Assembly: GCA_937625935.1 (NCBI GenBank)
Contig: OW569393.1
Span: 124,001-188,000 of the forward strand
From: Tetramitus jugosus
Taxonomy: Eukaryota; Protista; Heterolobosea
Reading direction: 5' to 3'
Length of the DNA stretch: 64,000 nt
Within the stretch, counting starts at the first letter, position 1. Every line of letters starts with the position of its first letter. A program made the translations under genes and the position numbers. Under the pieces are notes generated by a model that was not told the DNA's origin, did not search any database, and saw only the letters and a program-made list of their open reading frames with translations. Below, piece by piece: positions 1-64,000 of this stretch.

Positions 1-1149
1 ATAAGGAGGAGTATGATCATTTTACTGAGATATGTTCGGAAAGAGCTCCTCAATTTCTACAGTACTATAATACAGAGCATCATGATTGGGCTGAATACTG
101 GAATTTGAGTGATCGATGTCTAAGAAACAATAGCTTGGGTTCGACAAATAATGTAACAGAAAGTGCAATAAGACTGCTTCAAAAAGATGTTTCTTCGAGA
201 TTCAAACGATTTGATTCTTTATTAGAACATATAATGAAATTCACTCATGACCAGTTAGGAAAGCATAAGTTCAATCCTTCTCATATGAACGAGACCAAGA
301 AGCAATTACAAGATCGTTTGGAGAAGGCGCAAGATTTATATGAACAAGGAAAAGTGATAGAAATGCTTGAAAGTCCGTTTATGTTTAACGTCGCTTCATA
401 TGGAGTAGATATTCAGTATTGTTTCTGTACTTGTGGAGATTATAGTACTAAAATGAGAATATGCAAGCATATTAATGCTGGATTTATATATTTTGCTGTG
501 AAATTAGGAATGAAAAATCTACCTAAAGACGCTTATGACTTCCATCAGGAAATATTAGACACTCTCCAGAGATATCAGCAAACTAATTTTCTCGATAAAG
601 AGTTGGAAGAGAGAGGTATCGCGGGTAGATCTAAGAAGGTTGCCAATCCAACAAGAAGATCTGGGAGAAAAGTAACAAATAAGAGTCTCAAAGCAGTTGC
701 AGCTCTTTCTCAATACGAACCATCGGAAATAGAGAGAATTATAGGTGTTGCGAAAGATGCCATGGGGAGAGTCTTCTATCGTGTTGTTTGGGTGGACGAT
801 CAAAAAGAGAAATGGATAGATGTATTGCTTATAGAAGGAGTCAAGTATATGGTCAAACAATTTCTTTGTGATCTAAATGATACTATTAACTCTACATCTG
901 CTGGAGAATTAAACGACAAAGAGGTCTATTCGATCATTAAGGAGAAAGGAAAATATCAGATAGAATTATTTGATAGTGCCGATTTGTCAGATATTGATTT
1001 CACTAATGTTGTAGCCTGCAAAATATTCATGAGTAGTTTTGCTTTATAAAATTTCTGCTTTTCATCTTTTATGACTGCCTTTTAGTCAGTAAAGTTACTG
1101 CTTTTCAAAATTCCTGCTTTTCCGTTTCCGTTTCTGCCTTTCATCTCCC
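1..1149 (+). mobile_element. 3' part of a Mutator-like (MULE) DNA transposon; inferred right end near 1149
   Basis: Transposase ORF followed by five CTGCYTTT motifs (1055, 1075, 1098, 1114, 1134) ending at ...TTCATCTCCC (1149), where the neighbouring host ORF loses its family character. Confidence 0.65.
3..1049 (+). CDS. MULE transposase C-terminal part with SWIM zinc finger and chromodomain (5'-partial)
   Basis: Frame open from the window edge: FLQYYNTEHHDWAEYW...STNNVTES (MULE TNNxxES catalytic Glu motif); CTCGDYSTKMRICKH (SWIM); IERIIGV...FYRVVWVDDQKEKWI (chromo-like). Confidence 0.75.
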   Translation, partial: KEEYDHFTEICSERAPQFLQYYNTEHHDWAEYWNLSDRCLRNNSLGSTNNVTESAIRLLQKDVSSRFKRFDSLLEHIMKFTHDQLGKHKFNPSHMNETKKQLQDRLEKAQDLYEQGKVIEMLESPFMFNVASYGVDIQYCFCTCGDYSTKMRICKHINAGFIYFAVKLGMKNLPKDAYDFHQEILDTLQRYQQTNFLDKELEERGIAGRSKKVANPTRRSGRKVTNKSLKAVAALSQYEPSEIERIIGVAKDAMGRVFYRVVWVDDQKEKWIDVLLIEGVKYMVKQFLCDLNDTINSTSAGELNDKEVYSIIKEKGKYQIELFDSADLSDIDFTNVVACKIFMSSFAL

Positions 1150-1850
1150 TGCCTTGGTGCAGAGGGTGGAGGTGGACATGGCATATCACAGCAGGAGGAG
1201 AAACAATCGTCAAGCATTGAAAAGGATTCTTCTCCTCCGCTAACCCACTCAGAGGACACTGGTAGTGTTGGTGCTCGCTGAGGGAATTTAAGAACTCTGT
1301 CACTTTCCTTGCTGTCAAACACAATCATTTGAATTCCACCAAATTTCTCTTCGCCAGTCACTTGAGCTTCTACACTGTATCCAGATCCCAGTGGCATGGC
1401 CACAAATTGCTTGATGGTGCCTTCGCCACCAGCATTGATACCATCGAGCCAAGGCTGCTTTGGAATCGTAATGTAATCATCCTTTTCCAGTGAATTGCTC
1501 CACGGTTTTCCATTGATGGCATTCACCTTTCCCACTGCAATTTTCATTGCCTTTGGTCGTTCATTGGGGCACTGGAACTGCATCCACATGGCTTCTCTCT
1601 GATGCATGGGAAAGAAGACACCGCCAGTCTTTCTCCATTCAGCAGGAACTTTGTCAAGGTAGTCATCTACTTTGCACAGTGGGAATTGACCGAGAGAGGG
1701 AGGTAGTGGATAAACTTTACCGTCATCTGGGATCCTAAGTGTTCTATGGAATAGGATAGAACAAGAGTTTTGAAGTGGGTTTCCAATCTCGTTAATCCTG
1801 AGATAATTTCCTTCAATTTCAATCGTCAATTGTTTATTGTTGTTCATCAT
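1095..1850 (-). pseudogene. Conserved uncharacterised protein of the RTLRIPDDGKxYPLPP family (known from fungi, actinobacteria, protists), C-terminally truncated by the MULE
   Basis: Motifs FHRTLRIPDDGKVYPLPPSLG, PMHQREAMW, PKQPWLDGI, QFVAMPLGSGYSVEAQVTGEEKFGGIQ; the last ~17 codons are read from the putative transposon terminus. Confidence 0.6.
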
Positions 1851-2250
1851 TTAGCGGTGCAGCTGTTGTTGGTCTGTGTTGTTGATTGTTCCTTGTCGTT
1901 CTCGCGAGCTTTTGAGTTATAACCAGATCGCGGCTCTTCGATCAAGTTCCAAGAACTTTGGTGTTTGTTCCAAGGAGAAGGAGAGTTGAAATGTCGTTAA
2001 AGATTTCAGTTTGAATCATCAGAGCTACGAAGTTTCACGCAGCGAGTACACAATATCGAGTTTCGTAACAAGCTTGAAAACAAATCGGTAATGGTTGTTG
2101 TCGAGAGCTACTTAACGGATTCACCATTCCCCGGTAGTGATGATAAACTCACAAATGGAAACAGTGTCTTTCTGGTTTCTGGAGTGGTGGATTTATTATC
2201 AGTTAATCAAAGATTCATTTGGAATGATCTGTATGTATACAGTACAGTAC

Positions 2251-2778
2251 TCATCTAGTCGAATTCCTTGAAATTCCATCAAGCTTGAAATAAGCTGGAT
2301 AATGATACGAGCGATGAGAATGACCTGCAGTACGTGGCGTGGTGTACTGTTCGACACCAACCAAGGCAATATTCAGTAGTGTGATGAAGAAGATGGAACA
2401 GAATATCGTAAGTAGCAATGCTTTGCACAACTTGTTCACGGGGGCACCATCACCATTGGTTCCATGTAAGGGTTGGAACCACAGGATAACCAAAATGACA
2501 AAAGTAACTAATTGCACACCAACAGATAGAGCTGCAAGTGTGATAATCACGGAACTAAATTTGTTGACCATAACGGCAGCTTTTATGATCTGGTTGATGT
2601 TGGTGACAAGGAGAGGAGTGTCCGCAAATCCCAATGCAAGTGTCTTGCTACTCGAATAGAGGTTCATTTCACCAGCATCCAGCGTCTGTTTTGAGTCGAT
2701 AGGAACATTTGAATCAGCTTGGTCTCTTTCTTTTGTTAGAAGTGGATTTGTTGCGGGCTGTTCTGGTTGTTGAGCCAT
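2251..2778 (-). CDS. Ninjurin-family (NINJ1-like) membrane protein, 175 aa
   Basis: NLYSSSKTLALGFADTPLLVTNINQI aligns without gaps to NINJ1 NHYASKKSAAESMLDIALLMANASQL; TM1 LSVGVQLV and TM2 IFFITLLNI match SLVLQIG and VFIIVVVNI; ATG at 2778. Confidence 0.75.
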   Translation of the reverse strand: MAQQPEQPATNPLLTKERDQADSNVPIDSKQTLDAGEMNLYSSSKTLALGFADTPLLVTNINQIIKAAVMVNKFSSVIITLAALSVGVQLVTFVILVILWFQPLHGTNGDGAPVNKLCKALLLTIFCSIFFITLLNIALVGVEQYTTPRTAGHSHRSYHYPAYFKLDGISRNSTR

Positions 2779-3239
2779 TGTTTTGAGTTTCTTATGAAAG
2801 TCTTGATACAACAATTCATGAAGCGATCTCTTCCTGGATCTGCTGTTCCTCTAATTATAGGCTTAATCCATACAAGCTTGTGTTAGCCTAGTAGATCAAT
2901 TCTGTTATTATCTTCAATGAACACTTTCATCAAGCCAGGACAAAATGGTTTTCTGAATCAGTCACTCCTCGATAATTGCTATTCTAACTTCTTGAAAATC
3001 ATATTCTTTGTATGGCACTAACCACGTGCATATATTCAAGAGTTTCAACACTTCAGGTGAACCAATTTTACAATGTGATACGAATCATGTATGACTCGCA
3101 GGACGCGCCGTGTATTGCTCACCGACACCCTTTGAACTTTCGCCCTGTGACGTTGTTTGTCACAACCATTCGGAATTCATTTCACGTTCCAGATCGATCG
3201 AGAAAATGGCTTTATTTAGACCCCCTTCCATCGTTCAAT

Positions 3240-3520
3240 TACAGGAGCCCACTCATTCCACAAATATCTGCTTTCAATTTAGGTGTCAGAACGTTCGCAA
3301 AGCATTTCTGGATGATTGTCGTGCAATGTATTTCGTTACAGGATAAAGCATGTATACATCAGCTTCTCGAGTGGTGTAGAGCGTTCAACAAGAACTTTGA
3401 TAATGATGTGCTATCGACAGGTAAAACAATGGTTTTTCTCCTTGTTCATTGAGTTCGCATCAATGCTTTCTCGATCAACCATGGCTTACATAGCTTCGTT
3501 TGATCAGCTTGCACAATCCG
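3240..3520 (-). pseudogene. Degenerate relic of the local F-box/ankyrin family
   Basis: Minus strand gives fragments LNEQGEKPLF, HPEMLCERSD and DICGMS, with stops and frameshifts; compare HPEMLYERSE...DICGVS in the intact copies. Confidence 0.55.
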
Positions 3521-3553
3521 TTGTATGGGCGGCTGCCATTTTATGAGTGAAAT

Positions 3554-6349
3554 TCAGAATTGGTTTGTTCTTCTTTTCTTGTTTTGTTCGCTAGTGAGCA
3601 GTTCACTACTACCATCAGTATCACTTGATGTCTTTCTCTTTAACCGTTTCTTCTCTTGATTCTTGGTGTCTCTCATTTCCAGAAGTTGTTGAACCATCTG
3701 TTTTGATTCACGGTCAGTGTAGTTCATCAACTCTTCAAACATTGGAATGATTCTGGTGCGACCTATATGCTCCGAGGCGAGATATATGAGAGGAATGGGA
3801 GCAGTCACATCAGAATCCTTGCTCTTAAACACTGGTTGATTGGCAATGTCACTCAACTTGATTGATAATTCATTCAACAGGTACAATCCATGACGTGCTC
3901 TGAGCAAAATTTGAAGGGGACTCACATCACAAATATGCTTCAAGGTCTTCTCGTCTGAAGCTTCCGAACGTTCATACAACATTTCTGGATGATGCTCGAG
4001 ACACAGCAGTGCACAATGTTTCGCGACAGGATAATCACTCAGATGGAAAATTCTCATCTCATTGTCTACGGAGTCTAGTTGGATGGAACCAACAACTGAA
4101 ACCATCTTCCCAACAGAATAGTGCAAAGCATTCAATCCGTGCTTCATTCTTGGTGCTAAAATCTTTGAAAATACTTTGGGCGAAGCTGATTGTGTTTGAA
4201 TAAGGGTATTAATCAGTCGATAGTTCTTGTTTCGAAGTGCAGATGTAACAATAGTATCTCCCTCATTGTTCTCAACGTCAACTTGCGCTCCTGCTTCGAT
4301 TAATTTAACAGCAAATTCATCCACATATTCAGCTTGAGTGTCGCACATGTAATCAAAGTGATACTTCCTCTGTGATGATAGGCAACAGAACAATGTGTTT
4401 TCCCCTTTCTCGTTCGGCACATTCACATCAAAACCATGCTTGATAAACCACAAAATGCTGTCTCGATACCCATATTTCATCGCAACGTGAAGCAAATTTC
4501 CACATGATGTCTCATAATCTTGAAGTGTTCGATTCTTGAAGTAAGGTAAATTGACTACTTCTTCAAGGAACAGAGGATCGCGGTCGTAGTTGAGGAAAGT
4601 TTGTTCGAGGGGAGTTTGGCCCATATTGTTCCTTTTGGACATTAGACTCTCTGGACACACTGAAACAAGATATTTCACTAAATCAATATCCACGGCCTTA
4701 CAGGCTGCGTGAAGAACTGTGTTTCCATTTCTGTCCACCTGTGTGAGTGAAGCTCCTGCTGATACCAAGAATTGGGTCATCTGCAAACACCTCCAAGCAT
4801 TTTGATCGATCAACGTAGCAATGAGTGGTAAGCTTCGTTGATCGCCATTGATGATCCCATCCAAATCTCCCAAGGTGATCAACTCAGGCTCCACAGACAA
4901 TAAGTATCTCATCAACTTTGTTCGAATTAAAGAGAATCGGTCATTGTTCAAGAAAGTCTCGAACAGATAATTTCGGACACCATTGACAGCCATTGAAGGT
5001 TTGTAAGTCTCAATGATTCTCTTGATCAAGTTAAAACCTTGTTCAGAAAAACATTCTGAGATCAAGCTGCTGAGGAGAGTGATCGGTGTTGACTTCCTTT
5101 CAACAACCATACTGTCCATTTTAAAAACCAATTCAGGATATTTCATTCGACTTGGATCTGTAAGTATCTCGAGCACCTTGGGCAAGTATAGTCTGTTCGC
5201 GTCAAGGATAAACTTTACATCCAATTTAGTCTGGGATACGAGTTGAAACTGCTCAGAAACTGGAAGAGAGAGAAGTGGTTGAAAATAAGGATATTCTCGA
5301 ATGGCAATATCAATCACTGCTTCTTTGATTTCATCATTGTCTCTTCTTAACATTTTCATATGAGACAACACGACTCCTTCCTTCTTTGACATGTAATTCA
5401 AGTAGTCAACATAGGAAACAACCTCCACTGGTGGATTCGATGAATCAGTGGAAGACGTCAACTCTACTACTGACACTTCGAGGTGCAAGTACATTTCCTC
5501 GATAGATTTTAAATCATCTCTATTCAACTGGCCCAACTCCACGAACAAGTAAGACAAAGACAAGTTCTGAATATCTACTGTTGGTGGCGGATACTTTCGG
5601 TTCGTCATCGATGATCGTCCCTTGCTCGAAAATATTTTCAGCATTGCCACCGCATCCATATCGAAAAAGGTCACTCCAATAAAGTTCAGGTTCTTGGTTG
5701 AACTTGGCAATGAATCAGCAATCATTTCCAATTGATTGTACTCCAGAAAATTATATGAAGCTATGGGGCCATAATTCACAATGCCCAAAATATCCAACGT
5801 TTCCAGTTGAGTCAACCTCTGTAAAAGTACCTCAGGATTGAAATGAGAGAAATCGATAAAACTTAACCCCAATCGAAGATGTTTCACATTGGGAAACACC
5901 ATGGCCAAGAACTCAAACAACATTTGCACCACGTTCGTGGAAACTTCCAAAATACTCTCATTATAGGTATCTTCATTTTGCATCTCGTCACAACTCGTCA
6001 ATGAGCAATGGCGCTGTCCTTTTCGACCCACCAAACTAATGGGCTTCAATTGAACCAATGATTTTTGACCACTGCCATCCACTCTGAAATAATAATTTGG
6101 CTTCCCATCCTCCACCAGACTCAAATACTCTACACGGGCAAAAATGTGTTCTTCAAATTCATACAACCATTGAGAAGAAACAAATCTTAGGATGAAATAA
6201 TCCGGAAAAGCAGGAATAAATGACATGATCAAATGAAATATGTCTCTTGGGATCAGCAGTTGACTGCCACTACCTCCCATGAGGTCAAAAAGGTCCAGAT
6301 TCTTGTTCTCATCTTTCCTATATTGCATAAACTTCATTAGGTGTGGCAA
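3554..6349 (-). CDS. F-box-like + LRR-like + ankyrin-repeat protein (paralog 1)
   Basis: IPRDIFHLIMSFIPAFPDYFILRFVSSQW (F-box-like), LTQLETLDI (LRR-like), ankyrin motifs DRNGNTVLHAAC and NEKGENTLF, basic NLS-like C-terminus. Confidence 0.8.
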   Translation of the reverse strand: MPHLMKFMQYRKDENKNLDLFDLMGGSGSQLLIPRDIFHLIMSFIPAFPDYFILRFVSSQWLYEFEEHIFARVEYLSLVEDGKPNYYFRVDGSGQKSLVQLKPISLVGRKGQRHCSLTSCDEMQNEDTYNESILEVSTNVVQMLFEFLAMVFPNVKHLRLGLSFIDFSHFNPEVLLQRLTQLETLDILGIVNYGPIASYNFLEYNQLEMIADSLPSSTKNLNFIGVTFFDMDAVAMLKIFSSKGRSSMTNRKYPPPTVDIQNLSLSYLFVELGQLNRDDLKSIEEMYLHLEVSVVELTSSTDSSNPPVEVVSYVDYLNYMSKKEGVVLSHMKMLRRDNDEIKEAVIDIAIREYPYFQPLLSLPVSEQFQLVSQTKLDVKFILDANRLYLPKVLEILTDPSRMKYPELVFKMDSMVVERKSTPITLLSSLISECFSEQGFNLIKRIIETYKPSMAVNGVRNYLFETFLNNDRFSLIRTKLMRYLLSVEPELITLGDLDGIINGDQRSLPLIATLIDQNAWRCLQMTQFLVSAGASLTQVDRNGNTVLHAACKAVDIDLVKYLVSVCPESLMSKRNNMGQTPLEQTFLNYDRDPLFLEEVVNLPYFKNRTLQDYETSCGNLLHVAMKYGYRDSILWFIKHGFDVNVPNEKGENTLFCCLSSQRKYHFDYMCDTQAEYVDEFAVKLIEAGAQVDVENNEGDTIVTSALRNKNYRLINTLIQTQSASPKVFSKILAPRMKHGLNALHYSVGKMVSVVGSIQLDSVDNEMRIFHLSDYPVAKHCALLCLEHHPEMLYERSEASDEKTLKHICDVSPLQILLRARHGLYLLNELSIKLSDIANQPVFKSKDSDVTAPIPLIYLASEHIGRTRIIPMFEELMNYTDRESKQMVQQLLEMRDTKNQEKKRLKRKTSSDTDGSSELLTSEQNKKRRTNQF

Positions 6350-6496
6350 GTTCCTGCATATCCGTCCCTCTGGGTGTTCCGCGCCATTTTATGTTGTCGG
6401 ACTAAAATTTTCTCACGAATGTTCAACAAAGAAGTCGGAGAAGAATGATTTTTCCTTCTCTGTGTGGAATGGGCGAGGAGAGAAACAACAACAGCA

Positions 6497-9400
6497 ATGA
6501 ACCACTACTACATGTGTTACAGAGATCACGATCATTTCAGGCCAGTGAAAAAGGATGTCACATTGAGTAGAGTTGCTGTTTTTGGTAACAAGACCAAACA
6601 AGACAGGTGCTCGATACAACTCAATGAAAGAAACCGTTATTCATTGAGTGGTCATGACGGTCAAGCTCTAAACTTGAAAGTATCAGATAATAAGATTTCT
6701 CAACTGATACGGCAAGAGGTAAAGGAAAAGAAAAAAGACAATTACATTCTGGGCTTGTTCGTACTAAGTTCTGGTGGAGGTGGAGGTGGTGAACATAGTC
6801 GGCCGATTATTCCCAGAGATGTACTTCATTTGATCATGTCTTTCATCCCGGCTTTTCCCTATTATTTCATGTTGAGGTCAGTGTGCCGTCAATGGTTCTA
6901 TGAATTTCAAGACCATATTTTTGCCACGGTTGAGTACTTGAATTTTGTGGATGATGGAAAACCAAAGTATTACTTCAGATCGAACAAGGGTAGTCGCCGA
7001 AAAACACTTGTCCAATTGAAACCTATTGGTTTAATTGGGAGTCGAGGTCGGATGAGTGACGATGATTATTCGACGAATAATTCTGACCAAAAGTATCTGT
7101 TTGAGTTCTTGGCCCAATCGTTGCCCAATGTGAAACATCTTCGATTGGGTTTGGGTTCTCTTGATCATGATCACTTGAATCAATGTGTGAAAACAATGTT
7201 GCCAAAGTTGACGCAACTGGAAACATTGGACATTGTGGATACTGTGAATGATTACCATAGAGCTCCTTATTACGTAATGGAGCGTAGTAATTTGGAGATG
7301 ATTGCTCGTTCATTGCCTAGTTCAGCCAAGAACCTGAACTTTATTGGAGTGACTTTGGCAGATACGTCAGAGTTGGCGCAGCTCAAGATGTTTTCGAGAA
7401 AGGGAAGGCAATCAACTGCAGATTCATTGCAACGTCAGTCACCGGTGGAACAGAATCCACCATCTGTGGATATTCAGAACTTGTCTTTGTCATACATGTT
7501 CTTAAATTATTACTTGAATATCAATGATTGGAAGTGTCTCCATGAAATGTACTCACACTGTGAGATATCAATGGTGAAGTCAATTTCTCACGTTGATTCA
7601 TCCTTAACTTTACCAGTTTTCTCCTATGTTGACTATTTGAATTATATGTCAAAGAAGGAGGGAATTGTATTGTCGTACATGAAAGATGTCCAGAAACATT
7701 GGGCAATAAGCAACACTTCTGGAATCATTGAAACAGTAATTGATATTGCCGTGCAGGAGTATCCTTATTTTCAACCACTTTTATCTCTTCCAGAGGATAA
7801 AACACAGATTCTGCTCGAATCAATGACCAAACTGGATGCACAGTTCATGCTCGGTCCCGAGGATATAACTTTAGTGCCCAAAATGCTGGAGTTGCTCACC
7901 GATCCCCGTCGAATGAAATATCCTGAATTGGTGTTTCAAATTGACAGTACCTTTATTTATGAAGAGGAGCCGAGAACTCTCCTCAGCGGTTTGATCTCAG
8001 AATGTTTTTCTGAGCAAGATTTTAACTTGATCAAGAGAATCATTGAGACTTACAAGCCTTCAATGGCTGTCAATGGTGTCCGAAATTATCTGTTCGAGGC
8101 TTTCTTCGATTCACACTATCCGATTCAAACTGAATTGATGAAATACTTGTTGTGTTTGAAGCCAGATTTAGCCACCTTGGGAGATTTGGAGGGAGACATC
8201 AATGATGAACAAAAGGATCTTCCACTCTTTCAATTGATGCTCTCTCGGAATTACTCTCCAGAATGGTTGGAGGATATCAAATTCTTGGTATCAGCAGGAA
8301 CCTCACTCACTCAAGTGGACAACAATGGAAACAATGTTCTTCACTCAGCCTGTGAGAAGATGGATATTGATTTAGTGAAATACTTCGTTTCAGTTTGCCA
8401 TGAGAGCTTACTGTTCGAAAGAAACAAGCATAGCGAAACTCCACTCGAATTAATTTTCAACCGCCTCACTCGTGAATCCCTTCGTCCCCAGTTTCTTAAC
8501 GAAGTTGTGCAGTTTGCTTGCTTCAAGGACCAGTCACTCAAAGATTACGAGACTTCATGTGGTAGTCTGCTACATGCCTCCTTGAACAGTCCCCATCTTG
8601 AAACAACTCAGTGGTTACTGAACTATGGATTTGATGCGAATGCATTGAACGATAATGGAGAAAACGTGCTTTTCCGTTACATTTCAAGAACGGAATCGTG
8701 TGTGCACCAGAACGTATTTGTAGATGAAATTGGTGTTGAGCTGATCAAAGCAGGAGCACAAATTGATCTTGAAAACAAGGAGGGAGATACCATTGTGACA
8801 TTTGGACTTCAAAAAAACAAATACCGGATGATTCAGTTCCTTGTTCAAACAGCATCAGTTTCGTCGAAACAATGGTCAACTCTCTTGGCTCCGAGAATGA
8901 AACATGGATTGAATGCTTTGCATTATTTGGTCAACAAAATGGTGAAAATATTCGACAGAAGTACCGAGCCAATCAACATAGATGAACCACGGTTTCAACA
9001 GGGTGATTATCCTGTTGCGAAACATTGTGCACTGCTTTGCCTTGAGCATCATCCTGAAATGCTCTATGAACGTTCTGAACCATCAAAAGAAGAAAATATG
9101 AAAGATATCTGTGGTGTGAGTCCTCTCCAAATGTTGCTTGAAGCACATCATACATTGCACCTGTTGAATGAATTGTCAATCAAGTTGAGTGACATTGCCA
9201 ATCAACCAGTGTTTAAAAGCAAGAATACTGGTGATGAGATTGCTCCCATTCCCGTCATGTATTTAGCCTCAGAGGTGGCATTAGATATTCCACTGTTCTA
9301 CGAATTGATGAAACACACTGACAATCTTAAGGTCAGAGACGAATCACGAGAAACAAAACCGAATCTTTTACATATTGCAGCAGAAAGAAGTCCTTCTTTA

Positions 9401-9646
9401 TGTGAGTGTATCATCAATCATTGGAAAGAAAGATATACAGATAAACAAGAGTTATCTCAATTGATTAATCAATCACTTGAGAATGACGGAAAGAGACCAA
9501 GAAATGCAGCTGTAATTGCATGGAGTTCAGGTTATTACGAGATTGTTCGTATGCTCTGTACGTTGATGGAAGCCGCTGACATAGACTCTTCTGAGAAGGA
9601 TGACACGCCCAGCAGACAACGAAAAAGAAGAAGAACAGAGCTGTAA
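6497..9646 (+). CDS. F-box-like + LRR-like + ankyrin-repeat protein (paralog 2, divergent from paralog 1)
   Basis: Collinear homology with 3554..6349; DNNGNNVLHSAC, NDNGENVLF, ENKEGDTIV; first ATG (MNHYY) at 6497; ends RQRKRRRTEL. Confidence 0.8.
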   Translation: MNHYYMCYRDHDHFRPVKKDVTLSRVAVFGNKTKQDRCSIQLNERNRYSLSGHDGQALNLKVSDNKISQLIRQEVKEKKKDNYILGLFVLSSGGGGGGEHSRPIIPRDVLHLIMSFIPAFPYYFMLRSVCRQWFYEFQDHIFATVEYLNFVDDGKPKYYFRSNKGSRRKTLVQLKPIGLIGSRGRMSDDDYSTNNSDQKYLFEFLAQSLPNVKHLRLGLGSLDHDHLNQCVKTMLPKLTQLETLDIVDTVNDYHRAPYYVMERSNLEMIARSLPSSAKNLNFIGVTLADTSELAQLKMFSRKGRQSTADSLQRQSPVEQNPPSVDIQNLSLSYMFLNYYLNINDWKCLHEMYSHCEISMVKSISHVDSSLTLPVFSYVDYLNYMSKKEGIVLSYMKDVQKHWAISNTSGIIETVIDIAVQEYPYFQPLLSLPEDKTQILLESMTKLDAQFMLGPEDITLVPKMLELLTDPRRMKYPELVFQIDSTFIYEEEPRTLLSGLISECFSEQDFNLIKRIIETYKPSMAVNGVRNYLFEAFFDSHYPIQTELMKYLLCLKPDLATLGDLEGDINDEQKDLPLFQLMLSRNYSPEWLEDIKFLVSAGTSLTQVDNNGNNVLHSACEKMDIDLVKYFVSVCHESLLFERNKHSETPLELIFNRLTRESLRPQFLNEVVQFACFKDQSLKDYETSCGSLLHASLNSPHLETTQWLLNYGFDANALNDNGENVLFRYISRTESCVHQNVFVDEIGVELIKAGAQIDLENKEGDTIVTFGLQKNKYRMIQFLVQTASVSSKQWSTLLAPRMKHGLNALHYLVNKMVKIFDRSTEPINIDEPRFQQGDYPVAKHCALLCLEHHPEMLYERSEPSKEENMKDICGVSPLQMLLEAHHTLHLLNELSIKLSDIANQPVFKSKNTGDEIAPIPVMYLASEVALDIPLFYELMKHTDNLKVRDESRETKPNLLHIAAERSPSLCECIINHWKERYTDKQELSQLINQSLENDGKRPRNAAVIAWSSGYYEIVRMLCTLMEAADIDSSEKDDTPSRQRKRRRTEL

Positions 9647-9762
9647 AGTACATTTCTTTGAGCAATTTCCATTCATTTGTGCAAGGAATAAGTAACAATG
9701 AGCAAAGAAGCAGCTTCCATTTTTTAACTTCCGTGTGAGACACGCAAAGAAAAGAGCAAAAT

Positions 9763-12040
9763 ATGACCTGTCGTTTTTTGCATGATCATTTCATCAAGAC
9801 CCTCGATCACGTGGACAACAAGAAGGACACACTGAGCAGGGTGGCAGTGTTTGGTGAAAAACACAAACGAGATAGATGTTCGTACCAATTCAATGAGCGT
9901 AACATGTATCATCCTTCCAGGGCCCCGGTGCTATTAACTTCTTCTTCTGCTCAACCAGCAGAACTGGTCGAAGAGGAAAAAACATGTCCTCCTACGAGAC
10001 TGGTGGCAAACAGAGGTGTATTATCGACAATATTGAATGACGAAAAGATCTTGGGCAATTGGGACTTTTTTGTTATGGGTGACCACCACCACCAGAATGA
10101 CTGTAGTCAACTACAACTGATCCCCAGAGAAATTTTTCATTGGATCATGTTGTTCATTCCTGCTTTTCCCTATTATTTCATGTTGAGATTCGTGTGTCGT
10201 CAGTGGTTGTTTGAATTTGAGCAACACATTTATGCAAAGGTTGAACATTTAAGTTTGGTGGACGATGGAAAGCCAAAGTACAATATCCAATGTTTCCAGT
10301 CGATTCAATCTTAGCAGCAGTTTCAACACACAATGAGAAAAATGGGTGAAATTCAGAGAACAATAACTCAATCGAAGATGCGTTACGTTGGGAAATGATT
10401 CGGTCAAGAATTTGAACAGATGAGTCTTGTCGCAATGATCATCAAAATCATCACTAAATCGTCTCTTTGTTTCAATTGAGCCAATGGGCTTAAATTGAAC
10501 CAATGTTTCTCGGCCAACACTGTCCCTGCTGAAGTAATACTTGTAGTGTGTGATTCCTGAAGAAAGGCAACTTGACGACCTGTTCAAGGAACTTCTTCTG
10601 AATTGTACATGTATTCCACGAAGATTGAGGAAAATGTGTTCAAAGGGAGTTTGATCTAGATTGTTCCTTTCAAAAATTAAATGCTCAGGACATAGTGCAA
10701 CAAGGTACTCCACTAAATCTATGTTCACCAACCTATGCTAGATCAAGTTTTGAATGGATGGTAACTGTTCCTTGATCATCTTGAAGATTGACAACGCATC
10801 TACATTACACCAATCTACACCAATAAAATTCAAATTCTTTATTGACCTGGGAAATAAACGAACAAGCATCCCCCACATGAGTTTTTCTCTCGTACTTCTC
10901 TCGAAATCTCCTGAAGAGTGGTTTTGATGCGAATGCACTGAATAAGAGAGGAGAAAATACCCTGTTACATTATGCTATTCGCAGCAATCAAATTCCATAT
11001 CGAGATCCAATTGTTGTCGAATTGATCAACGCAGGAGCCCAAGTTGATGGTGAAAACAATGAGGGAGATACTATTCTTTCATCTGCACTTCGCAACAACC
11101 ACTACACACTGATTAATATCCTTGTTCAAACAGCATCAGTTTCGTCGAAACAATGGTCAACTCTCTTGGCTCCGAGAATGAAACATGGATTGAATGCTTT
11201 GCATTATTTGGTCAACAAAATGGTTGAGATCCTTGATTCCAACCAATATGCATTCAACCAGAAAGCAGAACTTCTCTTGAGTGATTATCCTGTCGCAAAA
11301 CATTGTGCACTGCTTTGCCTTGAGCATCATCCTGAAATGCTCTATGAACGTTCTGAACCATCAAAAGAAGAAAATTTGAAAGATATCTGTGGTGTGAGTC
11401 CTCTCCAAATGTTGCTTGAAGCACATCATACATTGCACCTGTTGAATGAATTGTCAATCAAGTTGAGTGACATTGCCAATCAACCAGTGTTTAAAAGCAA
11501 GAATACTGGTGATGAAATTGCTCCCATTCCCGTCATGTATTTAGCCTCAGAGGTGGCATTAGATATTCCACTGTTCGACCAATTGATGAGTTACACTCAC
11601 AATGTATTGATCAGTGATGAAACCCGAGAAACAAAACCGAATCTTTTGCACATAGCAGCAGAAAGAAGTCCTTCTTTATGTGAGTGTATCATCAATTGGG
11701 ACAGCCGCTCATTGTATGGCCCCTAAGAAGGCCCTTCGGCAGACCAAAAAAGAGATGACAAGAATGAGCAATGAAACACGGCCCCATACAATGACGAACT
11801 GGGACAATCAATCATTGGAAGGAAAGGTATCCAAATCCAGACGATTTGTCACTGGTGATTAATCAACCACTGGAGAATGATGACGTTGATAGAAGAAAAT
11901 CAAGGACTGCTAGTACGATTGCTTGGAGCTCAGGTTTTTACGAGATAGTTTTGATGCTTGCAGCATATAATAACACAGATTCTGACAACACCGTCACCAT
12001 TGATGGCAGACAAAGTAAGAGAAGAAGAACAGAACCATAA
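9763..12040 (+). pseudogene. Rearranged pseudogene copy (paralog 3) of the F-box/ankyrin gene
   Basis: N-terminal block on + (9763-10281), three internal blocks on - (10278-10870), C-terminal blocks on + (10919-12040) partly near-identical to 8840-9420; frameshifts and deletions. Confidence 0.8.
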
Positions 12041-12088
12041 ATTAACAGTCACATCTGGTCGACTAATGTTGTGGATAACTCAGGTCGT

Positions 12089-13393
12089 TTAGAGTTGATA
12101 ATTGAGTTTGTCGTTGGAGACTAGCCGGCGGTAAAGTGGATGCAAAGGATATCCTGCGAGGATGTTTGCTTTCTCAGCATCGTGCCCATCCATAATCGAT
12201 ATCTTTCCAGTATCCAAGTCAGACAGATCCAGAAATTGTTGGACAGCATCACGATTTCTTTGTTGAATATGTTCCAAGAGATCTTGCTGGTTAACAGTTT
12301 CACTTTCTACCCCAAATACAATGACGCGACCCTCCATTTGGTCGCAATCGATTGCCAAACGCCCTAAACTGGGGCAATTCATGCCTGTTGAATAGGAGAA
12401 TGACAACATTAATCGTACTTCCAAGGGATCTTGCTCTTTTGCATCGTCTCCGACATTTGAGGGAAGGACAAGCATGAATGGGGCTTCCAATTCCTGTTGT
12501 ATGAAGGAAAGGTGCGAGCGACAAGTCTGTAGCTTTTCATTTCGAATCACCAGATCGATTTCAAGGAAGAAAACTTGATCACCGTCTCCACTGTTGCTGG
12601 TACTGGATGGAAAGAACAACCCTGGCTGAATGGTCTTCAATTGTGTTCTCTCATCGTCATTAGTGTTGAAGCGAATTGCTTTCAGATAGGATTCCAAACT
12701 GCTTTCCCAAATCTCCTTACTTGGATTACCGAGACAATAGGTTGTGGGTTTCAATGATCTTGATGCCTTCAATATCTCTGTCGACGACTTCATCCATTCA
12801 TGCGAAGCAGAATGTTCATAAAAACTTCTATTATCCAAGTAAACTTCTGTGCATTCGAGAACCACGGGATCAAAGTCTAACTCGACCTCGTGTCCCGATA
12901 TGGACTCCTCAGGTTCCCAGGAAAGAGGAGCAAGATCGATTCCTCCTAGATTCAACTTTAGCTCAATACTCGTTCGCGGGATGCCCATATGCATACTCTT
13001 GAAAGCTGGTTGGTAATGTGGATGCTGACCAATTGTTTTGATTTCATTCTTTAGTTTTTCAGCTAGTCTCTGATCTCTCGAAATTCGAAAAATGTACGCC
13101 AGAGTCGTTGGAGTGTCTCTCATTGTTGCCCTTGCGCACGGTTTAAACCCCTGTTCAATCATTTCTTTGGCGGCCTTTGGTGAGCGAACAACCCAAAAGA
13201 CATGTAATGCAAATGATTGAGTAGGATTGTATTCCGTGCTGCCCTTTGGTGCATCCAAGAGTTGCTGCCATTTTGTCTTTGTAGGTGCAGTAGTTGTAGT
13301 TGTAGTACTAGCGCTAGTACTACAGGTTGATTTTTCAGCTTGGGCAGTCTTGGTGAGTGACTTTGTAGAAGGAGATTGGTTGTTATTGTTCAT
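12089..13393 (-). CDS. Uncharacterised 434-aa protein with possible ABM-like (dimeric alpha-beta barrel) domain
   Basis: Long ORF with ATG; CARATMRDTPTTLAYIFR...TEVYLDNRSFYEHSAS resembles the ABM pattern EVYxDxxAFxxH. Confidence 0.6.
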   Translation of the reverse strand: MNNNNQSPSTKSLTKTAQAEKSTCSTSASTTTTTTAPTKTKWQQLLDAPKGSTEYNPTQSFALHVFWVVRSPKAAKEMIEQGFKPCARATMRDTPTTLAYIFRISRDQRLAEKLKNEIKTIGQHPHYQPAFKSMHMGIPRTSIELKLNLGGIDLAPLSWEPEESISGHEVELDFDPVVLECTEVYLDNRSFYEHSASHEWMKSSTEILKASRSLKPTTYCLGNPSKEIWESSLESYLKAIRFNTNDDERTQLKTIQPGLFFPSSTSNSGDGDQVFFLEIDLVIRNEKLQTCRSHLSFIQQELEAPFMLVLPSNVGDDAKEQDPLEVRLMLSFSYSTGMNCPSLGRLAIDCDQMEGRVIVFGVESETVNQQDLLEHIQQRNRDAVQQFLDLSDLDTGKISIMDGHDAEKANILAGYPLHPLYRRLVSNDKLNYQL

Positions 13394-14284
13394 GGCTTGG
13401 TACTTGAATAATATGCTCTCTTGTTTTCGAGTTTTTGAGTAGCTATGTGGTTGGGGTTGTTTTTCGGTATTTACTACGTTTCATCATCCGGTGGATTTTA
13501 ACCGTGCTTGACTTGGTTCAGTTGGACTTGAAGTTCAAATTGACCCATTTACAAAATAGACCACCGGAAATATTTGAGTACTTCTGATTGCTGACAATAC
13601 CGGTTCATGCTCAAGATAAAGTCTAACAACAATCTCCTAACGATGACCGCCCATAGTCCAGAATCCATGCTTTCATTTTTCTATTGCCATTCAACTCCAT
13701 ATGCTTAAGGAGTTTGTGACATTTGGGGTCGACCCACATATGCAAACATTTTTACCAAACTACCAATACTCAGCCCATCTCGCATGAGCCGGTTTGGTCT
13801 GCATCTTTCAGCGTCTACACGGAGCAAGCGACATGAATCGAAATCTTAGGTCGAAATCTGCTCGCTTCTCTTTATCCTTCAGTGCCTTCAAGAACCCTTC
13901 CTCTGTTGGCTCATACGAACCACAATGCTCACTCCACATGGGAACCTCTGTATTAGCACGATAGGGACCATAGTGGCATTGTGGACTCACCCAGAATCTT
14001 GAGGGTTCAATTTCCTTGGATATCAAATCAATGATGGCCTTGTCGCCAACTCTCTCTGCCAGTGATAGAGTACAACGAGAGGGCACCTTCTTCTTTCTGC
14101 TTGTGATAGAGTTGTATTGAAAGTGCATTGCAGGAATAGACGGAGAATGACAAAAAACTCCTCCACCGTTCTCCGTCAAATTATTCTGTGCGGAAGAAAA
14201 AGGCGCGAGACACCTTGCCGGTAAAATTCTGGCACGTGACGTCAGTCGGGGAATAACCGGCGCCAAAACAAACACCAACTGTCA

Positions 14285-16936
14285 ATGATGTTCTCTTCTT
14301 CAGATGGCGAATTGCATCAGAATGATGATACAGACGACGAATTCGCTTCCTTGCCACCCCAAAGTCCAACATTATTGAATGATGGATCGCAGGACAATTC
14401 ATCAAATGAAGCACAGACTACCGGTCAGTTGGAAAACAACAACAACAACCAACTGCAGTTGCAGTTGCAGCAGGTGGTTGTTGGTGCAGTTGGCGCAGTT
14501 AATGAAGCGTTATTGATAAATTCATTTGGAAAGTGTGACAACTGCAAAAAGAATAACGGTACCATTGGAATTCAAACCAGTGACTGTATATTACCCCAGA
14601 GACTTTGTGTCACGTGTGCGAGATGTAAAAGCAAGGATTTAGCAAATGTTAGGGATGCCCGATTCATCTGTTATGGATGTGATGCATCCTTTGATTCTTT
14701 TGATAAATCAAGGAAGAAAACGAAGCATGGCCACTGCTCCTTGAAGCAGGAGAGAACAACAAGTACCAAGCAACAAAAGAGACCAAGTAGCAGCACAACT
14801 AATGATCAACAACCGAGTAAGAAACAATCGGTTGAAATAATTGACTTTTTATTGGAACGTGATGTGTTCGGAATTGAAGAAACAGTCATTCCATTTAACG
14901 CTCAACATCGATCTGTTGACATCTTTTTTGATAAGACAGTCCTTGTCCATTTGACTCCTGCGGTTAGAGATCCACCTTACTTGATACTGCTTCAACAACT
15001 CTACCCAACAGTCGAAACAAGAGTTGTACTTGCCAACAACATAGCTTTGAAGAATCATATTGACTTATTGAAAATGAACATTGATCTTCCACCTTGGCCG
15101 AAACCTGAGGATGATGATGTTGCCAAAGTGAATATTCGAGTGCTGTTTACAAACAATATGCACACTATTGATAGCACTAACGGAAAGTCAGCTCGTAGCA
15201 GCCGTCAAGCTCCTTCAGATATCACTTTTAAGGAGGGAGAACCATTCACAGACAAAAAAAAATACTCAATCGCGACCTCTTCATTTGATCCTCGAGGATT
15301 CACACCCATAGAATACAGCATTGCAACCTCTGATTACAATGAACTGGAAAGAGCTCTTCAATCAAACGAATATGATTTGAATGCGAGAGACAATCTGGGA
15401 TACACAAAAGAGTTTTGGTGCCATTATTTCAACAATACGAAAGCACTCAAGATGATTGAGGAAGCAAAGCTTCGAATTAATTCGGACAGGGAGAAAACAG
15501 AAGATTCTGGTGAAATATCATTAACCTCCTTAAGTAGCAGCCTCGATAAAACAAGTAAGATGAAACCAGATGCGGAGGCGATAGTGAATAACAACAAAGT
15601 AACTAAGCTTTCGAGAGACAATTCAGGACACGTCTTCTCACTCACTCTTTGTGTTATTTCCAAGAACAACCTTCCTGCACATTGGAGAGGAAATCTCTCA
15701 GGAGCCATTTTCAACAAGCTGAAGGAGATTGAGTACAAACATCCATCGATCCGAGTTAAGAAGCTAAACAATTCTTCGTTTGAAATCTCTGGCAATGACA
15801 TTCAAGAGTGCATCAAAGTGAAGCAACTGTTGGTATTCAGAATGGTGGATGTCATTTATACGAAACAACCTTATCATTCCAATCGATATCTGTTGAAGGT
15901 TTCTTCGAAAGAAGAAAATTTGGACTTTGCTCCACACAAGTGGAAGCTCTTTGCTGGTGACAAGAACTTCCATACCTATAGACTAAAGGAAAGTAGTCTA
16001 CCTGATGTCACACAATTCGAGTATCCTCATCCTCCCAAGAATTTGGATAAGATCAAAGTACTTTACACGGATGGCCAAGATAACATCAGCTACTCCAAAG
16101 ATACCATCACAAGGGAAATCATCATGGAGGAATTGAGAAATGCAAATGTCAACAGAGTAATGGCAAAGATATACTTGGGAGGAACAATCGTTGTGAAGAG
16201 CAAGAACAACTTGAAGCGAAAGGCAACAACAGGACCACAACTGGAGAATGGAGCCGATGCTTTCCAATGGCACTTTGATCGTGATGAAATATTTAACAGA
16301 ACAAAGATGGAGCAAATGCTTCAATCATTGAAAGGGAGCACTCTCATTCATAGTAGTGATCCATTGAATGTCTATTCAGTGACATTGTATGATACTCAAG
16401 TGACCGAGGATTTTACCATTAGTCTGAGAATGGAAGATCCAGATGAGAATGGAATCAGCAGACTTGTTCTTCTTGAAGAAGAGAGGTACATGACATACGA
16501 CACGTCCAAGAACAAGGCTTTCTCATATTCTGTGGATGATACATCCCGATCTTCGAGCATGGAAAATGGTTACATTGTCAAATTCTGGGAAGGTGAGAAT
16601 AGAATATCCAGATATGAAACTGCCGAGTTGGTCGCTGAGAGTTTAATCTTTAATCATAATTTGGAATTGTTCTTGTTCAGTGATTCGAACACTGATCCAT
16701 TGTTCCAAGATGCATCAGGCAGATTTTGGGTCAAAGGAGGTAAAAAGTGGACTTCAGAATCATTCTTCAGTGTTCAACATGAAGACGGCAGAGAGTACAA
16801 AGTGGAATTGTGGAATGGTGACAAACCAAGTGTTCAGTTGGGTCCTGAAGATGTTTACTCCACTGATTATGAGCAAGATTATGAACATCTCATGAAGTTT
16901 GCAGACCATCTCATTGATCAATATTACCAGTATTAG
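14285..16936 (+). CDS. 883-aa protein: Cys-rich Zn-finger region, ankyrin-like repeat, degenerate KH-like domain and ~350-aa unknown C-terminal domain
   Basis: CDNC...CVTCARC...CYGC...HGHC; DLNARDNLGYT; C-terminal ~430 aa homologous to the next two ORFs. Confidence 0.75.
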   Translation: MMFSSSDGELHQNDDTDDEFASLPPQSPTLLNDGSQDNSSNEAQTTGQLENNNNNQLQLQLQQVVVGAVGAVNEALLINSFGKCDNCKKNNGTIGIQTSDCILPQRLCVTCARCKSKDLANVRDARFICYGCDASFDSFDKSRKKTKHGHCSLKQERTTSTKQQKRPSSSTTNDQQPSKKQSVEIIDFLLERDVFGIEETVIPFNAQHRSVDIFFDKTVLVHLTPAVRDPPYLILLQQLYPTVETRVVLANNIALKNHIDLLKMNIDLPPWPKPEDDDVAKVNIRVLFTNNMHTIDSTNGKSARSSRQAPSDITFKEGEPFTDKKKYSIATSSFDPRGFTPIEYSIATSDYNELERALQSNEYDLNARDNLGYTKEFWCHYFNNTKALKMIEEAKLRINSDREKTEDSGEISLTSLSSSLDKTSKMKPDAEAIVNNNKVTKLSRDNSGHVFSLTLCVISKNNLPAHWRGNLSGAIFNKLKEIEYKHPSIRVKKLNNSSFEISGNDIQECIKVKQLLVFRMVDVIYTKQPYHSNRYLLKVSSKEENLDFAPHKWKLFAGDKNFHTYRLKESSLPDVTQFEYPHPPKNLDKIKVLYTDGQDNISYSKDTITREIIMEELRNANVNRVMAKIYLGGTIVVKSKNNLKRKATTGPQLENGADAFQWHFDRDEIFNRTKMEQMLQSLKGSTLIHSSDPLNVYSVTLYDTQVTEDFTISLRMEDPDENGISRLVLLEEERYMTYDTSKNKAFSYSVDDTSRSSSMENGYIVKFWEGENRISRYETAELVAESLIFNHNLELFLFSDSNTDPLFQDASGRFWVKGGKKWTSESFFSVQHEDGREYKVELWNGDKPSVQLGPEDVYSTDYEQDYEHLMKFADHLIDQYYQY

Positions 16937-17285
16937 ACTTGTTTCCAGAAACATGAGCGATCCTCGGCAAACAGAACCAACCAACACTGACTCAACATAC
17001 CTTCCTCAGGTGAATTTGGGCTCAAGTATGAACTGAACAACACCACCTCAGACCATAATTCATTCCCCGCACCTGTGTTAACTGATTTCCCATTGTAATA
17101 AAGAGACACTTGTTTGCTTGAAAACTAACCAATGTTTGGAATTGGAGCAAACACCCGATCAAGAAAATTCTCTACCAATCGCAACAGTTGCTGATTGAAG
17201 GACCCTTCCTTCAAATTGTTAAAACTATAAATGTGTACAATTCTCCTCAAATCGAATCCCAACGCACAACTCGCGAACAAAAGAC

Positions 17286-18560
17286 ATGTCAACCACAACC
17301 CTCACTCTTCATGTTCTTCAAGACGAAGAGCTTCCTACACATGTGCAAGGAAAGCTCTTTCCAGCCATCGGCAAAAAGTGGCAAAAGATCAAGTCCGATT
17401 ATCCAGAGATTACTATCGTGGAGAACAAAATGGCTCATTTGTTTGAAATTGCAGGAGAGGATACTCAAAAGTGTATCAAGGTGAAACAATTGTTGGCATA
17501 CGAAATGGTGGATACCATTTTTTGTAGGCCAGATCACCATTCTTCTCATTACCTACTTGAGGTTGCCTCTCGAGACACCTCTCTCAAGTTTATGCCAGAC
17601 AGACAAGTATATCATTTGGATCGACTAGGATCCACTTTTGACTGTTTACCTTGGTTAAACCAAAATCCAAACAAAAAGCGTTGGAAGAAGTTAAGGGTAG
17701 TATACTCTGACGAGTGCAACGCTAGAGATACAATGATGAAAGATTTGAAAAAAGCAAATTGTAAAAAAGTAATGACAAGAATCAACTTGGGAGGCTCGTT
17801 CACGATCAAGAGCGACTCGGATTTGGGAGAACAGACAACAACAGGACCCTACCTTTTTCAAAATTCATTAGCCTTCAGATGGGGATTCGATCGCAAAAGC
17901 ACATTTGATGGAGGAAAGTTGAAAAAGATGATAGAGTCGCTCAGCAAGCCCATTCTTGAGTCCCCTAACACATTATCGAACATCTATTCAATCAAGTTGT
18001 ATGATTCCAAAGAAGTGAAAGATATTACTATTCGTTTGGAGAGAAAAAATCCGGATCCTACGACTGGAATCAGTCGATTTGAGCTCCTGGATAATAGAGA
18101 ATACCAAGCTTATGACACGTCAAACAACAATGCTTTTTCTTATTTCGTGGATGATACCTCTGGAACTTCATACACTAAGAGAGGTTACGGTGTCAAATTC
18201 TGGGAAGGAGACAAGCGAGTAGATATGTTTAAAGATGCCCAGTTGATAGCAAACAGTTTGATCTATAACCACAATTTAGAATTATATCTATTCAGCGAAT
18301 CGACCACTGATCCATTGTTTCAAGATCCATCTGGCAGATTTTGGATCAAAGGAGGTGACAAGTGTACAGAAGAATCCTATATGATAGAGTATCAAGGTCG
18401 AGAGTATAAATTGTACTTGTATGGCAACCAACCGGGTATTCAGTTGGGTCCTTATGATGTCTACTCCACAGACTACGAGAAGGACTATTCGGACCTTATG
18501 ACTTTTGGAAAACATCTCATTGATCAATACAACTTATTGAATGAAGAGCCCGATTGTTGA
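17286..18560 (+). CDS. Tandem paralog consisting only of the KH-like + unknown domain (424 aa)
   Basis: Shared motifs CIKVKQLL, INLGG, GYGVKFWEG, DPSGRFWIKGG, QLGPYDVYSTDYEKDY. Confidence 0.8.
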   Translation: MSTTTLTLHVLQDEELPTHVQGKLFPAIGKKWQKIKSDYPEITIVENKMAHLFEIAGEDTQKCIKVKQLLAYEMVDTIFCRPDHHSSHYLLEVASRDTSLKFMPDRQVYHLDRLGSTFDCLPWLNQNPNKKRWKKLRVVYSDECNARDTMMKDLKKANCKKVMTRINLGGSFTIKSDSDLGEQTTTGPYLFQNSLAFRWGFDRKSTFDGGKLKKMIESLSKPILESPNTLSNIYSIKLYDSKEVKDITIRLERKNPDPTTGISRFELLDNREYQAYDTSNNNAFSYFVDDTSGTSYTKRGYGVKFWEGDKRVDMFKDAQLIANSLIYNHNLELYLFSESTTDPLFQDPSGRFWIKGGDKCTEESYMIEYQGREYKLYLYGNQPGIQLGPYDVYSTDYEKDYSDLMTFGKHLIDQYNLLNEEPDC

Positions 18561-18733
18561 CAGACTACAGTTCTTCTGTGGTGTTCGGCCGCCGTCAACG
18601 CAAGTTAAACAACAAATAAACCGAGATCGAAGGACCCTTCCTTCAAATTGTTGTCGGAAGATTCATCATTCACTACAAAAGAGAACTTTTTCCGGCCCAG
18701 GATAACCGAGACAATCAACAATTCGATAAAAAC

Positions 18734-20029
18734 ATGTCGCTCACTCTTGATATTATTCCAGCGAATCATCTTCCTGAACATGTGAGAGGAACACTCTTCC
18801 AAGCCATCGCCACCAAGTTGCCAGAAATTAAGAGCAAGCATCCATTGGTCCAAGTTAAGAAGCTAAGCAATTCTTCGTTTGGAATCTCTGGCAATAACAT
18901 TCAGGAGTGCATCAAAGTGAAACAACTGTTGGTGTTCAGAATGGTGGATGTTACTTACACTCAACAATCTCTCCATACTTCAAGATATCTTCTCAAGGTG
19001 GCTTCTCAAGATGAGAATCTGGACTTTGTTCCACACAAGTGGAAGCTCTTTGCAGGTGACAAGAACTTTTATACCTATAGACTAAAGGAAAGTAGTCGAC
19101 CTGATGCCAGATACTTCCGCTATCCTTCTTGGGCAGAACCACTTGAAAAGATCAAGGTTGTGTACACTGATCAAGATAATATGAGTCACTCCAAAGATAC
19201 AATCACAAAGGACATCATCATGGAAGAATTGAGAGAAACAAGTGTTCGAAAGGTGAAGACAAAGATATACTTGGGAGGTACAATCGTTGTGAAGAGCAAG
19301 TTGGAATTACAGGGAAAGGCAACAACAGGACCACAACTGGAGAATGGAGCCAAAGCTTTCAAATGGCACTTTGATCGTGAAGGGATATTTAACAGAACAA
19401 AGATGGAGAAAATGCTTCAATCATTGGAAGGGAGCACTCTCATTCATAGTAGTGATCCATTGAATGTCTATTCAGTGACATTGTATGATACTCAAGTGAC
19501 GAAAGATTTTACCATTAGTCTCAGCATGGAAGATCCAGATGAGAATGGAATCAGTAGACTTGCACCTCTTGAAGAAGAGAGGTACCTCATGTATGACATG
19601 TCGCAAATCAAAAGTTATTATTGTTTTGTCAGTGATACATCTCGATCTTCCAGCATGGAAAATGGTTACATTGCCAAATTCTGGGAAGGTGAGAACACAA
19701 TATCCAGATATGAAACTGCCAAGTTGGTCGCTAAGAGTTTAATCTTTAATCATGATTTGGGATTGTTCTTGTTCAGTGATTCGAACACTGATCCATTGTT
19801 CCATGATGCATCAGGCAGATTTTGGATCAAGGGTGGTGAAAAGTGGACTTCAGAATCATTCTTCAGTGTTCAACATGAAGATGGAAGAGAGTACAAAGTG
19901 GAATTGATTGGTAATGAACCAAGTATTCAGTTGGGTCCTGAAGATGTTTACTCCACAGATTATGAGAAAGATTATGAACATCTCATGAAGTTTGCAGACC
20001 ATCTCATTGATCAATACAATCAATATTAA
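18734..20029 (+). CDS. Tandem paralog consisting only of the KH-like + unknown domain (431 aa)
   Basis: Very high identity to 15640-16936, including long identical DNA patches. Confidence 0.8.
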   Translation: MSLTLDIIPANHLPEHVRGTLFQAIATKLPEIKSKHPLVQVKKLSNSSFGISGNNIQECIKVKQLLVFRMVDVTYTQQSLHTSRYLLKVASQDENLDFVPHKWKLFAGDKNFYTYRLKESSRPDARYFRYPSWAEPLEKIKVVYTDQDNMSHSKDTITKDIIMEELRETSVRKVKTKIYLGGTIVVKSKLELQGKATTGPQLENGAKAFKWHFDREGIFNRTKMEKMLQSLEGSTLIHSSDPLNVYSVTLYDTQVTKDFTISLSMEDPDENGISRLAPLEEERYLMYDMSQIKSYYCFVSDTSRSSSMENGYIAKFWEGENTISRYETAKLVAKSLIFNHDLGLFLFSDSNTDPLFHDASGRFWIKGGEKWTSESFFSVQHEDGREYKVELIGNEPSIQLGPEDVYSTDYEKDYEHLMKFADHLIDQYNQY

Positions 20030-21197
20030 ACGCCATCACCAGAGGAGAATACAATCAATAAAAATGTTCTACATCATATAGCAAGTGAAAACAATGAGTA
20101 GAACCATTTTGAACATCGCACCCTCTCTTTCCAACCAAGTCTTTGGCCCTATATCCTACAACATTAACGTCGGTTCATTTGCTTCAATGTTCTCATTTAC
20201 ATCCTCAATCCGTTCACATTCCCACTTGTTCCCTTGCAAATTGGAACTTGTTTAAAACCAAGTCATTTCATGGTGGAGATTTCATGATCCTTGATTCCAT
20301 GTATAACTCAAAGCTTAGTCGAAACCATCAAAGGAGTTGGTTCATTTTAACAGCATGGAAGCAGGAATCCGCTAACAGCTCTCCTTCCGCATTGGTTGAC
20401 AAAAGTTTTGTTCAACAATGTCTTGTAGGATCAAGTGGCTCATAATCCTCTGCTCTGATGTTCTAGTAGTAGTTGGTTTGATTGGGATTGTAAGAATTAT
20501 AAAATATATTCTGGTTCGTTCATCAGAAAAATCAATTTGTCATCATCTGGTGATTTGTCTAGATTTCAGTATAGTTCAGCTACCTCACCGGTACAGCTTC
20601 TGAGGAACGAAAAAGAAAGCAACCACTCAATTTCATCATACCATGGTCATCCAATACAAGCCTGAAATGTTTGGTTTGTTTTGAATTGATATTAAAGAAT
20701 ATTGACAGTTGGCCAAGAACCGTAAAAACTTGTCCGAAAGCTAACTTGAAGATGATTGGTGGGGATGCTTGTTTTCGGACCTGCCATCCGTATCCCCAGA
20801 TTGAGATCAATCCAGTTTAACTACAATAGAAAAGACTGGTGTGGAGCGGAGAAAGAATAAAAGAACGATCTTGTAATTCTCAGAATAAGGTGTTCCATCG
20901 TTATTTGTTTTGTCAAGTAAATTTAAGATAAAAATAAATGAGAAATATCTAAAATATAATTAAATTTAAAGTTAAAATTATTTGTTTTAATTTGTTTATT
21001 AAACAAGAAATATCGAATTAATAATTTTTGAGAATTGTCTGTCACTGTTCAGATGTAGTTTGTAACTGTTCCAAGGCTACTTGTCCTTACTAGCATCGGA
21101 TCGAAAAGTTTTTGCCTTGCATGGAGAAAGTCTATTATACATATTGCATACATGCTTACATTGCTTGTTAGACACTTGGTCAAAGAGTTGCGTGTTC

Positions 21198-23048
21198 TCA
21201 AGCTCGATTGTCGCTACGTTTATTGGTCATCCGATTCAGATACTCCACAACAACCGTCTCCATCCAAGAAGGCTCCTTGCTCGACAGAGGTGTCCAACCA
21301 GACAACCATCCCACATGACCACCGTACTCTGTGCACAGGAATGCCAAATTGTGATTCTCCTGAACAGCATCAATGGGAGCATTCTCCATGAGTGAAATTC
21401 GATCATCCTTTGCGTGAATACACAACAGAGGTACCTGTACTTTATGAATTTGATGCTTGCTCGACTGTGAAGCATAATAATGATCCAATTCTTGTTCTCT
21501 TTTGGATCCTTCTTGTTGTTGTTCATCTTGTTGTCTCTCACCACTTGCTAGTGAAAAGAGAGGCAAAGTATATTTTAAATCAAATTCACGAGTGGATTCC
21601 ACACGATTCAACTCATCCATCATCTCTCTGTACAGCAATGAATCAGGTAGTATATAGTGATGCAAATTCTGTTGCATCATCATTTTTCGCTTAATCAACA
21701 ATTGTCGATCATAGAATTGATTCATTTTGGATTTCATATTGAACCACCACCACCACCACCACCACTTTTCATGATGATTCTCATCATTACTACTACTACT
21801 ACTACTACTATTATTATTCACATGACTACTACTATGATTGACAAGTAATGATGATGATGATGATGATGTAGAGGATGACAGATTACGAGTCGTGTTGACC
21901 AAATCAAATGGATTGGCCAATGCAACTGCTGCATCAATCATTTGTGCACTCTGTTGTGGAAATCGACTCAAATAATTGCACAAAATGTTACTGCCCAATG
22001 ATATACCCATGACTACCAATGATGATGATTTTGACTCTGTTCTCGCATCATCACTCGCATCATCACTCGTATCATGTAATTGTTGATACAAGTGTTGAAC
22101 AATGGAATGAACGAGTAAATCAGTTGTACAATCACCATCATCACGATTCACATTCTTACTCTTATGATTGTTATTCTGATTGTGATTATTGTGAATGGGA
22201 GGACGTGGTGGTAATCCAGGTATAATGTTTCGATGACCCATTTGTTCACCATTCTCACATGTGAAATTCAATACTACACACTGATAATTGCCCTCTTCTG
22301 CACTGCTCGCATGTTGAATAAATTGTTTGACACTGACACCTTCTGTACCTGCAAACACACCTGGTATAATCAATAGTATATTCTTCTTCTTCTTCTTCTT
22401 GTTCTTTTGTTGTTGTTGTTTCTTATCATCATCATCACTATCATTATCATTATAAATGTAATCCAAATAGACATAATATTCTTCATCATCGTCATCTCCA
22501 TCTCCAGGTGTTGAAAATTTAAATTGTTGACGATCAATGGAGAATTTCATGTGCAATTGACGACCCAGTGCATTCACAATGGTTTGCAAGTGAGTATTGT
22601 GCAGGTACCACGTGGGACAAAAACGATACTTTTCACTAATGGATTCAATTGTGCTCTTCATGAATGATTCATCATGAATGTGAATTGTGTTGCGTCTACC
22701 AATGACACAATCATTGTACCAATCCATGCATGTAGTAGACACAAGATAGGTACTCACTAGTAGAGCACTACCAACACTTGTCTTGTACCACCATCCTCTT
22801 CTTTTATTATTATTGTTATGATTGTTGTTATGATTGTTGTTATTGTTTTGATGAGTGTTATGGACAGTAGTATGATTGGATGATGATGATGATGTTTGAG
22901 TAAAGAAGAGTGCATGTTGTTGTTGAGCGCGATTCATGGGTATGTGTCGCAAGTGTTGTTGTTGTTGTCTCAACAATGAATAAGAACCAAATGATTTTCG
23001 AAGAGTAGATGCACAGAGTGACATGACTGGATGATTGAATATGTACAA
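21198..23048 (-). CDS. Alpha/beta-hydrolase, ABHD1-3/YheT/EEB1-like family, with low-complexity insertions
   Basis: NTHLQTI, nucleophile elbow GISLG, HAKDDRI acid motif, YGGHVGW His motif. Confidence 0.85.
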   Translation of the reverse strand: MYIFNHPVMSLCASTLRKSFGSYSLLRQQQQHLRHIPMNRAQQQHALFFTQTSSSSSNHTTVHNTHQNNNNNHNNNHNNNNKRRGWWYKTSVGSALLVSTYLVSTTCMDWYNDCVIGRRNTIHIHDESFMKSTIESISEKYRFCPTWYLHNTHLQTIVNALGRQLHMKFSIDRQQFKFSTPGDGDDDDEEYYVYLDYIYNDNDSDDDDKKQQQQKNKKKKKKNILLIIPGVFAGTEGVSVKQFIQHASSAEEGNYQCVVLNFTCENGEQMGHRNIIPGLPPRPPIHNNHNQNNNHKSKNVNRDDGDCTTDLLVHSIVQHLYQQLHDTSDDASDDARTESKSSSLVVMGISLGSNILCNYLSRFPQQSAQMIDAAVALANPFDLVNTTRNLSSSTSSSSSSLLVNHSSSHVNNNSSSSSSSNDENHHEKWWWWWWWFNMKSKMNQFYDRQLLIKRKMMMQQNLHHYILPDSLLYREMMDELNRVESTREFDLKYTLPLFSLASGERQQDEQQQEGSKREQELDHYYASQSSKHQIHKVQVPLLCIHAKDDRISLMENAPIDAVQENHNLAFLCTEYGGHVGWLSGWTPLSSKEPSWMETVVVEYLNRMTNKRSDNRA

Positions 23049-23549
23049 GTTTTTGTTGTTGTTGTTATGATGATATGATACAGCGAGAGAGAGTGCGAGT
23101 GTGGTGGAGAGATGATGTTATGATACAAAGTTTTGCGAACGAGTGTTGAATTCGGAGAGTGTGTTTTGGTGGATGATGATGACGACGACTAATTTTACAC
23201 GACAAGAGGAGATTACTGTTGTTTTCTTTGTTGGAATCTTCCTCAACCAACTGGTGCAGCAGACAAACAAACGCAACACGACGCTACTGGTGAGCATGAT
23301 GAGGTCACCACCGCGGTTTCCACCTGACGTCACCAAAGCTAGCTCATCAATCGTTTTTTTTGCTGTTCGCTGAAAGGGAAAAAAATACTCCTATGCTGCG
23401 ACCGTTGCTTCACACGACATGCAGAAAAAGCGAAAGTTGACTTGTAATTTACAATTGTTTTCGTTTTACTTAGTTTTGTTTGGATATCTAGTTTGTTCAA
23501 ATAGGGGTGGGTTGTCCTGTGGTTCATGTCATTCTTCAATGGTGTCAAT

Positions 23550-24223
23550 TTACATAATGTTACAGATTGGGTGTCTTCTCCTCTTTATCTTTTGCTTGTC
23601 GGCCACAGGAATTCTATTTGCTCTCACATCCTTGACCAATGCATGGAAACATTCATCAATGTTGTATCTTTTACGAGCAGAACACTCCATGTATGTCATT
23701 TTTCTTTCTTTGGCGTATTGTCTTGCTTCTTCCACGGAGATCATCCTCTCTGATTCCAAATCTGCCTTGTTACCAACGAGAATCATTGGCACTTGTCCTG
23801 CATCAGCATCCTTGACTCTCAAGATTTGCTCACAGTATTCTTCGACTTCTTCAAATGACTTGCGATCAATGATGGAGAATACGAGCATGAAGCACTCGGC
23901 ACTTCTCATGTAAGCATCGCGAAGTGCTCTGTATTCTTCTTGTCCTGCAGTGTCCAAAATTTCCAAGAAACATGTCTTGTCATCTACTCTACAGTGTTTT
24001 CTGTAAGAGTCCTCGATGGTTGGATCGTAGTCTGGTACGAAAATGTTTTGAACGAATTGTACGGTACATGCGCTCTGAGGTAAGAAAGAGATGTTAGTTG
24101 ACTGTAATGAATGAAAAACAAGTACAATGAGAATGGGAATCATACCTTGCCAACACCGCCACCGCCTACGACAGCCATCTTGTATTCTTCGAGTTCATTG
24201 TTGTTGCTATTGTTTCTTGACAT
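23550..24223 (-). CDS. Ras-family GTPase, two exons (24223-24146, 24074-23550), intron 24075-24145
   Basis: Spliced product MSRNNSNNNELEEYKMAVVGGGGVGK|SACTVQF, YDPTIEDSY, DTAGQEE, NKAD, ECSA, CAAX CNIM; GTATG donor, ACTAAC branch point, CAG acceptor. Confidence 0.95.
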
Positions 24224-24960
24224 TGTTAATTATCTTGTATGTAGTAGTTGAGAGGGATCAAAAAGGATCTTTGAGTTCTGAGCTTGTTGCTTCTTGTAGT
24301 TGTTTGTTGTTTGGTTTGTTGTTGTGAAAAGAATAAACATTTACCAAATACACAACCACCTGTTAAATACTCGCTAACTGTTCCATGGCTCACCAGTCGT
24401 ACAACTAGAAAACTTCCAAAGAACGTGACGGGAACAAACATGAGACACCGGAAAAATGCTTTGGCCAGAAACGGAATCGAACTCAAAAAACATGTTCTCT
24501 GGGATGATAGGTCAACAAAAAAACAAGGCGATAGTCAATCAAGTCAATCGGTTAAATCAAAAACTTGTGCGTCTGTCGCACACAGATGGCCTGTTTATTC
24601 GTACATATGTTCTTCAAAAATTTTGTTTCTCCATGTGTTCGTGCAAAAATGTGTCATCTCTCTCAAATGCTTTCGAATGACCCCATCACCAGTTTTCATG
24701 ATATGAGAATGGCAAACTGTCGGAAGGAGAGATCATTCGCATGATCACTGATTGACTGTTTGTCGTTTTAATAAAAACCAACAATCTGTACATGTTCATT
24801 CCATGCTATTATTCCATTCCTATCTATTCCTTCAAAAAATGATCATCATCATATTCTTGCAAGAGAACAAATGATTAATTCATTGGATCCAATTCATTCC
24901 TCTACTTGGAGGTTGTATGATTCCAAAAAAAAATGTTTCCTCATCACATTTGTTTTATCT

Positions 24961-25959
24961 TCACACACTATAGTCTTCTTCTTCTTCATCTTCATCGTAC
25001 TCATTCTCAAAATATCCCTTCTTCTTCACTTTACTCTTGTTTGCTGATGTTGCTGATGTTGCTGTTGTTGATGAAGAAGAGCCGAATTTGGAATGACTGC
25101 GATAGGATGACAGAGATGACAGAGATGATGAAGTCATGTGATGCAATGGATGAATATGACTATGGTTGATATTGGTTAGACTACTACTGCAGCTGGTACT
25201 TGTACTGTACATGGCATCATGTTCCGTATGTTGATCCGTACTTGAATACGTGTCATCATCATCATCACCATGACTCATATCATCATCTTTCATGTCTTGA
25301 ATAGATGTCATACTATGATCGTTATCTGCATCATTCATGATATTTTGATCAATTTCATCATCATCACTATTACTATTACTATTGGTTGTTGTTGGTAGTT
25401 GTTGCTGTTGTTGTTGTAATTGTAATCGTTGATCAAATTCTTCGCGTTGTTGAGATAAAAAGTGAAGGGATAATGGTGGAATGACAATGACTTCATGCAG
25501 TGGAGATTGTTTTTGGCTCAAAGAGGGTAGTACATGGACTACTGAATCATGCATGATATCCACCATTTCTTCTTCTTCATCTTCATCACTACTACTATTA
25601 TTATTGTGATTCTTCTTCTTATAATTATTGTAATTGTGAATGGTCATGCAAGAAGCATTGGATGATAATGATGATGTGTAGCTCATGAAAACAGGTTCAC
25701 ACTTGACACATGTAATGTATACACAAAAGAGAATACCAGGCAAGTATCCCATCAGAGTCAACACACTGCACAACAGTACATTGACGAACAGAATCATCCA
25801 TTGATCATGTGTTGATTTGTGAGAGACATCGCGTGATACTTGAAGACAAATAAATATGGGTGGACACAGTAGGAGTAATAGGAATCGAAGAGTGTGCCTC
25901 AGTGAGGAGAGTGTGTGTATGAGTGGTTTCACTAGGTAGTCCATGATCAGTGGTGTCAT
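24961..25959 (-). CDS. Pmp3/UPF0057-like proteolipid domain protein with long low-complexity tail
   Basis: LLCPPIFI...NVLLCSVLTLMGYLPGILFCVYI Pmp3 signature. Confidence 0.7.
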   Translation of the reverse strand: MTPLIMDYLVKPLIHTLSSLRHTLRFLLLLLCPPIFICLQVSRDVSHKSTHDQWMILFVNVLLCSVLTLMGYLPGILFCVYITCVKCEPVFMSYTSSLSSNASCMTIHNYNNYKKKNHNNNSSSDEDEEEEMVDIMHDSVVHVLPSLSQKQSPLHEVIVIPPLSLHFLSQQREEFDQRLQLQQQQQQLPTTTNSNSNSDDDEIDQNIMNDADNDHSMTSIQDMKDDDMSHGDDDDDTYSSTDQHTEHDAMYSTSTSCSSSLTNINHSHIHPLHHMTSSSLSSLSSYRSHSKFGSSSSTTATSATSANKSKVKKKGYFENEYDEDEEEEDYSV

Positions 25960-26039
25960 TATTTTGTATTTTTGTTTGGATGATGGTGGTTTGGTTTTCT
26001 AAAATGGAGGGATGACTCGTTGTTGTTTAGTTGGTTGAT

Positions 26040-27830
26040 TGTGATGTCACGCTATCTATTTGGTTTCTCTGGGGTGGTGGAATTGTCGATGACGGGACCA
26101 TGTTTTGGGGCGACATGAGGGCATTCGATTTCGATGCAGGAAAAAAAGAAAAAAGCCCTTATTCGGGCGATTCTAGTGCGCTCATGGAGAGTTTAATTTC
26201 CCTATTCCAGCCAGCTTCCGTCGTAGATAGTGTTGAGCCGTTTAGTGTTTACTGGAGTGTTGAGCTGAAACTTCTCGACCCTCCAAAGAATTACCATAAA
26301 GAAGAACATGGTATAAAAATTCCTAGAATACGCTTTTCGTTGTTCGTTTATTGCACCACTGCGCCCAATGGGGGTTCTGAACATCTTCTTTATGGTAATT
26401 CTTCTCGGTGAGTTGAAGTTGATGAAGAGTGTTGAGTGGTGAATATTATTCCATCGAGATTGCAGATGGATGGATCAGTCCAACTCTTGGGGATGATGAT
26501 CATGGCCATGGGATACAAGCACGCGATTTGTTTTCCCATTCACTGTATTCTGAGACGTGGGTAGGAAATCAAAATACCTTCCAACGGTTTGCTCGCAAAG
26601 CCTGAGGTCCAAGTTTCTTGAAGTTTCTGTTGTTTTGGGAAAGAAAATGGGACAGCAACTCGGAATAGAGCGCGATCCCACGAGCCACTTTGTGACTCTG
26701 GACAGTGAAGGCTTAATCAATATGCTTGGAATTGTTTGGATGGAGATTGTGGAATCTGTATACCCAGCAAATAAAGAAAAGAATTTCGTCCACCCGTGTT
26801 GAAAGCAGTATGGGTTCTGAGAAGTTCGCTTCTCAATGAAAAAACCAATCCGTTCGAGATCGGAATACGTTATTGAAGTTAAAAGTACTAGAATACAGCA
26901 AAAAATTATTCTCCGAAACATTTTGGCTTGAGTCTGTTTCATTAACTACGGAAGAAACACCACAACTAGATAGTTTTTTGTATTCCAATTTTCAAGCTTT
27001 TCTCATTCAAAGTTTTCAACAATATCCACCAAAAAATACGAACAACAAACCAGTAAAGCCAATACAGCTTTTTAGGTCACAAACGTCATGGCACCAAAAA
27101 TCACAAATAAAGAACCAGTCACCAACACAACCAATGACCAACAACAAGGAGAACAAGGCGAAGAGCTCTATCCCATTCAAGCTATGGTGCAAAATGAACT
27201 GAGGTGAGTTGGTAGAACAAACTGTGATGCTAACACAAGAACAATTTATCCAATTGATGAATCATATGGCCAATCGACTCACAGGAGTGTATTCCAAGGA
27301 ATTGCTACATCTGCTACTGGAAAGCTTGAGCACAAAATCACTGGTAGAATACTGTTTTAGAGCCAATTGGAATGGGAATGCACTGAGAACTGGACCACTG
27401 TTTAGAGCTCGTTTCCATACTGATCAATGGAACGTAAAGTTGTTGCCTGACAAGTACTTCATTATCAATATGGGTGATTATGAGAATAAAGTAAAAACTA
27501 CTCTCGAGAGAAGTGGAGCTTCTTCATCACTTGACTGAAGAAGAGCCAGAGTTAGGTTCCAATTTTTGCCATTACTGACAAGAACATGTGGATGGTTGAT
27601 ATGCATGAGGAAAATGCAGAGTTTGACTTCTTCAAAGACCATTCAATCCTTGTCTAGTGGAGTTTGTGGCAGAGTGTGAACAAGTGGACAATGAGTATCA
27701 TGTTACTCTCAAGAGAGTGTTGATTTTCTGCACCTTATTTCCAATGAGGCTCACAGAGCGTCATTGCTTCTCTTTAGTTGATGTGAACAGTTGAGGGGGT
27801 CGTGATGACCAAGCCAGAAAATCGCGGAAA
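26040..27830. mobile_element. Island of degenerate ORF fragments, probably mobile-element debris
   Basis: Short interrupted + strand ORFs, a 20-bp perfect inverted repeat, and a tyrosine-recombinase-like fragment (KRVLIFCTLFPMRLTE). Confidence 0.35.
26286..26403. repeat. Perfect 20-bp inverted repeat with 78-bp spacer
   Basis: AAGAATTACCATAAAGAAGA (26286-26305) and TCTTCTTTATGGTAATTCTT (26384-26403). Confidence 0.9.
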
Positions 27831-27853
27831 GTGGCCTAATACACATTGTCGAT

Positions 27854-27972
27854 GTCTACGTTCATACAATGGTGGAACCACCTCTTCCCATCTCGAATAG
27901 AGAAGTTAAGCACCATCTGGCTGAGTTAGTATTGAGATAGGAGACTACTCGAGAACCCTCAGTAATGTAGGC
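27854..27972 (+). rRNA. 5S rRNA gene (single copy in window)
   Basis: ~119 nt; terminal stem GTCTACGTT/AATGTAGGC; conserved CCCATCTCGAA, GAAGTTAAGC, TTAGTA...GGGAGAC; followed by a TTTT Pol III terminator. Confidence 0.9.
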
Positions 27973-28158
27973 TTTTGCTTAAAAAGTGGATCCCAGTCCG
28001 TTTGTTGCGTATTTACAAATGAAATTTTCAATGAGAAGCAGTTCTCTTCTCCATAGTATTCTTAGAGCTGATTCTTCTCTTCTTCTTGCTAATCACACCA
28101 GAGAGTGCAGCTCTTGACAATGCAGTTTCATTGTAGTTGATATTTCTTCTCAAGATGA

Positions 28159-29259
28159 TCAACTCAAGATACATCTTGTTGGAGTCTCTCCTAACTGTTC
28201 TTGTGGTGCCGCTTGTCCTTTAGCTAACATGGCATCCTCTAGAGTGCTTTGTTGATGAAATGTGTAAAAGCGCCTCAATATAACATCAGTCATAACTGCT
28301 GCATTCTCACAAGTCAATTCAAAATATTCCAAAGGTAAAGCATCAAACATTTGAGCACAATCCTTTAGGAATCTCTGTTTTGAAATAGGTGCAGCTTCTG
28401 ACCAAACACCAACACCGACAATCAAAACACCTTTACAGGCCTTTGGTGGTTCAAACTTTAAATATGATACACTATCCTTTAGTGTAAACAAAGCATTAGT
28501 CAGAGAATTTGAACAATTACTGTACGAATAAACTGGATCATAAGTATCCTCGTTCCATGCATGGCTCGTGTCTACTGTGATTGCCAAGCATTGAGTCACA
28601 CGGAAGTAACATTTGATTAAAGTTTGAAATCGATTCTGACTGAGCATCCAAAGTTGAAATGTCAAGTTTGGAGTTTCTTTTGGTTGTCTCGAAGCCATAT
28701 ACAAAAGCTTGAAGTCGATAGCCAGCTGGTTGTTTGGCGTAACATCTGGTGGTATCACAAGTTGTCTATTAATCAATGCATCAATCACTGCCAGATTCAG
28801 TGGACCTCTGCACACAGGGAACAAGATTTTTGAGATTGTCTGATTAGACTCCTGGTCATACATGGAACGCGACATGACTGGATAGAATGGAAATTGGGAA
28901 AATCGCTTGTAGTGACACATGTAATCCCTCATTTCATCACAATAGTCTTGACTCACTTCAGTGGCACTGGTAATGTTCAAAGAAGATTGGAATGTCTTTC
29001 TGTTTGATCCTTGTTGCCAATGTTCAATCGTGTCAGTGAAGTCTCTCTTGAGAAGCACTGTCCACAAGTGCTGATTGGTCAGGATACAGTCATAAGCAGT
29101 GGAATTTATCATGGCATAGTGGCAGAGATCAGAAGCTGGCAGAAAGAGAAGAATCTGAAACAGTTCATCCCAGCTCAGTGTTTTTGTTGGTTCGTCATGT
29201 TTTTTTGTTCTCTCTGGAAGCTGCCTTCGAACTTGCACCGGAGAACAAAAGAACAACAT
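28159..29259 (-). CDS. F-box + degenerate Rab/Ras-like domain protein with CAAX-like end
   Basis: LSWDELFQILLFLPASDL (F-box); AIDFK...FQLWMLSQNRFQTLIKCYFR (Rab-like); C-terminal CILS. Confidence 0.7.
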   Translation of the reverse strand: MLFFCSPVQVRRQLPERTKKHDEPTKTLSWDELFQILLFLPASDLCHYAMINSTAYDCILTNQHLWTVLLKRDFTDTIEHWQQGSNRKTFQSSLNITSATEVSQDYCDEMRDYMCHYKRFSQFPFYPVMSRSMYDQESNQTISKILFPVCRGPLNLAVIDALINRQLVIPPDVTPNNQLAIDFKLLYMASRQPKETPNLTFQLWMLSQNRFQTLIKCYFRVTQCLAITVDTSHAWNEDTYDPVYSYSNCSNSLTNALFTLKDSVSYLKFEPPKACKGVLIVGVGVWSEAAPISKQRFLKDCAQMFDALPLEYFELTCENAAVMTDVILRRFYTFHQQSTLEDAMLAKGQAAPQEQLGETPTRCILS

Positions 29260-29649
29260 TTCGACCACTCAAGGAGCCCAGTTATCGCATATTTGTGGGA
29301 ATTGAGAGAAGTACCTTTGCTTTTACACAAGTGGGTCGTGACAAGATTATTGGATTGTGCAGTCATGGTGTTAGCTACAACATTGGTGAACATACAATTC
29401 ATATGAATCACGCACGAGCAGATGTTGCTCTGTGCGCGGATTATCATGCAGGTGACAAGATTGCCATCAAGCTCGATTTGAAGAGTTTGAGTAGTTCAAA
29501 TACTGCATCGTACTCCTGGCTGCATCATTGAGGCGATCAAAAAACTCCCTCAAAATTCTAACTTTTAACAAAACCAACAACACACTTTACATCATACGCA
29601 TTTCCTCACAGCATTTCCTCACACTCAAACACACACACAACATTGGACA

Positions 29650-32460
29650 ATGAAGAGAAAGTACACTCAAACATTCATCACTGAAACCATTTTACCACCA
29701 CTGCCGTCGACGCCACCCACCAACAAAAAACAATCATTATCATCATCCCGCAACAACAACAACAACAGTAACAACAACAGCTCAAATTCACCACCACTGA
29801 TCAAATTATTCAAATCAGACATTGAATTGTTCAAAGTGTGCCGACGTGGTCTCTCTACTGAACTCTTGATTCACATACTAGAGTTTGTGTATTGTCCATT
29901 GATCACCATTGATTGTCCCATTTATTCCTCCATCAATCATCATCATTATCATCATGACAAACAATCATCATGTCATGACAGTGAAGAGTTGTTGTTTGTC
30001 ATGCCATCGCACCTGATTAGACAAATGTATGGACGATTGAGAACCGATCCCTATCGAAGACACTTTTTATTGACCAATCAATTCTCACTATTGTTCTATG
30101 CTCCACCACCACTACCACTACCACTACCACCATCAATATCATCATCAAAAAAGAATGAAAGTGAACATGATGATGATGATGATACAAAAAGTGTCAAGAT
30201 GAAATTCATGTTACCGACACTGCCATTGCACACTGAAAAAATTCAAATCAACGTGACGCAATTATATGTTCAACCATCATCTCATACCAACAACAACAAC
30301 AACACTAGTAACAATAATAGTAACAATAGTAATAGTACATTATTGTCATCCTTGTTGCGACTTTCACCTCAGACACTTGATGCATTTTATGAATTGATTG
30401 CTATGCGATACAATCACAACAACAACAACAACAATAACTCTCATGGACAACAACAACAACAATACGTGGTACATGATGCGAATGATGTCATACCACTGTT
30501 TCAATCACACATTCCCAATCGTTATCAAAACATGAGTCACTTGAAGAGAATAGAATGGAAGGAACGCAATCGAACCACTATTCTCACAAATAATCATTCA
30601 ATGATTGTGATGAATCGTAAGAATAGTAATAGTAGTAATAGTGAAATTCAAGGTGGTGGTGCTGGTGGTGGTGGTGTCATGTTGAACCCAGCCATGGGCA
30701 CAAGTTCTCAACTATATGGACTACAGGTACAATTGATTGATTCAGTCATTTATTATTCATTGTTGAGATGGAGTCAATTACACTCGGTTCCATTCTATCA
30801 ATCAAAACTGTCGTCTGTGGTTCAATGTTCTTCATTTGATGTGTTTTCACCACCTCATCTTGTTTCATCATCATCATCATCATCATCAATCATCACTAGT
30901 AATAGTCATAGTAGTAGTGGTAGTAGTAGTGTGATCCATAATTATAATGGCATATCATTTCTCTTTCCCATTAGTAATCATAGTCATAATAATAATGAAA
31001 AGATGATGATGACGAGTGATGAAAAGATGAATAATGAAGGAACCATGTTTGAATATGTGATGCGATCATTTCCTCAACTCACTCAATATGATGGTAATGT
31101 GATTGAGAATGACGATGAGTTTGATCTCACTTTTCTCACTCGTCAATACAATCTTCATCATCAACAACAATTATCATTGTTGACTGATCATGATGACACT
31201 CCTCATGCAAAGAAGGGTCAAACTGGTTACTGTGGTATTCGTGGAGAGAAATTGGAGAGAATTCGATTGATTTTTCCACGTTTGCATCCACCGTCAACCA
31301 TTATCACTCCTCTTTTTCTTCAACAACAACAACAAAATGTGTATTCAAGAGAAAAGGAATGGTATGTGAATCAATTGATGCAACGATTGTTGTTTGGTGA
31401 TAGTAGTGGTGATGATCGTACTGGTTGTCCTCGACGATTGAAGCAATTCACAGTATTGTTATCAGCATCGTTATTGAACGAGAATAAGAATGATGATGAT
31501 GATGATTTTGAGAATGAAGAAATGATGAGTTCATCGACAAGTGCACTGGATAATTTTCAAGTGTTGACTCCCTTTTCATTACCAAACATGACTCGACAAC
31601 AACTGAGACGACAGAGACAATTGAACTATTACAATAGTAGTAGTAGCGATGGAAAGAATAGTAAAATGATGATTCATGACTTGATCAAGTTTCATGTACC
31701 ATGTCAGAATATGCGTCAATTGTTAATGTTGCATGCGAGAGAGTTGGACATTGGCTATGGGCATTACACATTTTCATTGAGCGATCTACAATATGGTTTG
31801 ACGCACAATACTTTGATTCGAAAACTCAAGATTGCGTTCAATGGCAGTATGGGCAAAACAAACAATACCAGCAGCAGTGCTGTTGTGAGTGAGCCAAAGC
31901 CTAGTCTAGCTCGTACAGGTAGCAGCGGTGGTGGTGGATTATTTGCCATGATTGATAATCCTGTTCAACTGCGCTCTCCAACAAGTCGTTCACCTACTAC
32001 TGGTGGTGGTAGTAGTAGTATTTTTGGTTCATTGAGCACTACTAGTGGTGATCAACAGTCATTGCATGACATTTTCAATTCATGTCCCATGCTAACTCAC
32101 TTGGAGTTATACATGGCGAATCAGGCCATTTCATCCGAAAAGTTCTATGATTCCCTCTCGAGGTGTATCCACCTTCAACATTTGGTCATCAATGTGTCGT
32201 ACATGAGTCAGTTGACAAGTGTTTTACAGGGATCGACGTTCAGGCATGTCAAAGTATTTTGTCATTTCGCGTATCCACTGTCCAAGTTGCAAAACAAGCT
32301 ACAGGTAATTGCTACAGGATTGCAGTGCATGAATCGTTTGGAGTTGATTCAGTGTGCGACAAAAGATGAACGGGATATATGGGGTCAACAGCACTATCAG
32401 TTGGGCGATATCAGAGTGTCATTCACGACAGCCAGTCGATTGTTGGATCATTCTGAGTAA
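29650..32460 (+). CDS. F-box/LRR-like protein with extensive N/S/Q/H low-complexity tracts (936 aa)
   Basis: LSTELLIHILEFV (F-box-like); CPMLTHLEL and CIHLQHLVI (LRR-like). Confidence 0.65.
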   Translation: MKRKYTQTFITETILPPLPSTPPTNKKQSLSSSRNNNNNSNNNSSNSPPLIKLFKSDIELFKVCRRGLSTELLIHILEFVYCPLITIDCPIYSSINHHHYHHDKQSSCHDSEELLFVMPSHLIRQMYGRLRTDPYRRHFLLTNQFSLLFYAPPPLPLPLPPSISSSKKNESEHDDDDDTKSVKMKFMLPTLPLHTEKIQINVTQLYVQPSSHTNNNNNTSNNNSNNSNSTLLSSLLRLSPQTLDAFYELIAMRYNHNNNNNNNSHGQQQQQYVVHDANDVIPLFQSHIPNRYQNMSHLKRIEWKERNRTTILTNNHSMIVMNRKNSNSSNSEIQGGGAGGGGVMLNPAMGTSSQLYGLQVQLIDSVIYYSLLRWSQLHSVPFYQSKLSSVVQCSSFDVFSPPHLVSSSSSSSSIITSNSHSSSGSSSVIHNYNGISFLFPISNHSHNNNEKMMMTSDEKMNNEGTMFEYVMRSFPQLTQYDGNVIENDDEFDLTFLTRQYNLHHQQQLSLLTDHDDTPHAKKGQTGYCGIRGEKLERIRLIFPRLHPPSTIITPLFLQQQQQNVYSREKEWYVNQLMQRLLFGDSSGDDRTGCPRRLKQFTVLLSASLLNENKNDDDDDFENEEMMSSSTSALDNFQVLTPFSLPNMTRQQLRRQRQLNYYNSSSSDGKNSKMMIHDLIKFHVPCQNMRQLLMLHARELDIGYGHYTFSLSDLQYGLTHNTLIRKLKIAFNGSMGKTNNTSSSAVVSEPKPSLARTGSSGGGGLFAMIDNPVQLRSPTSRSPTTGGGSSSIFGSLSTTSGDQQSLHDIFNSCPMLTHLELYMANQAISSEKFYDSLSRCIHLQHLVINVSYMSQLTSVLQGSTFRHVKVFCHFAYPLSKLQNKLQVIATGLQCMNRLELIQCATKDERDIWGQQHYQLGDIRVSFTTASRLLDHSE

Positions 32461-32756
32461 AGAAGAGTATCTAACACATGACACATGAACACATGAATCG
32501 TGTTTCCGTCATGTACTTCGAATTAAGGAATGGCAGCTTTCAAATGCAATCAGATTACGGTACCTTTCTGTGGTCATATGAGACAGAGACCAAGAACTCG
32601 AAGCCACCATTTTGGCGCCACATTCAGTGATCCGTTGTTTACAACTATTCGGTGTCGGCCAAACGGACAACACGGCGAATCGTTTGTGAAATAGAAGAAA
32701 GAAAAAATTCATCCTAGCGCAACTCTCATTCTTTGGCAAGCAATCATTAAGCAGAG

Positions 32757-35677
32757 ATGAATTTAGAGTATTATAAGAATAGATCTGAGAACAGTAGATT
32801 TTCTACTCAATACTTAGAGTATGACGAATATGTTTTCGACGTAGTTCCTGATAGCTTCTTTCGCTTAGACATGAACGAAAAAGTTTTGTAAGTTTTTCGC
32901 TTTGTTTGTTTCCTATTGATGAAGTGCACGTCTAACATTTGAATAAACAAGACCTCCAAAGGGAACTCTTGTCGTGTCATCATACTGCCTCTTGTTTTGT
33001 CCTTATGATGTACTATTGCCAGTGTACAAGATTTTGTTCTCAGACATGAAATCTGCCAAGATTTCCAAGTCATGGTCTCACTTGGCTGGTGTCTCAAAGA
33101 AAACAACAAGCATCAGGATCAAACTCAGTAACGTCTTCATTAGACATAGTTATCAACCTTTTACAGTTGAAACTGAGGTATGTTTTTGAATTATGTCTCT
33201 TTTTGATCTTCAGGCTTCTCACACGTTCCTTTCACTTGTGCTAGCATCAGGATATTTATTCATCAAAGGGAGTAATCTTGGCTGTGGCGAATGGATTGCA
33301 TGATATCGTGTTACAAAAGATTGAACAACTGAGAGTTGCTTCTACCAATTCCAAAGACAGAGACACAATGATTAAACAGTTGATCTCTACGTATGAGTCC
33401 AAGAGAACACTGAACACAAAGTACATATCTCGTAGTGAAAGAGCCAGCGCATCCAACCTCGCCACTCTCTTTTGCCATTTCGAGAAGGTTAGAGGATTCT
33501 TTGCTGTGACTGGAGAGAGTTTGTATTTTATTCCTCACAGCACTTGTAAATCTGAGCCTGTGTGTCAAGTCATACCAAAGTCCAGCATCAAGTATGTCTT
33601 GAAACAACGGTACTTGCACACTGATATTGCTTTGGAGGTGTTTCTTTATGGTGCCAGCAGCATGTTCTTAGTGTTTGATAGTCAATCAGCTCGAGACAAC
33701 ATTTACACAAGCATTGGACAAACAACTTCAGCTGAAGATTTGCTCAATGAAAAGCAAGGTCGCTGGAAGAGAGGAGAGATTTCAAATTTTGAGTACCTCA
33801 TGTTTTTGAATCAAATTTCAGGTAGAACTGTGAATGAGATTTCGCTCTATCCAATTCTTCCATGGTTGATTGTGGACAACACAGCAAGATCGTTGGATTT
33901 GACAAGTCCGGAGATATTCAGAGACTTGGCGAAACCTATCGGAACATTGAATGATCAAAAGTTAATCTCCTTAAAAAGATTGCCTGAGAGTGAGAACTTT
34001 GCTTATCACAAGTATTGCTCGAATCCAGATGATATCGCGTGTTTGATTGCCAGAGCAAAACCTGATGTTTTGTTACAGTTGAGATATGCCAACAGAAGTA
34101 ATATTTCGCCTGATATACAACCTCAATCCACTCTCATTATGGGTGTGACTGATGCGTTCAACAAGGTTATGACAGATCCAAAGTTCAACATTGAAGCTAT
34201 CCCAGAGTTTTATGAAGGTGATGGTGAACTGTTTGTCAACAACAAGAGGTGGATAGTCAATGGATCATTCGTGCCAAACATGACACTTCCTGCTTGGGCC
34301 AAAACAGCTAGTGATTTTATTCGAGTCAATCATCAAGCACTCGAATGTGACTATGTCACTGATCATATCCATGAATGGATTGATCTAACCTTTGGATTTA
34401 AGTCTGCACCTCAAATTGCTCCGCAGTACGATAACATGTACAATAGAGCTAGTTACAAGTTGAATGACGACCTCGTGTTTGGCAATGTATTCACAAAAGA
34501 ACAACGCGAGTTGTACTTGCTCGGGCAAGCACCTAGACAATTGTTCTCTGAGCCTCATCCAATCAAAATTCCAACTCATAGAACTGTACAGGCTCAGTTG
34601 GTCGATGAAAGAGAGTTCCTGAAGAAGGAATTGAGCAACCTGAAAGAGAAAGTTGAAGAAAGAGAGAATGCTCTCTCACAGGAGAGGGAAGAGTTGGAAA
34701 CAAGAATGAAAGAAGCTCTTCAAGAGAAAGATATGGTGATTTCTGAGTTAAACGAGCGCCTAGGCCACAAGGACGCAGAGAATAATGAGTTAAAACACAA
34801 CATCAACGATATGGAGAAGAAGACAGTTTATTTATCGAAGGAAGTGAAGAGAATGACACCCAAATCAGATAAGAGCAGACCTGATGACGTGAGAAGTGTG
34901 AATCGATATATTCTCCAACTCGAGAAAGACTTGGCTGAGAGCAAGAAGGACGAGAAAATGAGAGTGAAGGAACTTGATCAGACTCACAAGCTAATTATTG
35001 AATACAAGACGAAGCTGGAAGCCCAAAAGGAAATATGTGACAGATACTATCAGAAAGTCCGGGGCATCAAAGATTTGAATCAACAAATTTCAGATCAGTC
35101 AATCATTATCAACAGATTGAGACTTGAAAATGATGAAAAAGAAAACACGATCCACAAGGTAATTATCTCTAATAGGGATAGAGACCAAGAGTTGAAGGAC
35201 TTGAAGTTGGAGAATCACACTCTGGCCCAACAAGTTCGCGCTATGGAGTCCATACTCAAAGATGACTTTAAGGCTGTGCAGCAAGCTAAAAAGATTCGAT
35301 ATCTGGAGCATGCTCACGGTCGAATCAAGGCTCAATTCAAAGAAGAAGAAGATATCGAAATTGACATGGATGAAGCGTTGCGACTCTCTAGTTCAGCTTC
35401 TGTCCTCTATGACCCTGTGCCTCTCAAAAGTCGCTTGGATAATCCAGCCAACTTGGACGAAAGTACGAGCCGAACAGTTGAGACATCAGCTCTATTGAAC
35501 GAAAGCAGCCAAATGTTCCCAGAGGACTTTGATCCGAACAATTCTGTTCAAGATTTGGACCAGCATGAAATCCATCGACTTGACGACCATTCACGACAAG
35601 AGAGTGACCATGAAGTGGAAGATTTTATTGAATCTGTGAGCACTTCAAACGAAGTCAACTCGATGCTCTCTCCTTAA
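32757..35677 (+). CDS. FAN/NSMAF-like PH-BEACH protein with coiled-coil C-terminus; introns 32888-32951 and 33178-33244 (or -33250)
   Basis: RFSTQYLEYDEYVF N-terminus; WKRGEISNFEYLMFLNQISGRT, FRDLAKPIG, IPEFY, IHEWIDLTFG, GQAPRQLF; the introns restore the frame. Confidence 0.85.
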
Positions 35678-35891
35678 GGTGGCAAGTGAACTTTTGAATA
35701 AACTTACTGCATGATTAACAACGTCTCTGTTCCCTTTTTCGTTGTCTCCGCCGATGATTACAAAAACTGGCATATCCCCGCTTGTGGACCAGGCACCAAC
35801 ACGTTCTAATCTGGCCACAGAACCTTGCCTCCAAAAAAACATCATCATCCATCCTACTACCATCCCACTTATCCAACCAACAACAAAAAAA

Positions 35892-36545
35892 ATGAGAATC
35901 AGTTCCTCCATTGTTCTTTGCTGCTTGTTGCTCCTCATTGCCACCATCTTGAACGTTCAAGCTTCCTCCTCCTCCAGTGCCATTGCCCATCACAACTTGA
36001 AGCACAAGCTCATTCAAGCCAATGAAAAGCTCCACGAGTACATTAAGAATTTGAAGAAGAAGAACAACCAGTTCACTGGCCGTTCTGAGCAATTGATCAA
36101 GAAGAAGAAGAACTCTTTGCTCAACAAGGCAAAAAAGCTTCAACGTGTCATTCAAGAACAAGGTGCTTCTCTCACTGATTTGCCAGTGTATGACTATGAT
36201 GTCATTGAGAGCAGAAACGATTTGGATACGATTGAGAGTCGTAGTGACAGTCTTTCCATGGGCTCTGCCTCTGGTAAGGCCTCCTACTACTCTAATTCGT
36301 TCAATGGAAGAAAGACCGCCAACGGAGAAACTTTCTCCAACTCGGCTTCTACTTGTGCGCACAAGACTTTGCCTTTTGGTACCATGGTTACTGTACAGAA
36401 TACTGCCAATGGCAGAACTGCAAGATGTAGAGTCAATGATCGTGGTCCATACTCCCCTGGTAGAATCATTGATTTGACTTCTCATGTCTTCTCTCAATTG
36501 GCTTCATTGAGTGCTGGTGTTTTGAACGTTCAAATCTCTTACTAA
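35892..36545 (+). CDS. Secreted RlpA-like (DPBB) lytic transglycosylase-type protein
   Basis: Signal peptide; GKASYY...GRKTANGETF...AHKTLPFGT...VNDRGPY...RIIDL. Confidence 0.9.
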   Translation: MRISSSIVLCCLLLLIATILNVQASSSSSAIAHHNLKHKLIQANEKLHEYIKNLKKKNNQFTGRSEQLIKKKKNSLLNKAKKLQRVIQEQGASLTDLPVYDYDVIESRNDLDTIESRSDSLSMGSASGKASYYSNSFNGRKTANGETFSNSASTCAHKTLPFGTMVTVQNTANGRTARCRVNDRGPYSPGRIIDLTSHVFSQLASLSAGVLNVQISY

Positions 36546-36785
36546 AATATTGTTGTGTCTTTTGATACAGTCTTTTGTAAAAATCGAAACAGTTTTTTTT
36601 GTAAGTGCCAGATGATGTCAATCGACAAGAAACAGAGCTAAAAATACGAGCAGAGCTATGGATAGAGTTCTGCGCAGATCTGACGATGTCATTCATGATC
36701 ACGCACATTTACCTCCGACAACAAAGAAAGAAGCACCAGATCAAACAGCGTTGCAAGCAGCACAGAAAGAAAAAAAACTCGAGTC

Positions 36786-38485
36786 ATGTCAATTGTTCGG
36801 CGCTTTACATCTCTGCCCTATCGTTGCTTGTCCAAGCAGAGTACCAAAACTTGGGATTGCTACTCCAATGTACATCTCAACCAATTGCAACACTCGATAC
36901 TGAGGCATCAGTTGTCACTGTTTCACACCAATCAAATGATTGTTCCCTCGCAGGTCATTCCACAAGACACGAGTGAACAGAGAGTGTACAAGTTGAAGAG
37001 CATATTTGAGACGTATGATTTGGACGGCAACGGATTCATTGATCGCGAAGAATTGCAAAACATGTTGAGCAAGGCTTCCATCTCTTCAGAGTACGCCATT
37101 AAGATGATGGACGAGAGTAAGGGAAAACAAGGCATTAGTTTTAATGCGTTCTGCAAGTTGTTGCAACCGTTGAACAACTTGGATTTTGACAGTGTTATGA
37201 AATATTGGTTGAAACAGGTGACAAGTGTGGAGATTCCCGATGCAGAGATTATTGTAAACTCTGGTATGTTTCTCCTGTATAATCTCAGAATTTTTTTGTT
37301 CGTCCAACTAAACAATGTATTGTAGTGTTCAAACGATTGTTGGAACAAGCAAAAGCAAATTTGAAACCGAATGAAGTTGTCAATGAGGATTTATTACTGC
37401 AGTTCCCACGAGAGATTCTATACTTGGGTGGTGCCCCAGGTGCTGGAAAAGGTACTGTAACAGAACATATTTTGAAGATTAGAGAGATTTCAGCACCACC
37501 CATCGTAATGAGTTCATTGCTGGATTCTCCCCAGGCGAAAAAGATTAAGGATGCAGGTGGATTGGTGGGTGATTTTGAAGTTGTTGAGATGTTATTCACA
37601 GAGTTGTTGAAACCACAGTATCAGAACGGAGCTGTCATTGATGGATTTCCGAGAACCATGGTCCAGGTTGAAGTCGTTAAAAAATTGTATGATAAGATGA
37701 TGAGACAGCACATGATGACGTCAAAACTCGATGTAGGAAAGTATTTCCGAAGGCCCATCTTTCGTTCGTTAATGTTGTTTGTCGAGGAGAAGGAATCCGT
37801 GATGAGACAGTTGAATCGTGGTCATCAAATCATTGAACACAACAAGAAAGTGCAAGAGACTGGAAATGGAGTCTTGTTACCACTGAGAAAAACAGATGTG
37901 GACAGAGATGCCGCTCGATTGCGTTACAATATTTTTAAGGAACAAACGTATGATTCGCTACAAAAATTGAAACAATACTTTCATTATCACATGATTAATG
38001 CGCAGGGAACGATCGAAGATGTGAAACACAACATTGAAAAGGAATTGTTGTATCAGAGTTCGTTGGAATTGAGTGCCGAAACGTTTGCTACCATTAAGCA
38101 TATTCCCACGGCTTCAGATGTCATTATCAATGCTCGTCAGAAACTTGTTTCTCGTTTGGATGATTATCAACGATTGGACACAGAGCTTTTCCAGAGTGTA
38201 GCAAAAGCTATTGAAGAAGAGTTCGAGGACAAGATTGAAATTGGTGCCATTGCAGGTTGTGCCTATGTGAGTTCAATGAACCCTCTTTTTGATAATGAAC
38301 TTGCAAGAAAGATGGCTCTCGATATCATGAGTGATAGAGGCTTTACAACGACTTGCAGATCACTGTATCATACGACGCCAGTGTCCATTGGACCAGATAA
38401 TACTATTATTTGCAAAAAACAGAATATTTACGAATTTAATGTGCGGTTTCCCAAGTCATTAACCATGGCGAGTCTAGGATCATAA
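36786..38485 (+). CDS. EF-hand + adenylate kinase fusion, probably organelle-targeted; intron 37264-37325
   Basis: DLDGNGFIDREE EF-hand; GGAPGAGKGT P-loop; IDGFPRT; a GTATG...TAG intron joins the two ORFs in frame. Confidence 0.85.
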
Positions 38486-38737
38486 ATGAATTCATCCCGA
38501 TTTGAACATTGGTTTTCCATAAACAATAGGTTTGACTCGTTCTGAAGTGCGTTTCATACATCAGAGTCATGCAATGGACATTCAATAATAAATATAAAAT
38601 GAAACATGTGACCTGATCCTCTTCAAACATGATCATGCATCAGTTCTTTTGGTTAACAATTGGTCTTTGACAAAACTTAAATCCGCCCTTTACCATGAAT
38701 GGTAATCAACTCGCTCCAGTTCAAAACTGTCATTGAC

Positions 38738-40174
38738 TCACTTTAACACCCAAGTCGAAATGTATTTGTCTCCAGGCAATGGTTTGCTGTTTCTTCTCTG
38801 CAACGCACCTCTAAATATCAACTCTTTCTGTTGTCCTGAAATGCTCCCTTCACCAGTTACAACTGCCGCCGTCGTACTGCTACTCTTTCTCTTTTTTTGA
38901 CCTGTTTTCGCCGCCGTTGTATTACCCGTGGGAGGCAATTGTTCCGATGCGAATGCCGTCTGCTGCTGTTGAGCTCTTCGTGGGGAATTGGACGGCGAAG
39001 AGACTAAAAACGTCGTTGGCGACAATGATGGTGAAGCTTCCAAGATGTTGGGGGACGATTGAGAAGTCATGATCGATCCTGATCCCCCTATTCCTCCTCC
39101 CATAACTGCACTACTACCACCACCACTACTACTATTATTATTATGATTTGGATGATTCACAAGGATTTGATAAGGTGAATGATGCTGTTGTGGCTGCTGC
39201 TGTTGATGATGATGGAGAGAATAATGAACATGATGAGCATGTTGTTGCTGTTGATGATGTTGGTGAGAAGAAAGAGAAATAGGTGAGTTCAGAGGAGCAA
39301 ACATGGATGCTCCACTAGGTGATGAAGCATGAGAATGATGAGGATGTGCTTGAGAAGAATTGAACATGTGCATTTGAGTTTGAACTTGTTGTAGTTGTTG
39401 CACATGATGTTGTTGTTGTTGTTGTTGTGGTGGTTGCGGTTGTATTTTCATTCCTTCGGCCAATAGAACTTCAAGTGATTCTTCTCTGAGTTCATACATT
39501 TGATTCTGATAGAGAAAATAACGTTGAAGTTGTTCTTGGTTCATATTGTTCAGAAATTGAGGTTGTGGTTGTTGCTGCCATTGCTGTTGTAAGCTACCAC
39601 TGTTGTTCTGGTGATTTTGTAATTTTTGTTGTTGTTGTTGTTGTTCTATTAATGATGTCTCTGTTGCTATTATTTCATCATCGATGATCTGTTGTTGCTG
39701 TTGTTGTTGTTGAACAGATGTCAATAATAGTGGGGATGTCACTGTGGAATTGGAGGCAGTTGTTGCCGTCCGTGAAGAGTCAACAAAGGATGACGACTGA
39801 ACATTATCATCGCCATTGTTCCCCAAATTACTTGAACTGCCAGTGCGGTTGTGCTTCTCATCGATCGAAGGATGATGACCCAGATCATCATGTGGTTGCC
39901 TAGAGTTCATTGGAAAGGAAAGAGGCACAAAAAAGGGCAGTTGTTGTTGCTGTGGTTGACTTTGTTGATGTTGCTGATGTTTGTTGTAAGCTAAATAGCT
40001 TTTGAGTTCCGCAAAATTCCCCTCTTCTGCCTCTTTTGTGTTTGGTGAGGAGGATAATTGCTGCACTTCAACGTGAACGTTCAAGATCTTGTCAGTGGAA
40101 GGACGACTGGTGCTGCTGTTGTTGCTGTTGCTGCGACTGCTGTCGTGGCTCTTGATGGTGGTGGACAGTGACAT
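38738..40174 (-). CDS. Q/H/S-rich low-complexity protein, possibly a nuclear regulator
   Basis: 478-aa ORF, polyQ tracts, KKRK motif; no recognisable domain. Confidence 0.6.
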   Translation of the reverse strand: MSLSTTIKSHDSSRSNSNNSSTSRPSTDKILNVHVEVQQLSSSPNTKEAEEGNFAELKSYLAYNKHQQHQQSQPQQQQLPFFVPLSFPMNSRQPHDDLGHHPSIDEKHNRTGSSSNLGNNGDDNVQSSSFVDSSRTATTASNSTVTSPLLLTSVQQQQQQQQIIDDEIIATETSLIEQQQQQQKLQNHQNNSGSLQQQWQQQPQPQFLNNMNQEQLQRYFLYQNQMYELREESLEVLLAEGMKIQPQPPQQQQQQHHVQQLQQVQTQMHMFNSSQAHPHHSHASSPSGASMFAPLNSPISLSSHQHHQQQQHAHHVHYSLHHHQQQQPQQHHSPYQILVNHPNHNNNSSSGGGSSAVMGGGIGGSGSIMTSQSSPNILEASPSLSPTTFLVSSPSNSPRRAQQQQTAFASEQLPPTGNTTAAKTGQKKRKSSSTTAAVVTGEGSISGQQKELIFRGALQRRNSKPLPGDKYISTWVLK

Positions 40175-41185
40175 TTTTTGTGTGACTGCTAAATTGTGGT
40201 GTTTCTTGCTTGTTCAGTTGTTTCAGGAAGTGTGTGGTTTCTGAATACTGAAAAATTCACAATGGGTAGCTGCCGCGCTATCTCACTGTTAGTGAAGAGT
40301 GGGATCGCCAGATGGCTCTGGTTTTTTTCACACGACGTCTCGAACTCTCGAAAGGGTAATCTTGGAATAAAATAAACACGACTGTTCAATCAAACAAACG
40401 ATCACTACGGCAGTGGGGTCCTGATTTGGTTCACAATCTACAGAGATAGGACAATTTGTGCGGGGTGTGGGATTGAAGTTAAACTTGGTGGGGTGTGTGA
40501 ATTGATTTCAAAGTGCACAACCAGGCAACAAGTAAACAAGTGAGGAATGATTTTGTTTTTGTGCTTGAATTATGCTAAACAACCATCAATCAGTTGGTTG
40601 TGACTTCAACTCAGTTCATATGTTCTTTTTCTCCTCGGACTTTGCAGTATATAAATATGGTCCTTGCTTTTGGATATTGAGACGTTCCGGAATTCCGAAA
40701 AAAGCCAAAGTATGGAAGAATAAACGATTCGTACACGCTAGCAATATTTCACTTGTCGAATATTCGACATGCTTTTATTGGTAAACGCTGGAATGACCGC
40801 GATTCTATGCGATGATGTCAATCAGATCTTGTTCCTTCTCCGTTGTAAGAGATGTGCAATAATCCGCAAAGAATGTGCGAAGGATCACCTTTGAAGCAAT
40901 CTTTTGGAGTCTCCCATTCTCGACGCCCGATAGACATTGGTCACACCAAAAAGTGGAGTCCCATTTGTTGGTTGAAATGTATTTGTTTGATCAAGTAAAT
41001 CGTCCTATGGGGTCCAAGCAAGCCCCTTCGGTGGTTCAATGATTTTTCCTTCCAATTAAAAACTCATCGCTTACAAAGAGTCGTGTTTCACAAACCATTT
41101 CTTCCAATTCAGCGGGTCATATTTACCCTGTCAAATTCTATGTAGTTCTTTCTTGCTTGGTATCTCTCAATCACAAAACGCGACT

Positions 41186-42691
41186 ATGGACGCACTACCA
41201 AGTGACATTTTCATCAATATATCTCAATATCATGGTGACTTGCAAACAATGAACCACTTGACAAGAACATGTAGGAGCCTTGCTCATACATTGAACAACA
41301 ATGAAATCATTTGGAGGGACCTGAGTCGCTCATTGTTGAATCAACTGCTACTCGCTAGTTCGAGCCAGAAACACCAACTCAAGTTCCATGGCAAGTTATC
41401 CTCATTAGCTGAAGTTGAAGAAGATGTGCAAGCATTGAAAAAGTTTATGAGAAGAATCATGCTGAATCTAAAGTTGGATCGAGTCGGTAAACTGTTGTCA
41501 CTCACTTGTCATGAGGAACCATTCTCGACAGACAAGTACGATCGCGTTTTGACTCTGTTCAAACCTTTTGAAAATTTTGACAATTGTGATGCTGAAGTTA
41601 CTCGATTGTTTCAGAATGTTCCTCATTTATTGTTGTGCGACTATGCAAAAGATGATCAGATGGTTCCTGAACAATATGTGATTGAGACTTTAGATAAGTT
41701 GTTTGAGCAATACAACCTACTGCCTTATGGAGAGAGCTATGACTGTCTGGAAGATGCAATCTTGACCAAACATATTGAGATTGTAAGAACGGTTCTACGA
41801 CACATTCCTCAATCAATTCGAAAAGAAGATGTTAACTATTTGAAAGTTTGTGTAGTAGCCACAGCCCCCTATGAGATATTGTCCTTTCTGTTGGAAGAAT
41901 TTCCAGAAAGAGCCCATACCGATATTGAGAGTATAGCGATGCATCTGTGCATGGCATATCCAGATCATGGTTTTGACATCCTTCGCAATTACCAAATTGA
42001 TTTTTCAAAGATCGCTCCTATCCAAATTTCAAGATTTATCAGAAACATACCACTAAGTGATAGGAAGAAGAAAGTGTTGGAATACTTCATTGACAACGGT
42101 TTGAGCTTATCAGAACTTCCTGAGGAAAGACTAGTTACTTGGGTAATTCACGATGAATATCAGATGAACAACGACGAAGACATTTTACTTTTGTTGCTGA
42201 ATCATGGAGCACAGGTTTTTAATCCCATGGGTTACCTTGATCCACTGAGTTATGCAGTATTGTATGCTAGTAATCGTCATTGTGTTCTAATGATACCGCA
42301 ACTGATTCGTTTCGGTGCAGATGTTAACTCGAACTCCTTGCTTAGTCGGCATACAGGCGGAAGACAAAACAACTACCCTGGATCTTTCTTAGAAATTCTG
42401 CATCTTCTTTTAGAAGGTGGAGCAGATGCTTCGGAATTCTATGAAGCTTATGAACAATGGAGTAATCCACTATTCTCTCTCGTGAACAATGCATATCTCG
42501 GTGATCATGACAGAGTCGCAGCTGGAAGAGTACTGATAGATTATGGAGCTGATATCCATGCTGTCAGTCCAATTGGTCAAAATCTCTTGCAATTTGCTGA
42601 GGCAGTCGACTTTCCTTCTGATGTTGCTCAAGAGTTTTATTCACGGATGGTCGAATACACAAAAAACAAGCACGAGACAAAGAAGGCATAA
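41186..42691 (+). CDS. F-box + ankyrin-repeat protein
   Basis: MDALPSDIFINISQY (F-box); LLLNHGAQV, LIRFGADVN, LIDYGADIH (ankyrin). Confidence 0.8.
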   Translation: MDALPSDIFINISQYHGDLQTMNHLTRTCRSLAHTLNNNEIIWRDLSRSLLNQLLLASSSQKHQLKFHGKLSSLAEVEEDVQALKKFMRRIMLNLKLDRVGKLLSLTCHEEPFSTDKYDRVLTLFKPFENFDNCDAEVTRLFQNVPHLLLCDYAKDDQMVPEQYVIETLDKLFEQYNLLPYGESYDCLEDAILTKHIEIVRTVLRHIPQSIRKEDVNYLKVCVVATAPYEILSFLLEEFPERAHTDIESIAMHLCMAYPDHGFDILRNYQIDFSKIAPIQISRFIRNIPLSDRKKKVLEYFIDNGLSLSELPEERLVTWVIHDEYQMNNDEDILLLLLNHGAQVFNPMGYLDPLSYAVLYASNRHCVLMIPQLIRFGADVNSNSLLSRHTGGRQNNYPGSFLEILHLLLEGGADASEFYEAYEQWSNPLFSLVNNAYLGDHDRVAAGRVLIDYGADIHAVSPIGQNLLQFAEAVDFPSDVAQEFYSRMVEYTKNKHETKKA

Positions 42692-42831
42692 AAAATTCCT
42701 TAAGTTCTTAAGCAACAAACTAATATGAATTCTTGGTTAAGTAACACTCACTTACTAGTAATACTAGTTTGTACAAACTTAACGCGACCCCACCAGTAAC
42801 AAGCAGCGAACCAAAATCTTATGCAAAAGAT

Positions 42832-42902
42832 CTCGAGCACCGGGAATCGAACCCGGGTCGCCAGAGTGACAGTCTGGAATGCTACCCCTATACCATGCCC
42901 GA
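42832..42902 (-). tRNA. tRNA-Asp(GTC)
   Basis: Cloverleaf: acceptor TCGGGCA/TGCTCGA, anticodon arm CCAGA-CTGTCAC-TCTGG, T-arm CCGGG-TTCGATT-CCCGG; downstream TTTT. Confidence 0.95.
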
Positions 42903-42929
42903 TCGTTGGTGATTCACTTTCCCCATCCT

Positions 42930-44520
42930 CTTTATGGCGGAAAGGCAAAAAACGCAGAAAAAAACGGAATCAAATGTCTGGTGATTCAACAAATTGGTGA
43001 AGGAATACGGCAACAGCCGTTATGCAGTGTGGACCACTGCACGGAAAGGCACGAGGCCAAGTGACAGAGAGGTCGTCATTACTGGCAACGGTAATGGCGT
43101 CTCTCAGTCATCTTTGGCAAGAAAGATTGGAGAGGAGTTGGGTGACTGGCTCAACCGAGTCCAAGTCATCAAAAGGAAAGGCCAGCAACACTTTGTTGCA
43201 TGGGTGACGGTCAAGGGTGACCGCATCTATGACTTTGTTGAGTTGTTCAACAAAGAGAGGAGGATTGGCAACAGCACTGCAGCACCCAAGCGCAGTGTTG
43301 ACTGCACAAGAAAGGTGGTCGTCCATGGCATGAAGAACATGTCAGTGGACGACATCAAGAAGCTACTGGGACCTGAAAAGGTCGCCAGTGTGCTCAAGAA
43401 GCGTGACACTGCTTTCGTGGTCATGGGTGATGAAACCTATGCACAAGCAGTGCTCACCGGAGAGAACAAGGTAAAGGCCACGATCACTCGATACGTCGAG
43501 AGACCACATGATCCTCTCAAGGCCGTCAACAAGAGGTTGACAAAGATGTACGAGGAGGTGCTGACGGTGGTTGACGCACTGCGTCGACAGGTCACAAAGA
43601 CAAAGGGCCAAGAGGGCAACAAACCGGTTCCGATACCGGAACAAGAAGTTGCACAGAGAACTGCTCCTGGTCTGATGGAGACAGAAGAACAAAGGAGTGC
43701 AACACCACTGCCAACAGTGCCTGTTGCACAGCTCAGCGCTGAAAATCAGCAAATCCTGGAGCAAGTGAATGCCACTTCTCCAGTGTTTGCCAGAGCGAAG
43801 AAGGAAATTGCTGCATTGACACTAGCGAGTGCACGCAAAAGGTATGGTTTGGCTGAGGACGAACCAGTCATTGTGGATGTGGACGACGACTCCGAAAAGG
43901 CCATCTGAGTTGTGGATGTGGACTTTGAATCTCCTTTTCGGAGTCGTCGTCCACATGTTGGAGGCTGAATTACAGAAAGAAAAAGAGTGGAATGAATTCC
44001 TTAAGTGTCCATTCGGCCTAGAAAGAAATGAACTGTGGTTTTACCATCAAGTCAGAAGTGGTATGCTCCACACTAAGACTGTACTGCGCGACTTGTATGA
44101 ACCGTTGATAGAGGTCATGCTCACTGCGCAAGCGCGCCAGAGACTATTACCCACTTACTAGTGGAATGTGAGGAAGCCAAAAGGGCAACAAAGGAACTGG
44201 TTGAGGAATTCAAGGCCAAATTGGACAAGCTAGAGTTTACGAGACCAGTCAAGTTAAAGATATGGTTCGATGATGTGGTTTATAATGGAGGGAAATTGGT
44301 ACCACAAAGTCCAAGTCGTTCCACTGAAGAAATCTTAGCAGGGTTAATGGGAAAAGAGGATGACCAGAAGGATGTGTTGATGAGGGAACTGGTTGTGCAC
44401 GGTCGCAAGAAGAGGGAAACAAAAGTTAAAAGGTTGGTGAATGCAATGAAGAGGTCTTGCATCAAACGGTTACACAAAGTCTGGAGAGACTCTGTAGCGA
44501 AGAGATGTGAACAATAGCTC
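42930..44520 (+). mobile_element. Internally deleted non-LTR retrotransposon (ORF1 + ORF2 C-terminal zinc knuckle; EN and RT absent)
   Basis: ORF1 42974/42994-43908 with RRM-like segments and a coiled coil; frameshifted AHCASAPETITHLLVEC (zf-RVT type knuckle) near 44119-44170; boundaries approximate. Confidence 0.65.
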
Positions 44521-44596
44521 AGAACCTGAGGCAAAATTGGTCCTCAGTCGATGATGTTTACAAAATAGATCTCATTGCATTGTCGTGAGATACATT

Positions 44597-45140
44597 GATT
44601 CCAGAAACCATTGAACAAGTACATGTACTCAGTGTACAAATCAGCGTCCTCCTTTGCAGCAAGGAATGGTTTGATCACAGGTGAGTTGGTAAGATACGCT
44701 CGCCTCGTTGATCACTTCAAACAATTTGACTCAATACGAACATTGTTTGCCTCTCGTTTAAGAAGAAGAGGATATGACCACCACTTTGTTCAACGAATGT
44801 TCGCAAAGAACAATTACTTTGCCCTCGTTGAACGATACTACAAACCTATTGACTGGCAAGCTAGAGTGAACAAGTACCAACAAAAATTGGACTTGCAACA
44901 CAAACCAAACATTCCACCAATTTGGAAAGTGTTACACTCTGGCAGTGGCATCAATTATCTGCAATTGATCAACGCCATTTCTCTCTTCAATGATATTGAT
45001 TTGCCAAAGGAATTGGTCATTTGCAACGTCAGAACTTCCCAACATCAGAGAAGTTCTGCACGCATGCAAAACCATATTCAACACTTGAGTGCAACAATGT
45101 GATCCAATGCCAAACGAAGATGAAAAGAAGAAAATGGCTA
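44597..45140 (+). mobile_element. Penelope-like element fragment: RT thumb/C-terminal extension
   Basis: FQKPLNKYMY...SASS...GLITGELVRYARL...F...FASRLRRRGY matches the PLE consensus YxKPxNxxxY...S...GxIxGELxRYxR...F...RLxxRGY; no C-terminal GIY-YIG visible. Confidence 0.75.
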
Positions 45141-45269
45141 GGACATTAATGAACGTTGTTGTTGGTAACCACAAACGTCGTTGGTAGCGTACTTCATCTG
45201 CTGCACAACGACTGATCCGATCATTTTCGGAAAGGGGAAGTGGTTATTCAACAATTCGACGCCAGTTGC

Positions 45270-45991
45270 AGTTGCGACTTCGCAAAATATCACGCGGGTG
45301 CGTGATGCTGACGAAGTCAGCAGCGCCCGCGACCAAACCCACCCAAGACCCAGAACAAGAGATACTTGAGGGAAAAGGAGGCAGTCGAAGCTGCAATGGC
45401 TAAAAGACAAAAAGCAACTCCTTCACAGTCCACAGCATCAAGAAGCGCAAACTTGATAGCATGGACTACAAGTGGTATTGAACCACGAAGACTGTAGTGG
45501 ATAACCGTACGGGGTACGGCTCCAACTGCAATGACAATTCCAACGGCCAATTGAAATCTTCCGAGGTTCAATGCAGGGTAGTTGACCTGCACTTTTAGTA
45601 TAAATAATAAAGTTGTGGTGTAGAGTGCTCATGTTTAGGCACCACGCTAGATTTGCGTCCAGCCCGAATATCTGTGTTGCACGTAAATATATCACAACTA
45701 ACAACAATAACATCTCACTCACTCTCAAGCCCCATAGTGGAGTGTTTGAACCCAAACCCATTTGAGTAGCTGCAAGGCAGCACTCAAGCACAACATTGAT
45801 TGTGCCAAGAAGGTCGTCCTCCACGGTGTCAAAGGTACACTCCATTCTGGTTCACAGAGCCGAACCAGTGTTAGAAATCATGTAGTACAATGTCAACGGA
45901 CTGCCTGGTAAATCCGTCGACATACTCAAGGTGTTGGAGCAAGATTCTCTGTTATCATGAACACGACATCATTTTTCAATTGATGTTTTTT
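45270..45991 (+). ncRNA. Putative large structured RNA (PLE 3' region or independent ncRNA); strand inferred
   Basis: About 17 adjacent hairpins, e.g. ATCACGC/GCGTGAT, TGCTGAC/GTCAGCA, CCGTAC/GTACGG, TGCAGG/CCTGCA, TGGAGTGT/ACACTCCA, CTGGTTC/GAACCAG; ends with an ACATCA/TGATGT hairpin plus T-run. Confidence 0.5.
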
Positions 45992-45999
45992 CTTTCGGA

Positions 46000-48270
46000 T
46001 GCGGAGAAATAGGACAATCCAACGCCACAAAATGAAAAACAATTTACATGACTGGAAATTTTATCTTACTTACCACCTGTATGAACAGAAATATTCAACA
46101 ATAATCTTCATATTGCTACAATTATCAACACCCAGGTATCAGAGTTATCAATGAGTGAGAAACGCCTTGTTCATGAAATAATACCTGTAAAGAAAATCGC
46201 TGAGATCAATATATCCACACGCCATAAGAATACGCTGTAAACCATTTGTCAACAACTCCATCCTTTGCTTTCTCCTTAATGGCCTTTGTTGTGGTCAAAG
46301 ACAAAACCTTCTTAGTTGATCTTTTCGCTGGTCGGGGTGACACAGTATGGCCCGTACATTCGGAGCAGACAAGATCGCCATATCAATCAACTTGAACTAG
46401 GATCGGAACTTGGAAATGAGGGTAGATTCTTTTTTCGAAAGTGTCTGCATGAGATTGATCGATGAAGAAGGTCAATTCAGAGAAGCTGTTGTTCGTGATG
46501 TGGTACAAATGATAAAAGAAAAAATAAAATTGAATAAAATTTGGTTTATTGATTCATTTTCTTTTGATTAGTGATGTTTTTTTGATGTTCATTTATGAAA
46601 AATGAAACAGTTCACAACAAACTCAAATCACGGTATTTTCGGTTGGATTGAAAAGTAAAACATCCTCAATCAACAACCACAGAATCAAATAAAGAATTTT
46701 TATTTCATTACATAGCAGGACATGTATTATCTTCCAGCATATGTTTTTTTATTAAATGGGTTTGGGGTGTTGTACTTCGAACTCGCTTTCTATATCTCTT
46801 CGAGCTTTCCTTCGGTAAGTTTGATCTGTCCTTTTTTTATTGTGTCATTTTTTTTTCCAAAATATACAATGAAGATCACACTACCAACACCTTCATGGCC
46901 CAAGATGTTTGCCTTTGCAGCAAAACAACATACCGAATAGTACATACCAACCACTATGGCCATCAACTTTTACAAATCGTCCAATTATGGCGTCTGCGGG
47001 AATCACGACGACTAATGGAATTTCTTAAAGACAATAAAAAAGGAATTGTGATCAATCTTGCGTCTTGCAACAGTGAGGCAGATCTCTCAAAATAAAAGGT
47101 AAATTCAACTTTTCAACCTAGGGGAGAAGAAAGGGATGAATCTGGCCTAGAATTCATCAAAATATTGAACTGGTGCTGCTCTTCTGTATCGCTGCAACTG
47201 GGGTAAAACCAAGCAGATTTCAAGTCAATGGGGATGAATGAAGACAATTCATATGATAAGTATTTTTGCCCGCATCACAACACACCAAATCACCACCCTT
47301 CTGGCAAGCCTTGCATGTTGTTCGTGATAGTAAATGATGATGGGGTGCTTTGAGAATCGAAGTCCTTCCATTATTCCAAACTCTGCTGGATAGTTTATGG
47401 CTCTACATTCCGAATCAATCTCTCTGTACCACGAACACTACCAGGTACTTTTCCTGCGTCCTCATGAATGGTGAGTCTTTAGAACAAATGATCCAAAATT
47501 GACATGGGTATGTACTATATTTGTTTTTACAAAATCGTCATTGGAAGTGTCTTCTCAATTATTTATATATCCAAGAGAGTTTGATTTTTATAGAAAAGAA
47601 TCGTTTCTTCATCTGTTGATTGTCATGAGGTATTCGCACCTCCCCCAACCTTAATTCACCGATAATTTGTCAACCAGAATGGAGGGAGGTGGAGGGAGGC
47701 CTCAAGTCCATGTTTGGCACAACAAATGTCAAGAATGTGCTCAAGAAGCACAATAACGCCCTTGTTGATGAAACGTATGCCCCGTACTCCAACTACGGTT
47801 GGCCATGAGCCAATCATCAACACCCATAAGAATTCTCATAACAGAGCAATCCTCGAGTTAGTATTGAGCACCTCCGAGGTGTTCAACAAAACCAAGAAGG
47901 AGATTGCTGTTCGAGCAATCATGGTGGATCGTGCAAGAAGTATAACCACCCATGAAGATCCTGTTGAGTTGGAACTGTAATCCCGACTGCGAGTTACAGA
48001 TTCCTCAACTCAACGAACACAAGTACGATCAGCACGTGTCACCGTTTACGATCATCCCAATCAGTATCAAGTCAGGTTCTCTCCGTAGGTCCTACCAACT
48101 GGCTAGGACTATGGAGCCATCTGACCTCACCAGTGGTGCTCCAGATGGTAGTGGAGGCCCTCGCAACGTATCCCTGAAGAATGTTGGGATAGAAACTCTA
48201 GCTGTTTAGCAAGTGGCCAAAGGGCTCAAGAAGAGGGGAATCAAGAAGGAGGTAGCCTAAGTGAGCACCA
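46000..48270. other. Degenerate coding debris, probably further mobile-element relics, including a methyltransferase motif-I-like fragment
   Basis: No long ORFs; stop-interrupted + strand fragments such as LVDLFAGRG...KIAISINLN (46312-46397). Confidence 0.3.
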
Positions 48271-48367
48271 TTTGTTGTATTGGTTGGCGCCTTCTTGGTG
48301 GAAATTCATATAAAGTGAGCAAATTAAAAGTACAATGCAAGTAAAACAACTTCTTTGCCAGTTAATT

Positions 48368-50866
48368 TTATTGAAGATGTTCGATTGCTGAATCGTTGTT
48401 GGCGACAGTACTCCGAGCAGTCAACTGCAATGGTGGGTTATTGAGAGCCTCAAGATCAAACTCGCATAGTAGAGCAACTCTGTCTGACACGAAATAAATA
48501 TTGGGAAAGGTTCGGTCCGAAGGCTCCTCCGATACTCGAGTAATCTTGAGTTCGTTGGGAGAATAGAAAACAAAGTTTGTAGAGTTAAACAGCGTCTTGT
48601 TTGCATCACTCATGGAATATTGAGCTTCGCGAGAGAGGGCCTCCCTATAAGCACTCAACAGCGGAAGTGGATTATCAAAGTATGATGCAAGATTAGACTC
48701 TGAAGACAGATTTGCAATCCGAGGTGCATTGCTGTCTTTCTGAGTCGTATCAGCAGAAACATCGCCCTTGTCCACAATTACACTAATCGATTGATGACGC
48801 ACCGCTTCATCAGGTGAATCATCATCATCCTCGAGAAGGCATTTGTCCTTGTTCTCTTCTTCAATATGACCCGCATCGCGATCCTCATCACCTTCGTCGT
48901 CGACAGCACTACTACCTTCACCATCTCCAGACGAGCTCATGGAAGCTGTATTGTTCAAATCAGCATTCTCGGAATAAGGAGACTCAAACCGAGACAATAA
49001 ATCATACGGCAAATCATGCATATTGCTGTCCAAATCTCCTGCAAACACCACAGCCACGCGTATGTTCTTTTGAGCGTATCCTTCGTCTCTGATAATCGAT
49101 TGTATCTTATTGGTGATCACTTGTGTTTGAAGCAACCGCAGAATAGTTCGTTCCTTTTGAGAGAGTAATTGATCGGCATCTGCGCGACCATACAGGGTAG
49201 CATTGGCCAGCAACAATATAGCAGATGAGTAACTCAGAGTAGGAGACGTCTTTTTAAACTTGTTCAAAATGTCAAACATGTCTCTAAACTCCAATTCGGC
49301 CACCATGGCACAATGTACACTGGATTGACACTGATTCAAAATATTGCTCTTCTCATCCACTGTAATTTGCTTCAGTGAGCACAAACGATCCAACATTGAC
49401 ACCACATCGGCAGTGTCACTCAACCGAACGATCCACTCCTTTGTCTTGTTGAATTTTCCTCTCTTGTACATGATGCAAGACCCGAGCTTCAAATCATCAG
49501 AGTATTCAATCTCAGTGGAAGCATCAGCTTTCTTCTCAGAGACTACACTGTTGCTTCGACTGCTTCCACGCTGTCTTTCTTGCTGTTGCTGCTGTTGTGC
49601 AGTAGCCGCTGCAGCCAACGCTGGCTCATTGAGCTTAAACAATCCAGAGTAACCATTCTTTGACAGTTCAATACTCCACTCATTGTACAACTGCTCGTGC
49701 ACCAACTGCAAACAAAGCAAATCTGCATTGTACGACAATAGCTCTCTCAACAATAGTTTTCTCCGATACACATCAGTAAACACATACGATGGACAATGAG
49801 GAAACACTTGTTCGCACAATTCTCTCTGTCGTCGATCTTTTGTGCCCTTTAGCTCTTGTTTCTTGCGCAACAGATGCAACAACTCTCGACCGATAATCTG
49901 ATAGGAAACCATGGTGAATTTTGATGATACAGAATTGTTATACATCAGTGCGGCAAACGTCGGGATGGACAATGGATGCTGTTGCTGTAGCTGTTTTGGT
50001 GATTTTTCTCCAAATAGAACGTTCCAATCAGGAGCCCGCAACCATTTTCTGGCGGGAGTTCTGGAGGGCAATGGAATCGTGGGTTGCGTTTCGATAAACG
50101 ATGTAATGCTGTGTTGATAACCGATAAATGTCACTGAAAATCGCAATGGATGACCCACGTCCTGCTGACTCGGAGTATAGTGAACACCTTGTGATACGAG
50201 TATACCTTTTTGTTCGCCAACGCCTAATAATACATTGTGACTACTACTACCACTATGATTATTGTTATTGAAATTTGGTTCACTCAAAACTACTGCTGTT
50301 GCTGTTGCTTGTGTATTCGTAGTATTTGATGATGATGAATGGACAATTGCTTGATCAGTGTGATTACTACGATGATTGCTTTGTTGTTGTTGTTGATCTT
50401 CCATTGCTGTTGTTGTTGTTGTCGTTATTGGTGAAGTAGGAGCAGAGGATGATGATGGTGATGAGGGAGGTGGTAAGATTCGAAATGAACGAACGGAACC
50501 TACGGTACGCAACTCTGTTGGAACACCTACATTTGTAATTACATCTTGTTGTTGTTGTTGTTGTTGTTCAAGTGGTGATGATGATTGTTCAGGTACATGT
50601 TCATTACTAGTAGTATGTTGATGTTGATGATTTGAGAGTAAGAGTTGAGAAGTGGAAGGTCTAGAGAGAATGGGTCGTTTGGGTTTGGGCATACGTCTCC
50701 ACTCAAATATACATCCACTCACACGTCGAAGATGAACCACTGGTTTCATCTCAACTCCGACAATCGGAGTTGTATTGGAAAGTTCGATTCGAATCAATGG
50801 ATCATCAAAGTGGTTGTTTTCAATGTCGGAGAGGTCATTACGAAAATAAGAGTGAGCAAGACCCAT
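48368..50866 (-). CDS. CCR4/PDE12-like EEP-fold protein with degenerate catalytic motifs
   Basis: Domain order like CCR4/PDE12 (YTPSQQDVGHPLRF, RRKLLLRELLSYNADLLCLQ, GYSGLF, AGDLDS, PLPLLSAY, SDRVAL); N-terminal MGLAHS. Confidence 0.8.
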   Translation of the reverse strand: MGLAHSYFRNDLSDIENNHFDDPLIRIELSNTTPIVGVEMKPVVHLRRVSGCIFEWRRMPKPKRPILSRPSTSQLLLSNHQHQHTTSNEHVPEQSSSPLEQQQQQQQDVITNVGVPTELRTVGSVRSFRILPPPSSPSSSSAPTSPITTTTTTAMEDQQQQQSNHRSNHTDQAIVHSSSSNTTNTQATATAVVLSEPNFNNNNHSGSSSHNVLLGVGEQKGILVSQGVHYTPSQQDVGHPLRFSVTFIGYQHSITSFIETQPTIPLPSRTPARKWLRAPDWNVLFGEKSPKQLQQQHPLSIPTFAALMYNNSVSSKFTMVSYQIIGRELLHLLRKKQELKGTKDRRQRELCEQVFPHCPSYVFTDVYRRKLLLRELLSYNADLLCLQLVHEQLYNEWSIELSKNGYSGLFKLNEPALAAAATAQQQQQQERQRGSSRSNSVVSEKKADASTEIEYSDDLKLGSCIMYKRGKFNKTKEWIVRLSDTADVVSMLDRLCSLKQITVDEKSNILNQCQSSVHCAMVAELEFRDMFDILNKFKKTSPTLSYSSAILLLANATLYGRADADQLLSQKERTILRLLQTQVITNKIQSIIRDEGYAQKNIRVAVVFAGDLDSNMHDLPYDLLSRFESPYSENADLNNTASMSSSGDGEGSSAVDDEGDEDRDAGHIEEENKDKCLLEDDDDSPDEAVRHQSISVIVDKGDVSADTTQKDSNAPRIANLSSESNLASYFDNPLPLLSAYREALSREAQYSMSDANKTLFNSTNFVFYSPNELKITRVSEEPSDRTFPNIYFVSDRVALLCEFDLEALNNPPLQLTARSTVANNDSAIEHLQ

Positions 50867-51063
50867 GATTTGGATGGTGGTGGTGGTGGATGGTGATTGT
50901 TTTGTTGTTTGACGTAGTTCACTCGGTTTTTTTTGTTATTGTTTGTTTGAGAGCTTTTCAAGCTTGTGTTTTCGCGCTTTTTTTTGACGGAAGGTTGTTT
51001 TCGACCAAAGGAGAAATTTACGACCGATTGGATAGATAAGTCGCAGAGTGAACTTTTTGGAGG

Positions 51064-53011
51064 ATGAGTGTTGAAGATGATCAGAAGGAAGGGAGGGAAA
51101 TGGAACAAAAGTTTACATTGGTGAATATCGGTCCCAGGAGTGAGAATGATATCTCGGAAAATATGATGGGGAAAACAGAGAATGTAATCTATGATTTAAA
51201 GTATTCTCAGGTAAAGAAGATTGGTGATACAGAGTACCGGGAGATTGGGAATGAACCTGTGCAGGAAGACTTTACGAAACTCATCCGAAGGATGGAACGG
51301 AACCAAAAGAGGTAATAGAAAATGAACATTGAAGCTCGAAAAGTCAAGCGATTGAAACAACTAACCCGAAATATGTTCATAATTCATTAGAAAGTTGGAA
51401 AAAGATCATTCGAGATGGTCTGGTTGGCTGTTGAAAAAGTATTCGCAGTGTCTTTCGTTTTACAACAAGATTTGGAGTGAATTGTCCTTTATCATAATCG
51501 ACCATTTCCAAGTGTTGGGACTACTATGGATATTACCCCTGAGTCTACCACACTTGTTTTACCAAGTTTTCCGATTTACCCTGTATTTTAACTTTGATTT
51601 CATTAGCTCGAAGAAGCCAATATCGAATGCAATGCACTTTGTACCAAAAAAGTATAAGGACTGTTTTCCATGGTACTTGATAGTCTGGTGGACTTATATT
51701 GCTCTTATCATACTGTGGAGAGTTGTTCCCCGATTGACCATAAGGTTCAGAATGGAAACTGAGCGACTTCTATATTCGATTGTATACGTTCTCTATGTTC
51801 CTTTTGTTATGTACATGATGGTGTATGGAGTGTGTGGGTCAACCAACTCATTTGGACAATTTAGATGTAATGTGTACAGTAGAAAAGATAAATACTATGG
51901 TTTGGCAAGATCGATCCCCTTCCTATTGTTTGCAGCAGTGGGTATCCTTATGCTACCAATGATACTCTGGCGATACAATCGCAAGTTAATCGTATTCAGA
52001 AGCACGAAAAAGCATGAAAAACACATCCGAAGTATTGAAACTGAGTTTGCAATGAACATTACACGGGACTTCATCTCCAAAGGCTACTATATGATCAATT
52101 CTTACCATAGGAATGTCATTCACTACATGACCAATATTCGGTACTTGCAGAAGCTATTGATTGTCATCGTATTATGTGCAGTACCATCGCAAGATAGGAA
52201 TAGTGGAAAACCGAACAATGAATACAACTGGATCATGGGTTTATCAACACTAATCATCTTAATTGTTCCTTTGCTACTTGAATTGGTACTGAAACCCTAT
52301 CGAGTCCTTAGCCCACTCATTGCGAGTCAAATACTAGGTTGGACAAATGTGATCAATGCATTCTTTGGTTGGATGAAAGCAACAGGCGTACAAAACCCAT
52401 TTCTGGTTGACCGCTACCTCAGTATCATCATGTTAGTGATCAACTGGGGCGCACTTGGCCTCGTTCTACTGCTCATTCTCATTTGGCTCTTGCTGTTTCG
52501 CTTACAATGGATTATCAACCCATCAGTAATCAACGAACTCAACGAAAGCTACAGTCATTACATTGAAGCCATTCAAGAAGGTTACTTGCTGCACGATCAT
52601 GCACAAAACACTCATCCATTGTTTGTTCGCTGTGATCTCATTCAAAAGCACACGTATCTACTGAGACAATTCTATATGGAAGCAATCAAGCAAAAGAATC
52701 CACTAGAGTTCACATTGGAAGAAATTTTGATGAAGCTGGAAGATGAGCACTTCATCAATGAACCATTGACAATACTGCCCCATCGACCACTCCAAGAATT
52801 GTTGCCACAACTAAGACAAGACATGGATATCAGAGAACTAAAGCTCATATTGATCCCGTTTCACAAGAGAGTTGTTTTGATGAAGATTATGGCATTTTGC
52901 GCCTTCAGAGATTTGCTTCATGATGCCAGAAAGAGAAGGAAGAAGCCTCGTGACGACACCAACACAAACGAACCAGCACAAATGAATATTCCAAATCCAT
53001 TGGCATGTTGA
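51064..53011 (+). CDS. Multi-pass membrane protein; intron 51312-51390
   Basis: About 8 hydrophobic helices; GTAATA...ACTAAC...TAG intron joins ORFs 51064 and 51395 in frame. Confidence 0.75.
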
Positions 53012-53296
53012 TCACAGACAGTGTGTGTTTGTTGGACTAATGATCATTGTTGAGAATTCAACCATTGGGAGTTCAATCAACTCATTGATGTTCAACGAAG
53101 AGTTGACTTGTCAACCAAGAAAAACGAAAAAAACTCAAACACAAAAAAACAACACAAACTCAAACACAAAGGTATGCTTCACCCGTTATGTGTGAAAACG
53201 CATCGCTCCTATTATTCTCTCATCAACAACAAAAAGCAAAATTGACTTACACTACTGTTCTTCTTTGTCATTCCTAATAATCCTTAGCCATAAAAC

Positions 53297-53764
53297 ATGT
53301 CCATTGTCTTGCAAGAAGAATCCTTCCAGGAGTTGCTCCGTATTTACAACACCAACATTGATGGTAAGAGAACCGTTCTCTATGCATTGACCTCCATCAG
53401 AGGTATTGGCAGAAGATACGCCGGTATGGTCTTGCACAAGGCTGATATCGTCCCAACCAGAAGAGCTGGTGAACTCTCCAACGAAGAAGTTGAAAAGGTT
53501 GGTGAGATCTTGGCTGATCCATTGAAGTTTAAGATCCCTGTCTGGTTCTTGAACAGAAGAAGAGAGAGAAAGACTGGCTCTGACAGCCACGAAATTGCTA
53601 ACATGCTTGATATGGCATTGAGAGATGATTTCGAGAGATTGAAGAAGATTAAGTGTGAGAGAGGTCTCAGACACGCTTGGGGACTCAAGGTCAGAGGTCA
53701 ACACACCAAGACAACCGGCAGAAGAGGAAAGACTGTTGGTGTCTCCAAGAAGAGAGGTGGTTAA
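53297..53764 (+). CDS. RPS18: 40S ribosomal protein S18 (uS13); probable 5'-UTR intron 53172-53288
   Basis: [60 protein letters not shown]. Confidence 0.97.
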
Positions 53765-54035
53765 ATTACTTTTTCTTTTTGTTCAACAATATATTCTCCT
53801 AAATTCAGTTGTTTCGTTTGCTCCTCTGTTCTTTTTTGCTTGTTCTCCGCTCTTGCTACTTTCCTTCTCCGTGTCATCTTTCGCAAAAAAAACGCAATCA
53901 TTCCCCAGGAGCACGCAACGTTGTGACACTTTCACACTGTGATACGAACAACAATCTGTGAACCACACAACACCCTTTTTTTTCCATTTTTGATCAACAC
54001 CATCGACACACACCGTCTCGAGTAACAGTAGCAAG

Positions 54036-55073
54036 ATGGGACCTGACAGAAGAAATTATGACAATGTGGGCTATTCCGTTGTTGGAACGACCGAATTTGT
54101 AGACGAGGATGACGATGAAGAAACAACAGTCTCAACAACAGGCAACAACCACAGAGAATCACGACAACAACAATCAGAAACAACTGCTGATGCCGTCACC
54201 AACAAGTCATCATCATCATCGGCTCATGCTGGTGGACGTAAAAGAGCATCATCATCATCATCATCACTGAACAAGAGCAAGAATAGCAACAATGCACCTT
54301 CATGTGATCCCATGACACTTGCCATTGTGTTTCTCAGTGTTTTGATTGTTGTCGGCTTATTTATTGTTGTAGAGTTGAGAGCACTGGTGAATTTTCCACC
54401 TTCCTCATCGTGCACCATTGTTCAAGAAGTGTCCTCTGCTGGTCTATCAGGCACAGCAAGACAATTCGAAGCATCGTTTGGTTCCTGGGGTCGCATGTAT
54501 ATCAAGGACAAGAGCACTGCTGTCAAGAAGAGCATTGGAGCAATCAAAGCTCGAAAGCTACACATTCCGACACAGTTGGAATTTTTGGATGAGGAGTCCA
54601 GTAGCTATGCTGTGGCAGTCTACAGAGACAATTCCATGATTCCCGTGTACAAGTGCAGCGACAACAAGAGTCCAATTGGCTACATTTCAGCCACTTCCAC
54701 CTTGGCGAACGCGGCATACGGTCAAACGCTCCAATTTAGCGTTTACAATGCGAGGCGCGACATGATTGCGCGAACCAACAAGGTTCGTGTGAGAGAGACG
54801 GGCATGTTTGATTTTTCTGATTCAAAGAAGAAGGATGAAGCATTGGAATTTATTTTGCAAGATGTAGCCAACTTTACGAACGTGGAAGACAAGTCAATCA
54901 ACGAACAAAAAGATGTGTCTCTTGCGTTCTTTTCTCGTGCTCATTCCAAGATTTATGAGACGGCCAGATGGGACGTGACTGTGAAATCTAGATCACAGAC
55001 TGACAATGCTTCTCCAATTGGTACCTTTGTCATGTTCATTGTTGCCATTGCTGATTACTATCATCTGGCGTAA
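54036..55073 (+). CDS. Single-pass membrane protein of unknown function
   Basis: 345-aa ORF, one TM helix (LAIVFLSVLIVVGLFIVV), beta-rich C-terminal part. Confidence 0.7.
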   Translation: MGPDRRNYDNVGYSVVGTTEFVDEDDDEETTVSTTGNNHRESRQQQSETTADAVTNKSSSSSAHAGGRKRASSSSSSLNKSKNSNNAPSCDPMTLAIVFLSVLIVVGLFIVVELRALVNFPPSSSCTIVQEVSSAGLSGTARQFEASFGSWGRMYIKDKSTAVKKSIGAIKARKLHIPTQLEFLDEESSSYAVAVYRDNSMIPVYKCSDNKSPIGYISATSTLANAAYGQTLQFSVYNARRDMIARTNKVRVRETGMFDFSDSKKKDEALEFILQDVANFTNVEDKSINEQKDVSLAFFSRAHSKIYETARWDVTVKSRSQTDNASPIGTFVMFIVAIADYYHLA

Positions 55074-55174
55074 GTGAGCTCAGCTCTGACTTCCAGTAAA
55101 CAGTTGAAGTTTTCGCCCAAATTTGCTTTTATCCGCCTTTCGCCAACAAAAAACTTTTTCACAAAAACAAAATC

Positions 55175-56719
55175 ATGAACAGAATGACATTGACTTGTCA
55201 AGCACACCGACATGTGTTGCGTCATTTGACTTTTTCAAGAAGTAGTCACTTGACACACCAACAACTCTTCTCCTATGCTACCAAAGTCGATCGAACAGGT
55301 GCCGCACTCCCTTCTCAAACTCCCGCCAAAAACATAAACTCCGCTCCACAGCCTTCGCGCCATCGACCCAAAAAATCAGTGCTATCTCCACAGCTCAATG
55401 CAGCCAAAAAAGCTTACACACAACAACAACAACAGCAACAACAACCATCCACAAGTAAAATCACCAATGAAGCATCATCATCATCATCAACACTCAAAAA
55501 ACAACAACCAAGCTCTCTATCCAAACCATCATCATCATCTTCATCAGCAGCATCATTATCAGCTCTCAAAGCTAAACAAGCAGAAAATATTCAACAACTC
55601 ATGAAAATGTTGTTGCTCATTGAAGAACAAGCAAATAAGCTGAATCAACAATCAGAAGAGCAAGTCAGTTCATCGTCATCATCATCTGCATTGAATCTTA
55701 ATCTACCATCGATGCCATCCATGTCGACTTTTGGTGGTGAGCAATCATCCAATGGTGAGGTGATGATGGAAGAGGACTACATGACAACATTTTCATTCTT
55801 TAGAAGTGCAGTTGCATTGCAACAATGGTACATGTTGCCTGTGATTGGACATGATTCTGAAGAGTCAAAAAATGCAGGTTGGAAAACAAGGGCCAAAGTT
55901 CGAATTTTCACTGATTTGACACTGTATAAACAGTTTATCAAGGAGAGGTGCTATGATGCCAAGGAGACACGTCCAGTCAAATTTGATAATTTACCCTTTT
56001 TCATTGAAGCACTCTTGTTGAATGAGAAACTAAAGGAGGAGACAGATGTGGAGGAGAAGAGGCTGTTGAAGAATCGATTGGCTCAGCATCCATTGTCCTA
56101 TGAGATTTCTCATGTGCCAGGTCACGTGTCCAATATTGTGATTGATGATGCGAGTGATCATGCATTTGTTTTGAGAAGAGATTACTTTAGGCCTGTGGTG
56201 CTGTGGAGAGCCATTATGGAAGTGGAGAGTGCAATCCATGCCATTCGTCTATGGGCGTTGCCAAAGAGTGCAAAACATCGATTCGACAATACGGCATTCT
56301 TGGAGGATCATCCAAAGGCGAAGGACGATCCAATTCAAGCACTCTTGGACTTTAATCGATATTTGTTGATCAAGAAGAGTGACACTGGAGGGTTCTTGAT
56401 GATACCGGAGAGTACGATTGATGCTGAGAATCATTCGGATCCATCAGCAGTCAAGAACACACACGTTGCAGTGTTTACTGCACCGGATTTTGCCTATGAA
56501 TTTGTAGATGCCCATGGTATTGACCGCGAACAGATCAAGGTTGTTCGTGGGGATCGGTTATTCAAGATGCTGAATCAGGTATATGATCGAATTGGAGGAA
56601 TCGTTGTGAATGCTGGAAACTTGCTGCCCAATGCAATCAACCAGGAAGTTGCCTTCACGAAAGACTTTGTGAGATCTGTTGCCGAAGCACAGGAGGAAGA
56701 GGAAGAAGATGAAGAATAA
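55175..56719 (+). CDS. Probable mitochondrial protein with two SseB-like repeats
   Basis: Arg/Ser/His-rich presequence-like N-terminus; VRIFTD...NIVID and VAVFTAPD...VRGDRLF...GIVVNAG. Confidence 0.6.
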   Translation: MNRMTLTCQAHRHVLRHLTFSRSSHLTHQQLFSYATKVDRTGAALPSQTPAKNINSAPQPSRHRPKKSVLSPQLNAAKKAYTQQQQQQQQPSTSKITNEASSSSSTLKKQQPSSLSKPSSSSSSAASLSALKAKQAENIQQLMKMLLLIEEQANKLNQQSEEQVSSSSSSSALNLNLPSMPSMSTFGGEQSSNGEVMMEEDYMTTFSFFRSAVALQQWYMLPVIGHDSEESKNAGWKTRAKVRIFTDLTLYKQFIKERCYDAKETRPVKFDNLPFFIEALLLNEKLKEETDVEEKRLLKNRLAQHPLSYEISHVPGHVSNIVIDDASDHAFVLRRDYFRPVVLWRAIMEVESAIHAIRLWALPKSAKHRFDNTAFLEDHPKAKDDPIQALLDFNRYLLIKKSDTGGFLMIPESTIDAENHSDPSAVKNTHVAVFTAPDFAYEFVDAHGIDREQIKVVRGDRLFKMLNQVYDRIGGIVVNAGNLLPNAINQEVAFTKDFVRSVAEAQEEEEEDEE

Positions 56720-57244
56720 GCGTAAGCTTTGGCACAATACTTGCAGTAGTTAAGTATCTGAAACAACTTACTAGCAACGAGTGAAGTGTGACAACGAGTG
56801 ACAGCAATGTCAAGAATAAAACTTGTGACACTAGTCGTTGCAAACGTGTATTATCCGTTAATTATTGCCGGCTGTTATCCACCACAATGGGAAACACCTC
56901 ATTGGGAAAGTTCCTTCTATCCCTTCTGAATTGTTTCTGCCAAGCAGGAGAATTCTTTCAACGTCTCTTTACCGCCAAAAAAATGAAATTTCTGGTGTGT
57001 GAGGAATCATGCTCCTGATTCCCTCCGATCTTGCTGCGAGAGAGTGAAATGAGGGAACGGTCGTCCTGCAAAACAACATTCAAAAAGCAAACGAACAACA
57101 ACAATTTAAGATCACACTTTTGAAAACAACACACCATTTGTTAACAACAAATCTCACCCAACACCACCACTACCACCCTTTTCTTTCCCTTCACACAATT
57201 TTGCCTCCGACAATTTTGGCGCCAAAAGTTTTGATCCTACTACG

Positions 57245-58821
57245 ATGATCCACCACCATTTTCACAGAGCAATTACCTCGGTTACCACCAAACGATCAAC
57301 CAATGTGGTCGTTGTCACTTTTGCACCTCCACGTTCTTTCCATTCCAATTTTTTCTCCCAAATGATCACTGCTCCTATCACTACTACCATCACTACCTCG
57401 ACTACTCCTTCTAGAACAGAAGTAAAAGCTTCTTCTTCTCCCACTTTTGACAGTCAATCTCTTGTTCAACACTTGAACTGTATGTAACAACCATTTATTT
57501 GCTTTTTGAAGCTTACATGTGTAGAATGACAGTTTTTTAACCAAAATCAATTGTTTTATTGTTATTGTTGTTATGGTGATAAATAGCGATTGATCAAGCC
57601 ATTAAACAAGACAATGTTTCACTCGTGTGGAGCACTTATCAATCCATGAAACAAAATTCCTTGGTTCCTGATTTGACATGCTACCGTAACATGATTCGCT
57701 ACTCTTCCATGCCTAGTAGTTGCAAGCGAAAAATTTACCAAGATTTTGTTGCCGAGTACTATCGAGAAAATTCCGATTCTCCGACTGTAGACAAGGCAAG
57801 TGTGATTTCACCCATTATGCAATTGGGAAGTGTGTTGTTTGAGGCACACTTGATTCAAAAGGATTGGAAAGAAGCCAATTCCATCTTTGGTCATTGCATG
57901 GATCAAATTCTTCAATTTACAAATGAAAATTTGAATAACAAGCAAGAGAACATGTACCAGAACTTGGAGGACAAGAGGGAGTGCGAAGAAGTGCAGCTTA
58001 TTGAGCAGTACTTGAGCTCTTTCTTGTCAGTTTTGACTCAACAGATGCGAACGGATCATTTGCAATTGATTCAATATTGGAATCAAATGAAAAATCAATT
58101 GAAAAAAGCCAATGGTATTGGTAGTGATGATAGTGATGCAGTATTGTCATCATTGTTGTTGAAGGATGCAACCATTGTTCAACAATTGAAAAATGTTCAC
58201 TTGTCGAATCTGATTTATGGATTGTCATTGACCACGGATATTATTACGAGAGCTCAATTGTATGAAACTGAGAATTTTAAGATTGGATTGCATTTGGATG
58301 ATTTGCAGTACTTTATTGATTTGACTCGTGAGTTGCACCAGTTTTTGAAGATGAATTTCCCATCTCCACAAAAGAATGTCAATTATTATCAATTGTTGAG
58401 AAAGCAGGCACCGGATCATGTACTGTGTCAAGACATTCGTCTCATGTTCCAATACCAAGTCCAGAAAAAGATGCATCTCATCTCGGGGTACTTGAGTCAA
58501 CAAGAACAACGGTTGCCTCACCAAGTATCATCGTCATCCCATCACCAGCATCAAGACAACACGGAAGTGCTCTCTGCTCAACAACAACAACAGCTTCAGG
58601 TACTCGCTTATCAGTACTTGCAAGAAAATAGGCCTATTCCCACTCAATATGCACCACTATTGAGAAGAGCGATCGTTCAAAGTTTAGGATTGAATGATTC
58701 GAGCTCTCCTTCCTTGTTGCCACTGCTCGGTGAAGTGACAAGATCCAACAACAATCGTTCCTCATCCACTTCTAGGTTCCAATTGGATGACGACTTGATG
58801 TACAACCATGATTCATGGTAA
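57245..58821 (+). CDS. Probable mitochondrial helical-repeat (PPR-like) protein; intron 57480-57586
   Basis: Presequence-like exon 1; YQSMKQNSLVPDLTCYRNMIRY PPR-like motif; GTATG...TAG intron keeps the frame. Confidence 0.65.
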
Positions 58822-58933
58822 GCACGCGCTCACCAACCATTAAACTTTTAATTTATTTTCGAAACTTCATTTTTGATCAGTGTCATCTTCGGTGTGATCT
58901 CCAAAACTACGCCCGAAAAGAACGCAACACAGA

Positions 58934-59824
58934 ATGCAATCACTCAACAGATTGGTCAAATGGCGCCAAATTGCTCCACACTCCCGCTCAAATCACTCTC
59001 TACGGTTCAAGAGCTTCTCCACCAGTGTGACTCACAAGTTGATTGCCACAACTCATTTTCAAAACACACTGGCACAACAGCACTTTCCAACGCTATGCTC
59101 ACTCCTAGAGCAAGACTCAGCGTCTCATAGGTTCCTCTTCTATGAAAAACTCAAGAGCTTAAATTTGAACACTCCAGAGAACAACAAGCCAAGGTATTCC
59201 TCTCTCAAGACTGATCCTTCGAAAATGAGAAAAAGTGCAGTTCTCATGTGCTTTGTCACTCGTCCCAGTATTATTCCTTCTCCCATTCGTCTGCTGATAC
59301 TTCAAAAGACACCAAAGAATGTAAAAATGGACTCGAAGTACCTCTATGGAGGTCAACCTTGTTTTCCTGGAGGTACGTTTGATGAGGGAATCGATGATAC
59401 GTTGCGCGATACGGCAATTCGGGAAACCAATGAAGAACTAGGTCCAGTCAATGGTTTAAAAGTTTGTAATGAGAGCTTTCCTGAAGCGCTGACTGGTGCA
59501 GGCATCTTCTCAGTCAAGACTTTTATTGCCACATTTGAAAATAGTGGGATAGTGCCCTATCAGTTGCAAAAGGAAGAAATTGCTCATGCCTTTGAAATTC
59601 ATTTTGCAGATATTTTGAAGGGCTATGATCCAAAAGGTGTTATTAATTATCCTGGTTATGGAGAGTTTATGGGTCCAATGTTCAATGTAACAGGTCTGAC
59701 GTGCCCCACTGTGGACAACACTGACCCTAAGAATCAATCCTTTGTTCCGTTGGCCATCTGGGGCTACACCGCTTCCATTATTGAGAAATTCTGCCGAACT
59801 TTGGAGCAAGATCTGGCTCAGTAG
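58934..59824 (+). CDS. Nudix hydrolase, CoA pyrophosphatase (NUDT7/NUDT8-like)
   Basis: SAVL, GQPCFPGG...TAIRETNEELG Nudix box, IWGYTA. Confidence 0.9.
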   Translation: MQSLNRLVKWRQIAPHSRSNHSLRFKSFSTSVTHKLIATTHFQNTLAQQHFPTLCSLLEQDSASHRFLFYEKLKSLNLNTPENNKPRYSSLKTDPSKMRKSAVLMCFVTRPSIIPSPIRLLILQKTPKNVKMDSKYLYGGQPCFPGGTFDEGIDDTLRDTAIRETNEELGPVNGLKVCNESFPEALTGAGIFSVKTFIATFENSGIVPYQLQKEEIAHAFEIHFADILKGYDPKGVINYPGYGEFMGPMFNVTGLTCPTVDNTDPKNQSFVPLAIWGYTASIIEKFCRTLEQDLAQ

Positions 59825-59856
59825 GAAATAAATTTGTTCGTCATGTATGTATTGGT

Positions 59857-61398
59857 TTATTTCTTGGGCAATGGTTTTGGGGACAGAATTGCACCAGAAT
59901 GGAGTAATTGTGACAATTGTTGTCGTGAGTATTCAATCTTGAAGGATAGAGTATTGTCGTCACCAGTGTCATCAATATCGAATATGAGAGGATCCACAGT
60001 TTGATTCTTTGATAGAAAATCGGCTATTGAGGCACTCAAGTCCACATATCGCATCAAATGTTTCATTAGTAGCAACTTGTTTCTCTCAATGTCCCTCCGA
60101 AGCACAGTCAACCGATCAATGCTCGACACAAGCAACACAGAAGACCGTCTCTTTATCTCGACAACCTGTGGTTGAGTCGATTCCTCCACTTCAGTCACTT
60201 CCTGTTGTTGCTTCTCGACATGTTCGTGTCCATCCGTTGGCAACTCTTTCCTCTTTGCTTTTGTGAGTCGAGCAGGTTTGATGAAGCCATGTTCGAACAA
60301 GTATTGTTTCAAAATCGTCAATGCATCACGGAGAGTCTCTACTCCTTGATTCAGATGTGTTTCAAACAACGGTTCAAGGAGATGTCTGTTTGGAACCTCT
60401 ATGCCATCAACTGTTCGATTCAAGTTCGGCTTAATATATACGTGAAATTCGGATTCTTTCTCAAGTGTCATAGTGTTCACTGCACTCAATTTCATCTCAA
60501 TCACACCATCTTCTAACATATTGAGTAAACTAGGTTCAATACTTTCAAGGTGACTCGGTATGGGCATATCTCTCACAGTGTATAACTCTAGTATCGTCAC
60601 ATATTCGAACGGTTGAGGTTTCGGCCTCCCAGACTGTTGTCTCTCAATCTTGGCAATCCTTCGCTTCAACAACTTTTCAAAATCGTTCATGGACTCGTTC
60701 CTGTACACGACACATCCATCCTGAATCATTCTCATCATGACTCGACCAATGTTTCTTGCATCGTCAACGCCAGAGTGACTCCTTCCTTCAAAAGTCATAC
60801 CCAGATTCTCTAACATTCTTGTAATGTTTCGTTTCGAGCAATGATAAAAATTTGCATACAAATCACGCAAGTTGACCCAACGGTCAAAATAAAAAGGAAC
60901 AGGAATTTTTTTCCTCGTGCACTCCTTGAACAAAAAATCCCTAAAATCCCAGGGACCATCCGTTACAAAAGCGAAAAACACATGCTGTTCCCAAAGCTCT
61001 TCCAAATCTTCTCTGCCTCGGTCATAACACTCCTCTAGTTTCAACGTTTTTGAGATGAGTTCCTTCTCCTGAAGCCATTCATGCACAATGACAAGTGCTT
61101 GTGGAAGCTCTGGTGCCTGATCGACTTTATCTTGACCAATTCCGGTCAACTCTGTACAAAATTCAGTCAACCTTGGATTTTGAACCGGTTTTACAAATAA
61201 TTGCAGTTCATCCTTGATTTCAAATGATTGAGCACTATTTTCTTCAGTTGGTTGTGAGATGAGCACCAGTGGAAACTCTATAATTTCATTCGGGTATCGT
61301 ACTGCCTTTCTTTCGCATGTCGCTTCAAAATCTAAGATGACATAGGAGCGGAAAGGTTGTTCTATTCTTGGCGTGTTATCTGTGTTGTAAAGTTGCAT
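59857..61398 (-). CDS. ERI1-family DEDDh 3'-5' exonuclease with a second degenerate exonuclease-like domain
   Basis: ILDFEATC, EIIEFP, LTEFCTELTGI, TDGPWD, FEGRSHSGVDDARNI. Confidence 0.9.
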   Translation of the reverse strand: MQLYNTDNTPRIEQPFRSYVILDFEATCERKAVRYPNEIIEFPLVLISQPTEENSAQSFEIKDELQLFVKPVQNPRLTEFCTELTGIGQDKVDQAPELPQALVIVHEWLQEKELISKTLKLEECYDRGREDLEELWEQHVFFAFVTDGPWDFRDFLFKECTRKKIPVPFYFDRWVNLRDLYANFYHCSKRNITRMLENLGMTFEGRSHSGVDDARNIGRVMMRMIQDGCVVYRNESMNDFEKLLKRRIAKIERQQSGRPKPQPFEYVTILELYTVRDMPIPSHLESIEPSLLNMLEDGVIEMKLSAVNTMTLEKESEFHVYIKPNLNRTVDGIEVPNRHLLEPLFETHLNQGVETLRDALTILKQYLFEHGFIKPARLTKAKRKELPTDGHEHVEKQQQEVTEVEESTQPQVVEIKRRSSVLLVSSIDRLTVLRRDIERNKLLLMKHLMRYVDLSASIADFLSKNQTVDPLIFDIDDTGDDNTLSFKIEYSRQQLSQLLHSGAILSPKPLPKK

Positions 61399-61659
61399 TC
61401 CTTTCGAATTATCTAATCTTTTGTCTGTCGCTAAAGTTATAGTACTAACAATGATTCTAGGGCGCGAGCGAATGAATTTGTTTGTGTGTGGAGAGTGTTT
61501 TTATGTGGAGTTGAACAATGAACTTTTCAAGCCAAGGATAGACTGTGATCTGGGAACAAGAGTGGAAGTTGCGAACATCAATTCCGATCTTGTATTTTCC
61601 GTTTTTGTTGCCGGAAATTGAACCTTTCCCTCGCACAAGCAACAGTTCTTTTGTTGAAT

Positions 61660-63021
61660 TCATGGATAACCATATTGTGTGCTACACCCATTAAAGCATC
61701 GCAGCTTCCCCAGATATTTTCGTGAATCTTGATCAAAGCCACGAGAGTTGGTGTTTAGTGTGTGAAGATTGTTCAGGTATGCGAACATCTGTCCCGTCAA
61801 TCCTTGTTGGCGCATGTTCCCAATCGCCAGTTTTGTGAGCTTCGGTATGTAAGCGAAGGCCCAGTCCGTGATGTTCCCGCGCTCAAGGAATATCATGTCC
61901 AATTCACGGAGGTTGTTGAGACCACTAAATGCTGCATCTGTGAAGTTCTTAGATCCGAGTGGACCCCTATACTTCTCGTACAAAGCCTCTTTCGAGTCTG
62001 TGACACCTTTGTCATTAATGTTCAGTTTGGTTAGACCTTTGAGATACAGAAATGCTGCATCAGTGAAGTGAATGTTGCGTGAAATGTCGAGTTCGGTGAG
62101 ATTAGGTAATTGGGCGAACACTTCATCGCCCAGTGTCCTTTGGCAACAACTCAAGTCCAGTATAGTGAGTTTGCCGAGGTTCTTGAACGCTTCAGGGGTG
62201 ATTGTTGTTATTGTGTCACTGCCACACAAGCTCAGATGCTCAAGATTTGAGAGGTGTTGAAATGCAGCATCTGTAATCGTCGCAGTGGTATGTCCTCCCA
62301 TTTTCAGGACGCGAAGTCCCTCAAGGTGCTCAAACATCGCATCTGTGGCATATGTGCATGACGAGATATCCAGTTCCGTGAGCGCGGGCAAGTGTCTGAA
62401 TACATCACGTATTTTTGGTAGATGACATTCCGTCATGGTGAGAGTACGCAACTCCTTCATGTTTTCGAACGCTTCACTCGAGAGCTGCATACAGCCTGAC
62501 ACACTCAGTGAACGCAGCTTGGGCAAGCATCGGAGAGCCGCGTCAGAAAATTGCTGACAGTACGATATATTTAGCGTGCGAAGATTTACCAGGAGTTGCA
62601 GCGTTTCGTCTCCCACATAGGAGGTAAATGGCATACTGAGGTTGAACAGTGCCTTTTCTGCGGTCACCATTGACTGTAACATATCTGTAGGGTTACTCCA
62701 AAAGAAGGGCAGTGTTCGTTGCTTGTGAATCATGAAGATCAGGTTGTGTTTGATCTCGTTGATCTTTATGCACGTGTAACTGAACTTGATCCATGTGCGT
62801 GTGTCCATGAACTCGATGGCCAAAATGAGACAGTCATCTGGCAGTAGCAACAGATTGGTACCTCCTGTGTACTGCGATGATACTTGGATGCGCTTGGCTG
62901 TTGGTGCGGAAGCATGTGTCTTCCGGCGCTTGGCAGAGGGTGCGAGTTGCTGTCGGATCTGTCGTTGTACCATTGGTGTTTGTTTTTCTCTTGTTTTTTG
63001 TGAGTGCTCTATGTGATCCAT
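61660..63021 (-). CDS. F-box/LRR-repeat protein
   Basis: LLLLPDDCLILAIEFM F-box; repeated LxxLxxLDISxC...TDAAF LRRs. Confidence 0.85.
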   Translation of the reverse strand: MDHIEHSQKTREKQTPMVQRQIRQQLAPSAKRRKTHASAPTAKRIQVSSQYTGGTNLLLLPDDCLILAIEFMDTRTWIKFSYTCIKINEIKHNLIFMIHKQRTLPFFWSNPTDMLQSMVTAEKALFNLSMPFTSYVGDETLQLLVNLRTLNISYCQQFSDAALRCLPKLRSLSVSGCMQLSSEAFENMKELRTLTMTECHLPKIRDVFRHLPALTELDISSCTYATDAMFEHLEGLRVLKMGGHTTATITDAAFQHLSNLEHLSLCGSDTITTITPEAFKNLGKLTILDLSCCQRTLGDEVFAQLPNLTELDISRNIHFTDAAFLYLKGLTKLNINDKGVTDSKEALYEKYRGPLGSKNFTDAAFSGLNNLRELDMIFLERGNITDWAFAYIPKLTKLAIGNMRQQGLTGQMFAYLNNLHTLNTNSRGFDQDSRKYLGKLRCFNGCSTQYGYP

Positions 63022-63084
63022 GATTCTCCGTCGCTGCTCTCTGTTGTTTTGTCATGATCATACACATTGTTTTAATGAAGGTTC

Positions 63085-64000
63085 TTACAGTTCAGATGGT
63101 GCCAACTTTGCCTTTCTTTCTCTCTCAAACTCTAGCTCTGCAGGCCAAAAAACATTGGCATTAAACTCAAAGTCACTGGTACCAGAGAACCTCTTCTCAA
63201 CTGTGGTGATATCAAAAAACTTGGATAAGGAATCGACTTGCTCTTGATTCGACTTTCCAACAAAATGAATCTTTTGTCTTGTCACTGGATGTATAAATGG
63301 TTTTACCGCCGTAAAGAAAACAGAGAAAATAAATGGCGCGCTTATCAACAGCGCAGCGCCAAGTCTTTCAGGGTATTGATTGGACAAAATGTCCAGAATT
63401 TCACGAGCGACAGACAAGGGAGTGGCATGACGATTGGAGTACTCTCCAAAGTCAATGACCCAAACCATTTGCTCCACATTTTCACCCATGGAAGCAATGG
63501 CTTGTTCAATCGTGTACACCAAGAGCTGTACATTCTTGACATAATCCGTAGAGTTCTCTCTGCTCGGTGTCATGTAGATGGCTGGTCTACCCATATTGTC
63601 AAATCCCCGCCGAAACATTTTTCCTGTGCTTGCTTCCAATGCAAGCTTTTCACCTTCAATCTCCTCTGGTTTGTATTCTCGGCGCCACTTGAGTGAATCC
63701 AAGAGCATTTTGTGTGATTTGCTCAAGTTCCATTCTCTAGCTCTTAGATATCTCAATAAGCACGCATCACTACAAAACTAAACATTTACCAAAAATATCA
63801 TCAAAATCGAATTCCAAACCGTAGTGTAAGCGGCAAAATGCAATTGACCGTTTTTGGCGCGCCAAAAAAAAAGTTTCAAGCAAAAAAAAACAATTTGACT
63901 CACCTGCTTTTCTCTTTGTGTGAGTGGTGCTTCAGAATTGTCAAACATGAGACTACGGAATTCATCCAGAAGCGCCGTCTGTTTTTCATCTAGTTGAGTC
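63085..64000 (-). CDS. CRAL-TRIO (Sec14/PDR16-like) lipid-binding protein, 5'-partial; intron 63778-63903
   Basis: DACLLRYLRAREWN...SLKWRREYKPE, GFDNMGRPAIY, QYPERLG, PFIHPVTRQKIHF; GTGAG...TAG intron. Confidence 0.92.

Follow-up and report, generated by a model that had tools for sequence, protein, structure and literature searches.

A relic of an endonuclease-less Penelope-like element with a structured, telomere-complementary 3' tail in the amoeba Tetramitus jugosus

This study focused on a hairpin-rich stretch of about 720 nt (45270-45991) in the genome of Tetramitus jugosus, lying behind the remains of a reverse transcriptase (RT) gene and containing a short C-rich core that resembles a telomere template. 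The question it raises is what kind of RNA, if any, is specified here: one continuous structured molecule, the tail of a retroelement, or something akin to a telomerase RNA. Positions are those of the window, i.e., the whole stretch of 64,000 nt that was analysed (contig OW569393.1, 124,001 to 188,000, forward strand). All of the stems listed in an earlier, sequence-only reading of this DNA were found, either in place or 1-2 nt away, as was the T-run that follows them after 45986, and the upstream ORFs, which had been called decayed, do carry frameshifts. When the stretch was folded and compared with dinucleotide-shuffled sequences, both strands proved to be more stable than the shuffles (z = -5.0 for the plus strand and -5.45 for the minus strand), the background for such values being 40 random 250-nt windows from the same 64 kb (mean -0.09, sd 0.89, lowest -2.7). 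What could not be upheld was the idea that the 722 nt constitute one RNA. A genome search with the stretch showed that three unrelated repeat families are pieced together here, with no single 720-nt unit: 45270-45760 is the tail of a Penelope-like element (PLE), and 45761-45991 is unrelated debris of LINE ORF1 and ORF2.

The sole full-length copy of the PLE, about 5.04 kb in length, is found at the right end of contig C10 (C10:604640-609686). It has an ORF1 of 322 aa with a basic tail, an ORF2 of 1273 aa that overlaps ORF1, and a 3' UTR of about 350 nt ending in ...GTGGAGTGTTTGA and then ACCCAA repeats, i.e., GTTTGA(ACCCAA)n. Its ORF2 carries the motifs GLKF, TDKNLG (a DKN variant of DKG), FYLLPKVHK, RPIVAS and YIDD; the motifs GxKF/Y and DKG are diagnostic of PLEs (PMC8557442). 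Distant homologs of ORF2 are proteins with both RVT_1 and GIY-YIG domains, that is, canonical PLEs (21-27% identity, E 3e-15 to 1e-5). In a Pfam scan of the 1273-aa protein at E <= 0.1 there was no GIY-YIG domain and only a weak match to RVT_1, and the protein ends about 150 aa past the thumb, in the tail that overlaps the RNA hairpins. The motifs, the homologs and the lack of GIY-YIG in the full-length ORF2 thus agree with the earlier description of the neighbouring gene as a Penelope-like RT without an endonuclease. Pfam searches with the ORFs of the window gave nothing significant, and a Phage_integrase match (E 0.05) inside the RT thumb was dismissed. A separate TERT gene is located at C31:284128. 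A scan of metagenomes for close relatives of the element detected only PLEs of no more than 34% identity in the best aligned segment, which were unusable for comparing 3' UTRs.

The first 490 nt or so of the flagged stretch (45270-45760) are the last part of a copy (44564-45760), truncated at the 5' end and frameshifted, of this ~5-kb endonuclease-less PLE, and consist of about 210 nt from the end of the RT ORF and a 3' UTR of about 280 nt, closing with approximately two reverse-complement telomere repeats (Table 1). The copy starts with ...RSHCIVVRYID (44564-44598), which is all that is left of the catalytic core that had already been noted as missing, and an internal deletion then leads to QKPLNKYMY (~44599). 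Downstream of this point the remnant specifies the RT thumb and the C-terminal tail, interrupted by several frameshifts and terminated by a TGA stop at 45479-45481. A hairpin of 86 nt, kept in all other subfamilies, has been lost between 45434 and 45435; the corresponding region of L046, a contig from the assembly of another species with an RT that is 46% identical at the protein level, also has a hairpin, of different sequence. A second hairpin-bearing segment of about 42 nt, kept by all other lineages, is likewise missing from the window copy. The location is also unusual for the element, 169 kb into a telomere-to-telomere contig of 329 kb (C50:168.6-169.8 kb), with only LINE debris around it and no telomere tract upstream. 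Among the upstream repeats, 42947-43956 is another LINE-type unit of about 1 kb that adjoins a tRNA-Asp gene. C7 holds a further interstitial copy, 165 nt long, 3'-anchored, and without a telomere cap.

Table 1. Features of the locus and of related copies (window coordinates unless a contig is named; z values are folding scores for the strand given in brackets).
Feature	Position	Strand	Basis and remarks
ORF2 remnant, decayed, 5'-truncated	44564-45481	+	blastn/tblastn against subtelomeric copies; alignment of 5' junction; ORF pieces
ORF2 tail segment	45270-45481		Fold z -4.9 (+), -3.9 (-)
H1, two-tier hairpin in ORF2 tail	45293-45331	+	Outer 9 bp 45293-45301/45323-45331; inner 7 bp 45306-45312/45316-45322
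Telomere-like seed CCAAACCCACCCAA	45333-45346	+	Just 3' of H1; intact and internal in the window copy
Site of cleanly lost 86-nt hairpin	45434-45435	+	Alignment; L046 sequence
3' UTR of element	45482-45760	+	Homology to the 3' UTRs of all copies; fold z -1.95 (+), -0.57 (-)
Hairpin CCGUAC-GGG-GUACGG	45505-45519	+	GGG loop kept; stem differs in subfamily b and L046
Hairpin UGCAGG...CCUGCA	45572-45591	+	AGUUGA(C) loop conserved; stem GUGUAC/GUACAC in L046
Single-stranded A/U-rich linker TATAAATAATAAA (TATAAA + AATAAA)	45593-45610	+	Invariant alignment columns; equivalent tract in L046
SL-A, four-helix 90-nt stem-loop	45611-45699	+	Covariance-model alignment; RNAalifold; best-supported conserved structure of the tail
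Terminal hairpin CACUCU/GGAGUG, weak, tentative	45720-45744	+	z -1.5 to -1.7; local partner of TGGAGTGT
AACCCAAACCCA, terminal reverse-complement telomeric tract	45749-45760	+	At 3' end of all copies; unpaired in all folds
LINE segment	45761-45991		Fold z -2.1 (+), -4.4 (-)
LINE ORF1-like fragment (family 'B')	45763-45839	+	At least 38 copies, 93-97% identity; unrelated to the PLE
ACACTCCA, chance complement of 45738-45745	45837-45844	+	End of LINE fragment plus filler; absent downstream in 9/9 other copies
LINE ORF2 start fragment, including the 45890-45923 hairpin	45860-45944	+	94% identity to C37:211025 and C4:481274
Subtelomeric copies bearing the 3' end	C3 (two), C9-left (two), C17, C10 (two), C48, C9-right, C22

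The C-rich core at the end of the 3' UTR can be understood from the telomeres. TTTGGG, the telomere repeat named in the earlier reading, proved to be that of T. jugosus, as tracts of (CCCAAA)n/(TTTGGG)n, 0.5-0.8 kb in length, were present at all contig ends inspected, and a 24-mer of four telomere repeats has about 12,400 matches across the genome. In the window, the exact 12-mer of the PLE tip is present twice, at the tip itself and at 7146 on the minus strand, with 0.01 matches expected by chance. Similar 12-mers had been pointed out near 7146 and 50678; that at 7146 is the identical sequence, while the one at 50678 was matched with a regular expression and reads TTTGGGTTTGGG. The expectation that the tract would be conserved in other copies was confirmed, since GTTTGA-ACCCAAACC(C) or AACCCAAACC(C) ends every copy that keeps its 3' end, with the length of the tract varying from 6 to 41 nt. 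It is there even at sites where non-telomeric DNA begins no more than 9-11 nt beyond the element, namely in the window, on C7, and at the C10 junction where a copy abuts, head-to-tail, the start of the full-length one; the tract thus belongs to the element and not to its target. A relative of 36% identity ends with ...GCAAACCCAA at a contig break, and does so in two separate runs.

Copies of the PLE are found at chromosome ends, and their orientation fits priming on a G-rich overhang. The region 44601-45760 of the window matches units lying a few kb from the ends of contigs C3, C9 (both ends), C10, C17 and C48, and all ten subtelomeric copies that keep their 3' end are within about 10 kb of the chromosome end and have the sense strand directed inward. 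The exceptions in orientation are two divergent, old subtelomeric fragments, which are inverted, at the right ends of C29 and C21. Subtelomeric copies are bracketed by telomere (CCCAAA) tracts, and there are at least six distinct points at which a truncated 5' end carries a telomere cap (C3:1270, C17:1792, C48:380178, C9:3273, C3:665, which equals C10:610268, and C22). Head-to-tail chains of copies are present on C3, C9 and C10, with extra head-to-tail joints seen in DNA runs of the organism, where read depth also declines from the 3' to the 5' end of the element (826 versus 39 in run X3). The terminal position, uniform orientation, flanking telomere tracts, and conserved 3' tip and fold are established, as are repeated cycles of addition, truncation and re-capping. 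In two soil runs labelled as metatranscriptomic, contig coverage is limited to eight ORF2 pieces, each about 151 nt long, and these may be DNA.

A mechanism that fits these observations would begin with the unpaired 3' tip of the transcript (ACCCAAACCC) annealing to the overhang of TTTGGG repeats at a chromosome end. The RT of the element, which probably recognizes the structured tail (SL-A and the adjacent hairpins), would then extend the chromosomal 3'-OH, and with this as the primer the cutting of DNA becomes unnecessary. Reverse transcription would often halt early, after which telomerase may re-cap the truncated cDNA end with TTTGGG repeats and so provide the substrate on which the next element can add. 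For the interstitial copy in the window, the simplest origin would be priming at a chromosome break, with a free DNA end serving as the primer. The best explanation overall, to which we give a probability of roughly 0.85, is that 44564-45760 represents a dead, interstitial relic of a PLE whose active copies would prime on telomeres, and that the remainder of the flagged stretch is LINE debris.

The element could be what we propose and the window copy still have arrived by another route, as subtelomeric DNA that was moved inward by ectopic recombination, by segmental copying, or in an old chromosome fusion. In keeping with this, neither a target-site duplication nor an empty site could be reconstructed for the window copy (no LINE locus that was retrieved matched 43957-44563), the copy is internally deleted and sits amid a patchwork of other repeat fragments, and the subtelomeres of different chromosomes are 99-100% identical, indicating exchange between ends at the level of DNA. 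However, an intact 3' end combined with a truncated 5' end is the usual signature of reverse transcription, and the copy brought with it two telomere repeats only, and none of the subtelomeric sequence that flanks the element at chromosome ends. C7 offers a parallel, its interstitial copy being another short, 3'-anchored fragment. We consider transfer as DNA to be rather unlikely, and retain de novo priming at a break as the preferred origin of the window copy.

The folding of the tail is a separate matter from its origin. Taken whole, the 3' UTR shows only a modest excess of stability (z -1.95), and the strongest case for a conserved structure comes from SL-A. A covariance model built from the main subfamily detected homologs in a divergent subfamily (C9:2092 and C22) and in L046. 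In the alignment of nine distinct sequences 96% of cells are paired, and both sides have changed in 15 of the 30 pairs, values that represent about four independent lineages and an alignment that was fitted to the model; none of 500 shuffles reached them, and in controls where the alignment was slid only 19-58% of cells were paired. The same four helices were recovered with RNAalifold. SL-A is also more stable on the plus strand than on the minus strand (z -4.3 versus -1.8), and several of its G-U pairs never vary, although the opposite strand would have C-A mismatches in their place, which argues for the sense strand. The claim that the region contains a conserved RNA structure is thus supported for part of the 3' region, by compensatory changes that span two subfamilies and a second species, and on these comparative grounds we regard SL-A as a functional RNA structure.

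A second candidate, H1, lies within the coding part of the tail. Its folding z is -4.8 in the window, -6.9 in the full-length copy, and -6.9 at the homologous site in L046, where pairing has been kept although the 3' arm codes for different amino acids. The MAFFT alignment of H1 with the other species is not structure-aware, and no pair counts were drawn from it. The arrangement of H1 followed by a telomere-like seed is also kept in L046. The seed is the exact point at which a telomere tract is joined in copies from C3 and C10, a divergent copy on C9 starts there, and DNA run X3 contains a loose end, TTTGGG..., at the same site. It could be speculated that H1 and the seed favour stalls of the RT that leave ends which telomerase can extend, two independent copies beginning exactly at the seed.

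All of these hairpins might, on the other hand, lack any function in RNA and be palindromes at the level of DNA, tolerated or generated there, with stability as a by-product. That the two strands are similarly stable, both over the whole region and in the ORF2 tail, would be expected on such an account, as would the unusual stability of the unrelated LINE part (on the minus strand) and the weakness of the terminal hairpin. It does not readily accommodate the preservation of four helices in SL-A by changes on both sides of half the pairs, among subfamilies and in another species, nor the greater stability of its sense strand with the invariant G-U pairs, nor the pairing of H1 that outlasted the change in amino acids. 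Palindromes without an RNA role are, for these reasons, an improbable explanation, and an RNA structure that acts in the tail of the PLE transcript is preferred.

The sequence-only reading had placed the C-rich tract within a long-range helix, formed by TGGAGTGT (45738-45745) and ACACTCCA (45837-45844). The two strands are indeed complementary in the window copy, but the role of an enclosing boundary has to be given up, because none of the nine other copies examined has ACACTCCA downstream and because the helix pairs a strand of the PLE with one of a LINE; it is a chance match. The downstream strand falls at the end of one LINE fragment and in filler sequence; another LINE fragment, 45860-45944, corresponds in intact copies to MWYNVNGL...LLLQET, the N-terminus of an AP-endonuclease-type domain. 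The template core with its boundary helix is, in other words, an accident of two adjoining transposons. Within the PLE itself the upstream strand has a local partner in the tentative terminal hairpin (with the CACUCU partner strand of GGAGUG at 45720-45725), for which there was no covariation and which does not form in subfamily b.

With the helix falls the other alternative that had been offered, in which the stretch is or holds a telomerase-RNA-like gene, its C-rich core (45749-45760) bounded by that helix and copied repeatedly by the RT. In its favour, the tract does comprise exactly two telomere repeats that are unpaired in every fold, the region is more stable than shuffles, and the RTs of PLEs are the sister group of TERT (PMC8557442). 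Against it, the enclosing helix exists in the window copy only and has its 3' strand within an unrelated LINE fragment; what we have is not a single-copy gene but the tail of a transposon, present in many copies and continuous with an RT ORF; the tract closes the unit at its 3' extremity, as befits a primer-binding site rather than an internal template; at E <= 10 there was no match to any telomerase-RNA family of Rfam; and a bona fide TERT is encoded elsewhere in the genome. We give this idea almost no credence. Of the two readings proposed earlier, it was the telomere-priming 3' module of an endonuclease-less PLE that was right, for 45270-45760. The likeness to a telomerase RNA is nonetheless real at a general level, in that both are structured RNAs with a short, C-rich, telomere-complementary tract and a partner RT that is TERT or related to it. 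They differ in that the tract of the PLE closes an mRNA-like transposon transcript at its 3' terminus, where it would serve for priming once, in that the tail is present in many copies, and in the lack of both a conserved boundary helix and a match to Rfam telomerase RNAs. Rfam scans of the window region, of the full-length element and of its 3' 720 nt detected no hammerhead at E <= 5-10, no telomerase RNA, and nothing credible up to E 10. A regular expression for the hammerhead core (CUGANGA...GAAA) had a single match, in H1; it has no helix II, is not conserved in L046, and is considered a coincidence. A very divergent ribozyme could still be hidden in the element.

Endonuclease-deficient, telomere-associated PLEs were reportedly described by Gladyshev and Arkhipova in PNAS in 2007, so that elements of this kind have been known since then. 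They include Athena of bdelloid rotifers, among them the Terminons, and Coprina of fungi, plants and protists, and they are described as attaching to G-rich overhangs by way of reverse-complement telomeric repeats at their 3' ends (PMC8557442, PMC6431247). The T. jugosus element resembles Athena and Coprina in many respects: a PLE-type RT without GIY-YIG, an upstream ORF1, a location at chromosome ends, a 3' end that closes with short telomeric repeats in reverse complement, 5' truncations beneath short telomere caps, and head-to-tail chains. It differs in the repeat, which is CCCAAA and not ACACCC/TCACCC, and in what adjoins it. The fold characteristically found next to the repeats of endonuclease-less PLEs is a hammerhead ribozyme (PMC6431247, PMC8557442), whereas no hammerhead motif was detectable beside the repeats of T. 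jugosus, where their place is taken by SL-A, the conserved stem-loop of 90 nt, together with an A/C-rich linker and the weak hairpin at the terminus.

There are parallels also among non-LTR elements. The HeT-A, TART and TAHRE elements of Drosophila are added to chromosome ends with their 3' end toward the centromere, and form head-to-tail arrays with variable 5' truncation. Endonuclease-independent insertion of LINE-1 at breaks or dysfunctional telomeres makes use of free DNA 3' ends in place of a nick made by the element (PMC5537684), and priming of this type could explain how the copy in the window came to be interstitial. Both the Drosophila elements and LINE-1 differ from the present one in being non-LTR (LINE) elements that have poly(A) tails and no telomere-complementary tip. 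Telomerase is absent from Drosophila, whereas in T. jugosus telomerase repeats alternate with elements.

None of the papers searched combines Penelope-like elements, Naegleria and telomeres. The present analysis adds that the stretch in the window is a relic copy followed by LINE debris, with the boundary helix rejected, and that a 3' stem-loop which is not a hammerhead, and which is backed by covariation, is common to a second species, with relatives in two other data sets having a CCCAAA end. A more far-reaching proposal, which we put forward tentatively and would not yet favour, is that a PLE lineage of amoebae has exchanged the hammerhead for SL-A and an exposed CCCAAA tip that the RT recognizes, that H1 and its seed act as a 'stop-and-cap' device, and that the TATAAA linker in a 3' fragment serves, in the manner of an LTR, as a promoter for the copy behind it. 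A 3' fragment with the TATAAA-containing linker does lie upstream of the sole full-length copy. If true, this would be a compact system of an RT and a structured RNA that cooperates with telomerase.

The copy in the window is itself dead, and its value lies in the family to which it led. Telomerase reverse transcriptase has no closer living relatives than the endonuclease-less PLEs, and how these elements recognize their own RNA and dock onto chromosome ends is known just from sequence inference, in rotifers and fungi. The telomere-to-telomere genome of T. jugosus provides one intact element, many dated truncations with telomere caps, a fold backed by covariation, and close relatives in two other data sets, and this set of elements represents a tractable system in which to study the recognition of RNA by the RT and its interplay with telomerase.

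Relative to its kin, the Penelope-like element (PLE) copy in the window lacks exactly two hairpin-bearing segments, one of 86 nt (at 45434/45435) and one of about 42 nt (near 45538). Both are retained in all other PLE lineages, and the two losses look like excision across the bases of the hairpins. An A/U-rich linker in the 3' UTR (see the table) includes both TATAAA and AATAAA and is kept across subfamilies and in another species (L046). This linker may be a polyadenylation signal or, given that a 580-nt 3' fragment precedes the only full-length copy, on contig C10, a promoter of the pseudo-LTR type for the copy downstream.

Related endonuclease-less PLEs occur in other data sets. The first, L046 (NCBI GCA_037189345.1, contig JBBCKJ010018015.1), shares 46% protein identity, carries CCAAACCCAAACCCAACCCAAC upstream of its ORF, and has folds homologous to both the two-tier hairpin of the ORF2 tail (H1) and the conserved stem-loop of the 3' UTR (SL-A). 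The second is represented by L047 and L048 (runs SRR22870111 and SRR22870109), with 36% protein identity; these encode an ORF1 with a basic tail, and at their contig break end in ...GCAAACCCAA. Two soil runs labelled metatranscriptomic, X1 and X2, contain PLE ORF2 sequence (L037:2934-4701) as eight fragments, each about 151 nt long, and seven of these fragments differ by at most one or two bases each. This points either to T. jugosus DNA in the soil sampled or to transcription of the element there.

Coordinates of features in and beyond the window
Feature	Location	Remarks
tRNA-Asp gene	42832-42902	- strand
LINE-type unit, ~1 kb	42947-43956	ORF1-bearing
Hairpin, ~80 nt	43877-43956	closes LINE-type unit
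A/U-rich linker	45593-45610; L037:2686-2710 (-); L046:2905-2930	PLE 3' UTR
11-bp hairpin, AUGUCAACGGA...UCCGUCGACAU	45890-45923; L019:1531-1564	directly 3' of LINE ORF2 start codon
173-aa ORF	L032:4670-5191 (C9 left end)	starts ~20 nt past telomeric tract of C9 PLE copy
TERT gene	G000:C31:284128-284511 (L129)	Telomerase_RBD, 137.6 bits

Hairpins also mark the neighbouring LINE sequences. The one at the ORF2 start is unchanged in two further LINE copies, and segment 45761-45991, the LINE part, has an unusually stable minus-strand fold (z -4.4). Upstream, the LINE-type unit has at least 40 copies, with 89-96% identity among the matches listed, and its closing hairpin gives weak miRNA-precursor matches in Rfam. 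A gap of 45 bp separates the unit from the tRNA-Asp gene, an adjacency that may reflect tRNA-gene-targeted insertion.

Subtelomeric PLE copies share one orientation except for two divergent fragments, C29:476150-477051 and C21:501595-502559, which are inverted and lie at right ends with the sense strand outward. The Telomerase_RBD match on C31 falls inside an open frame of 1074 aa, and this gene is a bona fide TERT; telomerase therefore coexists with a telomere-attaching retroelement in T. jugosus.
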